Origin: Mycobacterium sp. | GTDB taxonomy: Bacteria > Actinomycetota > Actinomycetes > Mycobacteriales > Mycobacteriaceae | Assembly: GCA_020438845.1 (NCBI GenBank) | Contig: JAGQTV010000045.1 | Coordinates: 16,235 to 80,234 of the forward strand | Direction: 5' to 3' | DNA: 64,000 nucleotides | Shown: positions 1 to 64,000 of the stretch, in pieces | How positions within the stretch are numbered: position 1 is the first letter of the stretch | How the letters are laid out: the number at the start of each line of letters is the position of its first letter | Position numbers and translations under genes: made by a program | The notes under the pieces: model-generated | What the model was told of the DNA's origin: nothing | The model's input: the letters and a program-made list of their open reading frames with translations, nothing else | Databases searched by the model: none

Positions 1-756
1 AGTAAGGTAACTGGCATAGTCGCTGGCTAGAAACGCGATCGTTGCGGCGACTTCCCACGGCTCGGCGGCCCGCCCGAAGGCCTCGCTCGTTGAAAGCCGG
101 TCGAGCAATTCAGCCGAACTGGTCTTCTCCAGGAACTTGTGGCGGGCGATGCTGGGCGAAACGGCGTTGATCCGCACCCCGTATTCGACGGCTTCGATTG
201 CGCTGCAACGAGTCAACGCCATCACACCAGCCTTGGCGGCGGCGTAATGCGACTGCCCGGCCTGCGCTCGCCAGCCCAGCACGCTAGCGTTATTGACTAT
301 CGCCCCACCGTGGCCGGCTTCGCGAAAGTAACTCAACGCCGCCCGCGTTGCCCGCATCACCGAAGTCAGCGAGACGTTCAGGACGCGGTCCCACTCGTCG
401 TCGGTCATGTCGATCACCGCTGTCTGCCCACCCAGTCCGGCGTTGTTCACCAGCACATCGAGCCGACCGAACCTGGCTGTTGCGGACGAGATCAAAGCGT
501 CCACCTGAGCGGAGGACGTGACATCACAAACCACGCTCTCGACCCGTCCGAGACCCAACGCGGACAGCGCATCACGTGCTTCACTTAGGCGGCGTTCGTG
601 ATGGTCCGAGACCATCACATCGGCACCTTCCAGCAGGACGCGACGTGCAGTGGCCGAGCCGATTCCAGTTCCCGCAGCAGCGGTGACCACCACGACCTTG
701 CCGGCCAGCAGTCCATGACCCGCGACCTCTGGCGACGCGCTGTTCAACCCGTTCAC
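1..756 (-). CDS. ipdF: Short-chain dehydrogenase of the KstR2/HIP pathway (Rv3559c orthologue); 3' end runs off the window
   Basis: Translated by hand from GTG at 756 (GTGA overlap with the fadE30 stop): ...GLLAGKVVVVTAAAGTGIG...VLVNNAG...SHYAAAKAG. SDR motifs present; position downstream of fadE30. Confidence 0.88.
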   Translation of the reverse strand, partial: MNGLNSASPEVAGHGLLAGKVVVVTAAAGTGIGSATARRVLLEGADVMVSDHHERRLSEARDALSALGLGRVESVVCDVTSSAQVDALISSATARFGRLDVLVNNAGLGGQTAVIDMTDDEWDRVLNVSLTSVMRATRAALSYFREAGHGGAIVNNASVLGWRAQAGQSHYAAAKAGVMALTRCSAIEAVEYGVRINAVSPSIARHKFLEKTSSAELLDRLSTSEAFGRAAEPWEVAATIAFLASDYASYLT

Positions 757-1904
757 GAACCCCTGGCCTCCCTGGGCAGCCCGAGCACACGCTCAGCGAT
801 GATGTTGCGCTGAATCTCGTTCGAGCCGCCGTAGATGGTGTCGGCGCGGGAGAAGAGGAACAGGCGCTGCCATTCATCGAATTCGCCTTCGGCCAAGACA
901 AGTCCCGCCTTGCCTTTGACCTCGAAGGCCAACTCGCCGAGGTCGCGGTGCCAGTTGGCCCACAGCAACTTGGACACGTTGTCCTGGCCGGGTGATTCGT
1001 GGTCCATGGTCGCCATTGCATAAGACCGCATGGTCTGCAGTCCGGCCCAGGACCGGGTGAGACGCTCCCTGATCACGGGGTCATCCACAGCGCCGTTCCT
1101 CTTGGCCAGCTCGACCACTCCGGAAAGTTCACGTGCATAACGGATCTGCTGGCCGAGCGTCGACACACCGCGCTCGAACATCAGGGTGGCCATGGCGACC
1201 CGCCAGCCGTCACCGGGCTCGCCTACCACCAGATCGGCATCCGTGCGGGCGTCGGTGAAGAAAACTTCGTTGAATTCCGAGTCGCCAGTCAGCTGCACGA
1301 TCGGCCGGATTTCCACCCCCGGCTGGTTGAGCGGAACAAGGAGATAAGACAGCCCGGCGTGGCCCTTGCTGCCTTTGCCGTTGCGGGCCAACACAAAGCA
1401 CCATCGGGCCCAATGGGCCAACGACGTCCATACCTTCTGGCCGTTGATGACCCAATGCGGCCCGTCGCGGACTGCGGAGGTGGAGACATTGGCCAGATCG
1501 CTGCCGGCTCCCGGCTCGGAATAGCCCTGACACCACAACTCGGCCACGTCTCGGATCGCAGGTAGGAACCGCTTCTGCTGCGCGGCGGTTCCGTAGGCGA
1601 TCAAAGTCGGGCCAAGAAGTTCCTCGCCGAGGTGGTTGACCTTGTCCGGGGCGTCCGCTTTCGCATATTCCTCGTAAAAGGCTACGCGGTGGGCCACTGA
1701 CAGACCCCGGCCGCCGTGCTCAACCGGCCAGCCCAGACAGGTCAACCCGGCGGCGGCCAGGTGCCGATTCCAGGCGAGGCGCTCCTCGAATGCCTCGTGC
1801 TCGCGGCCCGGGCCCCCCAGACCTTTGAGAGCGGCGTAGTCACCGACCAGGTTGTCGCAGAGCCACTGGCGGACTTCCGCCCGAAACTCCTCGACCGCGA
1901 TCAC
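753..1904 (-). CDS. fadE30: Acyl-CoA dehydrogenase FadE30 (IpdE1)
   Basis: WCQGYSEPGAGSDLA, NGQKVWTS and TIYGGSNEIQRNIIAERVLGLPRE motifs; divergent from fadD3 across a KstR2 operator. Confidence 0.9.
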   Translation of the reverse strand: MIAVEEFRAEVRQWLCDNLVGDYAALKGLGGPGREHEAFEERLAWNRHLAAAGLTCLGWPVEHGGRGLSVAHRVAFYEEYAKADAPDKVNHLGEELLGPTLIAYGTAAQQKRFLPAIRDVAELWCQGYSEPGAGSDLANVSTSAVRDGPHWVINGQKVWTSLAHWARWCFVLARNGKGSKGHAGLSYLLVPLNQPGVEIRPIVQLTGDSEFNEVFFTDARTDADLVVGEPGDGWRVAMATLMFERGVSTLGQQIRYARELSGVVELAKRNGAVDDPVIRERLTRSWAGLQTMRSYAMATMDHESPGQDNVSKLLWANWHRDLGELAFEVKGKAGLVLAEGEFDEWQRLFLFSRADTIYGGSNEIQRNIIAERVLGLPREARGS

Positions 1905-1919
1905 CCCTGTAGGCTACCT

Positions 1920-1933
1920 ACCAAGCACTTGCT
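1920..1933. promoter_or_regulatory. KstR2 operator ACCAAGCACTTGCT
   Basis: Exact match to the KstR2 consensus AnCAAGnnCTTGnT, in the fadE30-fadD3 intergenic region. Confidence 0.9.
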
Positions 1934-1952
1934 TTGTTAGGGGACGCCCGGC

Positions 1953-3506
1953 ATGCCACCACCACTGACCACGCCCGCCGTGCTCAACCGGATGGCGTTC
2001 GACTTCGCCGACCACCTCGCCCTCGTCACCGATGACCGCAGCTTCACCTTCGCCGAACTGCATGATGAAGTCCGCCGCACCGCCGCTGCCCTCGCAGGAC
2101 TCGGTGTGAGCCAAAGTGACCGGGTGGCGATCTGGTCGCCCAACACGTGGCACTGGGTCGTCGCCTGCCTTGCGATCCATTACGCAGGGGCGGTCGTCGT
2201 TCCGATCAACACTCGCTACACCGCCGAGGAAGCTACCGACATCCTCGGTCGCACCGCCGCAAGACTTCTCATCGGGATGGGACGGTTTCTGGGTACCGAC
2301 CGGGTCAGCGAATTGGACCGCGGGGCTCTCCCCGGTTTGCGCCATATCGTGCGGGTGCCTGTTCAGGATGCAGACGGCCCTGAGACGACAGACGGCGATT
2401 GGGAAGGGTTCCTCGCCGGTCCGCAAGTCCCGACGTCGGAGGTCGACGGCCGGGCCGCGGCGGTGCACACCGACGACGTCTCCGACATCCTGTTCACCTC
2501 CGGCACCACCGGCCGCAGCAAGGGCGTGCTCTGTGCACACCGGCAATCGCTCTCGGCGTCAGCGGCCTGGGCGCAATGCGGCCGGATCACCGCCGCCGAC
2601 CGCTATCTGTGCATCAACCCGTTCTTTCACAATTTCGGTTACAAGGCCGGCATCCTGGCCTGCCTGCAGACCGGTGCGACGTTGATCCCGCAACTGACGT
2701 TCGACCCCGAATTGGCGATGCGCACGATTCAAGAGCACAGGGTCACTGTGTTGCCCGGTCCGCCGACCGTCTACCAGACTCTGCTGGACCACCCGGCACG
2801 CGGAAACTTCGATCTCAGCTCGCTGCGGTTCGCGGTCACCGGAGCGGCCAATGTGCCTGTCGTACTCGTCGAGCGGATGCAACGCGAACTGGACTTCGAC
2901 ACCGTCCTGACCGGCTACGGCCTGACCGAGGCCACGGGTTTCGGCACCATGTGCCGCCCCGAGGACGACCCGGACACCGTCGCCACCACCTGTGGACGCC
3001 CGATCGCCGGCTTCGAACTGCGCATCGACACCCCAGACGACACCGGGGCCGGCGAGGTGTTGTTGCGCGGGCCCAACGTCATGCTGGGCTATCTCGACGA
3101 CCCGATGGCCACCGCCACGGCAATCGACCCGCAAGGCTGGCTGCACACCGGCGACATCGGCACAGTCGATGCGGCCGGCAACCTGCGGATCACCGACCGT
3201 CTCAAGGACATGTACATCTGTGGCGGCTTCAACGTCTATCCCGCCGAGATCGAGCAGGTACTGGCCCGACTGGACGGGATAGCGGACGTAGCGGTGATCG
3301 GCGTGGCCGACGACCGGCTCGGCGAAGTAGGACGGGCTTTTGTGGTCCGCCGTGCCGGTATCAACCTTTGCGAGCAGGACGTGATCGACTATGCCCGAAA
3401 GCATGTGGCGAACTTCAAGGCCCCTCGCTCGGTGGTCTTCCTCGAAGCACTCCCCCGCAACGCTGGCGGCAAGGTCGTCAAAACCACACTCCGAGAGATC
3501 GCCTGA
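1953..3506 (+). CDS. fadD3: HIP-CoA ligase FadD3 (AMP-binding acyl-CoA synthetase)
   Basis: ILFTSGTTGRSKG, GYGLTE and WLHTGDIG adenylation motifs; synteny. Confidence 0.92.
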   Translation: MPPPLTTPAVLNRMAFDFADHLALVTDDRSFTFAELHDEVRRTAAALAGLGVSQSDRVAIWSPNTWHWVVACLAIHYAGAVVVPINTRYTAEEATDILGRTAARLLIGMGRFLGTDRVSELDRGALPGLRHIVRVPVQDADGPETTDGDWEGFLAGPQVPTSEVDGRAAAVHTDDVSDILFTSGTTGRSKGVLCAHRQSLSASAAWAQCGRITAADRYLCINPFFHNFGYKAGILACLQTGATLIPQLTFDPELAMRTIQEHRVTVLPGPPTVYQTLLDHPARGNFDLSSLRFAVTGAANVPVVLVERMQRELDFDTVLTGYGLTEATGFGTMCRPEDDPDTVATTCGRPIAGFELRIDTPDDTGAGEVLLRGPNVMLGYLDDPMATATAIDPQGWLHTGDIGTVDAAGNLRITDRLKDMYICGGFNVYPAEIEQVLARLDGIADVAVIGVADDRLGEVGRAFVVRRAGINLCEQDVIDYARKHVANFKAPRSVVFLEALPRNAGGKVVKTTLREIA

Positions 3507-4642
3507 TGGATCTGGACTTCGACGCGGAGACCTGCGCCTTCCGCCACGAAGTGCGAGCGTTCCTGGCCGACAATAGGGCCGCGTTCCCGACGAAGTCCTA
3601 CGACACCGCCGAAGGTTTCGCCCAACACCGCCACTGGGACCGGGTGCTGTTCGACTGCGGGTTGTCGGTGATCACCTGGCCTGCGAAGTACGGCGGGCGC
3701 GATGCCAGCCTGCTGGAGTGGGTGGTGTTTGAGGAGGAGTATTTTCGCGCTGGGGCGCCGGGCCGGGCCAGCGCCAACGGCACCTCGATGCTGGCGCCGA
3801 CGCTGTTCGCTCACGGAACCGAAGAACAGTTGGACCGCGTGCTGCCGAAGATGGCCAGTGGCGAGGAGATTTGGGCTCAGGCCTGGTCGGAGCCCGAGTC
3901 CGGCAGCGACCTGGCCTCACTTCGGTCGACCGCCACTCGAACCGAGGCGGGTTGGCTCCTGAACGGACAGAAGATCTGGAGCAGCCGTGCACCGTTCGGT
4001 GACCGCGGTTTCGGGTTGTTCCGGTCTGACCCGACTGCGCAACGGCACCGCGGACTGACCTACCTGATGTTCGACTTGAGGACTGAGGGCGTAACGGTGC
4101 GGCCCATCGAACAGCTCGGGGGAGCAACGGGTTTCGGCGAGATCTTCTTCGACGACGTCTTCGTTCCGGACCGCGACGTCATCGGCGAAGTGCACGACGG
4201 CTGGCGGGCCGCGATGGCCACGTCGAGCAACGAGCGCGGCATGTCGCTGCGCAGCCCGGCGCGGTTCCTCGCCCCGGCTGAACGACTGATCCATTCGTGG
4301 CGGCAAGCAGGCTCCGACCCCGCGTTCGCCCACCGGGTGGCCGATGCGTGGATCAAAGCGCAGGCTTACCGACTGCACACCTTCGGTACCGTCACCCGCT
4401 TGGCCGAAGGCGGCGAGTTGGGCGCGGAGTCGTCGGTGACCAAGGTGTTCTGGTCTGAACTCGACGTCGACCTGCATCAGACTGCGCTGGATCTCCGGGG
4501 ACCCGACGCCGAACTCGCCGACTCGTGGACCGACGGCCTACTGTTTGCCCTGGGTGGCCCGATCTATGCCGGCACCAACGAGATTCAGCGCAATATCATC
4601 GCCGAACGCCTGTTAGGCCTGCCCCGGGAGAGCAGGCCATGA
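3506..4642 (+). CDS. fadE31: Acyl-CoA dehydrogenase FadE31
   Basis: Real start MDLDFDAET at 3506 (TGATG coupling with fadD3); WAQAWSEPESGSDLA and GPIYAGTNEIQRNIIAERLLGLP motifs. Confidence 0.9.
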   Translation: MDLDFDAETCAFRHEVRAFLADNRAAFPTKSYDTAEGFAQHRHWDRVLFDCGLSVITWPAKYGGRDASLLEWVVFEEEYFRAGAPGRASANGTSMLAPTLFAHGTEEQLDRVLPKMASGEEIWAQAWSEPESGSDLASLRSTATRTEAGWLLNGQKIWSSRAPFGDRGFGLFRSDPTAQRHRGLTYLMFDLRTEGVTVRPIEQLGGATGFGEIFFDDVFVPDRDVIGEVHDGWRAAMATSSNERGMSLRSPARFLAPAERLIHSWRQAGSDPAFAHRVADAWIKAQAYRLHTFGTVTRLAEGGELGAESSVTKVFWSELDVDLHQTALDLRGPDAELADSWTDGLLFALGGPIYAGTNEIQRNIIAERLLGLPRESRP

Positions 4643-5592
4643 GGTTCGCACTCAGCCGCGAGCAGTACGACTTCGCCGCCAGTATCGACGCGGCGCTGGG
4701 GGCCGCCGACGTTCCCGGCGTGGTTCGCGCCTGGGCCAAGGGTGACACGACTCGTGGACGGGGGCTGTGGAAGTCATTGGCCGACCTCGGCGTGACAGCA
4801 CTGGCCGTTCCGGAGGAAGTTGGTGGCATCGGCGCACATCCGGTGGATCTTGTCGTGGCATGCGAAGCCCTCGGCCGCTGGTGCGTCCCCGGACCGGTCA
4901 CGGAATCTCTTGCGGTGGCTCCGGTTCTGCTGGCCGGTGACCGGCGCAATGCGGTGCTTGCCGCCGGCGATGTGGTGGCCACCGTGGCGATGCCACCGGG
5001 CGTTCCGCGTGCGGTCGACGCCCATTTCGCCGACCTGATACTTCTCACGGACGACAACGCCGTCCGGGCGGCGAAACCCGGCTCGGAGTTCGAGTCCGTC
5101 GATCCAGCCAGGAAACTGTTCGACGTATCGGCCTCTGGGCCGTCTCAGAGTGCTGATGTAGCCCGCGCCTACGAGTTCGGCGTCCTGGCCACTGCCGCAC
5201 AGCTCGTCGGTGCCGCCCAAACGATGCTGGACAAGTCCGTGGCTTACGCCAAACAGCGCTCCCAGTTCGGTCACGTGATCGGCGGCTATCAGGCGATCAA
5301 ACACAAACTGGCCGATGTGCACATCGCGGTGGACTTGGCTCGTCCTCTGGTCTACGGCGCTGCGCTGTCCCTGGCCGCCGACTCACCACACACCGAACGT
5401 GACGTCAGTGCGGCCAAGTCGGCAGCGTCCGAGGCCGCCCTGCTCTCGGCACGGGCGGCATTGCAGACCCATGGTGCGATCGGCTACACAGCAGAACATG
5501 ATCTTTCCCAGTGGCTGCTCCGGGTCCAGGCGCTGTATTCGGCGTGGGGTGATCCGACCAGCCACCGAAACAGGGTTCTGGAGATGCTGTGA
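4639..5592 (+). CDS. fadE32: Acyl-CoA dehydrogenase FadE32
   Basis: Start MRFALSREQ at the ATGA overlap; YAKQRSQFG...YQAIKHKLAD and LQTHGAIGYT motifs; short ACAD partner subunit. Confidence 0.88.
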   Translation: MRFALSREQYDFAASIDAALGAADVPGVVRAWAKGDTTRGRGLWKSLADLGVTALAVPEEVGGIGAHPVDLVVACEALGRWCVPGPVTESLAVAPVLLAGDRRNAVLAAGDVVATVAMPPGVPRAVDAHFADLILLTDDNAVRAAKPGSEFESVDPARKLFDVSASGPSQSADVARAYEFGVLATAAQLVGAAQTMLDKSVAYAKQRSQFGHVIGGYQAIKHKLADVHIAVDLARPLVYGAALSLAADSPHTERDVSAAKSAASEAALLSARAALQTHGAIGYTAEHDLSQWLLRVQALYSAWGDPTSHRNRVLEML

Positions 5593-6527
5593 CGGCGGAA
5601 CGTGAACAGTTACGGCAGAGCATCGCCGCACTTGTTGCTAGGCACTCCTCTCCAGCGGCCGTCCGCCGGGCCATGGCCTCGGAGCGCGGGTACGACGAAC
5701 GATTCTGGTCACAGCTGTGCGACGTCGGAGCGACAGCGCTGGTGATCCCCGAAGAGTTCGGCGGTGTGGGCGGCGAATTGGCAGACGTGGCAGCTGTTCT
5801 CGAGGAACTCGGCCGCTCACTGGTACCCACGCCGCTACTGGCTAGCACGCTCGCAGCGCTGGCCCTGTTGGCTGCCGACACCCCGGACGCAGGAACCCTC
5901 GAAAGGCTTGCAGCCGGGCAGTCGATCGCTGCTGTGGTCTTCGACCAGGATTACGTTCTCAACGGAGACATTGCCGACGTCATCGTCGCCGTCGACGGCG
6001 GTCGGATCACCCGATTGGCCAACCCCATCGTCGAAGCTGTTGAGACCCTCGACCCGACACGCCGCCTCGCCCACGTCACACCTACAGTCACACAAGTGAT
6101 CGGCGCCGATCCTGGTCTGGCCGACACCGCGGCGATCCTGCTGGCCGTCGAGCAGATCGGCGCGGCATCGCACTGCCTGGAATTGACCGTTGACTACACC
6201 AAGCAACGCGTCCAGTACGGCCGTCCGATCGGCAGCTTCCAGGCACTCAAGCATCGAATGGCCGATCTGTACGTGCTGGTCCAATCCGCGCGGGCTGTTG
6301 TGGGCGACGCCATCGCCCACCCCACCCCGGTCTCGGCAACGCTGGCAAGACTGGCCGCCAGCGAGGCCTTCTGTACGGTCGCCGGTGAGGCTATCCAATT
6401 GCACGGCGGGATCGCGATCACCTGGGAGCACGACATGCATCTGTATTTCAAGCGGGCACATAGCAGTGCCCAATTGTTCGGCTCGCCCCGCCACCAGCTA
6501 CGGCGGCTTGAATCCGAGGTGCTCTAG
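5589..6527 (+). CDS. fadE33: Acyl-CoA dehydrogenase FadE33 (IpdE2)
   Basis: YTKQRVQYGRPIGSFQALKHRMAD and IQLHGGIAITWEHDMHLYFKRAH motifs; synteny. Confidence 0.88.
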   Translation: MTAEREQLRQSIAALVARHSSPAAVRRAMASERGYDERFWSQLCDVGATALVIPEEFGGVGGELADVAAVLEELGRSLVPTPLLASTLAALALLAADTPDAGTLERLAAGQSIAAVVFDQDYVLNGDIADVIVAVDGGRITRLANPIVEAVETLDPTRRLAHVTPTVTQVIGADPGLADTAAILLAVEQIGAASHCLELTVDYTKQRVQYGRPIGSFQALKHRMADLYVLVQSARAVVGDAIAHPTPVSATLARLAASEAFCTVAGEAIQLHGGIAITWEHDMHLYFKRAHSSAQLFGSPRHQLRRLESEVL

Positions 6528-6531
6528 TCCC

Positions 6532-7722
6532 GTGACCGGCCACCTGGCGAAGCGCGCCACCATCCCTCCGTTCTATGTCATGGATGTCTGGCGGGCAGCC
6601 GCTGAGCGCCAACGCACCCACGGCGATCTGGTGAACCTCTCGGCGGGCCAGCCCAGCGCCGGCGCACCCAAGCCGGTACTCACGGCAGCTGCCGAAGCCT
6701 TGGCGGCGAACCGGCTCGGATACACCGTCGCACTCGGCATACCGGAACTACGCAGCGCGGTCGCCGGTTCTTACCACGACAAATACAACCTCGACGTGAC
6801 AGCCGACGACGTGGTGTTGACCACCGGGTCCTCGGGAGGTTTCCTGCTGGCGTTCCTAGCCTGCTTCGACCCAGGCGATCGCGTGGCGATCGCCAGTCCG
6901 GGCTATCCGTGTTACCGAAACATCCTCTCCGCGTTGGGGTGCGAGGTTGTCGAGATCGAGTGCGGGCCGCAGACCCGATACCAGCCGACGGCCGACATGC
7001 TCGCCGACCTCGACCCGCCGGTGAAAGGCGTCATCGTCGCCAGCCCGGCGAACCCGACCGGAACGGTCATGCCACCCGAGGAGTTGGCCGCCATCGCCCG
7101 GTGGTGTGATGACACCGGCGCTCGTCTGATCAGTGATGAGGTCTACCACGGGCTGGTGTACCCCGGTGCGCCACAAACCTCGTGCGCCTGGCAGACATCC
7201 CGCAATGCCGTTGTTGTGAACAGCTTCTCGAAGTACTACGCCATGACCGGATGGCGGTTGGGCTGGATGCTGGTGCCCACCGAGTTGCGTCGGGCCGTGG
7301 ACTGCCTGACCGGGAACTTCACCATCTGCCCGCCGGTGCTGCCGCAATACGCAGCCGTTGCCGCCTTCACCCCGGATGCTGTCGCCGAGGCTGAGGAGCA
7401 TCTGCACCACTACGCCGGCAACCGCGAGACGCTGCTGGCCGGGCTGCGTCGACTGGGGATCACCCGGCTGGCTCCGACCGACGGCGCGTTCTACGTCTAC
7501 GGCGACGTCTCCGACTTCACCTCGGACTCAATGAAATTCTGTGAACAGCTTCTGGCCGAAACAGGTGTGGCGATCGCCCCAGGCGTGGACTTCGACACCT
7601 CGGCAGGCCACTCGTTCGTACGCCTATCCTTCGCCGGGCCGCGCCACGACATCGACCAGGCATTGGATCGCATCGGCATCTGGTTGGGACAGTCTGCGAT
7701 GCGATCCGGCCCTTCGCTGTGA
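6532..7722 (+). CDS. aspB: Class I PLP-dependent aminotransferase AspB
   Basis: GTG start at 6532; IPPFYVMDVW, SDEVYHGL and NSFSKYYAMTGWRLGW (PLP lysine) motifs; closely matches remembered Rv3565. Confidence 0.9.
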   Translation: MTGHLAKRATIPPFYVMDVWRAAAERQRTHGDLVNLSAGQPSAGAPKPVLTAAAEALAANRLGYTVALGIPELRSAVAGSYHDKYNLDVTADDVVLTTGSSGGFLLAFLACFDPGDRVAIASPGYPCYRNILSALGCEVVEIECGPQTRYQPTADMLADLDPPVKGVIVASPANPTGTVMPPEELAAIARWCDDTGARLISDEVYHGLVYPGAPQTSCAWQTSRNAVVVNSFSKYYAMTGWRLGWMLVPTELRRAVDCLTGNFTICPPVLPQYAAVAAFTPDAVAEAEEHLHHYAGNRETLLAGLRRLGITRLAPTDGAFYVYGDVSDFTSDSMKFCEQLLAETGVAIAPGVDFDTSAGHSFVRLSFAGPRHDIDQALDRIGIWLGQSAMRSGPSL

Positions 7723-7748
7723 TCCGACGCTTCGCTGCGATCCGGCGC
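7700..7748. repeat. 18-bp tandem repeat, about 2.7 copies, spanning the aspB stop
   Basis: TGCGATCCGGCCCTTCGC / TGTGATCCGACGCTTCGC / TGCGATCCGGCGC read directly. Confidence 0.8.
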
Positions 7749-7752
7749 AGGT

Positions 7753-8055
7753 CTATACCGCTCCCGTCTGCAATCGACTGAGTCCGATGCAGTCGGCGCC
7801 GGTGCAAGGAATTCCATAAAGCGTGGCTACCTGGTCAGGTCCACGCAAGTCAACCTTGCTTGCCGGTGGTTTCACACTGGGCAGGCAGCCGGCAATGAAA
7901 ATTCCGCCGGTAATGCTGTTGGGACACACCGTCGAGCCTGGACCACCGTCGAGGACTTGTAAGGGTTCCGCCTGTGCGCTCGATATCGCGACCACTCCGC
8001 TTGCCAGCAGGGCGATTGGAATCAGACTGCGGGTGAGATGAAGAAGTTTCATCAT
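7753..8055 (-). CDS. Small secreted protein with 4 Cys (mycobacterial family often labelled Ibp1-like)
   Basis: RBS GGAAGGAGGA next to ATGATG; signal peptide ending AQA-EP; C..C and GIPCTGADCIGL pattern. Confidence 0.7.
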   Translation of the reverse strand: MMKLLHLTRSLIPIALLASGVVAISSAQAEPLQVLDGGPGSTVCPNSITGGIFIAGCLPSVKPPASKVDLRGPDQVATLYGIPCTGADCIGLSRLQTGAV

Positions 8056-8529
8056 TCCTCCTTCCGCGTTAAATCTGCCGATCGGAGTCAGGCGCCACGC
8101 CCGCTCGAAACATGCAGGCGTTCAAGGGCGTCGGGTGTGGCGGAAGGAATCGCCAATCCGATGCGATCAACACGCGACATTTCCCGAAAGCGGGAGCCGG
8201 GGTCGATGCTCCGAACGCACCTCAAGTCTACGCCCTTCGCGTTGGCTATGGAATCGTTTTGTTTGCGGATTCGGCGGCACATCGCAGCGATCACGGACTC
8301 TGAAAGCCCGCGATATGGTTGGGCTGCAACGCAATCCACTCACAGGAAACGGATACCATGAGTCGACCCACGCGAGGACCACAGCGGATCTGACGTGTCG
8401 AGGCATGTGCGCCCAGATCGATACCGGAGGGAAGCTGCGCGGGCACCGTGATTCACTGATTCCACCCCTAGAACCGACCGAAGGTCTTAGCATCGGCTTT
8501 AAACTTTGCGGGGAAGGTCTGCCATCAAT

Positions 8530-11529
8530 ATGTACACAAGCCGGGCGACGCCGGGCACTGCCCGCTACATAGGACGAATCGGACAGCTCGCGATAGCTCT
8601 CGGCATCGGTGCGGCGATGGTCTCCATGCCCGGCACCGCTGAGGCCGACACCGGTAAACCGGGTGCCGCAGAGGCGGCCGCAGGGGCAGACTCACCGTCG
8701 AGCGCACCGAGGACGAGGTCCACCGCACGCGGCGCAACGAGCACGCCACAGGGCGGAAGGACTTCGACGGCGCACGGAAACCGCACATCCGCGCAACGGT
8801 TCGGCGCGACGCGGAACAATCGCATTTCTGCCCTCCCGCCAGCGCCTTCTGCACCAGCCCTCTCGTCGGCATCAGTCGCGCGTCAGATTCCTAATCCGGC
8901 GGCGCCGGAGGCGGTTACACCACCTTCCCCAGCCCCCACAGTGCTGCCCAAGTCGGCGAGGTCGTCTACCGGCGGGTCGATGACGCATCCGGCCGCCTCT
9001 GCCCCCGTGATGACAGCAGGTACTCCCGTGGTGCCCAGCGGATCGGTGTCGGGACTGGGTTCAGCGGCCACCTGGTTGGGTTCCGGAGGCGGCGATAGCG
9101 CCCCATCCTCTGCACCTCTAGCTTGGGCGGTCGCCGCAGTCGCCCGCCGGGAATTCAGCACCGTGTCGACCGCTACCGCGGCCGCCGTCACCACCACTGG
9201 ACAGTCGACTACGCTCGGGGACTTCATTCGCAAGTTCATCGGCAACGGAACCGCCGATCACCCGGACGCCGGCATCCTGTTCGGCAACGGCTTCAGCTAC
9301 GACGCCCAGACGTGCCTTGGCCAGACCGTCTGCAACGGCGGTAAAGCCGGACTGCTGGGCAACGGCGGAGACGGTTACAACGGCGGAAACGGTGGTGCCG
9401 CAGGCTGGTTCGGACGTGGCGGGAACGGCGGAGACGGTTACGCCGGGCAGTCCGGAGGCAACGGTGGTCGCGGTGGCTTGTTCACGGGCAGCGGCGGAAA
9501 CGGCGGCGACGGTGGCGACGCCGAGGCGGCGGCCGGCAACGGCGGCGACGGCGGCAATGGGAGCTTCATCCTCGGCCACGGGGGCGACGGCGGAAATGGC
9601 GGCAACGGGGGCCAGAGCGGTACCGGCGGCGCGGCAGGCAAAGCCCGTTTCATGCTCGTCTTCCCCAGAAACGGCACTCCCGGAACCGACGGTCTGTCCG
9701 GCGGCTGTCCTGCGGCGGGATGCGCTCTCCCGGCATCGAGAACCTTCGCTCCCTACATCGACATGGCTTCGATGACCCAACGGGCACAGACGTGGTACAT
9801 GAATGACAGCGTCGCGCCGGCAACATCGGGCACTCCGAGCCTGGTAGCCACCATGCAGAAGACCGGAATCGAAGCGGCCACACTGGCTTTCGTGAACCAG
9901 AGCGCCGCAGGAGGCGACTACATCTGGGGAAGTTCGGCTGACTCAGCTAACACCTTCGGCTCGCCCACTGGCGTCGCGATCAAAGCCGATATCGCGGCGG
10001 CCTTGGCTAACGGACTCAAGACCATCGTGTCATTCGGCGGGATCACCGCCTGCCAAAACAGGGTTGAGATCGGCCAGCTCAACGGCAAGGCAGCCTCAAG
10101 CCAAAGCAGCCAGGTATCGGCGACCGGACAGACTACCGTCGTGCTGCCCTTGGACACACCGATCGACTTCGCCGGTATGGAGACCGGAAGCATCAGTGGG
10201 CAGTTCCTCGTCTACGGCGCGGTGACCGAGCTGTACCAAGTCGACGCGGCCGGAAATTTCACGTTCAGCCACCAGGTGACCTGGCCCGTGCCGAAGGCAG
10301 TCTCGGGCGCCATCTCGCCGGACGGCGCCACCGTGAGCATCACCCTCGACACACCGCTGACCGCCAACCTCGGCAACGCCAGCACCGTGCTGAGCTACGG
10401 CCTGCAAGATGGCTTCGTGGCGATGAAGCAGGCCTACCACGATGCCATGCAGTACTTCTACGACATGGGCATCCGCCACTTCGACCTCGACATCGAAGGA
10501 CCGGCTCTGGGAATCGACCAGGCCGGGATCAACAACCAGCGCAACCGCGTATTCAAGGCGTTCCAGGACGATAACACCTTCCCGGGAATGGAACTGTCTT
10601 ACGTCCTGCCCATCGGACCCAACTCAGGATGGGCGCCGACGACCGACCCGGGACGCCTGATTCAGTCGGCTGGCCAGATCGGACTGGACGTCAGCACCTG
10701 GAACATGATGGCCTTCGACTACGGTCCCCAGGTGTACACCTACATGCTGGCCAATAACAAGAACATGGTCGACATGCTGATCGCAGAGGCCGACACCGGT
10801 ATCACCGTCGCCTCATTCCCGATCAAGGGCGCAGTCGACTACCTTGTCGACTACGGTTTGGCGACCGACCGGCAGGACGCCTTCCAGAAACTCGGTGTCA
10901 CGCTGATGGTCGGCCAGGATGACACCGTCTACGAACCGGGTTACCCCAATTACCCCATCCCGGCCGGTTACTCGCCCTACGATGCCGCCGTGGTCGAGGC
11001 CATCACCCCTGCCCAGGTAGGCGGGACAGGCACTACCGTCATGCAGTGGGCCGCTGCCAACGACGTCGGACTGCTGTCGTTCTGGTCGCTCGGCCGGGAT
11101 CGGCCCAGCTACAACACAACGGCTTACAACCCGACGTGGTCGGTGACGTATCAGACCGGATCGCCGGCAGCCGCCAATGTCGAAACCGCGCAAGTGGCCG
11201 GCGCGGGTGCCACAACGGTCGACCTGCCGTTCACGCCAACATCGCGTGGTCTGGTCAGCGGGCAGCTATTCGGGCCGGGCGGCAACTGGATCGGTTCCTT
11301 CAACATCGCGTCGGACAACTCGCTGATCATCACCTCGGTCTCACCGCAAGCGCAAGCCAAGCCCGTCGGAGGCTCCATCGACCCAGCATCCGGCATGTTA
11401 ACGGCCACATTCGACGGGGGCGTCGCGAGCACGATCTGGGGTCAGATCAACTATCAGCCCCTGATCCTGCAGGAGTACCAGAGTGAAGACCTGGTCTACA
11501 CGACGCTGCTCAATGCTTACGACGGATGA
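8530..11529 (+). CDS. Secreted PGRS-like protein carrying a GH18 (chitinase-like, PF-ChiA subgroup) catalytic domain with two inserted domains
   Basis: Signal peptide GRIGQLAIALGIG...AEA-D; GNGG repeats; GH18 motifs FAPYIDM, TLAFV, IVSFGG, HFDLDIEG, NMMAFDYG, LGVTLMVGQDD and LSFWSLGRDR. Confidence 0.8.
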   Translation: MYTSRATPGTARYIGRIGQLAIALGIGAAMVSMPGTAEADTGKPGAAEAAAGADSPSSAPRTRSTARGATSTPQGGRTSTAHGNRTSAQRFGATRNNRISALPPAPSAPALSSASVARQIPNPAAPEAVTPPSPAPTVLPKSARSSTGGSMTHPAASAPVMTAGTPVVPSGSVSGLGSAATWLGSGGGDSAPSSAPLAWAVAAVARREFSTVSTATAAAVTTTGQSTTLGDFIRKFIGNGTADHPDAGILFGNGFSYDAQTCLGQTVCNGGKAGLLGNGGDGYNGGNGGAAGWFGRGGNGGDGYAGQSGGNGGRGGLFTGSGGNGGDGGDAEAAAGNGGDGGNGSFILGHGGDGGNGGNGGQSGTGGAAGKARFMLVFPRNGTPGTDGLSGGCPAAGCALPASRTFAPYIDMASMTQRAQTWYMNDSVAPATSGTPSLVATMQKTGIEAATLAFVNQSAAGGDYIWGSSADSANTFGSPTGVAIKADIAAALANGLKTIVSFGGITACQNRVEIGQLNGKAASSQSSQVSATGQTTVVLPLDTPIDFAGMETGSISGQFLVYGAVTELYQVDAAGNFTFSHQVTWPVPKAVSGAISPDGATVSITLDTPLTANLGNASTVLSYGLQDGFVAMKQAYHDAMQYFYDMGIRHFDLDIEGPALGIDQAGINNQRNRVFKAFQDDNTFPGMELSYVLPIGPNSGWAPTTDPGRLIQSAGQIGLDVSTWNMMAFDYGPQVYTYMLANNKNMVDMLIAEADTGITVASFPIKGAVDYLVDYGLATDRQDAFQKLGVTLMVGQDDTVYEPGYPNYPIPAGYSPYDAAVVEAITPAQVGGTGTTVMQWAAANDVGLLSFWSLGRDRPSYNTTAYNPTWSVTYQTGSPAAANVETAQVAGAGATTVDLPFTPTSRGLVSGQLFGPGGNWIGSFNIASDNSLIITSVSPQAQAKPVGGSIDPASGMLTATFDGGVASTIWGQINYQPLILQEYQSEDLVYTTLLNAYDG
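9241..9640 (+). repeat. PGRS-like Gly/Asn-rich repeat tract (GNGG, GGxGG) within the GH18 gene
   Basis: Repeated ggcaacggc/ggcggcgacggc; protein GNGGDGYNGGNGGAAGWFGRGGNGG. Confidence 0.85.
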
Positions 11530-11550
11530 CCGGAGTGATCAGCGCGCGGT

Positions 11551-12333
11551 TCATCCCCACAGTCCGAGGACGTTCCCACCGAGTCGGATGATGAACGCAC
11601 TCACGACCAGGATGAAGAAGACCCGCACGAAGCGGGCACCGCGGGAGACAGCCACCCGAGCGCCCACGTAGCCGCCGACCAGATTGCAGGCGCCCATCAC
11701 CAGGCCTACCTTCCACAGCACGGCGCCCTGCGGCACGAACAGCGCGAGCGCGCCGAGATTGGTGGCCCAGTTGGCGAGACGGGCCTTCGCGGAGGCCTCG
11801 AGGAAGGAGTAGCCGAGCAGTCCGACGAGAGCGAACACCAGGAAGCTGCCAGTGCCGGGACCAAGCGCACCGTCATAGAAGCCAATCGTGAAGCCAACCG
11901 CGAGGGCGGCGGCGAGATGCCGGCTGCCGGCATAGCGGAGTGCGGTTGCCTCGCCAAGGTTCGGCTTGCGGAGGACAAAGGCCCCGACGACGATAAGCAC
12001 GAGAAGCACGATCGGCTCGAAGGCCTTGCGCGGGATCTGGCTGGCCACCAGCGCGCCGCAGAACGAGCCCGCGAACGCCAGCACCATCATCGGCAAGAAA
12101 GTGCGTGCGTCGGGCTTAATGCGCCGGTAGTACGTTGCCGAACTCGCCGTCGTGCCGCAGATCGAACCGAGCTTGTTGGTGGCCAGGATCTGGGTGGGCG
12201 CGGCGTTCGGCAGCCCGAGCAGGAGTGCGGGCAGCTGGATCAGTCCGCCCCCGCCGACCACCGCGTCCACGAACCCCGCCGCCACCGCGGCCAGCCCGAG
12301 CAGGACCAGCACGGTCAGCGTCGGGTCCGCCAC
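11551..12333 (-). CDS. TSUP (TauE/SafE) family membrane transporter
   Basis: GTG start at 12333; AGFVDAVVGGGGLIQLPALL, ATNK and GFYDGALGPGTGSFL motifs. Confidence 0.85.
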   Translation of the reverse strand: MADPTLTVLVLLGLAAVAAGFVDAVVGGGGLIQLPALLLGLPNAAPTQILATNKLGSICGTTASSATYYRRIKPDARTFLPMMVLAFAGSFCGALVASQIPRKAFEPIVLLVLIVVGAFVLRKPNLGEATALRYAGSRHLAAALAVGFTIGFYDGALGPGTGSFLVFALVGLLGYSFLEASAKARLANWATNLGALALFVPQGAVLWKVGLVMGACNLVGGYVGARVAVSRGARFVRVFFILVVSAFIIRLGGNVLGLWG

Positions 12334-12344
12334 GATGCAGACTC

Positions 12345-13667
12345 TCAGCGCGCGGCAGCGTCGGCGGCATCGACACTGGCCAGGTCGATGCCTTTGGACT
12401 CGCGCGCGAATGCCAGCGCGATCAAGGTGATGACGGCGGCCCCAGCCAGGTAGATGGCGATCGGCACTGAGGACCTGTAGGTCTGCAGCAGTCGGACCGC
12501 GATGATCGGCGCTAGCGAACCGGCGAAGATTGCCGTCACCTGATAGCCAAGGGAGACACCGGAATAGCGCATTCGGGTGGGAAACATCTCGGCCAGCAAT
12601 GACGGCTGTGGAGCGAACATCAGACCGTGGGCCACCAGACCGAGTGCGATCGCGGCGATGATCAACGCGTACCGTCCCGTGTCCATCATCGGGAAGGCGA
12701 AGAACCCCCACGCACCGGCCCCGAGTGCACCGATCAGATACACAGGCTTTCGCCCGTAGTGGTCCGCCGCCCGCCCCGCCTGCGGGATCACCACGAAGTG
12801 CACGGCATGCGCGATGAGTAGCCACCACAGGATGTGAGCGGTGTCGGCCTTCACCTGAATCTTGAGGTAGGTGATCGAGAAGGTGACTACCAGGTAGTAG
12901 AGAATGTTCTCCACCACCCGCAGGCCCATTGCGGTGAAAACCCCACGGGGATAACGCTTGAGCACCTCGATAACCCCGTAGGAGCTGGTCTTGAACTGCT
13001 CGGCCTCCTGTTGGGCGGCGACGAATATGGGTGCGTCGCTGACCTTGGTTCGGATGTAGTAGCCGATCAGCACCACCACTGCCGACAGCCAGAAGGCGAC
13101 GCGCCACCCCCAGGACAGGAACGCAGTATCGGACAACGTGGTCGTCAGGCTCAACAGCACGACGGTGGCCAGCGCGTTGCCGACGGGGACGGCCGCTTGA
13201 GGCCAACTGGACCAGAACCCGCGGGTCGGGTTGGGGCTGTGTTCGGCCACGAGCAGGATCGCCCCGCCCCACTCGCCGCCCACCGCAAAACCCTGAACGA
13301 AACGCAGGACGACCAGAAGGGCAGGGGCCCAATATCCGATCTGCGCGAAAGTCGGCAGGCATCCCATCAAGAATGTGGCTAGGCCAACCAACAACAGGCT
13401 GAACTGCAACAGCTTCTTGCGGCCGTATTTGTCGCCGAAGTGGCCGAAAACCACACCGCCCAACGGCCGAGCCGCGAAGCCCACCGCGTAGGTGACGAAG
13501 GCAGCCAAGATGGCGTCGAGATCGCTGGTGCCCTTGGCAAAGAAGACCTTATTGAAGACGATGGTGGCCGCAGTGCCGTAGAGGAAGAACTCATACCACT
13601 CCACCACAGTGCCGGCCATCGAGGCGGCGACAACCCGGCGCAACCCGGTCGTACTTGAAGTCGTCAT
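12345..13667 (-). CDS. MFS transporter, metabolite:H+ symporter family
   Basis: RBS GAAGGA then ATG at 13667; GTVVEWYEFFLYG, RPLGGVVFGHFGDKYGRK and QGFAVGGEWGGA motifs. Confidence 0.88.
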   Translation of the reverse strand: MTTSSTTGLRRVVAASMAGTVVEWYEFFLYGTAATIVFNKVFFAKGTSDLDAILAAFVTYAVGFAARPLGGVVFGHFGDKYGRKKLLQFSLLLVGLATFLMGCLPTFAQIGYWAPALLVVLRFVQGFAVGGEWGGAILLVAEHSPNPTRGFWSSWPQAAVPVGNALATVVLLSLTTTLSDTAFLSWGWRVAFWLSAVVVLIGYYIRTKVSDAPIFVAAQQEAEQFKTSSYGVIEVLKRYPRGVFTAMGLRVVENILYYLVVTFSITYLKIQVKADTAHILWWLLIAHAVHFVVIPQAGRAADHYGRKPVYLIGALGAGAWGFFAFPMMDTGRYALIIAAIALGLVAHGLMFAPQPSLLAEMFPTRMRYSGVSLGYQVTAIFAGSLAPIIAVRLLQTYRSSVPIAIYLAGAAVITLIALAFARESKGIDLASVDAADAAAR

Positions 13668-13700
13668 TTTTCGATCCTTCCGGGTCATAGGGTAGAGGTC

Positions 13701-14464
13701 ATGCCGTTTCTCGAGCACTCACGCGGGCCGGTGTACTACCAGCACTGGGCAGCCGCCGAGCCGTCCGCCGTGGTGGTCTTCCTGCACGGGTTTGGCGAGA
13801 ATACCGCGCTCTACCATCGCTACGGCTTCGCCCTCAACGCCGCCGGCATCGATCTGTGGGCGGTCGACCAGTTCGGCCACGGCCGGTCCCCTGGAGAGCG
13901 CGGGCAGTTCGGAACCCTTGAAGACAGTTCCGAACTGGCCGAGCGTGTCACCGAACTCGCGGAGACCACGCGGCCCGGTTTACCCCTTGTCGCACAGGGG
14001 CATTCGTACGGAGCGGTGGTAACGCTTTTCCGGCTGCTGCAGCATCCCCAACGCTATCGGGCCGGGGTGATCTCCGGTGCACCGCTGGTACCGATCCGTG
14101 CGCTGCTCGACCTGAACACCGCGATGAACATCGACACTCGAGGACTGTCCAGCGACCCGTTCTACCTGGACTGCGTCAACAACGATCCGCTGGCGTTCAC
14201 CACTGCCGATAGCCGGACTCTGACCCGCGAACTGGACCGAGGATGGGACCATTTCGGCGTCGAACTACCCAAGCTCGCAGTGCCGACCCTGGCCGTTCAC
14301 GGCGGAGCCGACCCGATTGCCGCTCCCGGGGCCGTACGCGCCTACGCCGAGCAGATTCCCCCGCTGCGATATCGGGAGTTCACCGGGGGTCGGCACGACA
14401 TTCTCAATGACTCCATGCACCGCGAAGTCGCCGAGACCATCGTCGCCTTCGTCCGCGAGCACAC

Positions 14465-14468
<4 letters not shown>
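13701..14468 (+). CDS. Alpha/beta hydrolase (lysophospholipase/monoacylglycerol lipase-like)
   Basis: HGFGE, DQFGHG, GHSYG nucleophile and C-terminal HDILND; TAGGGT -10 hexamer 7 nt before ATG suggests a leaderless transcript. Confidence 0.82.
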
Positions 14469-18024
<3,556 letters not shown>

Positions 18025-18063
18025 TGCAATGCCTCCCGACGGTGCGTTACTCAAAGCCAAGGC

Positions 18064-18077
18064 TAGAACACGTTACG
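18064..18077. promoter_or_regulatory. Imperfect KstR operator TAGAACACGTTACG
   Basis: Matches TnnAACnnGTTnnA except at the last base; upstream of hsaA. Confidence 0.6.
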
Positions 18078-18131
18078 ATTTGTGTCGAGCAGGGTGAACT
18101 CGTGCCTGCTGGTTTAGCGCATTACCTTTTC

Positions 18132-18145
18132 TAGAACCTGTTCTA
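18132..18145. promoter_or_regulatory. KstR operator TAGAACCTGTTCTA
   Basis: Exact match to TnnAACnnGTTnnA, between hsaA and the kshB position. Confidence 0.92.
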
Positions 18146-18169
18146 GTTAGGGAAGGGAAAGATCCGCTC

Positions 18170-18463
18170 GTGACGACCGCCGATCAGCCGGCTACAGCCA
18201 TTGTGCACCTCGACGGCCAAGCCCACACCGTGTCGTGGCCCCGCGATGAGATACTTCTCGACGTTCTGCTCGAGCAGGGCATCGAAGCACCGTACTCATG
18301 CCGGGAGGGGCACTGCGGCGCGTGCGCTGTGACCAAGCTCAGCGGCGAGGTGGAGATGGAAACCAACGACGTTCTCGAGTCCGACGATCTGGCGGAGGGG
18401 CTGATCCTGGCCTGCCAGTCACGGCCGGTATCGGAGTCGGTTGAGGTGAGCTACGACGTGTAG
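18170..18463 (+). CDS. Stand-alone [2Fe-2S] ferredoxin equivalent to the C-terminal domain of KshB; FAD/NAD reductase domains absent
   Basis: PATAIVHLDGQAHTVSWPR...YSCREGHCGAC...LILACQSRP resembles the remembered KshB C-terminus; occupies the kshB position; purine-rich RBS. Confidence 0.85.
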   Translation: MTTADQPATAIVHLDGQAHTVSWPRDEILLDVLLEQGIEAPYSCREGHCGACAVTKLSGEVEMETNDVLESDDLAEGLILACQSRPVSESVEVSYDV

Positions 18464-18472
18464 CCGAGCCGC

Positions 18473-18628
18473 TTAGCCGGCCTGCCTGCAGACGTCGGCT
18501 CCGATCACCTTGCAGGCCAGCTGCCGGGCCTGCTCGTTGGTCATCAGCAGCCAGGCGAGTTCGCGTGCCTGGTCGTCGGAAACCAACAGTCGGGCCAGGC
18601 GTCGAGCCTGTTCACTCTTCAGTTCCAT
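18473..18628 (-). CDS. Putative 51-aa protein with three 13-aa QARxLA repeats (below the ORF-track cutoff)
   Basis: Hand translation MELKSEQARRLARLLVSDDQARELAWLLMTNEQARQLACKVIGADVCRQAG*; 41 of 51 codons end in G/C; synonymous variation between repeats. Confidence 0.6.
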   Translation of the reverse strand: MELKSEQARRLARLLVSDDQARELAWLLMTNEQARQLACKVIGADVCRQAG

Positions 18629-18688
18629 ACCTTCCGTTGTACCCGCGGTGCACCCACAGAAGGCCGCGCACAGGAAGCTATCAGCAGA

Positions 18689-20791
18689 TCAACGGGGTAG
18701 ACCCAGCAACCGCTCGCCGGCCATGGTCAACAGGATCTGTTCGGTGCCACCGGCGATCGACAGACAGCGGCTGTTCAAGAAGCCATGCACGGCTTCGTCG
18801 ACGACCGCCCCGGCGCCGGCAGACATCTCCATCCGGAACTCTTCGAGCGCCTGCCGGTAGCGCACGCCGATCAACTTGCGGGCGCTGGCTTCGGCCGTGG
18901 TGTCCCGGCCTCCGACCGCCAATTGCGCGATGCGCTGGTCCAGTAGCGATCCGACCTGCGCGGCCAGTAGCAACTCACCGAGCCGGTCCACCTCGGCCGG
19001 GTCGAGTTGACGCTCGGACAAGCCGCGCAGCATCTCCTCCATCGGATTGCCCAATGCCGTCCCATGTGCCATCGCGACCCGCTCGTTGGCCAGCGTGGTG
19101 CGGGCCAACCGCCACCCGTCGTTGACAGTGCCCACCACCATCTCGTCGGGAACGAACACGTCGTCGAAGAAGACCTCGTTGAACAGGTCGTCGCCGGTGA
19201 TCTCCCGCAGCGGACGGATCACGATGCCCGGCGAACTCATGTCAACCAGAAAGTAGGTGATGCCCTTGTGCTTGGGCACCTCGGCGTCGGTTCGGGCCAG
19301 ACAGATTCCCCAGTGCGCCTTCTGCGCCGCCGATGTCCATACCTTCTGGCCGGTGAGCCTCCAACCTCCCTCGGCACGAACCGCTTTCGTACGCAGCGAC
19401 GCGAGATCCGAACCCGCCTCCGGCTCACTGAACAGCTGGCACCAGATGATCTCGCCACGCAGTGTCGCCGGGACGAAGCGGTCGATCTGGTCCGGGGTTC
19501 CGAATTCCAGGATGGTCGGCACCGCCCACCAGCCGATAACGAGATCGGGGCGCTGCACACCGGCCCGATCCAGCTCCTGGTCGATGAGTAGTTGTTCGGC
19601 CGGGCCTGCCTTCCTGCCGTAGGGCTTCGGCCAGTGCGGGGCCAGCAGCCCGGACTCAGCCAGCGCCACCTGTCGCTGCTCGACTGGAAGGTCCGCGATA
19701 CCGGCGGCCAGGGCGACGATCTCGGGCCTCAGCTGCGACACAGAGTCGAGGTCGATGTTCAGTTCGCGGCGCACGCCCTGCACGGTGAGGACCGCAACGC
19801 GGCGCAGCCAGTCGGACCGACCGCCGAGGAACTGCGAAATCCCATACGCACGACGCAGATACAAGTGCGCGTCATGCTCCCAGGTGATGCCGATCCCGCC
19901 AAGCACCTGAATGCAGGTCTTTGTGTTGAACTTTGCGGACTCGATGCCGATGGCCGCGGCAACCGGTGCAGCGAGGGCGAGTTGGATTTCATCAGTGGCC
20001 GCCACCGCGGCGTCCGCAGCAGCCGCCGACACCTGCTGGGACCGCAGAAGCATCTCTGCGCACAGGTGCTTGACGGCTTGAAAGCTGCCGATCGGCTTGC
20101 CGAACTGTTCGCGAACTTTCGCGTACTGCGCCGCCGTGTCCAGTGCCCAGCGGGCGACACCGGCGGCCTCGGCCGAAAGGACCGTCGCAGCGAGATCCCG
20201 GAACCGCGGGCGCGAGAACGACAGTGGGGTAACCGGCACACAGTCCAGCGTCACCCGGGCCAACGGCCTGGAGAAGTCCGTCGCCGTGAGCGACTCAACC
20301 AACACCCCGCCGACGCGGGCGTCGACCAGCACGATCCGCTCCCCCACCGGGAGCAGCAAGACCCCGTCGGACTCGGCGCCCAACACGTAGTCGACCGATC
20401 CTGAAACCCGACCGGAGTCTTCCGACAAGTCCGCATCGACGGCAACCCCGGCCGTCCGATGGCCGGACGCAAATGCCTGCAGCAGAACGGGATCAGTCAC
20501 CACAATGGTCGCCAGCGCGGTGGTGGCCACCGGCCCCGGAACCAAAGCGCGGGCGGCCTCCTCGACCACGGCGCACAAGTCGGCCACCGAACCCCCGGCA
20601 CCGCCGCAGTCCTCGCTGACCGCGACGTCGAACAGGCCTAACTCGGCCAACCCCGAGTACACCGGCCGCCAGGCACTGGGCCGGCCCGCCTCGACCGCGC
20701 GAACCGCAGCGGGCGCATCGACACGACCTGCCCAATCTCTGACCAATTCCCGGACTGCTGACTGATGGCCGGTGGTGATCGCAGACACCAT
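18689..20791 (-). CDS. fadE34: Fused two-domain acyl-CoA dehydrogenase FadE34 (ChsE3)
   Basis: 700 aa with two ACAD halves; WCQLFSEPEAGSDLASL and IAGGTEQI motifs; divergent from kstR. Confidence 0.92.
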   Translation of the reverse strand: MVSAITTGHQSAVRELVRDWAGRVDAPAAVRAVEAGRPSAWRPVYSGLAELGLFDVAVSEDCGGAGGSVADLCAVVEEAARALVPGPVATTALATIVVTDPVLLQAFASGHRTAGVAVDADLSEDSGRVSGSVDYVLGAESDGVLLLPVGERIVLVDARVGGVLVESLTATDFSRPLARVTLDCVPVTPLSFSRPRFRDLAATVLSAEAAGVARWALDTAAQYAKVREQFGKPIGSFQAVKHLCAEMLLRSQQVSAAAADAAVAATDEIQLALAAPVAAAIGIESAKFNTKTCIQVLGGIGITWEHDAHLYLRRAYGISQFLGGRSDWLRRVAVLTVQGVRRELNIDLDSVSQLRPEIVALAAGIADLPVEQRQVALAESGLLAPHWPKPYGRKAGPAEQLLIDQELDRAGVQRPDLVIGWWAVPTILEFGTPDQIDRFVPATLRGEIIWCQLFSEPEAGSDLASLRTKAVRAEGGWRLTGQKVWTSAAQKAHWGICLARTDAEVPKHKGITYFLVDMSSPGIVIRPLREITGDDLFNEVFFDDVFVPDEMVVGTVNDGWRLARTTLANERVAMAHGTALGNPMEEMLRGLSERQLDPAEVDRLGELLLAAQVGSLLDQRIAQLAVGGRDTTAEASARKLIGVRYRQALEEFRMEMSAGAGAVVDEAVHGFLNSRCLSIAGGTEQILLTMAGERLLGLPR

Positions 20792-20856
20792 CGTCTCCTC
20801 ACGTTCGGTCGGCAGGGCCGGAAAAGGGCTTGATCAACATGACGCCTGCGGCCCAC

Positions 20857-20870
20857 TAGAACGTGTTCTA
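20857..20870. promoter_or_regulatory. KstR operator TAGAACGTGTTCTA
   Basis: Exact match to TnnAACnnGTTnnA in the fadE34-kstR intergenic region. Confidence 0.93.
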
Positions 20871-20969
20871 ATAGTGCCAGCGATCAGGCGTCAAGTCGAA
20901 GGTTCGGACGGGGAGTCGGGACTGGAAGTCCAGACCGGATGTCCAGACCGGGAAGGAGTCGAGGCACCG

Positions 20970-21632
20970 ATGTCGTCGCCAGCGCAGAAACCCTCGACCC
21001 CGGGCTCGCAGCCGCGCGAGGTCATGCCGGTTTCGGTTCTGACCGAATCCGAACTGGGCTCGGAAGCCCAACGAGAACGGCGCAAACGAATCCTCGACGC
21101 GACCATGGCAATCGCCTCCAAAGGTGGCTATGAAGCGGTGCAGATGCGGGCGGTGGCAGACCGCGCAGACGTGGCGGTCGGGACGCTGTATCGCTACTTC
21201 CCCTCCAAGGTCCACCTGCTGGTCTCGGCACTCGGTCGAGAGTTCGAACGTATCGACGCCAAGACTGACCGCCCGGCGGTGACCGGAGGTACGCCCTACC
21301 AGCGGCTGAGTTCCATGGTGGGCAAGCTCAACCGGGCAATGCAACGCAACCCACTGCTCACCGAGGCCATGACCCGCGCCTACGTCTTCGCCGACGCCTC
21401 AGCAGCCGGTGAAGTGGACCACGTCGAGAAGATCATCGACGGCATGTTCGCCCGTGCCATGAGCGACGGCGACCCCACCGAGGACCAGTTTCACATCGCT
21501 CGGGTGATCTCCGATGTGTGGCTGTCCAACCTCCTGGCATGGCTCACCCGGAGGGCGTCGGCCAACGACGTCAGCAAGCGCCTGGACCTGGCAGTTCGGC
21601 TGCTCCTCGGCGATGGAGAAGCCCGATCCTGA
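20970..21632 (+). CDS. kstR: TetR-family cholesterol regulon repressor KstR
   Basis: ESELGSEAQRERRKRILDATMAIASKGGYEAVQMRAVA...GTLYRYFPSK matches remembered KstR; RBS GAAGGAG. Confidence 0.96.
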   Translation: MSSPAQKPSTPGSQPREVMPVSVLTESELGSEAQRERRKRILDATMAIASKGGYEAVQMRAVADRADVAVGTLYRYFPSKVHLLVSALGREFERIDAKTDRPAVTGGTPYQRLSSMVGKLNRAMQRNPLLTEAMTRAYVFADASAAGEVDHVEKIIDGMFARAMSDGDPTEDQFHIARVISDVWLSNLLAWLTRRASANDVSKRLDLAVRLLLGDGEARS

Positions 21633-21683
21633 GTCGGCCGCACCGTTAAGCAGCCCCGCAGGCCCCCCGAGATCAACTAGGCT

Positions 21684-21704
21684 TATCGGAAACGGTTTCC
21701 ATTT
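21684..21704. promoter_or_regulatory. Zur-like box TATCGGAAACGGTTTCCATTT
   Basis: Perfect inner palindrome GGAAAC-G-GTTTCC; about 16 of 20 positions fit a remembered actinobacterial Zur 10-1-10 consensus; directly upstream of a metal ABC operon. Confidence 0.55.
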
Positions 21705-21720
21705 AGGGTGGAGGGGTAGG

Positions 21721-22620
21721 TTGCGCGCGGCGATAGCGGTCACCTGCGCGGCAGCGCTGATCGCAGGTGGTGGCCTCAGCGCCTGTAGTCACGGAGCGAA
21801 CCGGACGGAAGTCGGCGCCAAACCGGACATCGTGGCGTCCGCCGACGTGTGGGGCAGTGTCGCGCAGGCAGTGGCCGGCGACGACGCAGACGTCCACTCG
21901 ATCATTCACACCGGTTCGGCCGATCCGCATTCCTATGAGGCCATCCCCGCCGACGCCGCGGCGATCTCCGACGCATCGCTGGTGGTGTACAACGGCGGCG
22001 GCTATGACGCCTGGGTCGACGGCGTGTTGGCACACTCCGACGTCCCCACCGTCGACGCCTACTCGCTGCTGGATGCCGCCGCACTCGGCGAACCGCAACC
22101 GGCCAACGAGCACGTTTTCTACGATCTGGGCACCGCCAAGGCGGTCGCCGAGCAGATCGCCGACAAGCTCGCCGTTGCGGACCCCACCCATTCCGGCGAG
22201 TATCATTCCCGGGCAAAGGAATTCGGCACAAAGGCAGATGCCATCCTTAACTCCGAACACTCCATCGGTACTGCGCATCCCGGTGCGGCGGTGGTTGCCA
22301 CCGAACCGGTCGCCCACTATCTGCTCCTGGCCGCGAAACTGACCGACAAGACTCCCAAAGGGTTCACCGCTGCGATCGAGCAGGACACCGACCCGGCACC
22401 GGTCGATGTCGCGGCGATGCTGGATCTGATCACCGAGCATCAGGTGGATGTCCTCATCTTCAACGACCAGACGGCGACCGCGGCCACCAAGCAGATCCGG
22501 GATGCCGCCCAGCGAGCCGGCGTACCGATCGTTGCCGTCACCGAGACCCTGCCAGCAGGATCCGACTACCTGAGCTGGCAGACCGACACCGCCAACCGCC
22601 TGGCCGAGGCGCTGCGGTGA
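21721..22620 (+). CDS. Zn/Mn ABC transporter substrate-binding lipoprotein (ZnuA-like)
   Basis: RBS GGAGG then TTG at 21721; lipobox LSAC; DPHSYE and NEHVFYD metal-binding His motifs. Confidence 0.85.
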   Translation: MRAAIAVTCAAALIAGGGLSACSHGANRTEVGAKPDIVASADVWGSVAQAVAGDDADVHSIIHTGSADPHSYEAIPADAAAISDASLVVYNGGGYDAWVDGVLAHSDVPTVDAYSLLDAAALGEPQPANEHVFYDLGTAKAVAEQIADKLAVADPTHSGEYHSRAKEFGTKADAILNSEHSIGTAHPGAAVVATEPVAHYLLLAAKLTDKTPKGFTAAIEQDTDPAPVDVAAMLDLITEHQVDVLIFNDQTATAATKQIRDAAQRAGVPIVAVTETLPAGSDYLSWQTDTANRLAEALR

Positions 22621-23429
22621 GCACCCCGGTCGTGGCCCTCAGGGGCGCCCGGCTGGCCTTCGGAGATCGGTTGCTGTGGGACCATCTCGATCTCACCGTG
22701 GCCGCCGGCGAGTTCATCGCGGTCCTCGGCCCCAACGGAACCGGTAAGACGTCGCTGCTGAAGGTTCTGCTCGGCCAGTTGCCGCTCAGCGCCGGGACCG
22801 CGCTGATCGCCGGGCGGACCGTGCAGTCGGGAAGTGAACTGATCGGCTATGTGCCCCAGCACCGGGCTGTCGACCGGGGGCTCAGCCTGCGCGGCTGCGA
22901 CATGGTGCAACTGGGCATCGACGGCCACCGCTGGGGCATTGCCCCGCTGCGACGCGCCGGCCGTATGCGGCGCCGCGAAGCGGTCACCCGGGCCTTGGCC
23001 CAGGTCCAGGCGGTCAGCTTGGCCAAGGTTCCGGTCGGGGTGATGTCCGGCGGGGAGTTGCAGCGGGTGCGCGTCGCCCAGGCCCTGGCCAGCGACCCGG
23101 TGCTTCTGCTCTGCGACGAGCCGCTGCTCAACCTGGACCCCGGCAACGCGCGGCTGGTCGCCGGCCTGATCGACCGCCGCCGCCGGACCGGCACCGCGGT
23201 TCTTTTCGTCACCCACGAGATCAACCCGGTACTGCCGTACGTCGACCGCATTCTCTACCTGGTGAACGGTAGGTTCCGGATCGGGACCGTCGGGGAGGTG
23301 ATGACCACCGAGACGCTGTCCGAGCTCTACCAAGCCGACATTCGGGTGATCCAGGTGGGCAACCGCTACGTCGTCGTCGGTGAACACCTCGACCACTCCG
23401 GGCACACTCTGGGGCACACCCATGACTGA
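22617..23429 (+). CDS. Metal ABC transporter ATP-binding protein
   Basis: Walker A GPNGTGKT, signature MSGGELQR, Walker B LLLCDEP. Confidence 0.9.
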   Translation: MSTPVVALRGARLAFGDRLLWDHLDLTVAAGEFIAVLGPNGTGKTSLLKVLLGQLPLSAGTALIAGRTVQSGSELIGYVPQHRAVDRGLSLRGCDMVQLGIDGHRWGIAPLRRAGRMRRREAVTRALAQVQAVSLAKVPVGVMSGGELQRVRVAQALASDPVLLLCDEPLLNLDPGNARLVAGLIDRRRRTGTAVLFVTHEINPVLPYVDRILYLVNGRFRIGTVGEVMTTETLSELYQADIRVIQVGNRYVVVGEHLDHSGHTLGHTHD

Positions 23430-24288
23430 CAAGCTCCGACACGTCCTGGACAACCTCTTCTCCTTCGAGGTCACCGCCGACCTGCTGGGTAGAGACTTCG
23501 TGCAGAAGGCTCTGCTGGCGGCGGCGCTCCTGGCGTTGGTGGCAGGGTTGATCGGCCCGTTCATCGTGATGCGGCAGATGTCCTTCGCGGTGCACGGATC
23601 CAGCGAATTGTCGCTGACCGGCGCAGCGTTCGCGTTGTTGGCCGGGCTCAACGTCGGTTTGGGAGCTCTGGTCGGAAGTGCCTTGGCAGCAATTCTTTTC
23701 GGAGTCCTGGGCCAACGGGTCCGAGAACGCGACTCCGCCATCGGGGTGGTGATGGCCTTCGGGCTGGGCCTGGCGGTGCTGTTCATCCACCTCTATCCCG
23801 GCCGTGCCGGAACGAGTTTCGCACTGCTGACCGGTCAGATCGTCGGGGTGGGTTACTCGGGCCTGGCCCTGTTGATCGCAGTCACCGTGGCGGTGGTCGT
23901 GGTCCTTGCTGTGACCTACCGGCCACTGCTCTTCGCCACGGCCGATCCGGAGGTGGCCGCGGCGCGCGGGGTACCAGTTCGGGCATTGGGAATCGTGTTC
24001 GCCGCCCTGGTCGGTGTTGTTGCGGCCCAAGGCGTGCAGATTGTGGGCGCGTTGTTGGTGATGTCTCTGCTGATCACTCCGGCGGCCGCGGCGGCCCAGG
24101 TCTTCACGTCGCCGATGGCGACGATGGCCGCTTCGGTGGCTTTCGCCGAGCTGTCAGCGGTGGGTGGAATCCTGCTCTCCCTGGCCCCCGGTGTGCCGGT
24201 GTCGGTGTTCGTCACCACCATTTCGTTCCTGATCTATCTGATGTGCTGGGCGATCGGCCGACGCCGCCACAATCCCGCGGCCGCTTAG
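23422..24288 (+). CDS. Metal ABC transporter permease (ABC-3 family)
   Basis: VMRQMSFAVHGSSEL and VQIVGALLVMSLLITPAAAA motifs; hydrophobic. Confidence 0.88.
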   Translation: MTDKLRHVLDNLFSFEVTADLLGRDFVQKALLAAALLALVAGLIGPFIVMRQMSFAVHGSSELSLTGAAFALLAGLNVGLGALVGSALAAILFGVLGQRVRERDSAIGVVMAFGLGLAVLFIHLYPGRAGTSFALLTGQIVGVGYSGLALLIAVTVAVVVVLAVTYRPLLFATADPEVAAARGVPVRALGIVFAALVGVVAAQGVQIVGALLVMSLLITPAAAAAQVFTSPMATMAASVAFAELSAVGGILLSLAPGVPVSVFVTTISFLIYLMCWAIGRRRHNPAAA

Positions 24289-24298
24289 GCTGGGTCCC

Positions 24299-25057
24299 GT
24301 GCCGACCGTCGACCTCAATGCCGATCTCGCGGAGGGATTCGGGGTGTGGGAACTCGGTGCCGATGACGCCATGCTCGACATCGTCACCAGTGCCAACCTC
24401 GCTTGCGGCTTCCACGCCGGGAACCCCGTAGGACTCGCCCGGACCTGCCGTGCTGCCGCCGACCGCGGCGTCCGGATCGGAGCCCAGGTCGGCTACTTCG
24501 ACCTCGCCGGATTCGGCCGCCGCCGAATCGAGGTGGATCCCGACGAACTTGCTGCCGACGTCGTCTACCAGATCGGAGCGTTGCAGGCCCTGGCCCACAC
24601 TGCCGGCTCAACCCTGGCATACGTGAAACCTCATGGAGCGCTGTACAACACGATCGTCGACAATCGAGAGCAGGCCCGGGCGGTCGCGGAGGCCGTACAC
24701 GCCGTAGACCCGGGGTTGCCGGTACTCGGACTGGTCGGGTCGGCTTTCTTCACCGAAGCCGCCCGACTCGGTCTGCGGACGGTGGCCGAGGCCTTCGCCG
24801 ACCGCGCTTATCAGCCCGACGGCCGCCTGGTGTCACGACGCGAGCAAGGTGCGGTTCTGCATGACCCGGACGTGATCGCCGAACGGGTGGTGGCGATGGT
24901 CGGGGCCGGCCAGGTTACGGCAGTAGACGGATCAGTTGTGGACATCGAGGTGGAATCGGTCTGCGTCCATGGCGATTCGCCCGGGGCGGTCGATATCGCC
25001 GCCGCCGTGCGACGTAATCTCCTCGCGGCGGGGGTTGAACTGGCGGCGTTCACCTGA
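24299..25057 (+). CDS. pxpA: LamB/YcsF family protein (5-oxoprolinase subunit A)
   Basis: DLNADLAEGFG, SANLACGFHAG, VKPHGALYN, EAFADRAY and SVCVHGD motifs. Confidence 0.88.
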   Translation: MPTVDLNADLAEGFGVWELGADDAMLDIVTSANLACGFHAGNPVGLARTCRAAADRGVRIGAQVGYFDLAGFGRRRIEVDPDELAADVVYQIGALQALAHTAGSTLAYVKPHGALYNTIVDNREQARAVAEAVHAVDPGLPVLGLVGSAFFTEAARLGLRTVAEAFADRAYQPDGRLVSRREQGAVLHDPDVIAERVVAMVGAGQVTAVDGSVVDIEVESVCVHGDSPGAVDIAAAVRRNLLAAGVELAAFT

Positions 25058-25977
25058 TGCGGGCCAAGTTCGGACGGCCCGACCTGGGCCGCTACCAGGA
25101 TCGGTTCGACGTGCCCGGCGCGAATTCCGGCTCGCCGGTGACCCTCACCTGGATAGGCGTCTCGACGTTGCTTATCGACGACGGCACTACTGCTCTGATG
25201 ACCGATGGGTTCTTCTCCCGGCCAAGCCTTTTCGAGGTCGCGGCGCGGCGGATCAGTCCCTCACACGTGGTGATCGACGACGCTCTGGCACGCGCCGGCA
25301 TCACCCGGCTGGCCGCCGTGCTTCCAGTGCACACGCATTATGACCACGCTTTGGACAGCGCGGTGGTCGCTGCACGCACCGGCGCGGTCATCGTCGGCGG
25401 CCGGTCGGCCGCGAATATCGCTCGCGGGCAAGGCCTTCCCGAGGCACGGATCGTGGTGGTCGAGCCGGGCATCTCGCTGCGTTTCGGGGAGTTCGAATTA
25501 CGACTGCTCAACTCTGAACACTGCCCGCCCGATCGATTCCCTGGCGAGATCACCGAACCGGTAGTGCCTCCGGCCAAGGCCGCGGCCTACCGCTGCGGCG
25601 AAGCGTGGTCGATACTGGTCCACCACCGGTCCAGCGATCGGCGGCTACTGATCCAGGGCAGCGCCGGCTTCGTTCCCGGTGCATTGGCCGGCATGCGCGC
25701 CGAGGTCGCCTACCTCGGCGTGGGCCAACTGGGGTTGCAGTCGCCTGACTACATCGAGCAGTACTGGAATGAAACCGTTCGGACCGTGGGCGCGCAACGC
25801 GTGGTGTTGATCCACTGGGACGACTTCTTCAGGCCGCTGTCCAAGCCGCTAAGGGCCATACCGTTCGCCGGCGACAACCTCGACGCCACGATGCGAGTCC
25901 TGGGGGCGATGGCCGACCAGGATCGCGTTGCACTGAATTTTCCGACGGTCTGGCAGCGCGCCGACCCCTGGGCCTGA
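25057..25977 (+). CDS. Metallo-beta-lactamase-fold hydrolase (Rv3577-like)
   Basis: HTHYDH metal motif, TDGFFSRP and IHWDDFF; synteny before arsB2. Confidence 0.8.
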   Translation: MRAKFGRPDLGRYQDRFDVPGANSGSPVTLTWIGVSTLLIDDGTTALMTDGFFSRPSLFEVAARRISPSHVVIDDALARAGITRLAAVLPVHTHYDHALDSAVVAARTGAVIVGGRSAANIARGQGLPEARIVVVEPGISLRFGEFELRLLNSEHCPPDRFPGEITEPVVPPAKAAAYRCGEAWSILVHHRSSDRRLLIQGSAGFVPGALAGMRAEVAYLGVGQLGLQSPDYIEQYWNETVRTVGAQRVVLIHWDDFFRPLSKPLRAIPFAGDNLDATMRVLGAMADQDRVALNFPTVWQRADPWA

Positions 25978-25980
25978 GCC

Positions 25981-27219
25981 GTGAGTGCCGCCCTGGCGCT
26001 CTCCTTGGTGCTTCTCGCCGCGGTCTTGGCGTCATCGGTGTCCCGGTGGTCGGAGGTCCTCGTCGCCGTTCCAGCGGCAGCGCTCCTGACCAGTGTCGGT
26101 GTGGTTTCCTGGGCCGACGCGCGGGCGGAAGTCGACCGCTTGCTGCCGGTGGTCGCGTTCCTGGGAACGCTTCTGGTACTCGCCTCTGTCTGCGTCGACG
26201 AGGGCCTGTTCCAGGCTTTCGGTGCCTGGATGGCGCGTTCGAGTCCTGGCCAGCCCCGCAAGCTCCTGCGGAAGGTGTTCGCATTGGCGGCGGCCACCAC
26301 CGCGGTACTCAGCCTGGATGCCACCGTGGTGCTGCTGACACCGGTTGTTCTCGGTGCGGCCCGAACATTGCGAGTGAAAACCAGACCGCACGCCTACGCG
26401 ACGGTGCATCTGGCGAACACCGCGTCGCTGCTGCTGCCGGTGTCCAACCTCACCAACCTGCTTGCATTCAGCGCTTCCGGTCTGTCGTTCACTCGGTTCA
26501 GCATGCTGATGGCCGGCCCCTGGCTGGCCGTGGTGGTGGTCGAATATCTCCTCTTCCGGATCGCCTTCCGGGCCGATCTCACCGATCGGGATTCCGGCGA
26601 TCGTCCGGCGCCAGGCCAGCCGGTTCCGGTCTTTGTTCTGGCTGTCCTGGCGCTCACTCTCGCCGGCTTCGCCGTGACGTCCTTATGCGGGCTCTCCCCG
26701 GCATGGGCCGCGCTGGCGGGTGCAGTGGTGCTGGGCGCCCGCTCGATAGCGCAGCGCCGCAGCACGGTCGGCGGCTTGGCGCGCTCGGCCAATATTCCCT
26801 TCCTGATCTTTGTGCTGGCGCTGGGCATCGTCGTGAAAGCGGTTCTGGGCAGCGGAGGGGATGGGTTCGTACGCCGCCTACTGCCCCACGGCGCCGGACT
26901 GCTGAGCCTGCTGGCCATCGCCGGAATTGCGGCGCTGCTGGCCAATGCAGTTAACAACCTCCCGGCGACCCTGGTGCTTCTGGCGCCGTTGTCGGCGTCC
27001 GGTCCGGGGCCGATCCTCGCGGTCCTGATCGGAGTGAACATCGGGCCGAACCTGACATACGTCGGTTCGCTGGCCAACCTGCTGTGGCGCCGGGTGTTAC
27101 ATCAGCGCGGCGAGCAGACAAGGGTCGGGGAATTCACCCGGCTGGGCCTGCTTACCGTTCCGGTGTGCCTGCTGGTCGGCGTGGTCGTGTTGTGGGCGCT
27201 TCTCCGAATTCTGGAATAA
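25981..27219 (+). CDS. arsB2: ArsB/NhaD-family membrane transporter (Rv3578-like)
   Basis: SLDATVVLLTP, LLPVSNLTNL, NNLPA and GVNIGPNLT motifs. Confidence 0.8.
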   Translation: MSAALALSLVLLAAVLASSVSRWSEVLVAVPAAALLTSVGVVSWADARAEVDRLLPVVAFLGTLLVLASVCVDEGLFQAFGAWMARSSPGQPRKLLRKVFALAAATTAVLSLDATVVLLTPVVLGAARTLRVKTRPHAYATVHLANTASLLLPVSNLTNLLAFSASGLSFTRFSMLMAGPWLAVVVVEYLLFRIAFRADLTDRDSGDRPAPGQPVPVFVLAVLALTLAGFAVTSLCGLSPAWAALAGAVVLGARSIAQRRSTVGGLARSANIPFLIFVLALGIVVKAVLGSGGDGFVRRLLPHGAGLLSLLAIAGIAALLANAVNNLPATLVLLAPLSASGPGPILAVLIGVNIGPNLTYVGSLANLLWRRVLHQRGEQTRVGEFTRLGLLTVPVCLLVGVVVLWALLRILE

Positions 27220-27262
27220 CGGCGGCGGCGCCCTTCCGTAGTCGGGCTGGATGAACAGCCCG

Positions 27263-29398
27263 TCACACTGTCGTCGACCAGATCTGCCATCCGACGGTGG
27301 GATCGGCTGCCAGCCCTAACACATCAACCGCCTCGAACCCACCGATCGGAATCGTGTTCAGCTCTTGTCTGAGGGCCGTGTAGTCCAAACCTGTCCACCC
27401 GTTGCTCATGACCAACAGCCCGGCACCGTCCACTCCCGGCGCCATCGAGTCGTACACAACGGCGCCGTGTTCCTGCAGGGCGCGTAACACCACCTGGGTG
27501 GACGGGTCGTACCCGCTGATGTCGAAATCTGCCCGTAGCCGTAACACCGTGCCCATCGGAACACCGTCGGGATTGGTGCCGGTGCCGTCACCGGACCGGG
27601 CCGGCCAGGCGTAGCCGGTGCCCTTGTCCTTGGCGATCACGATGCCGAGCATGTGGTCGATCGAGCCCCGTTCAATGTCATCGGGCCGCAGGATCAGCGG
27701 CAGGTAGGGCAGCTTCGAGGCGTTTGCCCAGCCCTGGACTGGGTACAGCGCGGAGTTCATGTCGTAGTGCACACCTGCTTCGGCGATCCAGGATGAGCCC
27801 CAGATAGCTGCGTAAATAGCATTGGCTGCGGCGTCACCGATACCCGCGGCCGGTAGTTCGACCCCGTTGGCGACGTTGTAGAGCTCCTGGGAGATACACG
27901 TTCCCTCTTGGAAGACCAGCAGATGGCGATCCCAGGCCGGCACGTCCGGCATGCCCTCCACCAGCGGACGGTCCGGAATGGCGTAGGGGCTGTCGTCGAT
28001 GCTGGGCCCGGAGGTCGAGTAACCGCGGTTGAAGATCACGATCTCGGTGGGTTGGGTTGCGCTCACGGTGTTCACCGGCATGCCGCCGGTACTGCCCATC
28101 CACGGTTCGCCGCCCCACGTCGCCCGCAGGGTAGCGCTGCGCTCACCCCCGAGTAGATCGATCCAGGTCGACGATTGCGCCAAGGTCGGGAGATTGCGCA
28201 CGTCGGCATGGAAAATCGTGTCTTCCGGCATCAGCGTGCACCTGCAGAACGTCGACAGTTCCGCGCTGACAACGAGCCGCACTGTCACCGGAACCATCAC
28301 GGCACCGCCTCGGCCGTCGTCGATACTGACGGTGAAGACGTCCAGCTTGTCAGCGGCGGTGGCATTGGGAGCCGTAGCACCCAGCCGCGCCTCCTCGGTC
28401 GGCAAGTAGGTGAAATTTCCACCGGCGGCGACACTGACGACCCCTTTGGCCGTGTTGGTCGATCCGGTGAACGTCAACGGGTCGCCGTCGGGGTCAGTGC
28501 CCACAACCGATCCACTGACCGCACCGGTTTCTGGGTCCGGGTCGCCGACGACCGCATATCCGGTGGGCAGATTGTTGAACGGAGCGACGTTGACGGCCAC
28601 GGTTGTGATGCTGGTGTGCCCGGCCTGGCCGACGAGACCGAAAGTAAGCGAATTGATCAAGCCGGCCAGTCCATGGAAATGCACTCCGCTTGCGGCATCA
28701 CTAACCGTCACCCTGAATGAGTCACTGGTTCCGGCGGTGGCAGTCGATGGATCCGGCAGGTAGGTGTAGCTTCCGTCGGTCCCGACGGATACCGTTCCGT
28801 GTTCAGGGGTTCCGGTGAGGGTGTAACTGAGGACAGCGCTGTCGGGGTCGGTGGCGCCCAGAATGCCGGTGACGACACCGTTCGCGCCCTGCCCGGTCTG
28901 GCCAGGGTGCAGCGCGGGTCGCTGGTTCGAGAACACGGCCGCCAGGCCGGACAGGAACCCGGCGACCGGAGCTCCAGCCGCCTGTGCGCTGGCGACTGGA
29001 TCCAGCACCTGACCGGTCGACAACATTGCAGCTGGTCGCGTGGCGGTCCGCGACTGACCGAGCACGCGGGCGGAGGCACCCAACACCGTCCACGACGCCG
29101 GCAACTCGACCAGCCTCCCAAGCCGCGACCCTGCCGACGCAGTGACGGAGCCGGCGATCCTCCGTGGTTGGGGCACCGATGCGGCGCCCGAGGAGGTCTG
29201 CGGTCGGTCCGGCCGAGAACTCGGCCGGCTGCCGTCACGGGGGTGTGCAGCGGTGGCGGCTGAGGCCGAGTGTGAGCGAGTTGCCGAGCCGTCTGAGGGC
29301 TCAGCCGTGGCGATTCCGGAGCCGCCCGCAACCACCGCCGCGCCGGCTCCGACCAGGATTGCCAGACCGCCCACACGTCCCAGCCGACTGCTCAACAC
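27263..29398 (-). CDS. Secreted protein: leader, low-complexity linker, two Ig/cadherin-like repeats and an uncharacterised C-terminal domain
   Basis: RBS AAAGGAG then GTG at 29398; GRVGGLAILVGAG...ATA-EP signal; ATDPDSAVLSY...GSYTY and GTDPDGDPLTF...GNFTY repeats. Confidence 0.78.
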   Translation of the reverse strand: MLSSRLGRVGGLAILVGAGAAVVAGGSGIATAEPSDGSATRSHSASAATAAHPRDGSRPSSRPDRPQTSSGAASVPQPRRIAGSVTASAGSRLGRLVELPASWTVLGASARVLGQSRTATRPAAMLSTGQVLDPVASAQAAGAPVAGFLSGLAAVFSNQRPALHPGQTGQGANGVVTGILGATDPDSAVLSYTLTGTPEHGTVSVGTDGSYTYLPDPSTATAGTSDSFRVTVSDAASGVHFHGLAGLINSLTFGLVGQAGHTSITTVAVNVAPFNNLPTGYAVVGDPDPETGAVSGSVVGTDPDGDPLTFTGSTNTAKGVVSVAAGGNFTYLPTEEARLGATAPNATAADKLDVFTVSIDDGRGGAVMVPVTVRLVVSAELSTFCRCTLMPEDTIFHADVRNLPTLAQSSTWIDLLGGERSATLRATWGGEPWMGSTGGMPVNTVSATQPTEIVIFNRGYSTSGPSIDDSPYAIPDRPLVEGMPDVPAWDRHLLVFQEGTCISQELYNVANGVELPAAGIGDAAANAIYAAIWGSSWIAEAGVHYDMNSALYPVQGWANASKLPYLPLILRPDDIERGSIDHMLGIVIAKDKGTGYAWPARSGDGTGTNPDGVPMGTVLRLRADFDISGYDPSTQVVLRALQEHGAVVYDSMAPGVDGAGLLVMSNGWTGLDYTALRQELNTIPIGGFEAVDVLGLAADPTVGWQIWSTTV

Positions 29399-29403
29399 CT
29401 TTG

Positions 29404-29423
29404 GAACTCCTTTGCTGGAGTTC
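29404..29423 (-). promoter_or_regulatory. 7-bp hairpin covering the RBS of the Ig-like gene
   Basis: mRNA GAACUCC-AGCAAA-GGAGUUC, 5 nt before the GUG. Confidence 0.45.
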
Positions 29424-29509
29424 TGATGGTAGGCCTTCAGCACCTGTTTGAACTCGGTTATTGCCGAATTTCCATTCTCTCACAGCATTGCCAGGCCGGA
29501 GCCCAAACG

Positions 29510-30460
29510 TTAACGTCGGCGCTGGCGTGCGATCTCGGCGAGCACCACTCCCGCCGCCACGGACGCGTTCAGCGACTCCGCGGGCCCGGCCATCGGGATC
29601 GAAATCACCGCGTCGCAATTCTGACGTACAAGTCGCGACAAGCCCTTGCCCTCAGATCCGACGACGACCACCACCGGCCCGGTTCCGTCGAACTCATCGA
29701 TGGTGGTGTCACCGTCGGCGTCGAGCCCGACAACCTGGACCCCGGCGTCGGCCCACTCCTTCAGTGTCCGGTTGAGATTGGTGGCACGCGCAATCGGCAC
29801 CCGCGCCGCGGCACCCGCGCTGGTACGCCAGGCCACTGCCGTCACCGAAGCGGAGCGGCGTTGCGGGATAAGCACACCGTGGCCGGCGAAGGCCGCCACC
29901 GACCGCACGATTGCCCCGAGATTGCGCGGGTCGGAGATATTGTCCAGCGCCACCAGCAGTGCCGGCTGCACAGCATCAGAGGTTGCTTCCGCCAACAGGT
30001 CGTCGGGATGGGCGTAGGCGTACGGCGGCACCTGCAGAGCGATCCCCTGGTGCAGGCCGTTGGCGCTCATCCGATCCAGATCACTGCGTGGAACTTCCAG
30101 GATCGGGATACCGCGGTCGGCGGCCAACGTCACCGACTCGGTGAATCGCTCGTCAGCCTCTGCTCCCAAAGCGACGTAGAGCGCGGAGGCCGGAGCGTGG
30201 GCCCGCAGACACTCCAGGACCGGGTTACGGCCCAAGACCACCTCGGTCTCGTCGCTGGGCTTTCCAGCGGGTCTGCCCGCGGCCTTGCGGGCCTTCGCTG
30301 CGGCCTGTCGTGCGGCCGGGTGCCCGGGGCGCATGTGCGCTGGCGGGGTAGCCCCACGACCTTCGAGCCCCCGCCGCCGCACGCCCCCCGACCCGACCGT
30401 CGGCCCCTTCTTAGAACCTTCCTTGCGGATCGCGCCCCGTCGACGTGAATTACCGGCCAT
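29510..30460 (-). CDS. rlmB: 23S rRNA 2'-O-methyltransferase, SpoU/TrmH family (Rv3579c-like)
   Basis: [13 protein letters not shown] start; [18 protein letters not shown] and [10 protein letters not shown] motifs. Confidence 0.9.
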
Positions 30461-31860
30461 CAGGGGGCACCCTGGCCAAGTAGCGTCCACTGCGGCCCGT
30501 CGGCGGTGTCGGTCACCTCGATGCCGGCCGCTTTGAGGCGATCGCGGATCGCGTCGGCCGCGGCCCAGTCACGACTGCGGCGGGCTTCACTGCGGCGCTC
30601 CAGTTCGGCTCCCGCAAGCACATCGAGTGCAGCCAGCGCCGATGCGGTCTCGTCACGGGTCTCCCAACGTTCATTGAGCGGATCACAACCGAGAATCGCT
30701 GTCATCGACCGTATCTCACCAGCCTTCGCCAGCGCAGTGTCGTGGTCGCCGGCCTCGAGCGCGCGGTTGCCCTCCGCTCGCGTGGCGTGAATCTCCGCCA
30801 AGGCCGCCGGCACTGCCAGATCGTCATCCAGTGCCGCGGCGAACTTCGGAGTCCATGTCGTGGGAACCACCGCCCCCACCCGGGTGCGCACTCGGTGCAG
30901 GAACTCCTCGATGCCGGTGTACGCCCTGGCCGCGTCCTGCAGAGCGGTCTCGGTGAACTCCAGCATTGACCGATAGTGGGCGCTGCCAAGGTAGTAGCGC
31001 AACTCTGCCGGCCGGACCCGTTGTAAGACAGCGGGAATCGCCAGCACGTTGCCCAATGACTTGCTCATCTTCTCGCCGCCCATCGTGACCCAGCCGTTGT
31101 GCAGCCAGAGCCGGGCGAAGCCGTCGCCGGCGGCCTGCGCCTGGGCGATTTCATTCTCGTGGTGCGGGAAAACCAAATCCATTCCACCGCAGTGGATATC
31201 GAATTCCGAACCGAGATATTCGTGGGCCATCGCCACACACTCGGAGTGCCATCCCGGGCGGCCCCGGCCCCACGGCGTCGGCCACGATGGCTCGCCGGGT
31301 TTGGCGCCCTTCCACAGGGTGAAGTCACGCTGGTCACGTTTCCCCGCCCCGACGCCCTCACCCTGGTGGACGTCGTCAATCCGGTGGCCGGACAGCTTTC
31401 CGTACGCAGGGAAGCTCACGACGTCGAAGTAGACGTCGCCGCCGCCGGTATAGGCGTGACCGGTGTCAACCAGGCGCTCTATCAGTTCGACGATTTGAGT
31501 GATGTGCCCGGTGGCGCGTGGCTCCGCCGACGGAGGTAGCACCCCCAGAGCGTCGTAGGCGGCCGAAAATGCCCGTTCATGGGTGGCGGCCCATTCCCAC
31601 CAGGGCCGACCGGCCTCAGCGGCCTTGATCAGAATCTTGTCGTCGATGTCGGTGACGTTGCGGATGAAGGCCACGTCCAGGCCTTTGGCCATGAGCCAGC
31701 GGCGCAGGACGTCGAAAGCAACGCCGCTGCGGATGTGCCCGATGTGCGGCACGCTCTGCACGGTGGCGCCACAAAGATAGATCGACACGTGGCCGGGACG
31801 CAGCGGCACGAAGTCACGCATTCCACCGCTATAGGTGTCGTGCAGGCGCAGCTCGGTCAC
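30460..31860 (-). CDS. cysS: Cysteinyl-tRNA synthetase
   Basis: [28 protein letters not shown] and KMSKS motifs. Confidence 0.97.
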
Positions 31861-31871
31861 GACGAGGCAGT

Positions 31872-32351
31872 TTACCGGGAAAACTCAACGACCAACGCGG
31901 TGGCGACGGCGGCCATCCCCTCGCCTCGTCCGGTCAGGCCCAGCCCGTCCGTCGTCGTCGCCGACACCGAGACGGGCGCTCCCAGTATCTCGGACAGCAC
32001 CCGTTGGGCCTCGTCGCGATGGGGACCGACCTTCGGACGGTTGGCGATCACCTGAACCGCTGCGTTGCCCGGGGAGAATCCGCTTCGACCGAGCAGGTCC
32101 CGCACATGCGCGAGCATCTGCGCACCGGTGACCCCGCGCCACTGCGGTTGGTCCACGCCGAAAACCGAGCCCAAATCTCCCAATCCGGCCGCTGAGAGCA
32201 GCGCGTCACACAGGGCATGCACGGCCACGTCGCCGTCGGAATGCCCCGAGCAGCCGTCGGCGTCGTCGAACAGCAACCCCAACAGCCAGCACGGACGGCC
32301 GCGCTCGATCGGATGGACGTCGGTGCCGACGCCGACGCGGGGCAGGCTCAC
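31872..32351 (-). CDS. ispF: 2-C-methyl-D-erythritol 2,4-cyclodiphosphate synthase
   Basis: [20 protein letters not shown] and TTTDGLG motifs. Confidence 0.96.
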
Positions 32352-33010
32352 GCCGTCAGCACTGTCTGCGCCAGCCGCAGGTCCAGCGGCGTCGTGATCT
32401 TGAAGGCCAACGGGTCGCCGGGCACGGTGTGCACCGGGGTGCCAAGGTTCTCCACAAGGGAGGCGTCGTCGGTCACCGAGGCAGTCCCGGCTCGCTGGTA
32501 GGCCTGCAGCAGCAGATCGGTGTCGAAGCCCTGCGGTGTCTGGACCGCGCGAAGTCCGGCCCGGTCCGGTGTCCCGAGCACCGTTCCATTGGAGTCGACG
32601 GCTTTGATGGTGTCGGCGACCGGCAACACCGGGATGACGGCGCGGAGGCCCTGGCGCAGCGCCGTGACGACCCGTCGAATCTGATCGGCGGGCGTCAAGG
32701 GGCGGGCGGCGTCGTGGACCAGGACGAATTCCGAATCGCCGGCAGCATTGAGAGCAGCGCGGACGCTGTCATAACGCTCGGCGCCGCCCTCGACGACGCG
32801 GGCGCGCCCGTCGAGCAGTGCCGAGGTCTCGCCGAGACGATCTGCCGGTGCAGCAACAACGACGCGGTCGATAACGCCGGAGGAGAGCAGGCCGTCGACT
32901 GCATGCTCAAGGATGGTGCGACCGCCGAGCATCACGAATGCTTTCGGAATACCAGCACCAAGGCGCTCACCACTACCTGCTGCGGTGACTACCGCAACTG
33001 TGTCTGACAC
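32348..33010 (-). CDS. ispD: 2-C-methyl-D-erythritol 4-phosphate cytidylyltransferase
   Basis: [26 protein letters not shown] and TDD motifs. Confidence 0.96.
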
Positions 33011-33015
33011 CGAGG

Positions 33016-33714
<699 letters not shown>

Positions 33715-33724
33715 CTACTACTGT

Positions 33725-33761
33725 GCATAGTTGAACCGCGGAAGGCATAGTCGAACCGCGG
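33725..33761. repeat. 17-bp direct repeat, 20-bp period, upstream of lpqE
   Basis: GCATAGTTGAACCGCGG-AAG-GCATAGTCGAACCGCGG. Confidence 0.8.
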
Positions 33762-33802
33762 TGGCTTCACCGTTCCGACCGCAAGGCCCTCAGGAGGCTA
33801 CT

Positions 33803-34324
33803 GTGAACCGCTTGACGAACCGCCTCGTCGCTGCGACCGCCGGACTGGCAGCGTGCGGGTTGCTGATCACCGGTTGCGGATCGGGGCAGATCTCCCAGAC
33901 CGCCGATCAGGAATCGGCTGTGAACGGGATGTCGGCGAACGTCAAGTCCATCGCACTGCGCAACGTCCACCTGCAGGCGACCCAGACCAGTGACTTCCTG
34001 CAGCCGGGCCGGATCGTGCCGCTGCTCTTCGTGGCTGCCAACGATTCCGCCGACGTGAACGACAAACTGGTCGGCATCACCTCTGAGTTCGGCAAGGTGG
34101 CCCTGACCGGTGACACGAGCATCCCGGCCGGTGGCGCGCTGGTTGCCGGAGCCGGTGAGGGAGCCGCCCAGGCGATGGGGGCCGCGACGCCCGTGACGGC
34201 GTTGGTGACGTTGACCGACGAGGTCACCAACGGTTTGGCGTACAACTTCACCTTCGACTTCGAGAAGGCCGGGAAGACCACCGTCGCGGTTCCGATCGCG
34301 GCCGGCGAGCCCACGAAGAGCTAA
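33803..34324 (+). CDS. lpqE: Lipoprotein LpqE
   Basis: RBS CAGGAGG then GTG at 33803; lipobox ITGC-GSGQISQTA..ESAVNG; divergent from carD as in Rv3584. Confidence 0.85.
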   Translation: MNRLTNRLVAATAGLAACGLLITGCGSGQISQTADQESAVNGMSANVKSIALRNVHLQATQTSDFLQPGRIVPLLFVAANDSADVNDKLVGITSEFGKVALTGDTSIPAGGALVAGAGEGAAQAMGAATPVTALVTLTDEVTNGLAYNFTFDFEKAGKTTVAVPIAAGEPTKS

Positions 34325-34382
34325 CGTCTCATCCCGACACGTCATTCAGCCGGGCAGCAGTGGCCCGGGGCCATCGCCTCGT

Positions 34383-35324
34383 TCACGGCGCAGCCAAGGC
34401 TTCCTTGACGTCCACCCGTAGGCCGGTCTCCCGTTCGGCGACCTGCCACAGGGCCGCAACAGCGGCATTGCTACCGGGCCGGATCAGCGGCTTGAGGACC
34501 GGGGGACCGTTGGTCACAAACAGTGGCCCGTAAAACCCGCCGCCGGGCGCCTTCGGATCGACTGCAGCACGCAACTGGCTGAGCGCTCCATAATCGGTCG
34601 ACATTCCCGCCGCCTTGGTCCACCTCTCGAAAAAGTTACTGAGACGAGCGGCCCCGCCGTGTGCTTGGGCCGTGGTGGTCTGCAGATCGGAGTTCGTCAT
34701 TCCCGGCTGGGCGGACAGAGCCTTGGCATTCACTCCGGCCTGATCGAATTGGGCTTGCAGGCCGACGGCGAGGTGGCGCATCGCCAACTTGGTTTGGCCG
34801 TACATGCGCCACTCCTCGAAGTTCTCGCGCATGTGCGGGTCAGCAGGGTTGATCGCACGACCCATGTGCTGGGCGGTGCTCGACAGGGTCACCACTCGCG
34901 CACCAGGCGTCGCGACCACGATGGGCAGCAGATGTGCGATCAGAGCCCAGTGACCGAGCACGTTGATGCCCATCTGGGTATCGAAACCGTCCACTGTCGT
35001 GCCCTGCGGCATGGCCATCACGCCGGCGTTGCACATCAGGATGTCGATGCGGTCATGCGTGGCCGCGATCGCCTCGGCGGCGGCCTTGACTGAAGCCAGC
35101 GAGCCGAGATCGAGTTCCACGATCTCCAGCGATGCCTGCGGGTGAGCGGCGAGGATCTCCTGACGCGCATCGGCGGCCTTGGCCTGGTTGCGGACCGCCA
35201 TCACCACATGAGCGCCGTGACCGGCCAGTTCCTTGGCGGACGCGAGCCCGAGCCCGCCGTTGGCGCCGGTGACAACGGCAACCTTTCCGTGCAGATCCGG
35301 GATATCCTTCGTCGACCAGCTCAT
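34383..35324 (-). CDS. Retinol-dehydrogenase-like short-chain oxidoreductase
   Basis: MSWSTKDIPDLHGKVAVVTGANGGLG, NAGVMA and YGQTK motifs. Confidence 0.85.
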   Translation of the reverse strand: MSWSTKDIPDLHGKVAVVTGANGGLGLASAKELAGHGAHVVMAVRNQAKAADARQEILAAHPQASLEIVELDLGSLASVKAAAEAIAATHDRIDILMCNAGVMAMPQGTTVDGFDTQMGINVLGHWALIAHLLPIVVATPGARVVTLSSTAQHMGRAINPADPHMRENFEEWRMYGQTKLAMRHLAVGLQAQFDQAGVNAKALSAQPGMTNSDLQTTTAQAHGGAARLSNFFERWTKAAGMSTDYGALSQLRAAVDPKAPGGGFYGPLFVTNGPPVLKPLIRPGSNAAVAALWQVAERETGLRVDVKEALAAP

Positions 35325-35522
35325 GGCATTCCTCAATCTTGTGGGGCCGTCGCCGACCCGGTACCGGTTGGGTGACGTGGGAAATCCTTCCCATCTGAAA
35401 CATACGGCGTCATCCCCGCCGGCGCTGTCGCAGAAATCGCCCTTTCTCCCGCACTGCACGACTTGAGAATCCGCGGGCGTCTCGTGCTTCGAACCGTGTC
35501 GGAGCCGCTAGAACGGAATCGA

Positions 35523-35544
35523 TGTCGGACCCAACGGCTAGCGT
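35523..35544 (+). promoter_or_regulatory. PafBC (RecA-NDp) DNA-damage promoter of radA
   Basis: TGTCGGAC-8 nt-TAGCGT fits tTGTCRgtg-N8-TAnnnT; 7 nt to GTG (leaderless); radA is a known member of this regulon. Confidence 0.8.
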
Positions 35545-35551
35545 CAGCCGG

Positions 35552-36958
35552 GTGGCCAAGGTTCGCTCCCAGTTTCGGTGCTCGGAATGCCGTCATGTGA
35601 TGACGAAGTGGGTCGGGCGCTGCCCGGACTGCGGCACCTGGGGCACCATCGAGGAGAACATCTTCGCTGCTGCCGCTTCAGGTCTCACACAGCGGGCTGC
35701 GGCACCATTGACGCCCGCCGTGCGAATCAGCGCGATCGATCCGGAACATACCCGCCACTTCCCTACCGGTGTCGGCGAACTCGATCGGGTGCTCGGTGGC
35801 GGGATCGTTCCTGGGTCCGTGACTCTGCTGGCCGGGGATCCCGGCATCGGCAAATCCACCCTCCTGCTCGAGGTGGCTCAGCATTGGGCCGAATCGGGCC
35901 GGCGGTCGCTGTACGTCTCGGGTGAGGAATCTGCCGGTCAGATCCGCATGCGTGCCGAACGCACAGGATGCCGGCACGACGAAGTGTTCCTGGCTGCAGA
36001 GTCGGACGCGCAGACCGTGCTGGGGCACATCGACGCCGTCAAGCCCACTCTGGTGGTCGTCGACTCGATCCAGACCATGACCGCAGCCGATGCTGACGGA
36101 GTTGCGGGCGGTGTCACCCAGGTGCGCGCGGTGACGGCGGCACTGACGGCCGCCGCGAAATCCACCGGGGTGGCGATGGTGATGGTCGGGCACGTCACCA
36201 AAGACGGGTCCATCGCCGGCCCGAGGACTTTGGAACATCTGGTCGATGTCGTTCTGCAGTTCGAAGGGGACCGGAACACCCCGATCAGAATGGTCCGCGG
36301 AGTCAAGAATCGCTTCGGCCCAGCCGATGAGGTCGGCTGCTTTCTGCTGCACGAGAACGGCATCGCGGGCGTAGCCGATCCATCCGGTCTGTTCCTCGAC
36401 CAGCGGGAGAATCCCGTTCCCGGGACAGCCGTCACGGTAACCCTCGATGGCAAGCGTCCCCTGCTCGGCGAGATTCAGGCCCTGCTGACCCCACCGCCGT
36501 ATGACAAAGCGCCGCGCCGCATCGTCGTAAGCGGTATGGACCAGTCCCGCGTCGCCATGATCACCGCGGTGTTGGAGAAGCGCGCCGGGGTACCACTCGG
36601 CATGCTCGATCTCTACCTGTCGACAGTTGGCGGGATGCGGCTCACCGATCCGTCCTCAGACCTGGCGATAGCTGCGGCGATGGCCTCCGCTGTCATCGAC
36701 CGAGCATTGCCCCCGACTCTGGTGGTGTTCGGCGAGGTGGGACTGGCCGGCGACCTGCGGCGCGTCGCCGGGATGGACCGCAGACTGGCTGAGGCCGCCC
36801 GGATGGGATTCTCCGAGGCGGTCGTCCCCGCAGGTTGTGGGAAGCCGCCCGAAGGAATCCGCGCGCTGGAGTCGGCCACCGTCAACGATGCTCTACGAGC
36901 CGTCCTTGCGCTGGCCGGGACGTCGCCGAGCATTCCAGCCGGCAAAGGCGTCCGGTAA
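35552..36958 (+). CDS. radA: DNA repair protein RadA/Sms
   Basis: C4 zinc finger CSEC...CPDC, Walker [14 protein letters not shown] motif and Lon-like C-terminus. Confidence 0.96.
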
Positions 36959-36963
36959 GGCGC

Positions 36964-37737
36964 TCAGCCTGCAGCGGCGGGGGCGGGCTCGTTATTCGTG
37001 TTTTCCTCGGTGGCGGGTCCCGGGGCCGACTCAGTGGGTGCAGATTCCTCCGACGCTGGCGGCGGGCCATCGGCGAGGGTGAACGGCACCGCGGCCGACC
37101 TCAGATTGCCCAATTGGACGACCAGGTTGTAGGTGCCGGGTCCGATCGGCTCGCGAGGCAACGGGCATTGCGGAGCAGACCCCATACCGGTCCAGGTGAC
37201 CTCTGTGGTCACCTGCTCGCCCGGCTCGAAGGTCTTGACCAGGGTTTCGTTGGAAGGCGCACAATCCAGGTTGGACCAGAGCCGATTGTTGTCCAGGGAG
37301 TAGACGTAGGCGGCCAGGACAGCGGCGCCGACGTCGCGCTTGCAGGCGACGAGGCCGATGTTGGTGACGACCATGGTGAACTTCGGCTGGTCGCCGACGA
37401 CGTATTGCGGTGCGTTGGTCACGCCCTTCACCGCCAGGTTCGAGTCCGGGCAGTCAGCGCCGGCTTGCAGTACCGGCGGCGGCTCCACGGCCGAAGTTGG
37501 AGTCGGGGTGGGCGCAGGACTTGAAGCGGCGGGGGGAAGCACCGGCGTCTTGTCCTCCGGCTGCGGGGCCTGACTGGTGTCCGTCTTCGCGGTGGTGGCG
37601 GAGTCCGAGTTGCTGAAGACAGCGATCGCAACCCCGACCACTATGGCGACGACCAGCGCCGCAATGCCAAGCGCCAATCCTCGGCGTCGCCAATAAATTT
37701 GGGACGGCAGCGGTCCATGCGGTTCGAGATCCAGCAC
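36964..37737 (-). CDS. Rv3587c-like membrane-anchored protein
   Basis: VLDLEPHGPLPSQIYWRRR, one TM segment, WSNLDCAP and WTGMGSAPQCP; synteny. Confidence 0.85.
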   Translation of the reverse strand: MLDLEPHGPLPSQIYWRRRGLALGIAALVVAIVVGVAIAVFSNSDSATTAKTDTSQAPQPEDKTPVLPPAASSPAPTPTPTSAVEPPPVLQAGADCPDSNLAVKGVTNAPQYVVGDQPKFTMVVTNIGLVACKRDVGAAVLAAYVYSLDNNRLWSNLDCAPSNETLVKTFEPGEQVTTEVTWTGMGSAPQCPLPREPIGPGTYNLVVQLGNLRSAAVPFTLADGPPPASEESAPTESAPGPATEENTNNEPAPAAAG

Positions 37738-37810
37738 GTTCTCAAGGTAATCCCAGGTCACGGTAACTTGTCCGACCGCGCCCGGCGTGTCGCCTTGTTT
37801 GCTGCCGGCG

Positions 37811-38455
37811 CTAGTGCACGGCGACTTCGTCCCGTTGGGGCTCACCGATGTCACCGAGGTACTCGCGCAATACGATCCGGCCGTCGGCGAGGTGATAGGT
37901 GACACCGACGATGGCCAATTCGCCGCGCTTGACGCGGTCGGCGATCTCGACCGACCTCGACAACAGCAGGATGCCGGTCTCGATGACGTGACGGGCCTCG
38001 AACTCGTCGACCCGAGTGAGCCCGTCCCGGCGAGCCAGCATGATCGACGGCGTCACCCGCTCGACGACATCGCGGATGAAGCCGCTTGGCACCTCCCCGC
38101 AGTCGAGCGCCGCAAGTGTCGCCCCGACCGCCCCACAGCTGTCATGGCCCAGCACCACGATGAGTGGGACCTCGAGAACGCTCACCGCATATTCAATGGA
38201 GCCCAGGACCGCAGAGTCGATGACGTGGCCCGCGGTGCGGACCACGAACATGTCGCCCAAACCCTGGTCGAAGATGATCTCGGCCGCCACCCGGCTGTCG
38301 GCACAGCCGAACACCACCGCCGTTGGCTGCTGCGCGACGGCAAGACCTGCTCGGTGCTCGATGCTCTGACTGGGATGCTCCGGAGAACCGGCGACGAACC
38401 GCTCGTTACCCTCTTTGAGTGCCATCCATGCTTGGGCCGGGGTGCTTTTCGACAT
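37811..38455 (-). CDS. canB: Beta-class carbonic anhydrase
   Basis: GCADSRV and GHDSCGA Zn ligands. Confidence 0.92.
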   Translation of the reverse strand: MSKSTPAQAWMALKEGNERFVAGSPEHPSQSIEHRAGLAVAQQPTAVVFGCADSRVAAEIIFDQGLGDMFVVRTAGHVIDSAVLGSIEYAVSVLEVPLIVVLGHDSCGAVGATLAALDCGEVPSGFIRDVVERVTPSIMLARRDGLTRVDEFEARHVIETGILLLSRSVEIADRVKRGELAIVGVTYHLADGRIVLREYLGDIGEPQRDEVAVH

Positions 38456-38523
38456 GGCCAACATTGTGCACTGCTATCGCCGGGCTGGCGAGAAGTGCAG
38501 CCTAGAGGCCAAATGAGCGCCGG

Positions 38524-39435
38524 ATGAGCATCGCCGCCGATGAACTCCTCGGTTGGTACGGCCGGTCCAAGCGGGACCTGCCCTGGCGGGCTGTCGGCGT
38601 GAGCGCGTGGCAGATTCTGGTCAGCGAGTTCATGTTGCAGCAGACGCCGGTGGCGCGGGTAGTGCCGATCTGGCTGGACTGGGTAGCCCGTTGGCCGACA
38701 CCGTCTGCGACGGCGGCGGCTAGCCCTGCCGACGTGTTGCGGGCTTGGGGCAAGCTCGGCTACCCACGACGGGCCAAACGGCTGCATGAGTGCGCGACGG
38801 TGGTGGCCACCCAGTACGACGACACCGTGCCCGATGATGTCGACACCTTGCTGGGCCTGCCGGGGGTCGGGGCCTACACCGCCCGGGCGGTGGCGTGCTT
38901 CGCCTACGGCAAGTCGGTACCGGTTGTCGACACCAACGTCCGGCGGGTCGTCGCCCGAGCAGTCCACGGCCTTGCTGACGCCGGTAATCCCGCCACGGTG
39001 CGCGACCACGCCGAAGTGACCGCCCTACTACCGGAAGATGCTCTGGCGCCGGCGTTTTCTGCGGCACTGATGGAATTGGGCGCAACGGTGTGCACTGCCC
39101 GCGCCCCCAGATGCGGGGCCTGCCCGCTCACCGTGTGCGCATGGCGTGATTCCGGCTGGCCGGCCGGGGAGGCTCCGACTCGACGGGCCCAGCCCTACGC
39201 CGGCACCGACCGACAGGTCCGTGGGAAGTTGCTCGACGTCCTGCGCACCAACACCGGGCCCGTTTCACGAGCCGAACTGGATGTTGCCTGGCTGACCGAC
39301 ACCGCACAACGCGACCGCGCATTGGGCTCGCTTCTCGTCGACGGGCTCGTGGAGCAGACGATCGACGGCCGATTCGCCCTAGCAGGCGAAGGCGACGATG
39401 CGGGCCGCCAGGCCCGAGGAGAAGCCGAGCCGTAA
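38524..39435 (+). CDS. mutY: A/G-specific adenine glycosylase
   Basis: SEFMLQQT, HhH LPGVGAYTA, VDTNV and CTARAPRCGACPLTVC cluster motif. Confidence 0.95.
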   Translation: MSIAADELLGWYGRSKRDLPWRAVGVSAWQILVSEFMLQQTPVARVVPIWLDWVARWPTPSATAAASPADVLRAWGKLGYPRRAKRLHECATVVATQYDDTVPDDVDTLLGLPGVGAYTARAVACFAYGKSVPVVDTNVRRVVARAVHGLADAGNPATVRDHAEVTALLPEDALAPAFSAALMELGATVCTARAPRCGACPLTVCAWRDSGWPAGEAPTRRAQPYAGTDRQVRGKLLDVLRTNTGPVSRAELDVAWLTDTAQRDRALGSLLVDGLVEQTIDGRFALAGEGDDAGRQARGEAEP

Positions 39436-39546
39436 AAACCGAAGGCGACGATGCGGGCCCCCAGGCCCGAGGAGAAGCCGAGCCGTAAAAACCGAAGGCG
39501 ACGATGCGGGCCCCCAGGCCCGAGGAGAAGCCGAGCAGTAATAACC
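39388..39546. repeat. 53-bp tandem repeat x3 (MIRU/VNTR-like) overlapping the mutY 3' end
   Basis: Unit GAAGGCGACGATGCGGGCC(G/C)CCAGGCCCGAGGAGAAGCCGAGCCGTAAAAACC starting at 39388, 39441 and 39494; internal CGGGCC/GGCCCG hairpin. Confidence 0.92.
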
Positions 39547-39651
39547 GCAGGTTGATCGTTATTAGCTACAGCAACGCGCACTTCGGATAGCCCCAATAAC
39601 TTAGTTGGTATCCTCATAAGTCAAATCAGGCGAGCGGGGCAGAGCTGAATC

Positions 39652-40647
39652 GTGACTTCCAAACGTGCGTTAATCACGGGTGTGACCGGCCAGGATGGCT
39701 CATACCTTGCGGAGCTCCTGCTGGCCAAAGGATACGAGGTGCACGGCGTAATCCGCCGCGCATCGAGCTTCAACACCCAAAGGTTGAACGGCATCTACGT
39801 CGATCCCCACACCAAAGCGGCACGGTTTTTTCTGCACTACGGCGAGATGATGGATGGCCCTCGCCTGACCTCGCTGTTAGCTGAAGTGCAGCCGGATGAG
39901 ATCTACCATCTTGCGGCTCAATCCCATGTCCGGGTCAGCTTCGAGGAGCCTGAATTCACCTCTTCGACGACTGGCGTCGGAACACTTCGGCTCCTGGAGG
40001 CGATCCGGCAACTCGGACTGGACGCCCGCTTCTACCAGGCGTCCAGTTCTGAGATGTTCGGATCCTCACCACCTCCGCAGAACGAAGACACCCCGTTCCA
40101 CCCGCGTTCTCCATATGGTGTGGCGAAGCTGTTTGGGTACTGGTCGGCCTGCAACTACCGCGATGCTTACGGAATTCACGCGGTCAACGGGATCCTTTTC
40201 AACCACGAGTCGCCCCGACGGGGCGAGACATTCGTGACGCGGAAGATCACTCGCGCGGTAGCCCGCATCCAGGCGGGCTTGGATGACACCCTGTGGCTCG
40301 GAAACATCGACGCAGTCCGGGACTGGGGCTACGCGCCGGACTATGTCGAGGGCATCTGGCGGATGCTGCAGCACGACGACCCGATGGACTACGTGCTGGC
40401 CACGGGAGTGGGCAGGTCGGTCCGGGATTTCCTTGTGCTGGCCTTCGACCGGGTCGGCCTGGACTGGGAGAAGTACGTTCGCTTCGACGACCGATATCGC
40501 CGACCCGCTGAAGTCGATGCCTTGATAGGGGACGCATCGCGGGCGAAGGACATACTGGGCTGGAAGCCACGGGTTGAGCTACCCGAGTTGGTTTCGATAA
40601 TGGTGGACGCCGATATCAAGGCGCTCGAATCCGGACAGCTGACCTGA
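39652..40647 (+). CDS. gmd: GDP-mannose 4,6-dehydratase
   Basis: [50 protein letters not shown] and RDWG motifs. Confidence 0.95.
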
Positions 40648-40665
40648 TCTGAAGCCATCCTGCGG

Positions 40666-41457
40666 TCAATCGGACCTGAACCACAAGGCATCTAAGAAGG
40701 CTTCAACGGCTTCCCGGTAGATCTCCGGGGCTTCGTCGTGCACCAGGTGGCCTGCCCCGGGGACCCTGACGTAGGTCGCGCGATCGCCGGCAATCTCCAG
40801 CATTCGCTGCATCTGTCCGGGTGGTGCAACCGAATTCTCCGCCTCGATCAACAGAACCGGCGCCCGCACCGCCCGCCACTGCCGCCAGTAGTCCCGAGTA
40901 CCCCATTCAGCAGCTATCGCTAACCACCTCTGTGGCCTTCCGTGTAATCGCCACCCGGTTTCCGTCCGGTCGAAGGCCTCCAGAAAGTACCGGCCCGCCG
41001 CGGGTCCGAATTCTGCGCAAACAGCTTCCGCTGATTCGTATTCGGCGGGCAGGGCGTGCACCCACGGCTCCCAGGGACCTGTCGTCCGGCCGACGAAGTC
41101 CGGCGCCATGTCCTCGACCACGACCGCATCTACCAGATCGGGGCGCTCGGCCGCCAGGCACCACGAGTGCAGAGCGCCCATCGAATGTCCGACCAGCACG
41201 GCCGGGCGGCCCAACTCCTCGACCGCCGCCCCTAGTTCGGCGAGGAAGCGCTCGGTGCTGATCGATTCGGCGTCCTCGATGTCGACGCCCCGGTGCCAGG
41301 GAGCGTCATAGGTGTACACGGCGCCACGGCGGGCCAGCCAGGGCAGCTGACGCGACCACGTGGTGCCGCGTCCCATCAGCCCATGCACGAGCACCAGCGG
41401 GCGCCCGGTCCCGCCGCGGTGCGTCAGCGCTGCTGCCGAGGATTCCGAGGAGGCCAC
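40666..41457 (-). CDS. Alpha/beta hydrolase (Rv3591c-like)
   Basis: HGLMGRG, GHSMG and GAGHLVH motifs; divergent from mhuD. Confidence 0.85.
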   Translation of the reverse strand: MASSESSAAALTHRGGTGRPLVLVHGLMGRGTTWSRQLPWLARRGAVYTYDAPWHRGVDIEDAESISTERFLAELGAAVEELGRPAVLVGHSMGALHSWCLAAERPDLVDAVVVEDMAPDFVGRTTGPWEPWVHALPAEYESAEAVCAEFGPAAGRYFLEAFDRTETGWRLHGRPQRWLAIAAEWGTRDYWRQWRAVRAPVLLIEAENSVAPPGQMQRMLEIAGDRATYVRVPGAGHLVHDEAPEIYREAVEAFLDALWFRSD

Positions 41458-41494
41458 CGGTTCATTGTCCCGGGGCGGCGGTAGCCTTGGGCCC

Positions 41495-41809
41495 ATGACC
41501 GTGGTGAAGATCAATGCAATCGAGGTACCTCCCGGCGCCGGCCCTGAACTCGAGAAGCGCTTCGCCCACCGGGCGCACGCTGTTGACAAGCAACCGGGAT
41601 TTCTCGGGTTCCAATTGCTTCGCCCGGTCAAGGGTGACGAACGCTATTTCGTGGTCACCCAGTGGGAGTCGGAGGAGGCTTTCCAAGCCTGGGTCAGCGG
41701 TCCGGCTATCCACGCTCACGCCGGCGAACGGGCCAACCCGGTGGCGACCGGCTCGCAGTTGCTCGAATTCGAGGTTGTGTTGGACGTTGGATCCGGCGCG
41801 GATAGCTAG
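41495..41809 (+). CDS. mhuD: Heme-degrading monooxygenase MhuD
   Basis: VVKINAIEVPPGAGPELEKRFAHRAHAV...AFQAW...HA matches remembered Rv3592; TAGCCT -10 hexamer 7 nt upstream. Confidence 0.93.
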   Translation: MTVVKINAIEVPPGAGPELEKRFAHRAHAVDKQPGFLGFQLLRPVKGDERYFVVTQWESEEAFQAWVSGPAIHAHAGERANPVATGSQLLEFEVVLDVGSGADS

Positions 41810-43133
41810 CCGCCGGGCAGCGAGACTGGCCGCTGCGACGGGTCTCGTCGCCGCAGTGGCGGCCGGTTGTGCCCAGGCACCCGCGAGAGCACCAGTCGGC
41901 GAAGCCAGAATCGGCCTGAACACCCCCCAGGGGGTGCGCGCTCAGCAGGTCTTGGACATGCTCAATTCGGATTGGCCCATCGGCGCCGAGAGCGTGAAGA
42001 CGCTGGCGGCCCCCGCCGAGGTGCAGTCGGTAACCACCACCTTGGACTGGTTGTGGTGGGATCGCCCGTACACGCTGACCGGCGCAGAAGTGGGCGCCGG
42101 ATCGGCCACCCTGCACCTGATCAGCTCCTTCGGTGCACGCCAGGACATCGCTTTGCACACCAACGACCAGACCATGGTGAGCCGATTGGCGGCGACGACG
42201 CAGAAACCCGCGATCAAGTCGTGGCGGGACGTCGATGCCGCGTTGAGTCAGACCGGGGCTCGGTACTCATGGCAGGTTTCGAAGGTCTCGAAGAGCGGCG
42301 ACTGCACAAAGATCGCCGGGACAAACACCGGCGAATCACTGCCGCTGGCGTCGATTTTCAAGACCTACGTGCTCTACGCCGTCGCGGACGCCGTCGACGC
42401 CGGCACGTTGCGCTGGGATGACCAATTGACCATCACCGCCGAAGCCAAGAAACTCGGTTCGTCCGGCTTCGACAAGGCCGCCCCGGGAACGCGAATCACG
42501 GTCCGTGAGGCTGCCGGCAAGATGATCGCCACCAGCGACAACATGGCCACCGATCTGCTGATCGCACGGGTCGGCACCCACGCCGTCGAGCAGGCGTTGG
42601 TCCGGGCCGGCCACCACGACCCGGCCAGCATGACGCCCTTCCCGACCATGCGGGAGATGTTCGCAATCGGCTGGGGCAATCCCGACGTCCGCGAGCAATG
42701 GAAGACAGCCTCGCCCGCACAACGGGCCACGATGCTGCGCGAGGCCGACTCCCGCCCCTACGAACCCGATCCGAAGCGGACCCACTCTCCCGGTTCGGCC
42801 TACGGCGCAGAGTGGTACGGCAGCGCTGAGGACATCTGCCGGATTCACTCCCGCTTACAGCGTGACGCCGTAGGCCCGGCAGCCCCGGTCCGCGACATCA
42901 TGTCCGACGTCGCGGGCATCGACCTCGACCGCCGCGAATGGCCCTACATCGGCGCCAAGGCCGGAAACCTGCCCGGCGACTTCACCTTCAGCTGGTACGC
43001 GGTGGACCGCACCGGGCAAGCCTGGGTGGTCAGCTTTCAGCTCAACTGGCCTCGCTACCACAGTCCCAACGCCGGCGGATGGGTGATGACCATCATCAAG
43101 CAGGTGTTCGGAATGCTGCCCGACTACCGCTGA
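41787..43133 (+). CDS. lpqF: Serine beta-lactamase/PBP-like lipoprotein LpqF
   Basis: Lipobox AAGC; SIFK (SxxK), SDN and KAG motifs; MLNSDWPIG. Confidence 0.88.
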   Translation: MDPARIASRRAARLAAATGLVAAVAAGCAQAPARAPVGEARIGLNTPQGVRAQQVLDMLNSDWPIGAESVKTLAAPAEVQSVTTTLDWLWWDRPYTLTGAEVGAGSATLHLISSFGARQDIALHTNDQTMVSRLAATTQKPAIKSWRDVDAALSQTGARYSWQVSKVSKSGDCTKIAGTNTGESLPLASIFKTYVLYAVADAVDAGTLRWDDQLTITAEAKKLGSSGFDKAAPGTRITVREAAGKMIATSDNMATDLLIARVGTHAVEQALVRAGHHDPASMTPFPTMREMFAIGWGNPDVREQWKTASPAQRATMLREADSRPYEPDPKRTHSPGSAYGAEWYGSAEDICRIHSRLQRDAVGPAAPVRDIMSDVAGIDLDRREWPYIGAKAGNLPGDFTFSWYAVDRTGQAWVVSFQLNWPRYHSPNAGGWVMTIIKQVFGMLPDYR

Positions 43134-43150
43134 TGGCCGGGCCGCGGCAA

Positions 43151-45670
<2,520 letters not shown>

Positions 45671-45822
45671 CGGCTTCTTACCTGCTCTCCCTCACCTCGG
45701 TATCGCGACCGTCGCCGCGCACCTGAAAGTCCACTCTAGTGGGCGGGCCAGGAAGGTGCTCTCCCCAGTGAGACCTACCCGTCCCAGTGCTGAACCCCAA
45801 CCGGATCCTGCACACAGCATTG

Positions 45823-45851
45823 CAACGCCGGGGACGGCCCAAACGTTTCCC
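45823..45851 (-). promoter_or_regulatory. SigH/SigE-like promoter upstream of clpC1
   Basis: Minus strand GGGAAAC-17 nt-CGTTG resembles GGAAY-N17-CGTT. Confidence 0.45.
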
Positions 45852-45868
45852 GGTGGCGTCGAGGAGCC

Positions 45869-45886
45869 CTTCGCGCTCAGCGAAAA
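45869..45886 (-). promoter_or_regulatory. Putative ClgR operator upstream of clpC1
   Basis: Minus strand TTTTCGCTGAGCGCGAAG has one mismatch to the remembered WNNWCGCYNANRGCGWWS. Confidence 0.55.
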
Positions 45887-45907
45887 TCCGCTCAGGAGAG
45901 CGCTACT

Positions 45908-46255
45908 TTAAGAAGTGGCGGCGTGGTAGGCCTCGATGATGTCTGCCGGAATCCGTCCCCGGGTAGACACCTTGTGGCCGTTGCTGCGAGCCCATTCCCG
46001 GATCGACGCGCTCTGCTCGCGATCGATCGAACCCCGAGCGCGGCCGGTCGGTGCCCCGGGGCGACCGCGACGCCGACCACCCACACGGCGTCCGGCATCC
46101 ATCCAACGTTTCAACTCGTCCCGAAGTTTCTGCGCATTCTTTGCAGAGAGGTCGATCTCGTAGCTCACGCCATCGAGCGAGAATTCGACTGTTTCATCAG
46201 CAGCGCCATCACCGTCGAAATCATCGACGAGGGTGACGGTCACTTTCTTCGCCAT
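45908..46255 (-). CDS. lsr2: Nucleoid-associated protein Lsr2
   Basis: [30 protein letters not shown] and RGR AT-hook. Confidence 0.97.
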
Positions 46256-46371
46256 CGTTTTTCATGTCCTTCGGTATACATGCCGGAATTACGTCTGACA
46301 GATAATGTGCCATAACTACCCACCGAATTACAACATTGACATGAATCAGTAAGTGTTCAGTTGCAACGAGT

Positions 46372-47874
46372 TCAGTTGACGTGGCGGCGAACAATCGGAA
46401 ACAAAACTGTCTCCCGAATTGACAGGCCGGTCAGTACCATCAACAACCGGTCAATCCCCATTCCCGTCCCGGTGGTCGGTGGCATCGCATACTCCATCGC
46501 AGCCAGGAAATCCTCATCCAGGGCCATCGCTTCGTCATCGCCTGCGGCGGCGGCCAGTGCCTGCGCGGCGAAACGTTCCCGCTGGATGATCGGATCGACC
46601 AACTCCGAGTATCCGGTGGAAAGCTCGATTCCGCGGACGTAGAGATCCCATTTTTCGGTCACCCCCGGAATGCTGCGGTGTTGCCGGGTAAGCGGAGCTG
46701 TTTCGACTGGAAAATCCCTGACGAATGTAGGGGCCCACAACGTGTTGCCGACGGTGTGTTCCCACAGTTCCTCGACGAGCTTGCCGTGACCGTAACCGCG
46801 GTCGCGCGGAATCTCGGCACCCAACCGGTCGGCAATTGCGAACAAGTAATCGACGGGAGTCTCGGGAGTGATATCGTCACCAATAGCCGCCGATAGCGAC
46901 GGGTACATCTGAATTGACGGCCATTCCCCGTCCAGGTCGTAGATGGTCCCGTCCGGCAATTCAACCTGGCGGGTGCCGATCGCTTCGTCGGCAACCTCCT
47001 GAATGAGCTCCCTGATCATCAGCGCCGAATCATCGTAGGTGCCCCACGCCTGATACGTCTCCAGCATTGCAAATTCCGGCGAGTGCGTGGAATCAGCACC
47101 TTCATTGCGAAAAACTCGATTGAGTTCGAAAACTCTCTCGAGTCCGCCGACGACGCATCGCTTCAGAAACAATTCGGGGGCGATCCGCAGGTAGAGGTCC
47201 GAATCCAGGGCGTTGGAATGGGTGACGAATGGCCGGGCCGCCGCACCGCCGGCCAGCGTCTGCAGCATCGGGGTCTCGACTTCGAGGAATCCCCGGCGTT
47301 CAAGCGCGTTTCGGACGGCACGGACCACAGCGATGCGCTGCCGGGCCACCAACCGGGCCTGCGGGCGCACGATCAGATCGACGTAGCGCTGGCGGACCCG
47401 AGCCTCCTCGCTCATCTCCTTGTGCGCCACTGGCAGCGGACGCAGTGCCTTGGCGGCCATCTGCCAGGAATCGGCCAACACCGACAGCTCGCCCCTCCGG
47501 GAGCTGATCACCTCACCCCTGACGAACACGATGTCGCCGAGGTCGACGTCGGCCTTCCACTCCTCCAGCGCCTCGGCTCCGACACCGGCCAGGCTGATCA
47601 TGGCCTGGAGTTGGGAGCCATCCCCTTCTTGGAGGGTCGCGAAGCAGAGTTTGCCCGCGTTTCGGGCGAACACCACCCGCCCGGTGACTCCGACTATCTC
47701 GCCGGTCGTGGTGTCGGCAGGAAGGTTCGGATAGGCGGTCCGGATCTCGGCGAGGGAGTGTGTGCGCGCGACTGCAACCGGATAGGCCTCACGGCCTTCG
47801 GCTAACAGTCGCTCGCGCTTGCCCTGCCTGATCCGGAACTGCTCGGGAAGGTCCTGGGCATCAGCATCACTCAC
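46372..47874 (-). CDS. lysS: Lysyl-tRNA synthetase (class II)
   Basis: [24 protein letters not shown] and GTGMGIDRL motifs. Confidence 0.97.
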
Positions 47875-47899
47875 GACGTGCCAGCTTAAGGGGCGCTGT

Positions 47900-48715
47900 T
47901 CAGCGCGCTGGCTTGAGGCGGCTGCGGTGGCTCTCCTGATTTCGCTCGAACACCATACGCAGGCCATCGAGGGTCAGGTGTTTGTCGTAGTGGTCAACGG
48001 TGCGCAGGTCGGGCAGCAGCAGCGGTGCGGTATGTCCGGTGGCGACAACCGCAACGTCGCTGCCGGCGAATCCATCGATGTCTTCGCGGATTCGCGACAC
48101 CAGACCATCGACCAAACCGGCGAATCCGAACACCGCCCCCGCCTGCATGCATTCCACCGTGTTCTTGCCGACCACCGACCGCGGCCGTGTCAGTTCAACC
48201 CGGCGCAGCCCAGCCGATCGGGCTGCGGCGGCATCGGAGGACACCTGCACACCAGGAGCTATCGCGCCGCCCAGAAACTCGCCTTTGGCGGATACCACGT
48301 CGACGCAGATCGACGAACCGAAGTCCACAACGATCGCAGGCGAAGAGAATTTCGCAAAGGCGGCCAGACAGTTGACGATGCGGTCGGCGCCGACCTCTTT
48401 GGGGTTGTCGACCAGAAGCGGAATCCCGGTTCGTACGCCAGGCTCGATGAGGACGCTGGGTATCGATGGCCAATACTGGCCGAGCATGATCCGAACCTCG
48501 TGCAGAACCGACGGCACGGTCGACAAACCGGTGGCACCGGTGAGCCGTTCAGAATCGTCACCGATGAGCCCGTCGATGGTGAGTGCGAGCTCGTCGGCGG
48601 TGACCTCGGGCTCGGTGCGAATCCGCCAATTCTGAACCACTTTCGCATGGTCACCGACACCCGAGATCAGACCGACCACGGTGTGGGTGTTGCGGACGTC
48701 GATGGCGAGCAGCAC
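47900..48715 (-). CDS. coaX: Type III pantothenate kinase
   Basis: [26 protein letters not shown] and TGH motifs. Confidence 0.94.
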
Positions 48716-48717
48716 CT

Positions 48718-49134
48718 TCAGCCCACCACCCGCGGCGATAGCAGCCCCTCGGCGTCGTCGGGTATTCGTGCCGCGTCGTCGCCGACGTCGATCTGGCGGT
48801 TGTCGCCGTCGACGAACACCACCCTCGGCCGGAATCTGCGGGCCTCGGCGTCTTCCAGAGTGGCGTAGGCGATGAGGATCACCAGATCGCCGGGATGCAC
48901 CAGATGGGCGGCCGCCCCATTGATCCCGATCACCCCACTGCCCCGTCGGCCAGTGATGGCATAAGTCACCAGCCGGGCCCCGTTGTCGATGTCGACGATG
49001 GTCACCTGTTCGCCCTCCAGCAGGTCGGCGGCGTCCATAAGGTCAGCATCGATAGTCACCGATCCCACGTAGTGCAGGTCGGCATGAGTCACCGTGGCCC
49101 GGTGGATCTTGGACTTGAGCATGGTCCGAAACAT
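48718..49134 (-). CDS. panD: Aspartate 1-decarboxylase
   Basis: [18 protein letters not shown] cleavage site and NGAAA. Confidence 0.96.
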
Positions 49135-50066
49135 CAGTTCCTCCAACCGATTTCTTGATGCTCGACACCCGGTAACGCCGACTCGACACCCCTGCCGGGA
49201 AGCTCGATGCCGATATTGTCCAAAAGCCGGGTTCCGCCGAGCCGAGCGGCCACGAGCAATCGAGCCGGCCCGGCATCGGGCGCCGGTTCCAGCGACGGCC
49301 CGCGGAGTTCCAGATAGTCTGTGCGTATTGCGGGAACCTCGTCGAGAACCGCTCGGGCGGCATCCAACACGGCGGCGTAGCCGCCTCCGGCGGCGTACAT
49401 TCCGGCCAGCAGTGCTGACGACAGCGCAGTTGCCTGCTCACGCTCCTCGGGATTGAGGTAGCGGTTACGCGACGACATCGCCAGACCGTCGGGCTCCCGG
49501 ACCGTGGGCACCCCGACAATCTTTACCCCGACGTCCAAGTCGTCGACCATCTGCCGGATCAGCACGAGTTGCTGGTAGTCCTTCTCGCCGAAGAACGCGC
49601 GGTCCGGTCGAACGATCTGCAGCAGTTTCAGTACCACCGTCAGCATGCCCGCGAAATGCGTTGGGCGAACGGAACCTTCCAGTTCCGACCCGAGCGGACC
49701 GGGATGGACGGTGGTGCGCGGTCCCGCCGGATACATCACGGCGCCGGTGGGAGTGAAAACCACCTCAACGCCCTCTGCGGCAAGCAGTTCCAGGTCGGCG
49801 TCGAGCGTGCGGGGATATGCGTTGAGATCCTCGTTTGCGCCGAATTGCAGTGGATTGACGAAGATCGAGACCACCACCACAGCGCCTGGCACCCGTTTGG
49901 CCGCGCGGACCAGAGCCAGATGCCCCTGGTGCAATGCACCCATCGTCGGCACCAACATCACCCGCCGACCGGTGTGGCGCAACGCCTTACTGACGTCCGA
50001 AACCCCGTGCGGGGTGGGATACACGTTCAGTTGCCCGGCACTGAACTGCGGCCCCTGGCTGATCAT
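49134..50066 (-). CDS. panC: Pantothenate synthetase
   Basis: [30 protein letters not shown] and AMSSRN motifs. Confidence 0.96.
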
Positions 50067-51001
50067 CGGTGGGGCCCTGCAGACTCGGACCAATCGGCCA
50101 ACACCGCGAAAACCTCCTCAGGGGCGTGGGCTCTCTGCGCGGTTCGCAGCGAGTCGGCACAATACGCCCGCGCCAACGGCGGATCCAGATCGTTCAGAGC
50201 ATCCAGGTGCGCGGCCACGGCGGCGGCGTCCCCACGGGCCACCGGCCCCGTCAACGCTGCTTGCCCGCGGCGCAAGGTGTTCTCCAAAGCCGCCCGGGCC
50301 AGCGGCCCGATGACCCGTTCGGCCAGCCCGCCAGGGGCGTCGTCAACCAGTTCCTGCCCGAGCAGTTCCTGCCCGGACAAAGCGGCGCGCAACGCATCGA
50401 CGGCATCGGCGACCAGCGTGACGATGTGGTTGCTGCCATGCGCCAGCGCAGCATGGTAGAGAGTGCGAGCCTCCTCCGGGACACCAAACGGCTCGCCGCC
50501 CATCTCCAACACCAACGACTGGGCTATCGCGTGACCGGTCTCGTCGGCAGCGGTGATCCCGAAGCAGGTATCGGACAGCCGGGTGACGTCCTCGTCGGCA
50601 CCGGTGAATGTCATCGCCGGGTGAATGGCGAGGGGAACACACCCCTGCCCGGCAAGCGGAGCCAGTACCGCCAGTCCGTTGGCTCCCGAGGTGTGGGCGA
50701 CGATTGTGCCGCGCCGCACCGATCCAGTCGCCGCGAGTCCGCTGACCAGGCCGGGTAATTCCGAGTCGGGCACCGCCAATAGCAGCAACTCCGCGCTGTC
50801 GGCGACGTCTGGCACCGGCAGCACAAGGGTGTCAGGTAACCGCCGCTCGGTGAGTCGGCGTGAGGCCGAGGAGATTGCACTACAGGCAACGACCACGTGG
50901 TCGGCGCGCTCCAGCGCTGCACCCAGCGCGGTTCCGACGCGACCACCGGAGATGATCCCCACCTTGAGTCTGGCAGGACGCAAGCCGTTGAGATTCCCCA
51001 T
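50063..51001 (-). CDS. Rossmann-like/DUF2520 oxidoreductase (Rv3603c; PanG-like ketopantoate reductase candidate)
   Basis: [22 protein letters not shown] and TGPVARGD motifs; coupled to panC. Confidence 0.85.
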
Positions 51002-51078
51002 TTGCGCTGACTTTCGTAAGGAAACTTTCGTTCCGGTCCCGCTCAGCGGGTACCGGTCGGTCAGCTAGATTCTAGCGT

Positions 51079-52179
51079 TCAGTCCTCTCGCCGACGGCGA
51101 CCGCCGCCGCCCACCGGTCCCTGCGCCTGCAACTTGGCCATCAGGTCGGTGAACGACTGTCCGTCGGCATGCTGACCCTGAGGTGCCTCTGGTTCCCCGG
51201 GTTGGTCGGGTCGGGCACCATCGGGGACTGCTTCGCTCCCGGTGCGGTGCCGGCCTGCCGGCTCCGGGACCGGGCTCTCCACCCGATGTCGGCCGTGTAA
51301 AGCGTCCGGTTCCGGCGCGGGGGCTCCGGCCTCAGCGGTCCGGTGACGACCACGTCCCGTCTCGGGTGGACGCCAGGGCGCCGCAGGAGGCGGCGGGGGC
51401 GCAGGAGGTGGGGGCGGAGTTGGCGGTGGAGTTGGCGGCGCAAGCCTGGGGGCCGGTACGGGCGAAGGAGCCGGCTGATGGACCGTGGTCCGATGACCAC
51501 CGCCGTCGGTCCGCATCTGCGGGCCCCGATCGTCCCGGAAGCGCCTCGGTTTGGGGGGTCCCGGTGCCGGGGGCGGCGGAGTCAGCGGCTCTTCGGGAAC
51601 ATCGATGATGGGGCTCTCGACGGCGACGGCCTCGGCGACAGTGACTTTGGCGGCGACAGCTTCAACCACCCGGCTGCTCTGCACCCGTCCCGGCGGGGAG
51701 GGCATCGCCATCGCAACTGTTTCGGCTTCCAGCGCGGGCCGGATTCCGAGGTCGGTTCCGAGCATGATCTCGAGGTTGGATCGCAGCGCCGCAACCTCCG
51801 CGCGCAGGGCGGCCAGCTCGTCGGCGGCTTCAGCCCGCACCTCTACGGACAGCTGTCGGCGCAGTTGCGCTTCAACATTGAGTTCGTACTCGCGACGGGC
51901 GGTGATCTCCCGGTCCAGTTGCAGGTCGTAGATGTGCCTCATGTCTCGGGCTCGGGCCTGGTCCAATTCGCTTTGGCGACGGTAGATCACCGAGACGAAG
52001 GCAGCCAGCACCGCAGCCCACAGCGAAAGGATGACCGCCAAGCGCAGCAGTTCGACTCGACTGGTGAAAACCAATGTGGCACTTGCGAGGATCGCCAATA
52101 CCAACAGCGCGGTCAACAGCTGCCACCCCGGCCTGCGGCCGCCGCGCCGGTTACGGACGCCGCGGTTCGGAGGGGTCAT
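51079..52179 (-). CDS. Rv3604c-like membrane protein with Pro-rich tail
   Basis: RRGGRRPGW, two TM segments and DLQLDREITARREYEL. Confidence 0.82.
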   Translation of the reverse strand: MTPPNRGVRNRRGGRRPGWQLLTALLVLAILASATLVFTSRVELLRLAVILSLWAAVLAAFVSVIYRRQSELDQARARDMRHIYDLQLDREITARREYELNVEAQLRRQLSVEVRAEAADELAALRAEVAALRSNLEIMLGTDLGIRPALEAETVAMAMPSPPGRVQSSRVVEAVAAKVTVAEAVAVESPIIDVPEEPLTPPPPAPGPPKPRRFRDDRGPQMRTDGGGHRTTVHQPAPSPVPAPRLAPPTPPPTPPPPPAPPPPPAAPWRPPETGRGRHRTAEAGAPAPEPDALHGRHRVESPVPEPAGRHRTGSEAVPDGARPDQPGEPEAPQGQHADGQSFTDLMAKLQAQGPVGGGGRRRRED

Positions 52180-52261
52180 GGGGCTGACTGTACCGCCTCC
52201 GATGCGGCCAACGCCCTCGACGCGAACCAGACACGTTGAGCCAAAAGCGGCAACGGCCGGG

Positions 52262-52741
52262 CTATTCCGGGCTCGGCTCGCGGTCTGCATTCGGGTCGTT
52301 GGGAGACCTGCAGCAATACTGCAGCCACAAGGCGGCGACGATCAGCGCAAATGCACTCAAGGCCGCCACCACCGCTCCCGGGGTGTCAGCGGTGGCCACC
52401 CGCAGCTCGGAGCGCTTCGGCAACAGATAGGCCAGCACACCCAGCCACCACCCCAGTGCCAGAGCACCAACCCATGCCGAAGCCTTGGCGATCGCAACGC
52501 CGCGTGCCACGACCAGCGGATTGAGCCGTCCCGCGCCCACGCCGATTTCTCCGTCCCGGATACGCGCCCGAACCGACAGCGCCCACACCGCCTCGGCGAT
52601 TGCCACCGCCAGGAGCGACAGCCCGGTCCACAGCGTGACCGGAGGGAAGTACCGATAGAGGACGTGCAGCACCAGGTAGCTGATCACAGTGACGACCGCC
52701 ACCGCGCCAGCCAGTTCGCGTCTGCTGGTGGGGCCCATCAT
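52262..52741 (-). CDS. DUF3180 membrane protein (Rv3605c-like)
   Basis: [19 protein letters not shown] and LWLQYCCRSP; coupled to folK. Confidence 0.85.
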   Translation of the reverse strand: MMGPTSRRELAGAVAVVTVISYLVLHVLYRYFPPVTLWTGLSLLAVAIAEAVWALSVRARIRDGEIGVGAGRLNPLVVARGVAIAKASAWVGALALGWWLGVLAYLLPKRSELRVATADTPGAVVAALSAFALIVAALWLQYCCRSPNDPNADREPSPE

Positions 52742-53271
52742 CCCGGCGCCTTATCGGTGCCGGCGAGCACGAGGACAGTCGGCCGCACTCCTTCGCGCTC
52801 AGCGGTAGGCAGTTCGTCGAGCAATTCCTGTACGGGCACCCGTCGCCCGGCGATCGTTAGTTCTGCGGAGGGATCGGCCGCCAGCCAGGGAACAAGGACG
52901 AAGGCCCGCTGGTGAGCGAAAGGATGCGGAAGGGTGAGATCCGCTGTCTCGGAGAACACCTCGGCCCCATCTTCATCGCAGCAGACCAGATCGACGTCGA
53001 GTGTGCGCGACCCCCACTTCAGGGTGCGCACCCGTTGGTTGTCGTGCTCAAATTCCTGTGCGCGCCGCAACCACCCCCGGGCGTCCAGACATGGATCCTC
53101 GGCGATGACGACAGCGTTGAGGAAGCGGTCCTGCTCGACTCCTCCCCAAGCGTCGGTCTCGTAGACCGGTGATACCGCGCGAACCGAATCCCCGAGCCCG
53201 TCGAGAACAGCCTGCAGCCGTCCCAGACGGTCCCCGAGGTTCGACCCGATCGACAGCACGACGCGGCTCAT
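52738..53271 (-). CDS. folK: 2-amino-4-hydroxy-6-hydroxymethyldihydropteridine diphosphokinase
   Basis: [24 protein letters not shown] and LPHP motifs. Confidence 0.95.
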
Positions 53272-53666
53272 GCCGATCCCGCCGGGAGAAGCTGGCCCCG
53301 CCCGCCACGGCGCGACCTGCGGGCGACGACGGCGACGTCGCTGAAAGTCAGCGGAATCGGCGCCTGGGGCTTGTGCACGACGACCTCGACGGCGTGCACG
53401 CGATGGTCGGTCATGACGTCTTCGGCGATCTCTGCGGCCACTGTCTCGATGAGATTGCGCGCCGGCCCCGCAACGATGTCGGCGGCGCGCTGGGCCAGCA
53501 CGCCGTAGTCATAGGTGTCCTCGAGGCAATCGCTCGCGGCGGCGTCGCGCAGGTCGATCCACACCGTGACATCGACGACGAAATCCTGGCCATCGCGTCG
53601 TTCGTGTTCGAAGACGCCGTGATTTCCGCGCACTCGCAGACCGCGCAATTCGATCCGGTCAGCCAT
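53268..53666 (-). CDS. folB: Dihydroneopterin aldolase
   Basis: [19 protein letters not shown] and HKPQAPI motifs. Confidence 0.95.
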
Positions 53667-54513
53667 CGCACATCACCTCGCCGCCAGCGGACTGCCAGGC
53701 CTGTACGACCTTGAGGGCGTCCACACTCGCTTCGACCTCGTGCACCCGAACCCCCCATGCGCCGGACATCGCCGCCAGCGCCGAAATCACTGCCGTAGCG
53801 ATCTCGCGGCCATCCGGCGGCCTCGGCGTGCCATCGCCTCCGGCAAGCAGGGAGCCCAGGAAACGCTTTCGTGACGCGCCCACCAACACCGAAACACCGG
53901 TCTGGACCAGAGTCGGCAGAGCGTGCAACAGAGCCCAATTGTCTTGTGCTGTCTTGGCGAACCCCAGCCCGGGGTCGATGATCAGATTGCGTTCTTCGAC
54001 TCCTGCGGCTACGGCGGCATCAACGCAGGCCATAAGCTCGTCCCGGACATCGGTCACCACGTCGCGGTAGTTCGGGATGGCGTGTGGGTCGTGCACCGAA
54101 TCGCTGTGCACCCAACGCCAGTGCATCAGTACCCACGGAACACCCGCCTCGGCGACCAACGGCGCCATCGACGGGTCTGCACGGCCGCCACTGACGTCGT
54201 TGACGATGCTCGCACCGTTCTCCAGCGCTGCTCTGGCCACCGCGGCGTGCATGGTGTCGATACTGACCGTGACACCGTGACAAGCGAGTTCCCTCACCAC
54301 CGGGACGATCCGTGCACTCTCCACGGCCGGATCGATGCGGACCGCTCCGGGGCGGGTGGATTCGCCACCGACGTCGATGATCGCCGCCCCTTCGGCGGCC
54401 AGGGCCAGGCCGCGCCGCACCGCGCGGTCCGGATCGAGGTATCGCCCGCCGTCGGAGAAGGAGTCGTCGGTGACGTTGACTACCCCCATCACCCGGACGC
54501 GGGGGCCGGTCAC
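53659..54513 (-). CDS. folP1: Dihydropteroate synthase
   Basis: [32 protein letters not shown] and RVH motifs. Confidence 0.96.
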
Positions 54514-55121
54514 TTGCGCAGGATGAGTTCCAGCGCCTCGGATCGCGATGCGCTACTGGATTTGAACTGGCCGCGAACTGCCGAGGTAGTGGTGATGGCC
54601 CCGGGCTTGCGCACACCACGCATGGCCATGCACAGGTGTTCAGCCTCGATGACCACGATGACGCCCCGGGGCTTGAGTTTGCGCATCACCGCGTCGGCGA
54701 TCTGAGCCGTCAGGCGTTCTTGAACCTGGGGGCGCTTGGCGTACAGGTCGACCACCCGCGCCAATTTGGACAACCCGGTGACCCGGCCATCCACACCCGG
54801 GATGTATCCCACGTGCGCCACACCGTGGAATGACACGAGATGGTGTTCACAGGTGGAGTACATCGGGATCTGCTTGACCAGAACCATTTCATCGTGACCC
54901 TCTTCGAAAACGGTGTCCAGCACCGCATCCGGGTCGGTGTAGAGGCCCCCGAACATCTCCCGGAAAGCCCGCGCCACCCGCGCCGGGGTGTCTCGCAATC
55001 CGTCGCGTTCGGGGTTCTCCCCGACGGCTAACAGCAGTTCCCGAACCGCTGCCTCGGCGCGGGCCTGATCGAAGACAGGAGTGTTCAGTTCGATCCCGTC
55101 GCGGTTTTCGCGCATGCCCAT
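54510..55121 (-). CDS. folE: GTP cyclohydrolase I
   Basis: TPARVA, STCEHHL, GLSKLAR, QVQERLT and HLCMAMRG motifs. Confidence 0.96.
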
Positions 55122-55163
55122 ACCTAACTCCGTCGAAATTCCAATCCCCGAAATATGGCTGCG

Positions 55164-57449
55164 TCAGCCGAGTCGCGGCGGAGCCGACAGGCCTTCCTCA
55201 CCCGAGTCGTCCTTCGGCGCCGGCGCGCCGTGGCGACCCTGGGGGGGCTGGCCGTGCTGCTGCGGCGGCGGGCCCCAGCCCTGCGGCGGCGGGTACCAGT
55301 AGCCCTGTTGGTGTGGCGGGGGCGGCCACCCGGGTGCGCGCCAGCCGGCAGGGGCTCCGTAATCCGGACCGCTCTGGGCTTGGTGTTGGGGCACGTGGGA
55401 TCCCTGCGGGGAGCCTCCGTTGGCACCGTTGCCATTCCCGCCCTGCGGAGGCTGGGCGGCGGCCGCCGCCGCGGATGCCTGTGCAATCGCCTTCTTGAAA
55501 GCCGGTTCGGGCATGGGTTGCGGCCACGGCTCGCCCCGTTCGATAGCCAGTTCGCCCGGGGTCTTGATCGGTGGCTTGTCCGACGGGATGCGACCACCGA
55601 AGTCGTCGAACACCGTCAGTCGCGGACGCTTGCGAACGTTGGCGAAAATCGCCTGGAGTTCGGCGCGATGCAGTGTCTCCTTCTCGAGGAGTTCGCCGGC
55701 CAGTACGTCGAGGACGTCCCGGTACTCGGTGAGGATCGACCAGGCCTCCGTGTGAGCAGCCTCGATGAGCTTGCGGACCTCGTCGTCGATGTCGCGGGCG
55801 ACTTCGTGGCTGTAATCGGCCTGGGTGCCCATGGTGCGCCCCAGGAACGGGTCGCCATGCTCGGTGCCGTATCGCACCGCACCGAGTTTGGCGCTCATGC
55901 CGTACTCGGTCACCATCGACCGCGCGATCTTGGTGGCCTGCTCGATGTCGGAGACCGCACCCGTCGTGGGCTCGCGGAACACCAATTCCTCAGCAGCGCG
56001 TCCACCCATCGCGAACACCAACCGAGCGATCATCTCCGAGCGGGTCATCATGCCCTTGTCGTCCTCAGGCACCGAGACTGCGTGGCCGCCGGTTCGACCG
56101 CGGGCCAGGATTGTGACCTTGTAGATAGGCTCGATGTCGGGCATGGCCCAGGCCGCCAGGGTGTGACCACCCTCGTGATAGGCGGTGATCTTCTTCTCCA
56201 GTTCGCTGATCACCCGGCCCTTGCGCCGCGGGCCGCCGATCACCCGGTCGACGGCTTCCTCAAGGGCGGCGCCGGTGATGATCGTGCCGTTCTCCCGAGC
56301 GGTCAACAGGGCGGCCTCGTTGATGACGTTGGCCAGGTCGGCACCGGACATCCCCACCGTGCGCTTGGCCAGGCCGTCCAGGTCGGCGTCCGGTGCGAGC
56401 GGCTTGCCCTGGGAGTGCACGCGGAGCACAGCTTTGCGGCCGGCCAGGTCGGGGCTGGACACCGGAATCTGGCGGTCGAATCGGCCAGGTCGGAGCAGCG
56501 CCGGGTCGAGGATGTCCGGCCGGTTGGTGGCCGCGATCATGATGACGCCCTGACGCTCGCCGAAACCGTCCATCTCCACCAGCAACTGGTTGAGGGTCTG
56601 CTCGCGCTCGTCGTGCCCGCCGCCCAGGCCCGCGCCGCGCTGGCGGCCGACGGCGTCGATCTCGTCGACGAAAATGATGCACGGCGAGTTCTGTTTGGCC
56701 TGCTCGAACAGATCGCGCACCCGGGAGGCACCCACACCGACGAACATCTCGACGAAGTCCGAACCCGAGATGGTGAAGAACGGAACGCCGGCCTCGCCCG
56801 CGACCGCCCGGGCCAGCAGCGTCTTGCCGGTACCAGGCGGACCGTAGAGCAACACGCCCTTGGGAATCTTGGCGCCCAGCGCCTGATAACGGCCCGGGTT
56901 CTGCAGGAAGTCTTTGATCTCGTAAAGCTCCTCGACAGCCTCGTCAGCGCCCGCGACGTCGGCGAAGGTGGTCTTGGGCATGTCTTTGGAGAGCTGTTTG
57001 GCCCGCGACTTACCGAAGCCGAAGCCCATCCGGCCACCGGTCTGCATGCGGGAGAACAACACGAAAAGGCCGACCAGCAGCAGGAGCGGCAGCATGTAGA
57101 CCAGCAGGGAGCCCAGCACGCTGGGCTGGTTGACCGCGGTATTGGTCTTGATGCCCTTGTCGTTCAGAGAGTCGAACAGCGGAACCGCGTATCCGGTGGG
57201 ATATTTCGCGATGACCTTGTCGGCGTTGCCGGTGTCGCCGTTGCCGCTCTTCAGTTCCATCCGCAGCTGCTGCTCGCGGTCGTCGATCTGGGCTTCCTTG
57301 ACGTTGTCGGCCTTGATCTGGGCGACCGCCACCGACGTGTCGACCGGCTTGAAGCCACGGGTGTCGTCATTGAAGTAAAAGAACATCCAGCCCAGCAGCA
57401 AGACGACGGCGATCACCGTGAGCGTGCGGATTACGGATTTCCGATTCAT
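55164..57449 (-). CDS. ftsH: ATP-dependent zinc metalloprotease FtsH
   Basis: Two TM segments, [19 protein letters not shown] and HEGGH; Pro/Gln-rich tail. Confidence 0.98.
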
Positions 57450-57572
57450 CAAATATCGGCCCGACCGGGCCCAGTCCTTCCGATATGTGCTGCCTGCCGT
57501 CTCTCAGGTTACCGGTAGTACAACGTCGGGCGGTGCCCGACGGTTTCCTCCCCGCTGTGCTTGGCTGGGCGG

Positions 57573-58156
57573 GCCGACCTTGTCGGCTGATCGACTTCGC
57601 CGGAGCCAAGCGCGCGGCGGTGGTCGGACACGACCTGGGCGCGGTCGTGGCCTGGAGTACGGCACTGCTTCATCCGGACAGGGTCGCAGCGGTGGCCGGG
57701 CTCAGCGTCCCCCCGGTGCCACGCCCGCGCACGCCGCCGACAGCGACGTTCCCCCGGATCTTCGGGGATAATTTCTGCGAGTGCTGCAGCCCGGCTTCAT
57801 CGAGCGGCTGCCGGAACCCGAAGGGCTGCCTGCCTGGCTCTCCCCCGAGGATCTGGCCGCCTACGTCGAGGAGTTCACCCGCACGGGCGTTGAACTGGTA
57901 CCGGAACTTCGACCGGAACTGGCACATCCTCGGGACATCGCCGGTGGCCGGAATCGTCACGGTGCCCGCGCTGTTCGCTGGCGGCAAGCAGGATCCGGTG
58001 CTCAACTTCACCTCGATGGACCGTGCCCGCGAGGTGGCAACGGGGCCCTACCGGCAGGTGATGCTCGACGGCGCCGGCCACTGGATCCAGCAGGAACGCC
58101 CGCAGGACGTCAACGCCGAACTGTTGGCCTTCCTCTCCCAGCTGAACTGGTCTTGA
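57573..58156 (+). pseudogene. ephA: Epoxide hydrolase EphA remnant
   Basis: Fragments ADLVG / LIDFAGAKRAAVVGHDLG..GDNF / PGFIERLPEPEGLPAWL..EFTRTG / LNWYRNFDRNW..GAGHWIQQE lie in shifting frames; N-terminus and part of the cap domain are missing. Confidence 0.85.
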
Positions 58157-58189
58157 GTTCGACCTGGTTGCTCGGGGCTACCGTGGGGA

Positions 58190-58891
58190 ATGCCGATGAG
58201 ACGAATTCTGGTGATGGCGGCGGCCGGACTGACGGCCTTGACCCTGTCAGGGTGTGGCTCAGGGCCGTCCGTCCAGGCGAATCCACGACAAGTCACCGTG
58301 GTCGGCTCGGGTCAGGTCCAGGGGGTGCCCGACACATTGACCGCAAACGTCGAGATCGAGGTGGTGGCCCCGGACGTCACCGCAGCGATGAACCAGACCA
58401 ATGAACGCCAGCAGGCCGTGATCGACGCGTTGGCCGGCAGCGGGATCGACAACAAGGACATCAGCACCACCGGGGTGACGCTCCAGCCCCAGTACGGTGA
58501 CAATTCGGCGATCACCGGCTACCGGGCCGGTAATTCGATCGGCGTCACGATCCGCAAGCTAGACGCCGCATCGGGAGCGCTGACCGCGATCGTGGACGCC
58601 GGCGGGAACGCGACCCGGATCAACTCGGTGAGCTACTCGATCCAGGACGACTCGAAGCTGGTCAGCGATGCGCGGGCACGGGCGTTCGAGGACGCCAAGA
58701 ACCGGGCTGAGCAGTATGCGAAGCTCTCCGGGCTGTCACTGGGCAAGATCATCTCGATCTCGGAGGCCCCCGGCGGCGGCCCGCCCCCGCCGGTGCCGAT
58801 GCCCCGCGATGCGATGGCCGAGGCTGTTCCCTTGCAGCCGGGGCAACAGACCGTCGGATTCTCGGTGACTGCGGTGTGGGAGCTCACCTGA
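58190..58891 (+). CDS. lpqG: SIMPL/DUF541 lipoprotein LpqG
   Basis: Lipobox LSGC; VTVVGSG.V..VPD and ARARAFEDAKNRAEQYA motifs. Confidence 0.85.
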   Translation: MPMRRILVMAAAGLTALTLSGCGSGPSVQANPRQVTVVGSGQVQGVPDTLTANVEIEVVAPDVTAAMNQTNERQQAVIDALAGSGIDNKDISTTGVTLQPQYGDNSAITGYRAGNSIGVTIRKLDAASGALTAIVDAGGNATRINSVSYSIQDDSKLVSDARARAFEDAKNRAEQYAKLSGLSLGKIISISEAPGGGPPPPVPMPRDAMAEAVPLQPGQQTVGFSVTAVWELT

Positions 58892-58897
58892 TCCCGA

Positions 58898-58917
58898 CTG
58901 CTGGAACTGTCCAGCGG
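58898..58917 (+). terminator. Hairpin downstream of lpqG
   Basis: CTGCTGGA-ACTG-TCCAGCGG forms an 8-bp stem with one G-U pair, followed by CGTTTG. Confidence 0.4.
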
Positions 58918-59054
58918 CGTTTGCCGGCGCCCGTGGACCCTGCCTAACACGCGGCGCCGCTGTTAGACGGCGCCGCAGGGATTCGACTGTTTTGGATAGA
59001 TCCACCGAACCGGGGGAACTTTCCGATGTGTGGATTCGCCTGACTACCAATATA

Positions 59055-59088
59055 GTGAGCTCGATTAGGGTGAGCTCGATTAGCGTGA
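59055..59088. repeat. 15-bp direct repeat, about 2.3 copies, upstream of the GT2 gene
   Basis: GTGAGCTCGATTAGG GTGAGCTCGATTAGC GTGA; overlaps a TATAGT hexamer at 59051. Confidence 0.8.
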
Positions 59089-59115
59089 CGAGAATCATGC
59101 TGGAGATGAGGCGCC

Positions 59116-60192
59116 ATGAAATCTGATGGACCCCCGGTTCTCAGCGATTCGTTGACGATAAGTGTGGTGCTCTGCGCCCACACCAAGGACCGGTGGCACG
59201 ACATCATGGCTGCCGTGTCGTCGGTGCGCAACCAGAGCGTCGCTGCCGAGGACATCATTGTCGTGATCGACTACAACCCGGGACTCTACGAGGAACTGAC
59301 GGCCGCGTTGCCAGACGTGATGGTGGTGGAGAACCGCAACGCGAAGGGGCTTTCCGGCGCGCGGAACACCGGCTTCGAGGTGAGTTCGGGCGAGATCATC
59401 GCCTTCCTGGACGACGATGCCCTGGCCCGGAGCGACTGGCTGGAGGAACTCCGCAACGGGTATGTCTCCGATACGATCGCAGGGGTTGGGGGCACCACGT
59501 TGCCGGCCTGGGAGACTGCTCGGCCGCGTTGGTTCCCGGAGGAATTCGACTGGGTTGTGGGCTGCACTTATCGTGGCAGGGAACCCGGCCGAGTTCGTAA
59601 CCTGCTCGGTGGCAACGCATCGTTTCGCCGCGAGGTGTTCACCGCGACTGGCGGCTTTCCAACCGATATCGGCCGCACATCGGACGATCAGCGGCCACTG
59701 GGGGCGGAAGAGACGGAGTTGTGTATCCGGGCTAGCCAGCTGCGCCCGGACTGGGAATACCTGTTCGTGCCGGAGGCCGTGATCTGGCATCGCGTGCCCG
59801 CAGCGCGGGAGCGACTGTCCTACTTCCGGTCCCGGTGTTACGCCGAGGGCCTCTCCAAGGCCGCCGTGACTCGTAGCGTCGGGATTACCGACGGGTTGTC
59901 GACGGAGCGCAATTACACCATCAACACTCTGCCCCGTGGAGTGCTGCGGGGTATAGGTCAGGGGCTGCGGGGTGACCCGGGCGGGCCGCAGCGATCCTGT
60001 GCAATTCTGTTCGGGCTGTTGGCCACGATTCTGGGCTTCGTGGTCGGTGCTATTCGCCGTACCTCGTGGCCAATAGGACGCGAGAACCAAACAGTGAGGT
60101 CCGATGCCGAAAGAAACGGTTCCAATCCTGATGTATCACGCGGTCGCGGAGAACCCGGCGGCGGCCACGTTTCGGTTATCGGTCAGTCCTGA
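59116..60192 (+). CDS. GT2-family glycosyltransferase
   Basis: SVVLCAHT, IVVID, GLSGARNTG, AFLDDD (DxD) and GAEETELC motifs. Confidence 0.9.
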   Translation: MKSDGPPVLSDSLTISVVLCAHTKDRWHDIMAAVSSVRNQSVAAEDIIVVIDYNPGLYEELTAALPDVMVVENRNAKGLSGARNTGFEVSSGEIIAFLDDDALARSDWLEELRNGYVSDTIAGVGGTTLPAWETARPRWFPEEFDWVVGCTYRGREPGRVRNLLGGNASFRREVFTATGGFPTDIGRTSDDQRPLGAEETELCIRASQLRPDWEYLFVPEAVIWHRVPAARERLSYFRSRCYAEGLSKAAVTRSVGITDGLSTERNYTINTLPRGVLRGIGQGLRGDPGGPQRSCAILFGLLATILGFVVGAIRRTSWPIGRENQTVRSDAERNGSNPDVSRGRGEPGGGHVSVIGQS

Positions 60193-60934
60193 AGCACTCG
60201 AGGGTCAGCTGACCTTCCTCGTCGAGCGCGGGTTCACCGGGCTTACGTTTTCCGCTGTCGCTGAAGCGTTCGCGACCGGCGCACCCCTGCCGAAGCGGCC
60301 GGTGGTCTTCACGTTCGATGACGGATACGCCGACTTCGCACGTGAGGCCTGGCCCCTTCTTGACCGGTACGGGTTCCCTGCGACGGTCTTCGTGACGACC
60401 GGGTGGGTCGCTGATGCCGGCCCCCGCTCGGCGGGGATGGCGCTGGACGAGATGCTGACCTGGTCGCAGATCCGTGACCTTGCCGCAGCCGGCGTCGAGA
60501 TCGGGGCGCACAGCCACAGCCACGCTCAACTCGATCAGCTGCCCGAGGCCGAACTGAGCCGCGAACTCAGCGACAGCCGAACACAATTGGAGGAGTGCAC
60601 GGGGGTTGCTATCCGTACGCTGGCCTATCCGTTCGGCTATTCCAACAAGCGGGTGCGCCTCGCCGTCCGATCCGCGGGCTACCGGTACGCGGCGTCAGTT
60701 CGAAATGTGCTGGCCACACCATATGACGACCCGTTTCGGATTCCGCGATTGACCGTCCGTCGCAACACCGACCTAGCTACGTTCGCCGAGGTCATGGACG
60801 GCCCCACCGATCAACCCTTCCGCCGCGATCGGTTGCTAACCGCGGGTTGGGCATCGGTACGAGCGGCCCGCCGCGCCACCAACTGGGTGCGACGCAACGC
60901 CGGGCAGCGGCGCGGCGCCCGGGCCGGTCGATAG
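60104..60934 (+). CDS. Polysaccharide deacetylase (CE4/NodB, IcaB-like subgroup)
   Basis: ILMYH, TFDDG, HSHSH, AYPFG and IPR motifs. Confidence 0.9.
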   Translation: MPKETVPILMYHAVAENPAAATFRLSVSPEALEGQLTFLVERGFTGLTFSAVAEAFATGAPLPKRPVVFTFDDGYADFAREAWPLLDRYGFPATVFVTTGWVADAGPRSAGMALDEMLTWSQIRDLAAAGVEIGAHSHSHAQLDQLPEAELSRELSDSRTQLEECTGVAIRTLAYPFGYSNKRVRLAVRSAGYRYAASVRNVLATPYDDPFRIPRLTVRRNTDLATFAEVMDGPTDQPFRRDRLLTAGWASVRAARRATNWVRRNAGQRRGARAGR

Positions 60935-61020
60935 ACCGGGCGAATGCGGGCGCCGGCACGCGGTGCGACCGGCACCTCAACGGGGTGGGCCTGATCGGCC
61001 GGTATCGAACTGCTGCCCGT

Positions 61021-61590
61021 CTAGTGCTCGTAGACCTTCGGGTGCAGCGTGCCGATGTAGGGAAGATCCCGATAACGTTCGGCGTAGTCCAGGCCGTAGC
61101 CGACGACGAACTCGTTAGGGATATCGAAACCGACGTAAGCGATGTCGACGTCGGCGCGCACCGCGTCGGGCTTACGCAACAAGGCAACCACACGCAGCGA
61201 GCGCGGCTGCCGCGAAGCCAGATTGCGCAATAGCCAAGAGAGCGTCAGACCCGAGTCGACGATGTCCTCCACGATCAGCACGTCGCGGCCGGCGATATCG
61301 CGGTCGAGATCTTTCAGAATCCGCACCACGCCCGAGGATGACGTCGACGAACCGTAGGAACTGACGGCCATGAACTCCAGCTGGGTCGGCACCGGAATGG
61401 CTCGGGCCAGGTCGCTGACGAACATGACGGCACCTTTCAGCACCGTCACCAGCAGCAGATCCTGGCCGTCGAGGCTGTGGGCGTAATCTCGGCCCAGGTC
61501 CGCGGCCAATTCAGCAGTGCGAGCCTGAATTTCCTCTTCGGACACCAGAACGGACTCGATGTCTCCGGGATACAGCTCATGCGCTGACAC
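61021..61590 (-). CDS. hpt: Hypoxanthine-guanine phosphoribosyltransferase
   Basis: [18 protein letters not shown] and FVVGYGLDY motifs. Confidence 0.96.
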
Positions 61591-61627
61591 GCCCCACAGC
61601 GTGCCACGCCAACGGCGTCCCGACCAC

Positions 61628-62596
61628 TCAAACCGGTTCAATCCGCAACGCCAGGATCGCGTCCCGACGCTCGGCGAACAGCCGGATGCGCGGAACGGCG
61701 CAACCCACTGCCACGCCACCCTGTCCGCGCCAGTCGGTGACCAGCGCATCGACCGCCCTAATCTGCAGGTCGCTCAACCCCTGCGCGCCGCCGACCAGCA
61801 GCCAGCGCCGGAGGACCCGCCGCCGAACAGGGGCAGCCAGGTCCCTGAGGGCACCCACCTCCAGTCGTTCACCCAAGCGGGCCAGCGCCTGCTCCGCCAT
61901 GGCGTCCAGGAGGTCGTTGTCCTCGCGCAGTGCCGCTGCGGTGCGGGCCAGCGCCTCGGCCACTCCGCCGCCGAGGACCTCCTCCAGCAGAGGCAGGACC
62001 TCGGTACGCAGGCGAACACGGGTGAAGCGCGGGTCACTGTTGTGCGGGTCGTCCCAGGCGGCCAACCCCAGCTCCGCACACACCGCGTGGGTCGCCCTCC
62101 GCCGAACTCCCAGTAACGGGCGGTACCACGGCGGGTCGCAGATCCGCATACCGGCGATCGACCGGGGGCCCGACCCGCGGCCGAGGCCGAGCAGCACCGT
62201 TTCAGCCTGGTCGTCGAGAGTGTGGGCAAGCAGCACAGGTGCGCCGTTGCGGGCGGTGTCCAGGGCTGCGTAGCGGGCGGTTCGCGCCGCGGCCTCCGGC
62301 CCTCCTGCGGTTCCGACATCGACCCGAAGAACCCTGGCCTCGGTGCAGCCGAGATCCAGGGCCTGTCTGCGGGCGGTGGCGGCGACCTGGTCGGATCCGG
62401 ACTGCAACCCGTGGTCGATGATCAACGCCGTCGTGGGAAGCACGCCAGCGGCCGCGGCAGTCAAGGCCAACGAGTCCGGGCCGCCAGACAGCGCTACACA
62501 CCACGACTGGGCCGCAGGAAGCCACTCCTGCGCTAGGCCGACCACCGCACCCCGGAGTTGCTTCAGGGGCGGGTCTAGAGCACCCGGTCGATCCAC
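61628..62596 (-). CDS. tilS: tRNA(Ile)-lysidine synthetase
   Basis: [30 protein letters not shown] and RPLL motifs. Confidence 0.95.
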
Positions 62597-63636
62597 TGCT
62601 CCGGTTTCGCGATCTCCTCGGGCTTGGGCAGGCTGTCCGGACCGGACCAGACGACGTTGAACCGCTCCATACCGACGCGGTCCACCACGTGGTCGACGAA
62701 CGCTCGCCCGCGCGTGTACTGGCTCAGCTTCGCGTCCACGCCAAGCAGAGCGCGTAAAAGCCGCTGCAGCGGCGGATGTTTGCGCTGGCGGCGGCAATCG
62801 AAGCGGCGTCGGATCTGGTGCACCGAGGGAACGACGGCGGGGCCGACGGCGTCCATCACGTAGTCGGCGTGGCCCTCCAATAGCGTGCCCAGGACCAGGA
62901 GTTGGTCCAAAGCCTCCCGTTGCCGATCGGATTGGATCGCGCGCAAGATCCCCAGCACCCCGCCGCCGGCCGGGTCGTCGGATGTGTTGCGCCGGTCCCG
63001 TACGAAGTCCGCGAGCCGGCCGACCACCTTGCCGACGTCATCGCCACGCTCGGCCGTCAACAAACCGAGAGCCTCCGACATGTATGGCGCCAACCATGGA
63101 TTTGCCGTGAATTGAACCCGGTGAGTCACTTCATGCAGGCATACCCACATCCGGAAGTCACGCGGATCCAGGCGCAGTTGCCGCTCGACGGCGATCACGT
63201 TCGGGTAGACGAGCAGAAGGCGCCCCCCGCCATCGGGGCCTGTCGATGCAGCGCCGAACGGGTCGTATTGGCCGAGGATTCCCGAGGCCACGAAGGCCAG
63301 CACGGCTCCGGTCTGAGCACCGGCAATCCGCCCGGTGATGGCGTTGGCCGGAGTCAGCGCACCTCCGGTCATGGTCCGCATGGAATCCGATGCGGCGCGG
63401 ACCCATTGCTCGCGGTCGACGACGCTCGCATCGGGCACCGGAGCATCGCTGGATAGCCCGGTGACGTCACGCACCGGCCCTTCAGCGGCGCGCGCGGCAT
63501 CAGCAAGCGCGTCGACGACTTGCCGACGCGTGTAGTCGGTGGCGGGCGGGCCCGGCCTGGCCAGCCGGGCCCCGACAGTCCCCGCAAACGTCCAGTCGAC
63601 GGCCCGGCCGATCGCCGGCGGAGAGGAGCCCGCCAT
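62575..63636 (-). CDS. Zinc-dependent metalloprotease-like protein (Rv3626c/DUF2342)
   Basis: LHEVTHRVQF (HExxH), LEGHADYVMD and KLSQY; synteny. Confidence 0.85.
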   Translation of the reverse strand: MAGSSPPAIGRAVDWTFAGTVGARLARPGPPATDYTRRQVVDALADAARAAEGPVRDVTGLSSDAPVPDASVVDREQWVRAASDSMRTMTGGALTPANAITGRIAGAQTGAVLAFVASGILGQYDPFGAASTGPDGGGRLLLVYPNVIAVERQLRLDPRDFRMWVCLHEVTHRVQFTANPWLAPYMSEALGLLTAERGDDVGKVVGRLADFVRDRRNTSDDPAGGGVLGILRAIQSDRQREALDQLLVLGTLLEGHADYVMDAVGPAVVPSVHQIRRRFDCRRQRKHPPLQRLLRALLGVDAKLSQYTRGRAFVDHVVDRVGMERFNVVWSGPDSLPKPEEIAKPEQWIDRVL

Positions 63637-63639
63637 CAG

Positions 63640-64000
63640 CTAGCTGCAACCACACGTGCGCAGGATCGCGGCAAGTCTGTCGAGGGCGGTCCGGCCTTCG
63701 TCGCCCGCGTTGTTGGAGAGGAAGGCGAAGGTGAGCACCCGGCCGCTGTTGTCGGTGACCATGCCGACCAGTGTGTTGGTCTTGGTCAACGACCCGGTCT
63801 TGGCCCGCAGCCAACCGGCCGGGGACGTGGTCGCGTCGGGGTCCACGAAACGATTGGAGAGGGTGCCGCTGCCGCCGGCGACGGGGAACAGATCCACCAA
63901 GGGGCGCAAAGCCGGGTGGTTCGGGCCAGCCGCGGCATTGACCACCTCGTCGAGGGTCTTGGCCGTCAGCAAATCGGCGATGGAAAGCCCGCTGCAATCC
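63640..64000 (-). CDS. dacB: D-Ala-D-Ala carboxypeptidase DacB (peptidase S13); 5' part lies outside the window
   Basis: DCSGLS, GTLSNRF and LRAKTGSL motifs. Confidence 0.88.
   Translation of the reverse strand, partial: DCSGLSIADLLTAKTLDEVVNAAAGPNHPALRPLVDLFPVAGGSGTLSNRFVDPDATTSPAGWLRAKTGSLTKTNTLVGMVTDNSGRVLTFAFLSNNAGDEGRTALDRLAAILRTCGCS

Follow-up and report, generated by a model that had tools for sequence, protein, structure and literature searches.

The mycobacterial genome described here has very probably dispensed with cyclic di-AMP (c-di-AMP) signalling: disA was deleted from its place behind radA, c-di-AMP is most likely no longer made, and the rest of the pathway has decayed. The window, the whole 64,000-nucleotide stretch of DNA that was analysed, is contig C22:16235–80234 of genome G000, a 4.53-Mb assembly in 118 contigs with an estimated completeness of 99.8% and contamination of 2.4%.

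c-di-AMP is often called near-universal and quasi-essential in Gram-positive bacteria, and DisA is treated as the sole cyclase of Mycobacterium tuberculosis and M. smegmatis. The disA gene is non-essential in culture, and a recent survey reportedly found mycobacterial disA to be "under strong purifying selection". DisA-less mycobacteria are already on record, the genus Mycolicibacter (M. terrae clade) having been reported as completely without disA (bioRxiv 10.1101/2025.09.16.676448), a preprint that makes no mention of riboswitches or MAGs. As such, G000 is a further well-documented case and no new kind of biology. What is new is an uncultured environmental clade in which disA loss is common and possibly recurrent, the co-deletion of cnpB in G000, and an rpfA riboswitch that has eroded differently in different lineages.

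The empty disA site in the radA locus

The gene order of the window around radA (carD, lpqE, a short-chain dehydrogenase [SDR] gene, radA, an Rv3587c-like gene, canB, mutY) is that of its relatives minus a disA of ~1.1 kb and plus the SDR gene. The features are:

33016–33678, minus strand: carD, with CarD_C and CarD_TRCF_RID domains, syntenic in relatives; conserved left flank
33731–34324, plus strand: lpqE-like gene, syntenic in relatives; conserved left flank
34383–35459, minus strand: SDR gene (adh_short, E = 8e-29), between lpqE and radA
35523–35544, plus strand: putative RecA-NDp/PafBC-type promoter motif of radA, TGTCGGAC-N8-TAGCGT
35552–36958, plus strand: radA, DNA repair protein RadA/Sms (TIGR00416; AAA_25, zinc ribbon and Lon_C/ChlI domains, Pfam)
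36959–36963, no strand: empty disA site, a 5-bp spacer (GGCGC, read directly) separating the convergent stop codons; relatives carry a disA of ~1.07 kb here
36964–37905, minus strand: Rv3587c-like conserved membrane-protein gene, 70–92% identical to the same-position gene in congeners
37811–38464, minus strand: canB-like gene, syntenic with Rv3588c, 70–88% identical in all relatives compared
38524–39435, plus strand: mutY-like adenine glycosylase gene (HhH-GPD domain), syntenic in relatives

The TAA stop codon of radA was read directly from the sequence at 36956–36958, and the stop codon of the convergent 313-aa Rv3587c-like ORF occupies 36964–36966. The junction is contiguous within the contig and its flanks are conserved. 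The initial annotation had described a clean absence of disA at this locus and a PafBC promoter kept on radA, and both descriptions held up. The actinobacterial operon arrangement, with disA directly 3' of radA on the same strand, is absent from the window. Both the neighbourhood and the RecA-NDp/PafBC-type promoter are shared with the radA–disA operon of M. tuberculosis (Rv3585–Rv3586) and M. smegmatis, but unlike that operon G000 is without the second gene and has the SDR gene inserted upstream of radA. The insertion is specific to this genome, with lpqE directly abutting radA in every relative compared. A scan of the junction for terminators returned a single weak, non-significant hairpin (36976–36993). 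The Rv3587c-like protein, which ends in a Pro/Ala/Glu-rich C-terminal tail encoded by 36964–37065, had no match in Pfam, NCBIfam or PDB searches. The neighbouring gene is presumably canB, a name taken from synteny with M. tuberculosis (Rv3588c), and the mutY-like gene scores 190 bits against TIGR01084, under the cut-off of that model.

RadA itself is a full-length equivalog (TIGR00416, 496 bits vs a cut-off of 403), in which the zinc finger, Walker A motif (GDPGIGKST), KNRFG motif and Lon-like C-terminus are all intact. The longest radA ORF begins at ATG 35522, and homologues align starting at residue 10–12 of this long ORF. The promoter motif has two mismatches to the pattern tgtCGgtg-N8-TAnnnT, its -10 element ends 7 nt upstream of GTG 35552, and the same motif was found at the same distance before the radA GTG in all of the relatives inspected, DisA-positive and DisA-less (27/27). 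The position of the motif points to GTG 35552, rather than ATG 35522, as the start of radA, which would probably be translated from a leaderless mRNA.

Absence of a diadenylate cyclase elsewhere in the genome

Across all 118 contigs, a six-frame HMM search for the DAC domain (PF02457) gave no matches (11 of 14 control genomes were matched by this search), and a tblastn search of G000 for a DisA remnant, using DisA of two congeners, gave nothing better than E = 0.2. Every known diadenylate cyclase (DisA, CdaA, CdaS and others) carries, to our knowledge, a DAC domain, and since no other DAC-domain enzyme is present in the genome, this organism most likely does not produce c-di-AMP.

The initial annotation had offered two possibilities, that the organism may lack c-di-AMP signalling altogether or that it uses a relocated or non-orthologous cyclase, and had named a genome-wide DisA_N/DAC search, searches for CnpB/Pde and ydaO riboswitches, and a survey of the clade as checks, all of which were run. 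A relocated DAC-domain cyclase is ruled out within the assembled 99.8% by the PF02457 and tblastn searches, while a non-orthologous cyclase is made unlikely by the loss of both sensor and hydrolase. The first possibility gains support from the combination of no DAC domain, a deleted cnpB and a ydaO riboswitch eroded to 17 bits. The host STING aspect that was also raised is irrelevant for an environmental MAG.

Loss of the phosphodiesterase CnpB

In most of the 36 genomes searched with the DHHA1 domain (PF02272) there were two matches, one in a ~900-aa ORF and one in the CnpB ORF (~340–430 aa). The former is taken here to be AlaS, in view of the length of the ORF and because alanyl-tRNA synthetase is known to carry a DHHA1 domain at its C-terminus. 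Both matches were present in every DisA-positive and every Mycolicibacter genome of the set. The sole DHHA1 match in G000 lies in a 906-aa ORF, likewise taken to be AlaS, and a search of G000 with CnpB of four relatives as the query found nothing. The order in relatives is infB-rbfA-cnpB-dinF; on contig C75 of G000, rbfA (99666–100229, minus strand) is followed by the MATE/dinF gene within ~40 nt. With rbfA directly adjoining dinF and no match to CnpB, cnpB was evidently excised as cleanly as disA, and no CnpB/Pde (DHH-DHHA1, Rv2837c type; ~340 aa between rbfA and dinF) was found in G000. Two other clade members, G098 and G411, also had the AlaS-type DHHA1 match alone. A scan of all ORFs for the DHH...GGGH motif of CnpB was set aside in favor of PF02272 and synteny, having returned one ORF, which was spurious.

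A full-length PF01663 (AtaC-type) protein is encoded in G000 (ORF C91:76474–77673; domain match C91:76660–77622, 107.9 bits). It shares no more than 38–42% identity with AtaC-type proteins from G141 and from Mycolicibacter and has no match to a specific NCBIfam model. The AtaC-type gene was absent in the other sampled members of the window's clade, including the DisA-positive G322 and G079. Enzymes of the PF01663 family act on many substrates, and this putative AtaC-type protein is not counted as evidence for c-di-AMP.

Erosion of the rpfA-leader riboswitch

High c-di-AMP represses rpfA in M. smegmatis via a leader of the ydaO/c-di-AMP riboswitch type (RF00379) (PMC9338955). The best, and single, RF00379 element in the whole of G000 (C20:30947–31072) reaches 17.2 bits (E = 0.29) and fails the Rfam gathering cut-off of 38 bits. 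It sits in the orthologous place, the leader of the Rpf-domain ORF rpfA, where it stops 7 nt short of the ATG, and it aligns with the leaders of congeners. By comparison, each DisA-positive congener with a detected RF00379 element has exactly one copy, scoring 45–79 bits (median, 64 bits; 46/46 over the cut-off); one DisA-positive genome, G017 (78% complete), had no RF00379 match.

Both the Rfam and the leader alignments place a ~50-nt deletion in the G000 leader that takes out one internal helix along with the GGGGUGAAGCC core. The leader is without the GGGGUGAA core, and the second conserved core is mutated from CCCGACAGCUGACC to CCUGAGAGCCAACC. The first core survives in part (GCGGGGGA) and the outer helix is retained, as are the rpfA Shine-Dalgarno sequence AGAGAGGA and the ATG. 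Thus, while the element occupies the same position as actinobacterial RF00379 aptamers in rpfA leaders and keeps their outer helix, it differs from them in score, in its broken cores and in the missing internal helix.

In the clade of the window, the RF00379 scores of DisA-less genomes have a median of 16 bits, and three of the 14 exceed the cut-off (Mann-Whitney and Fisher values for the riboswitch scores are uncorrected for phylogeny). Large internal deletions mark the rpfA leaders of G374 and G307, and core substitutions those of G236, G063 and G006; G098, G411, G217, G068 and G289 had no RF00379 match whatever. G322 and G079, the DisA-positive members nested in the clade, keep good riboswitches (62.6 and 64.5 bits). 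Lesions that differ from lineage to lineage are a prediction of relaxed selection after ligand loss.

Distribution of disA loss in the genus

Of the 401 genomes that represent the species of this GTDB genus, 355 have a DAC domain; of the 312 high-quality ones, 28 are without it. The radA loci of 34 genomes without disA at the site were compared with those of 15 DAC-positive genomes and with named MAG loci; 33 of the 34 are on the list of DAC-less genomes, and the other, G289, has one weak DAC match elsewhere (E = 1.2e-4). In DisA-positive congeners the distance from the radA stop to the Rv3587c stop is 1110–1203 bp and is filled by disA. In 35 DisA-less genomes the distance is -4 to 88 bp and radA is directly convergent with its neighbor; G082 gave an anomalous value for this gap.

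Of the genomes sampled from the window's clade, 20 (G000 and 19 others) have the empty junction. The 19 are MAGs or draft assemblies, six of which stem from different studies. The clade consists mostly of small-genome, uncultured environmental mycobacteria; Lake Mendota and Loclat are among the metagenomes that contributed MAGs to it.

A maximum-likelihood tree of carD, radA, canB, mutY and Rv3587c (1441 columns; five genes linked to the locus) resolved two main DAC-less groups, which lie in opposite halves of the genus and both adjoin DisA-positive genomes. The window's clade (22 rows, support 100) has G098 as the sister of G000. The second DAC-less group (13 rows, support 100) sits on a long stem, and exact RadA look-ups identified three of its members as [Mycobacterium] kokjensenii/Mycolicibacter sp. 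MU0083 (G034), Mycolicibacter virginiensis (G156) and Mycolicibacter hiberniae (G160), which makes this group the genus Mycolicibacter. On these five linked genes, the window is placed neither within nor sister to Mycolicibacter, and forcing its clade and Mycolicibacter into one clade was rejected (ΔlnL 217, p-AU 0.002; AU-tested groups were defined after the tree was seen).

Within the window's clade, G322 and G079 are nested among DisA-less genomes, and at least five to six disA state changes are needed on the locus tree. A single loss for all 20 DisA-less clade members was considered and their monophyly rejected (p-AU 0.0098), a result that is tentative given the five linked genes. The topology suggests that disA may have been lost more than once inside the clade.

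Comparison with Mycolicibacter and obligate pathogens

In Mycolicibacter, as in the window's lineage, disA is wholly absent and the radA/Rv3587c junction is equally clean. The locus tree sets Mycolicibacter apart as a clade of its own. Its genomes have a conserved rpfA aptamer, and cnpB and AtaC-type genes are retained in 9 of the 9 searched, whereas in G000 cnpB is gone and the aptamer is broken. The aptamer is strongly conserved (37–56 bits) in 14 DisA-less genomes, 13 from the Mycolicibacter clade plus G187, which is unplaced on the tree. Six pairs of this aptamer have compensatory changes, and the same single nucleotide of the CAGCU core is missing from all 14 copies. With the Mycolicibacter aptamer conserved in the absence of any DAC domain, it follows that the absence of DisA does not always bring loss of the RNA. 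This constrained aptamer without a cyclase is more puzzling than the situation in G000 and may perhaps be the more interesting of the two.

Certain obligate pathogens resemble G000 in having lost the synthase and the DHH-DHHA1 phosphodiesterase together. Those genomes have undergone massive pseudogenisation, in contrast to G000 with its 4.5-Mb, free-living-type genome, clean deletions and intact radA. G163 and G239, putatively such obligate pathogens, had no RadA match in the search.

A model for the loss and its alternatives

In the favored account, a near-exact, gene-for-gene deletion would have removed disA from the radA–disA operon in the lineage of G000. The remainder of the pathway, its purpose lost, would then have decayed, with cnpB becoming dispensable and being excised and the rpfA OFF-riboswitch losing ~50 nt and accumulating mutations. 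Expression of rpfA would presumably be constitutive, free of gating by c-di-AMP. The radA gene would stay intact under its PafBC-type leaderless promoter, with RadA acting in recombination without DisA. A viable, c-di-AMP-null strain is known in M. smegmatis ΔdisA (PMC9338955). Standing against the account are the retained AtaC-type PF01663 protein, an assembly of 118 contigs with 2.4% contamination, which leaves a small chance of a gene on unassembled DNA, and the well-conserved aptamer that Mycolicibacter has without any DAC domain.

The state of the assembly could indicate that disA, and cnpB with it, is present in the organism but was lost from the MAG by collapse or omission during assembly or binning. 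This is scarcely credible, however, as both empty sites lie within contigs between conserved syntenic neighbors, the same junction recurs in the 19 other clade genomes (six from different studies) and in complete Mycolicibacter isolate genomes, and a coordinated decay of the riboswitch cannot be produced by an assembler. The retained PF01663 protein (107.9 bits) bears on a different alternative, in which the cell goes on using c-di-AMP or a related dinucleotide. A non-DAC enzyme, such as a cyclase of the CD-NTase type, would make it, or neighbors would supply it, and the AtaC-like protein would degrade it. The constrained aptamer, cnpB and AtaC of DisA-less Mycolicibacter also lean this way, hinting at selection on parts of the pathway that is independent of DisA. 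Continued use of the dinucleotide is nevertheless unlikely in G000, which is without the DAC domain of all known diadenylate cyclases, has lost cnpB and has a sensor RNA with breaks in its conserved cores; the AtaC-like protein is ~40% identical to its counterparts in congeners and belongs to a family with many substrates.

A further reading takes the absence in G000 for nothing more than the Terrae-clade loss already known from Mycolicibacter, inherited by both groups from one ancient deletion. The two groups belong to a single GTDB genus, and Mycolicibacter has the same clean junction (gaps of -4 to 70 bp). Such a shared origin is very improbable, since the locus tree puts the groups in different halves of the genus (support 100 each) beside DisA-positive genomes, joining them by force costs 217 lnL (p-AU 0.002, on a tree of locus-flanking genes only), and Mycolicibacter, unlike G000, has kept cnpB, AtaC and an aptamer of 37–56 bits. 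Deletion of disA in the lineage of G000, followed by decay of the pathway, is the reading carried forward here. A broader proposal, that the clade dismantled c-di-AMP signalling several times independently, each time by deletion of disA, then by a different break in the riboswitch and sometimes, as in G000, by deletion of cnpB, has about an even chance of being correct.

Implications for mycobacterial c-di-AMP signalling

A free-living-type Mycobacterium can thus shed the synthase, hydrolase and sensor RNA of c-di-AMP signalling together, and the short list of DisA-less mycobacteria gains an uncultured environmental lineage. The clade supplies matched DisA-positive and DisA-less relatives in which to consider the role of c-di-AMP outside a host, both in the control of rpfA and resuscitation and in the partnership with RadA, as well as clear examples of riboswitch pseudogenisation following ligand loss. 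If repeated independent loss proves true, the clade would constitute a replicated natural experiment, implying that the module is dispensable or disadvantageous in the aquatic/wastewater niche, and its rpfA leaders would offer a time series of riboswitch decay.

The radA neighbourhood and an AtaC-type gene of the window's genome

Four features of the Mycobacterium sp. genome (G000) were considered beside the radA–Rv3587c junction (window positions, except for the last).

34383–35459, minus strand: short-chain dehydrogenase (SDR) gene (358 aa) between lpqE and radA
35522–35554: inspected start region of radA
36976–36993, plus strand: weak hairpin with a T-rich tail, 18 nt past the radA stop
C91:76474–77673, contig outside the window: gene for an AtaC-type (PF01663) protein

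Among the genomes compared, the SDR gene occurred only in G000, with lpqE directly adjoining radA and no such gene between them in all relatives. The longest radA ORF starts at ATG 35522, which falls within a conserved RecA-NDp/PafBC-type promoter motif, and for this reason the true start is probably the leaderless GTG 35552. At the other end of the gene, the hairpin falls within the coding region of the Rv3587c tail and was not significant against shuffled sequences; it may be a radA terminator. None of the other sampled members of the clade has the AtaC-type protein of G000, which may have been acquired or be a paralogue, as its sequence has only ~40% identity to other mycobacterial AtaC-type proteins.

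The disA locus and further DisA-less genomes among relatives

In the DisA-positive congener G015, disA lies in two frames (locus L095, about 4655–4831), with the DAC match broken into two pieces and the tblastn HSPs meeting at residue 61. The gene may be turning into a pseudogene through a frameshift, or the split may be a sequencing error. In the complete DisA-positive genome G288 (L165), the stop codons of radA and Rv3587c are 3357 bp apart, corresponding to ~2.2 kb of additional DNA between disA and Rv3587c. Two more isolated DisA-less genomes, G082 (L143) and G179 (L156; Mycobacterium sp. SM1), occurred among DisA-positive relatives. A riboswitch of 74.5 bits is still present in G082 (99% complete), suggesting that its disA loss was recent. 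A riboswitch search of G179 returned no match.

Distribution of the c-di-AMP aptamer

For the other families of the order in the relatives set, every DAC-positive genome carried 1–7 copies of the c-di-AMP riboswitch (RF00379), and none of the three genomes lacking a DAC domain (G038, G046, and G050) had a match to it.

In Mycolicibacter, a c-di-AMP-type aptamer (37–56 bits) is strongly conserved despite the lack of a DAC domain. The aptamer set consisted of rpfA leaders from 14 DisA-less genomes (L100, L109, L112, L114, L116–L124, and L126). Of these, 13 fall in the tree's Mycolicibacter clade, and the remaining one, G187, was not placed. All 14 leaders share a 1-nt deletion (CCCGAC-GCUGACC), and compensatory changes occur at six pairs. 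Both cnpB and AtaC-type genes were kept in the Mycolicibacter genomes searched (9/9). Collectively, the conservation, compensatory pairs, and retained cnpB and AtaC-type genes, without a DAC domain, suggest that the Mycolicibacter rpfA aptamer is an RNA that is still functional, with a ligand, or a source of that ligand, independent of DisA.
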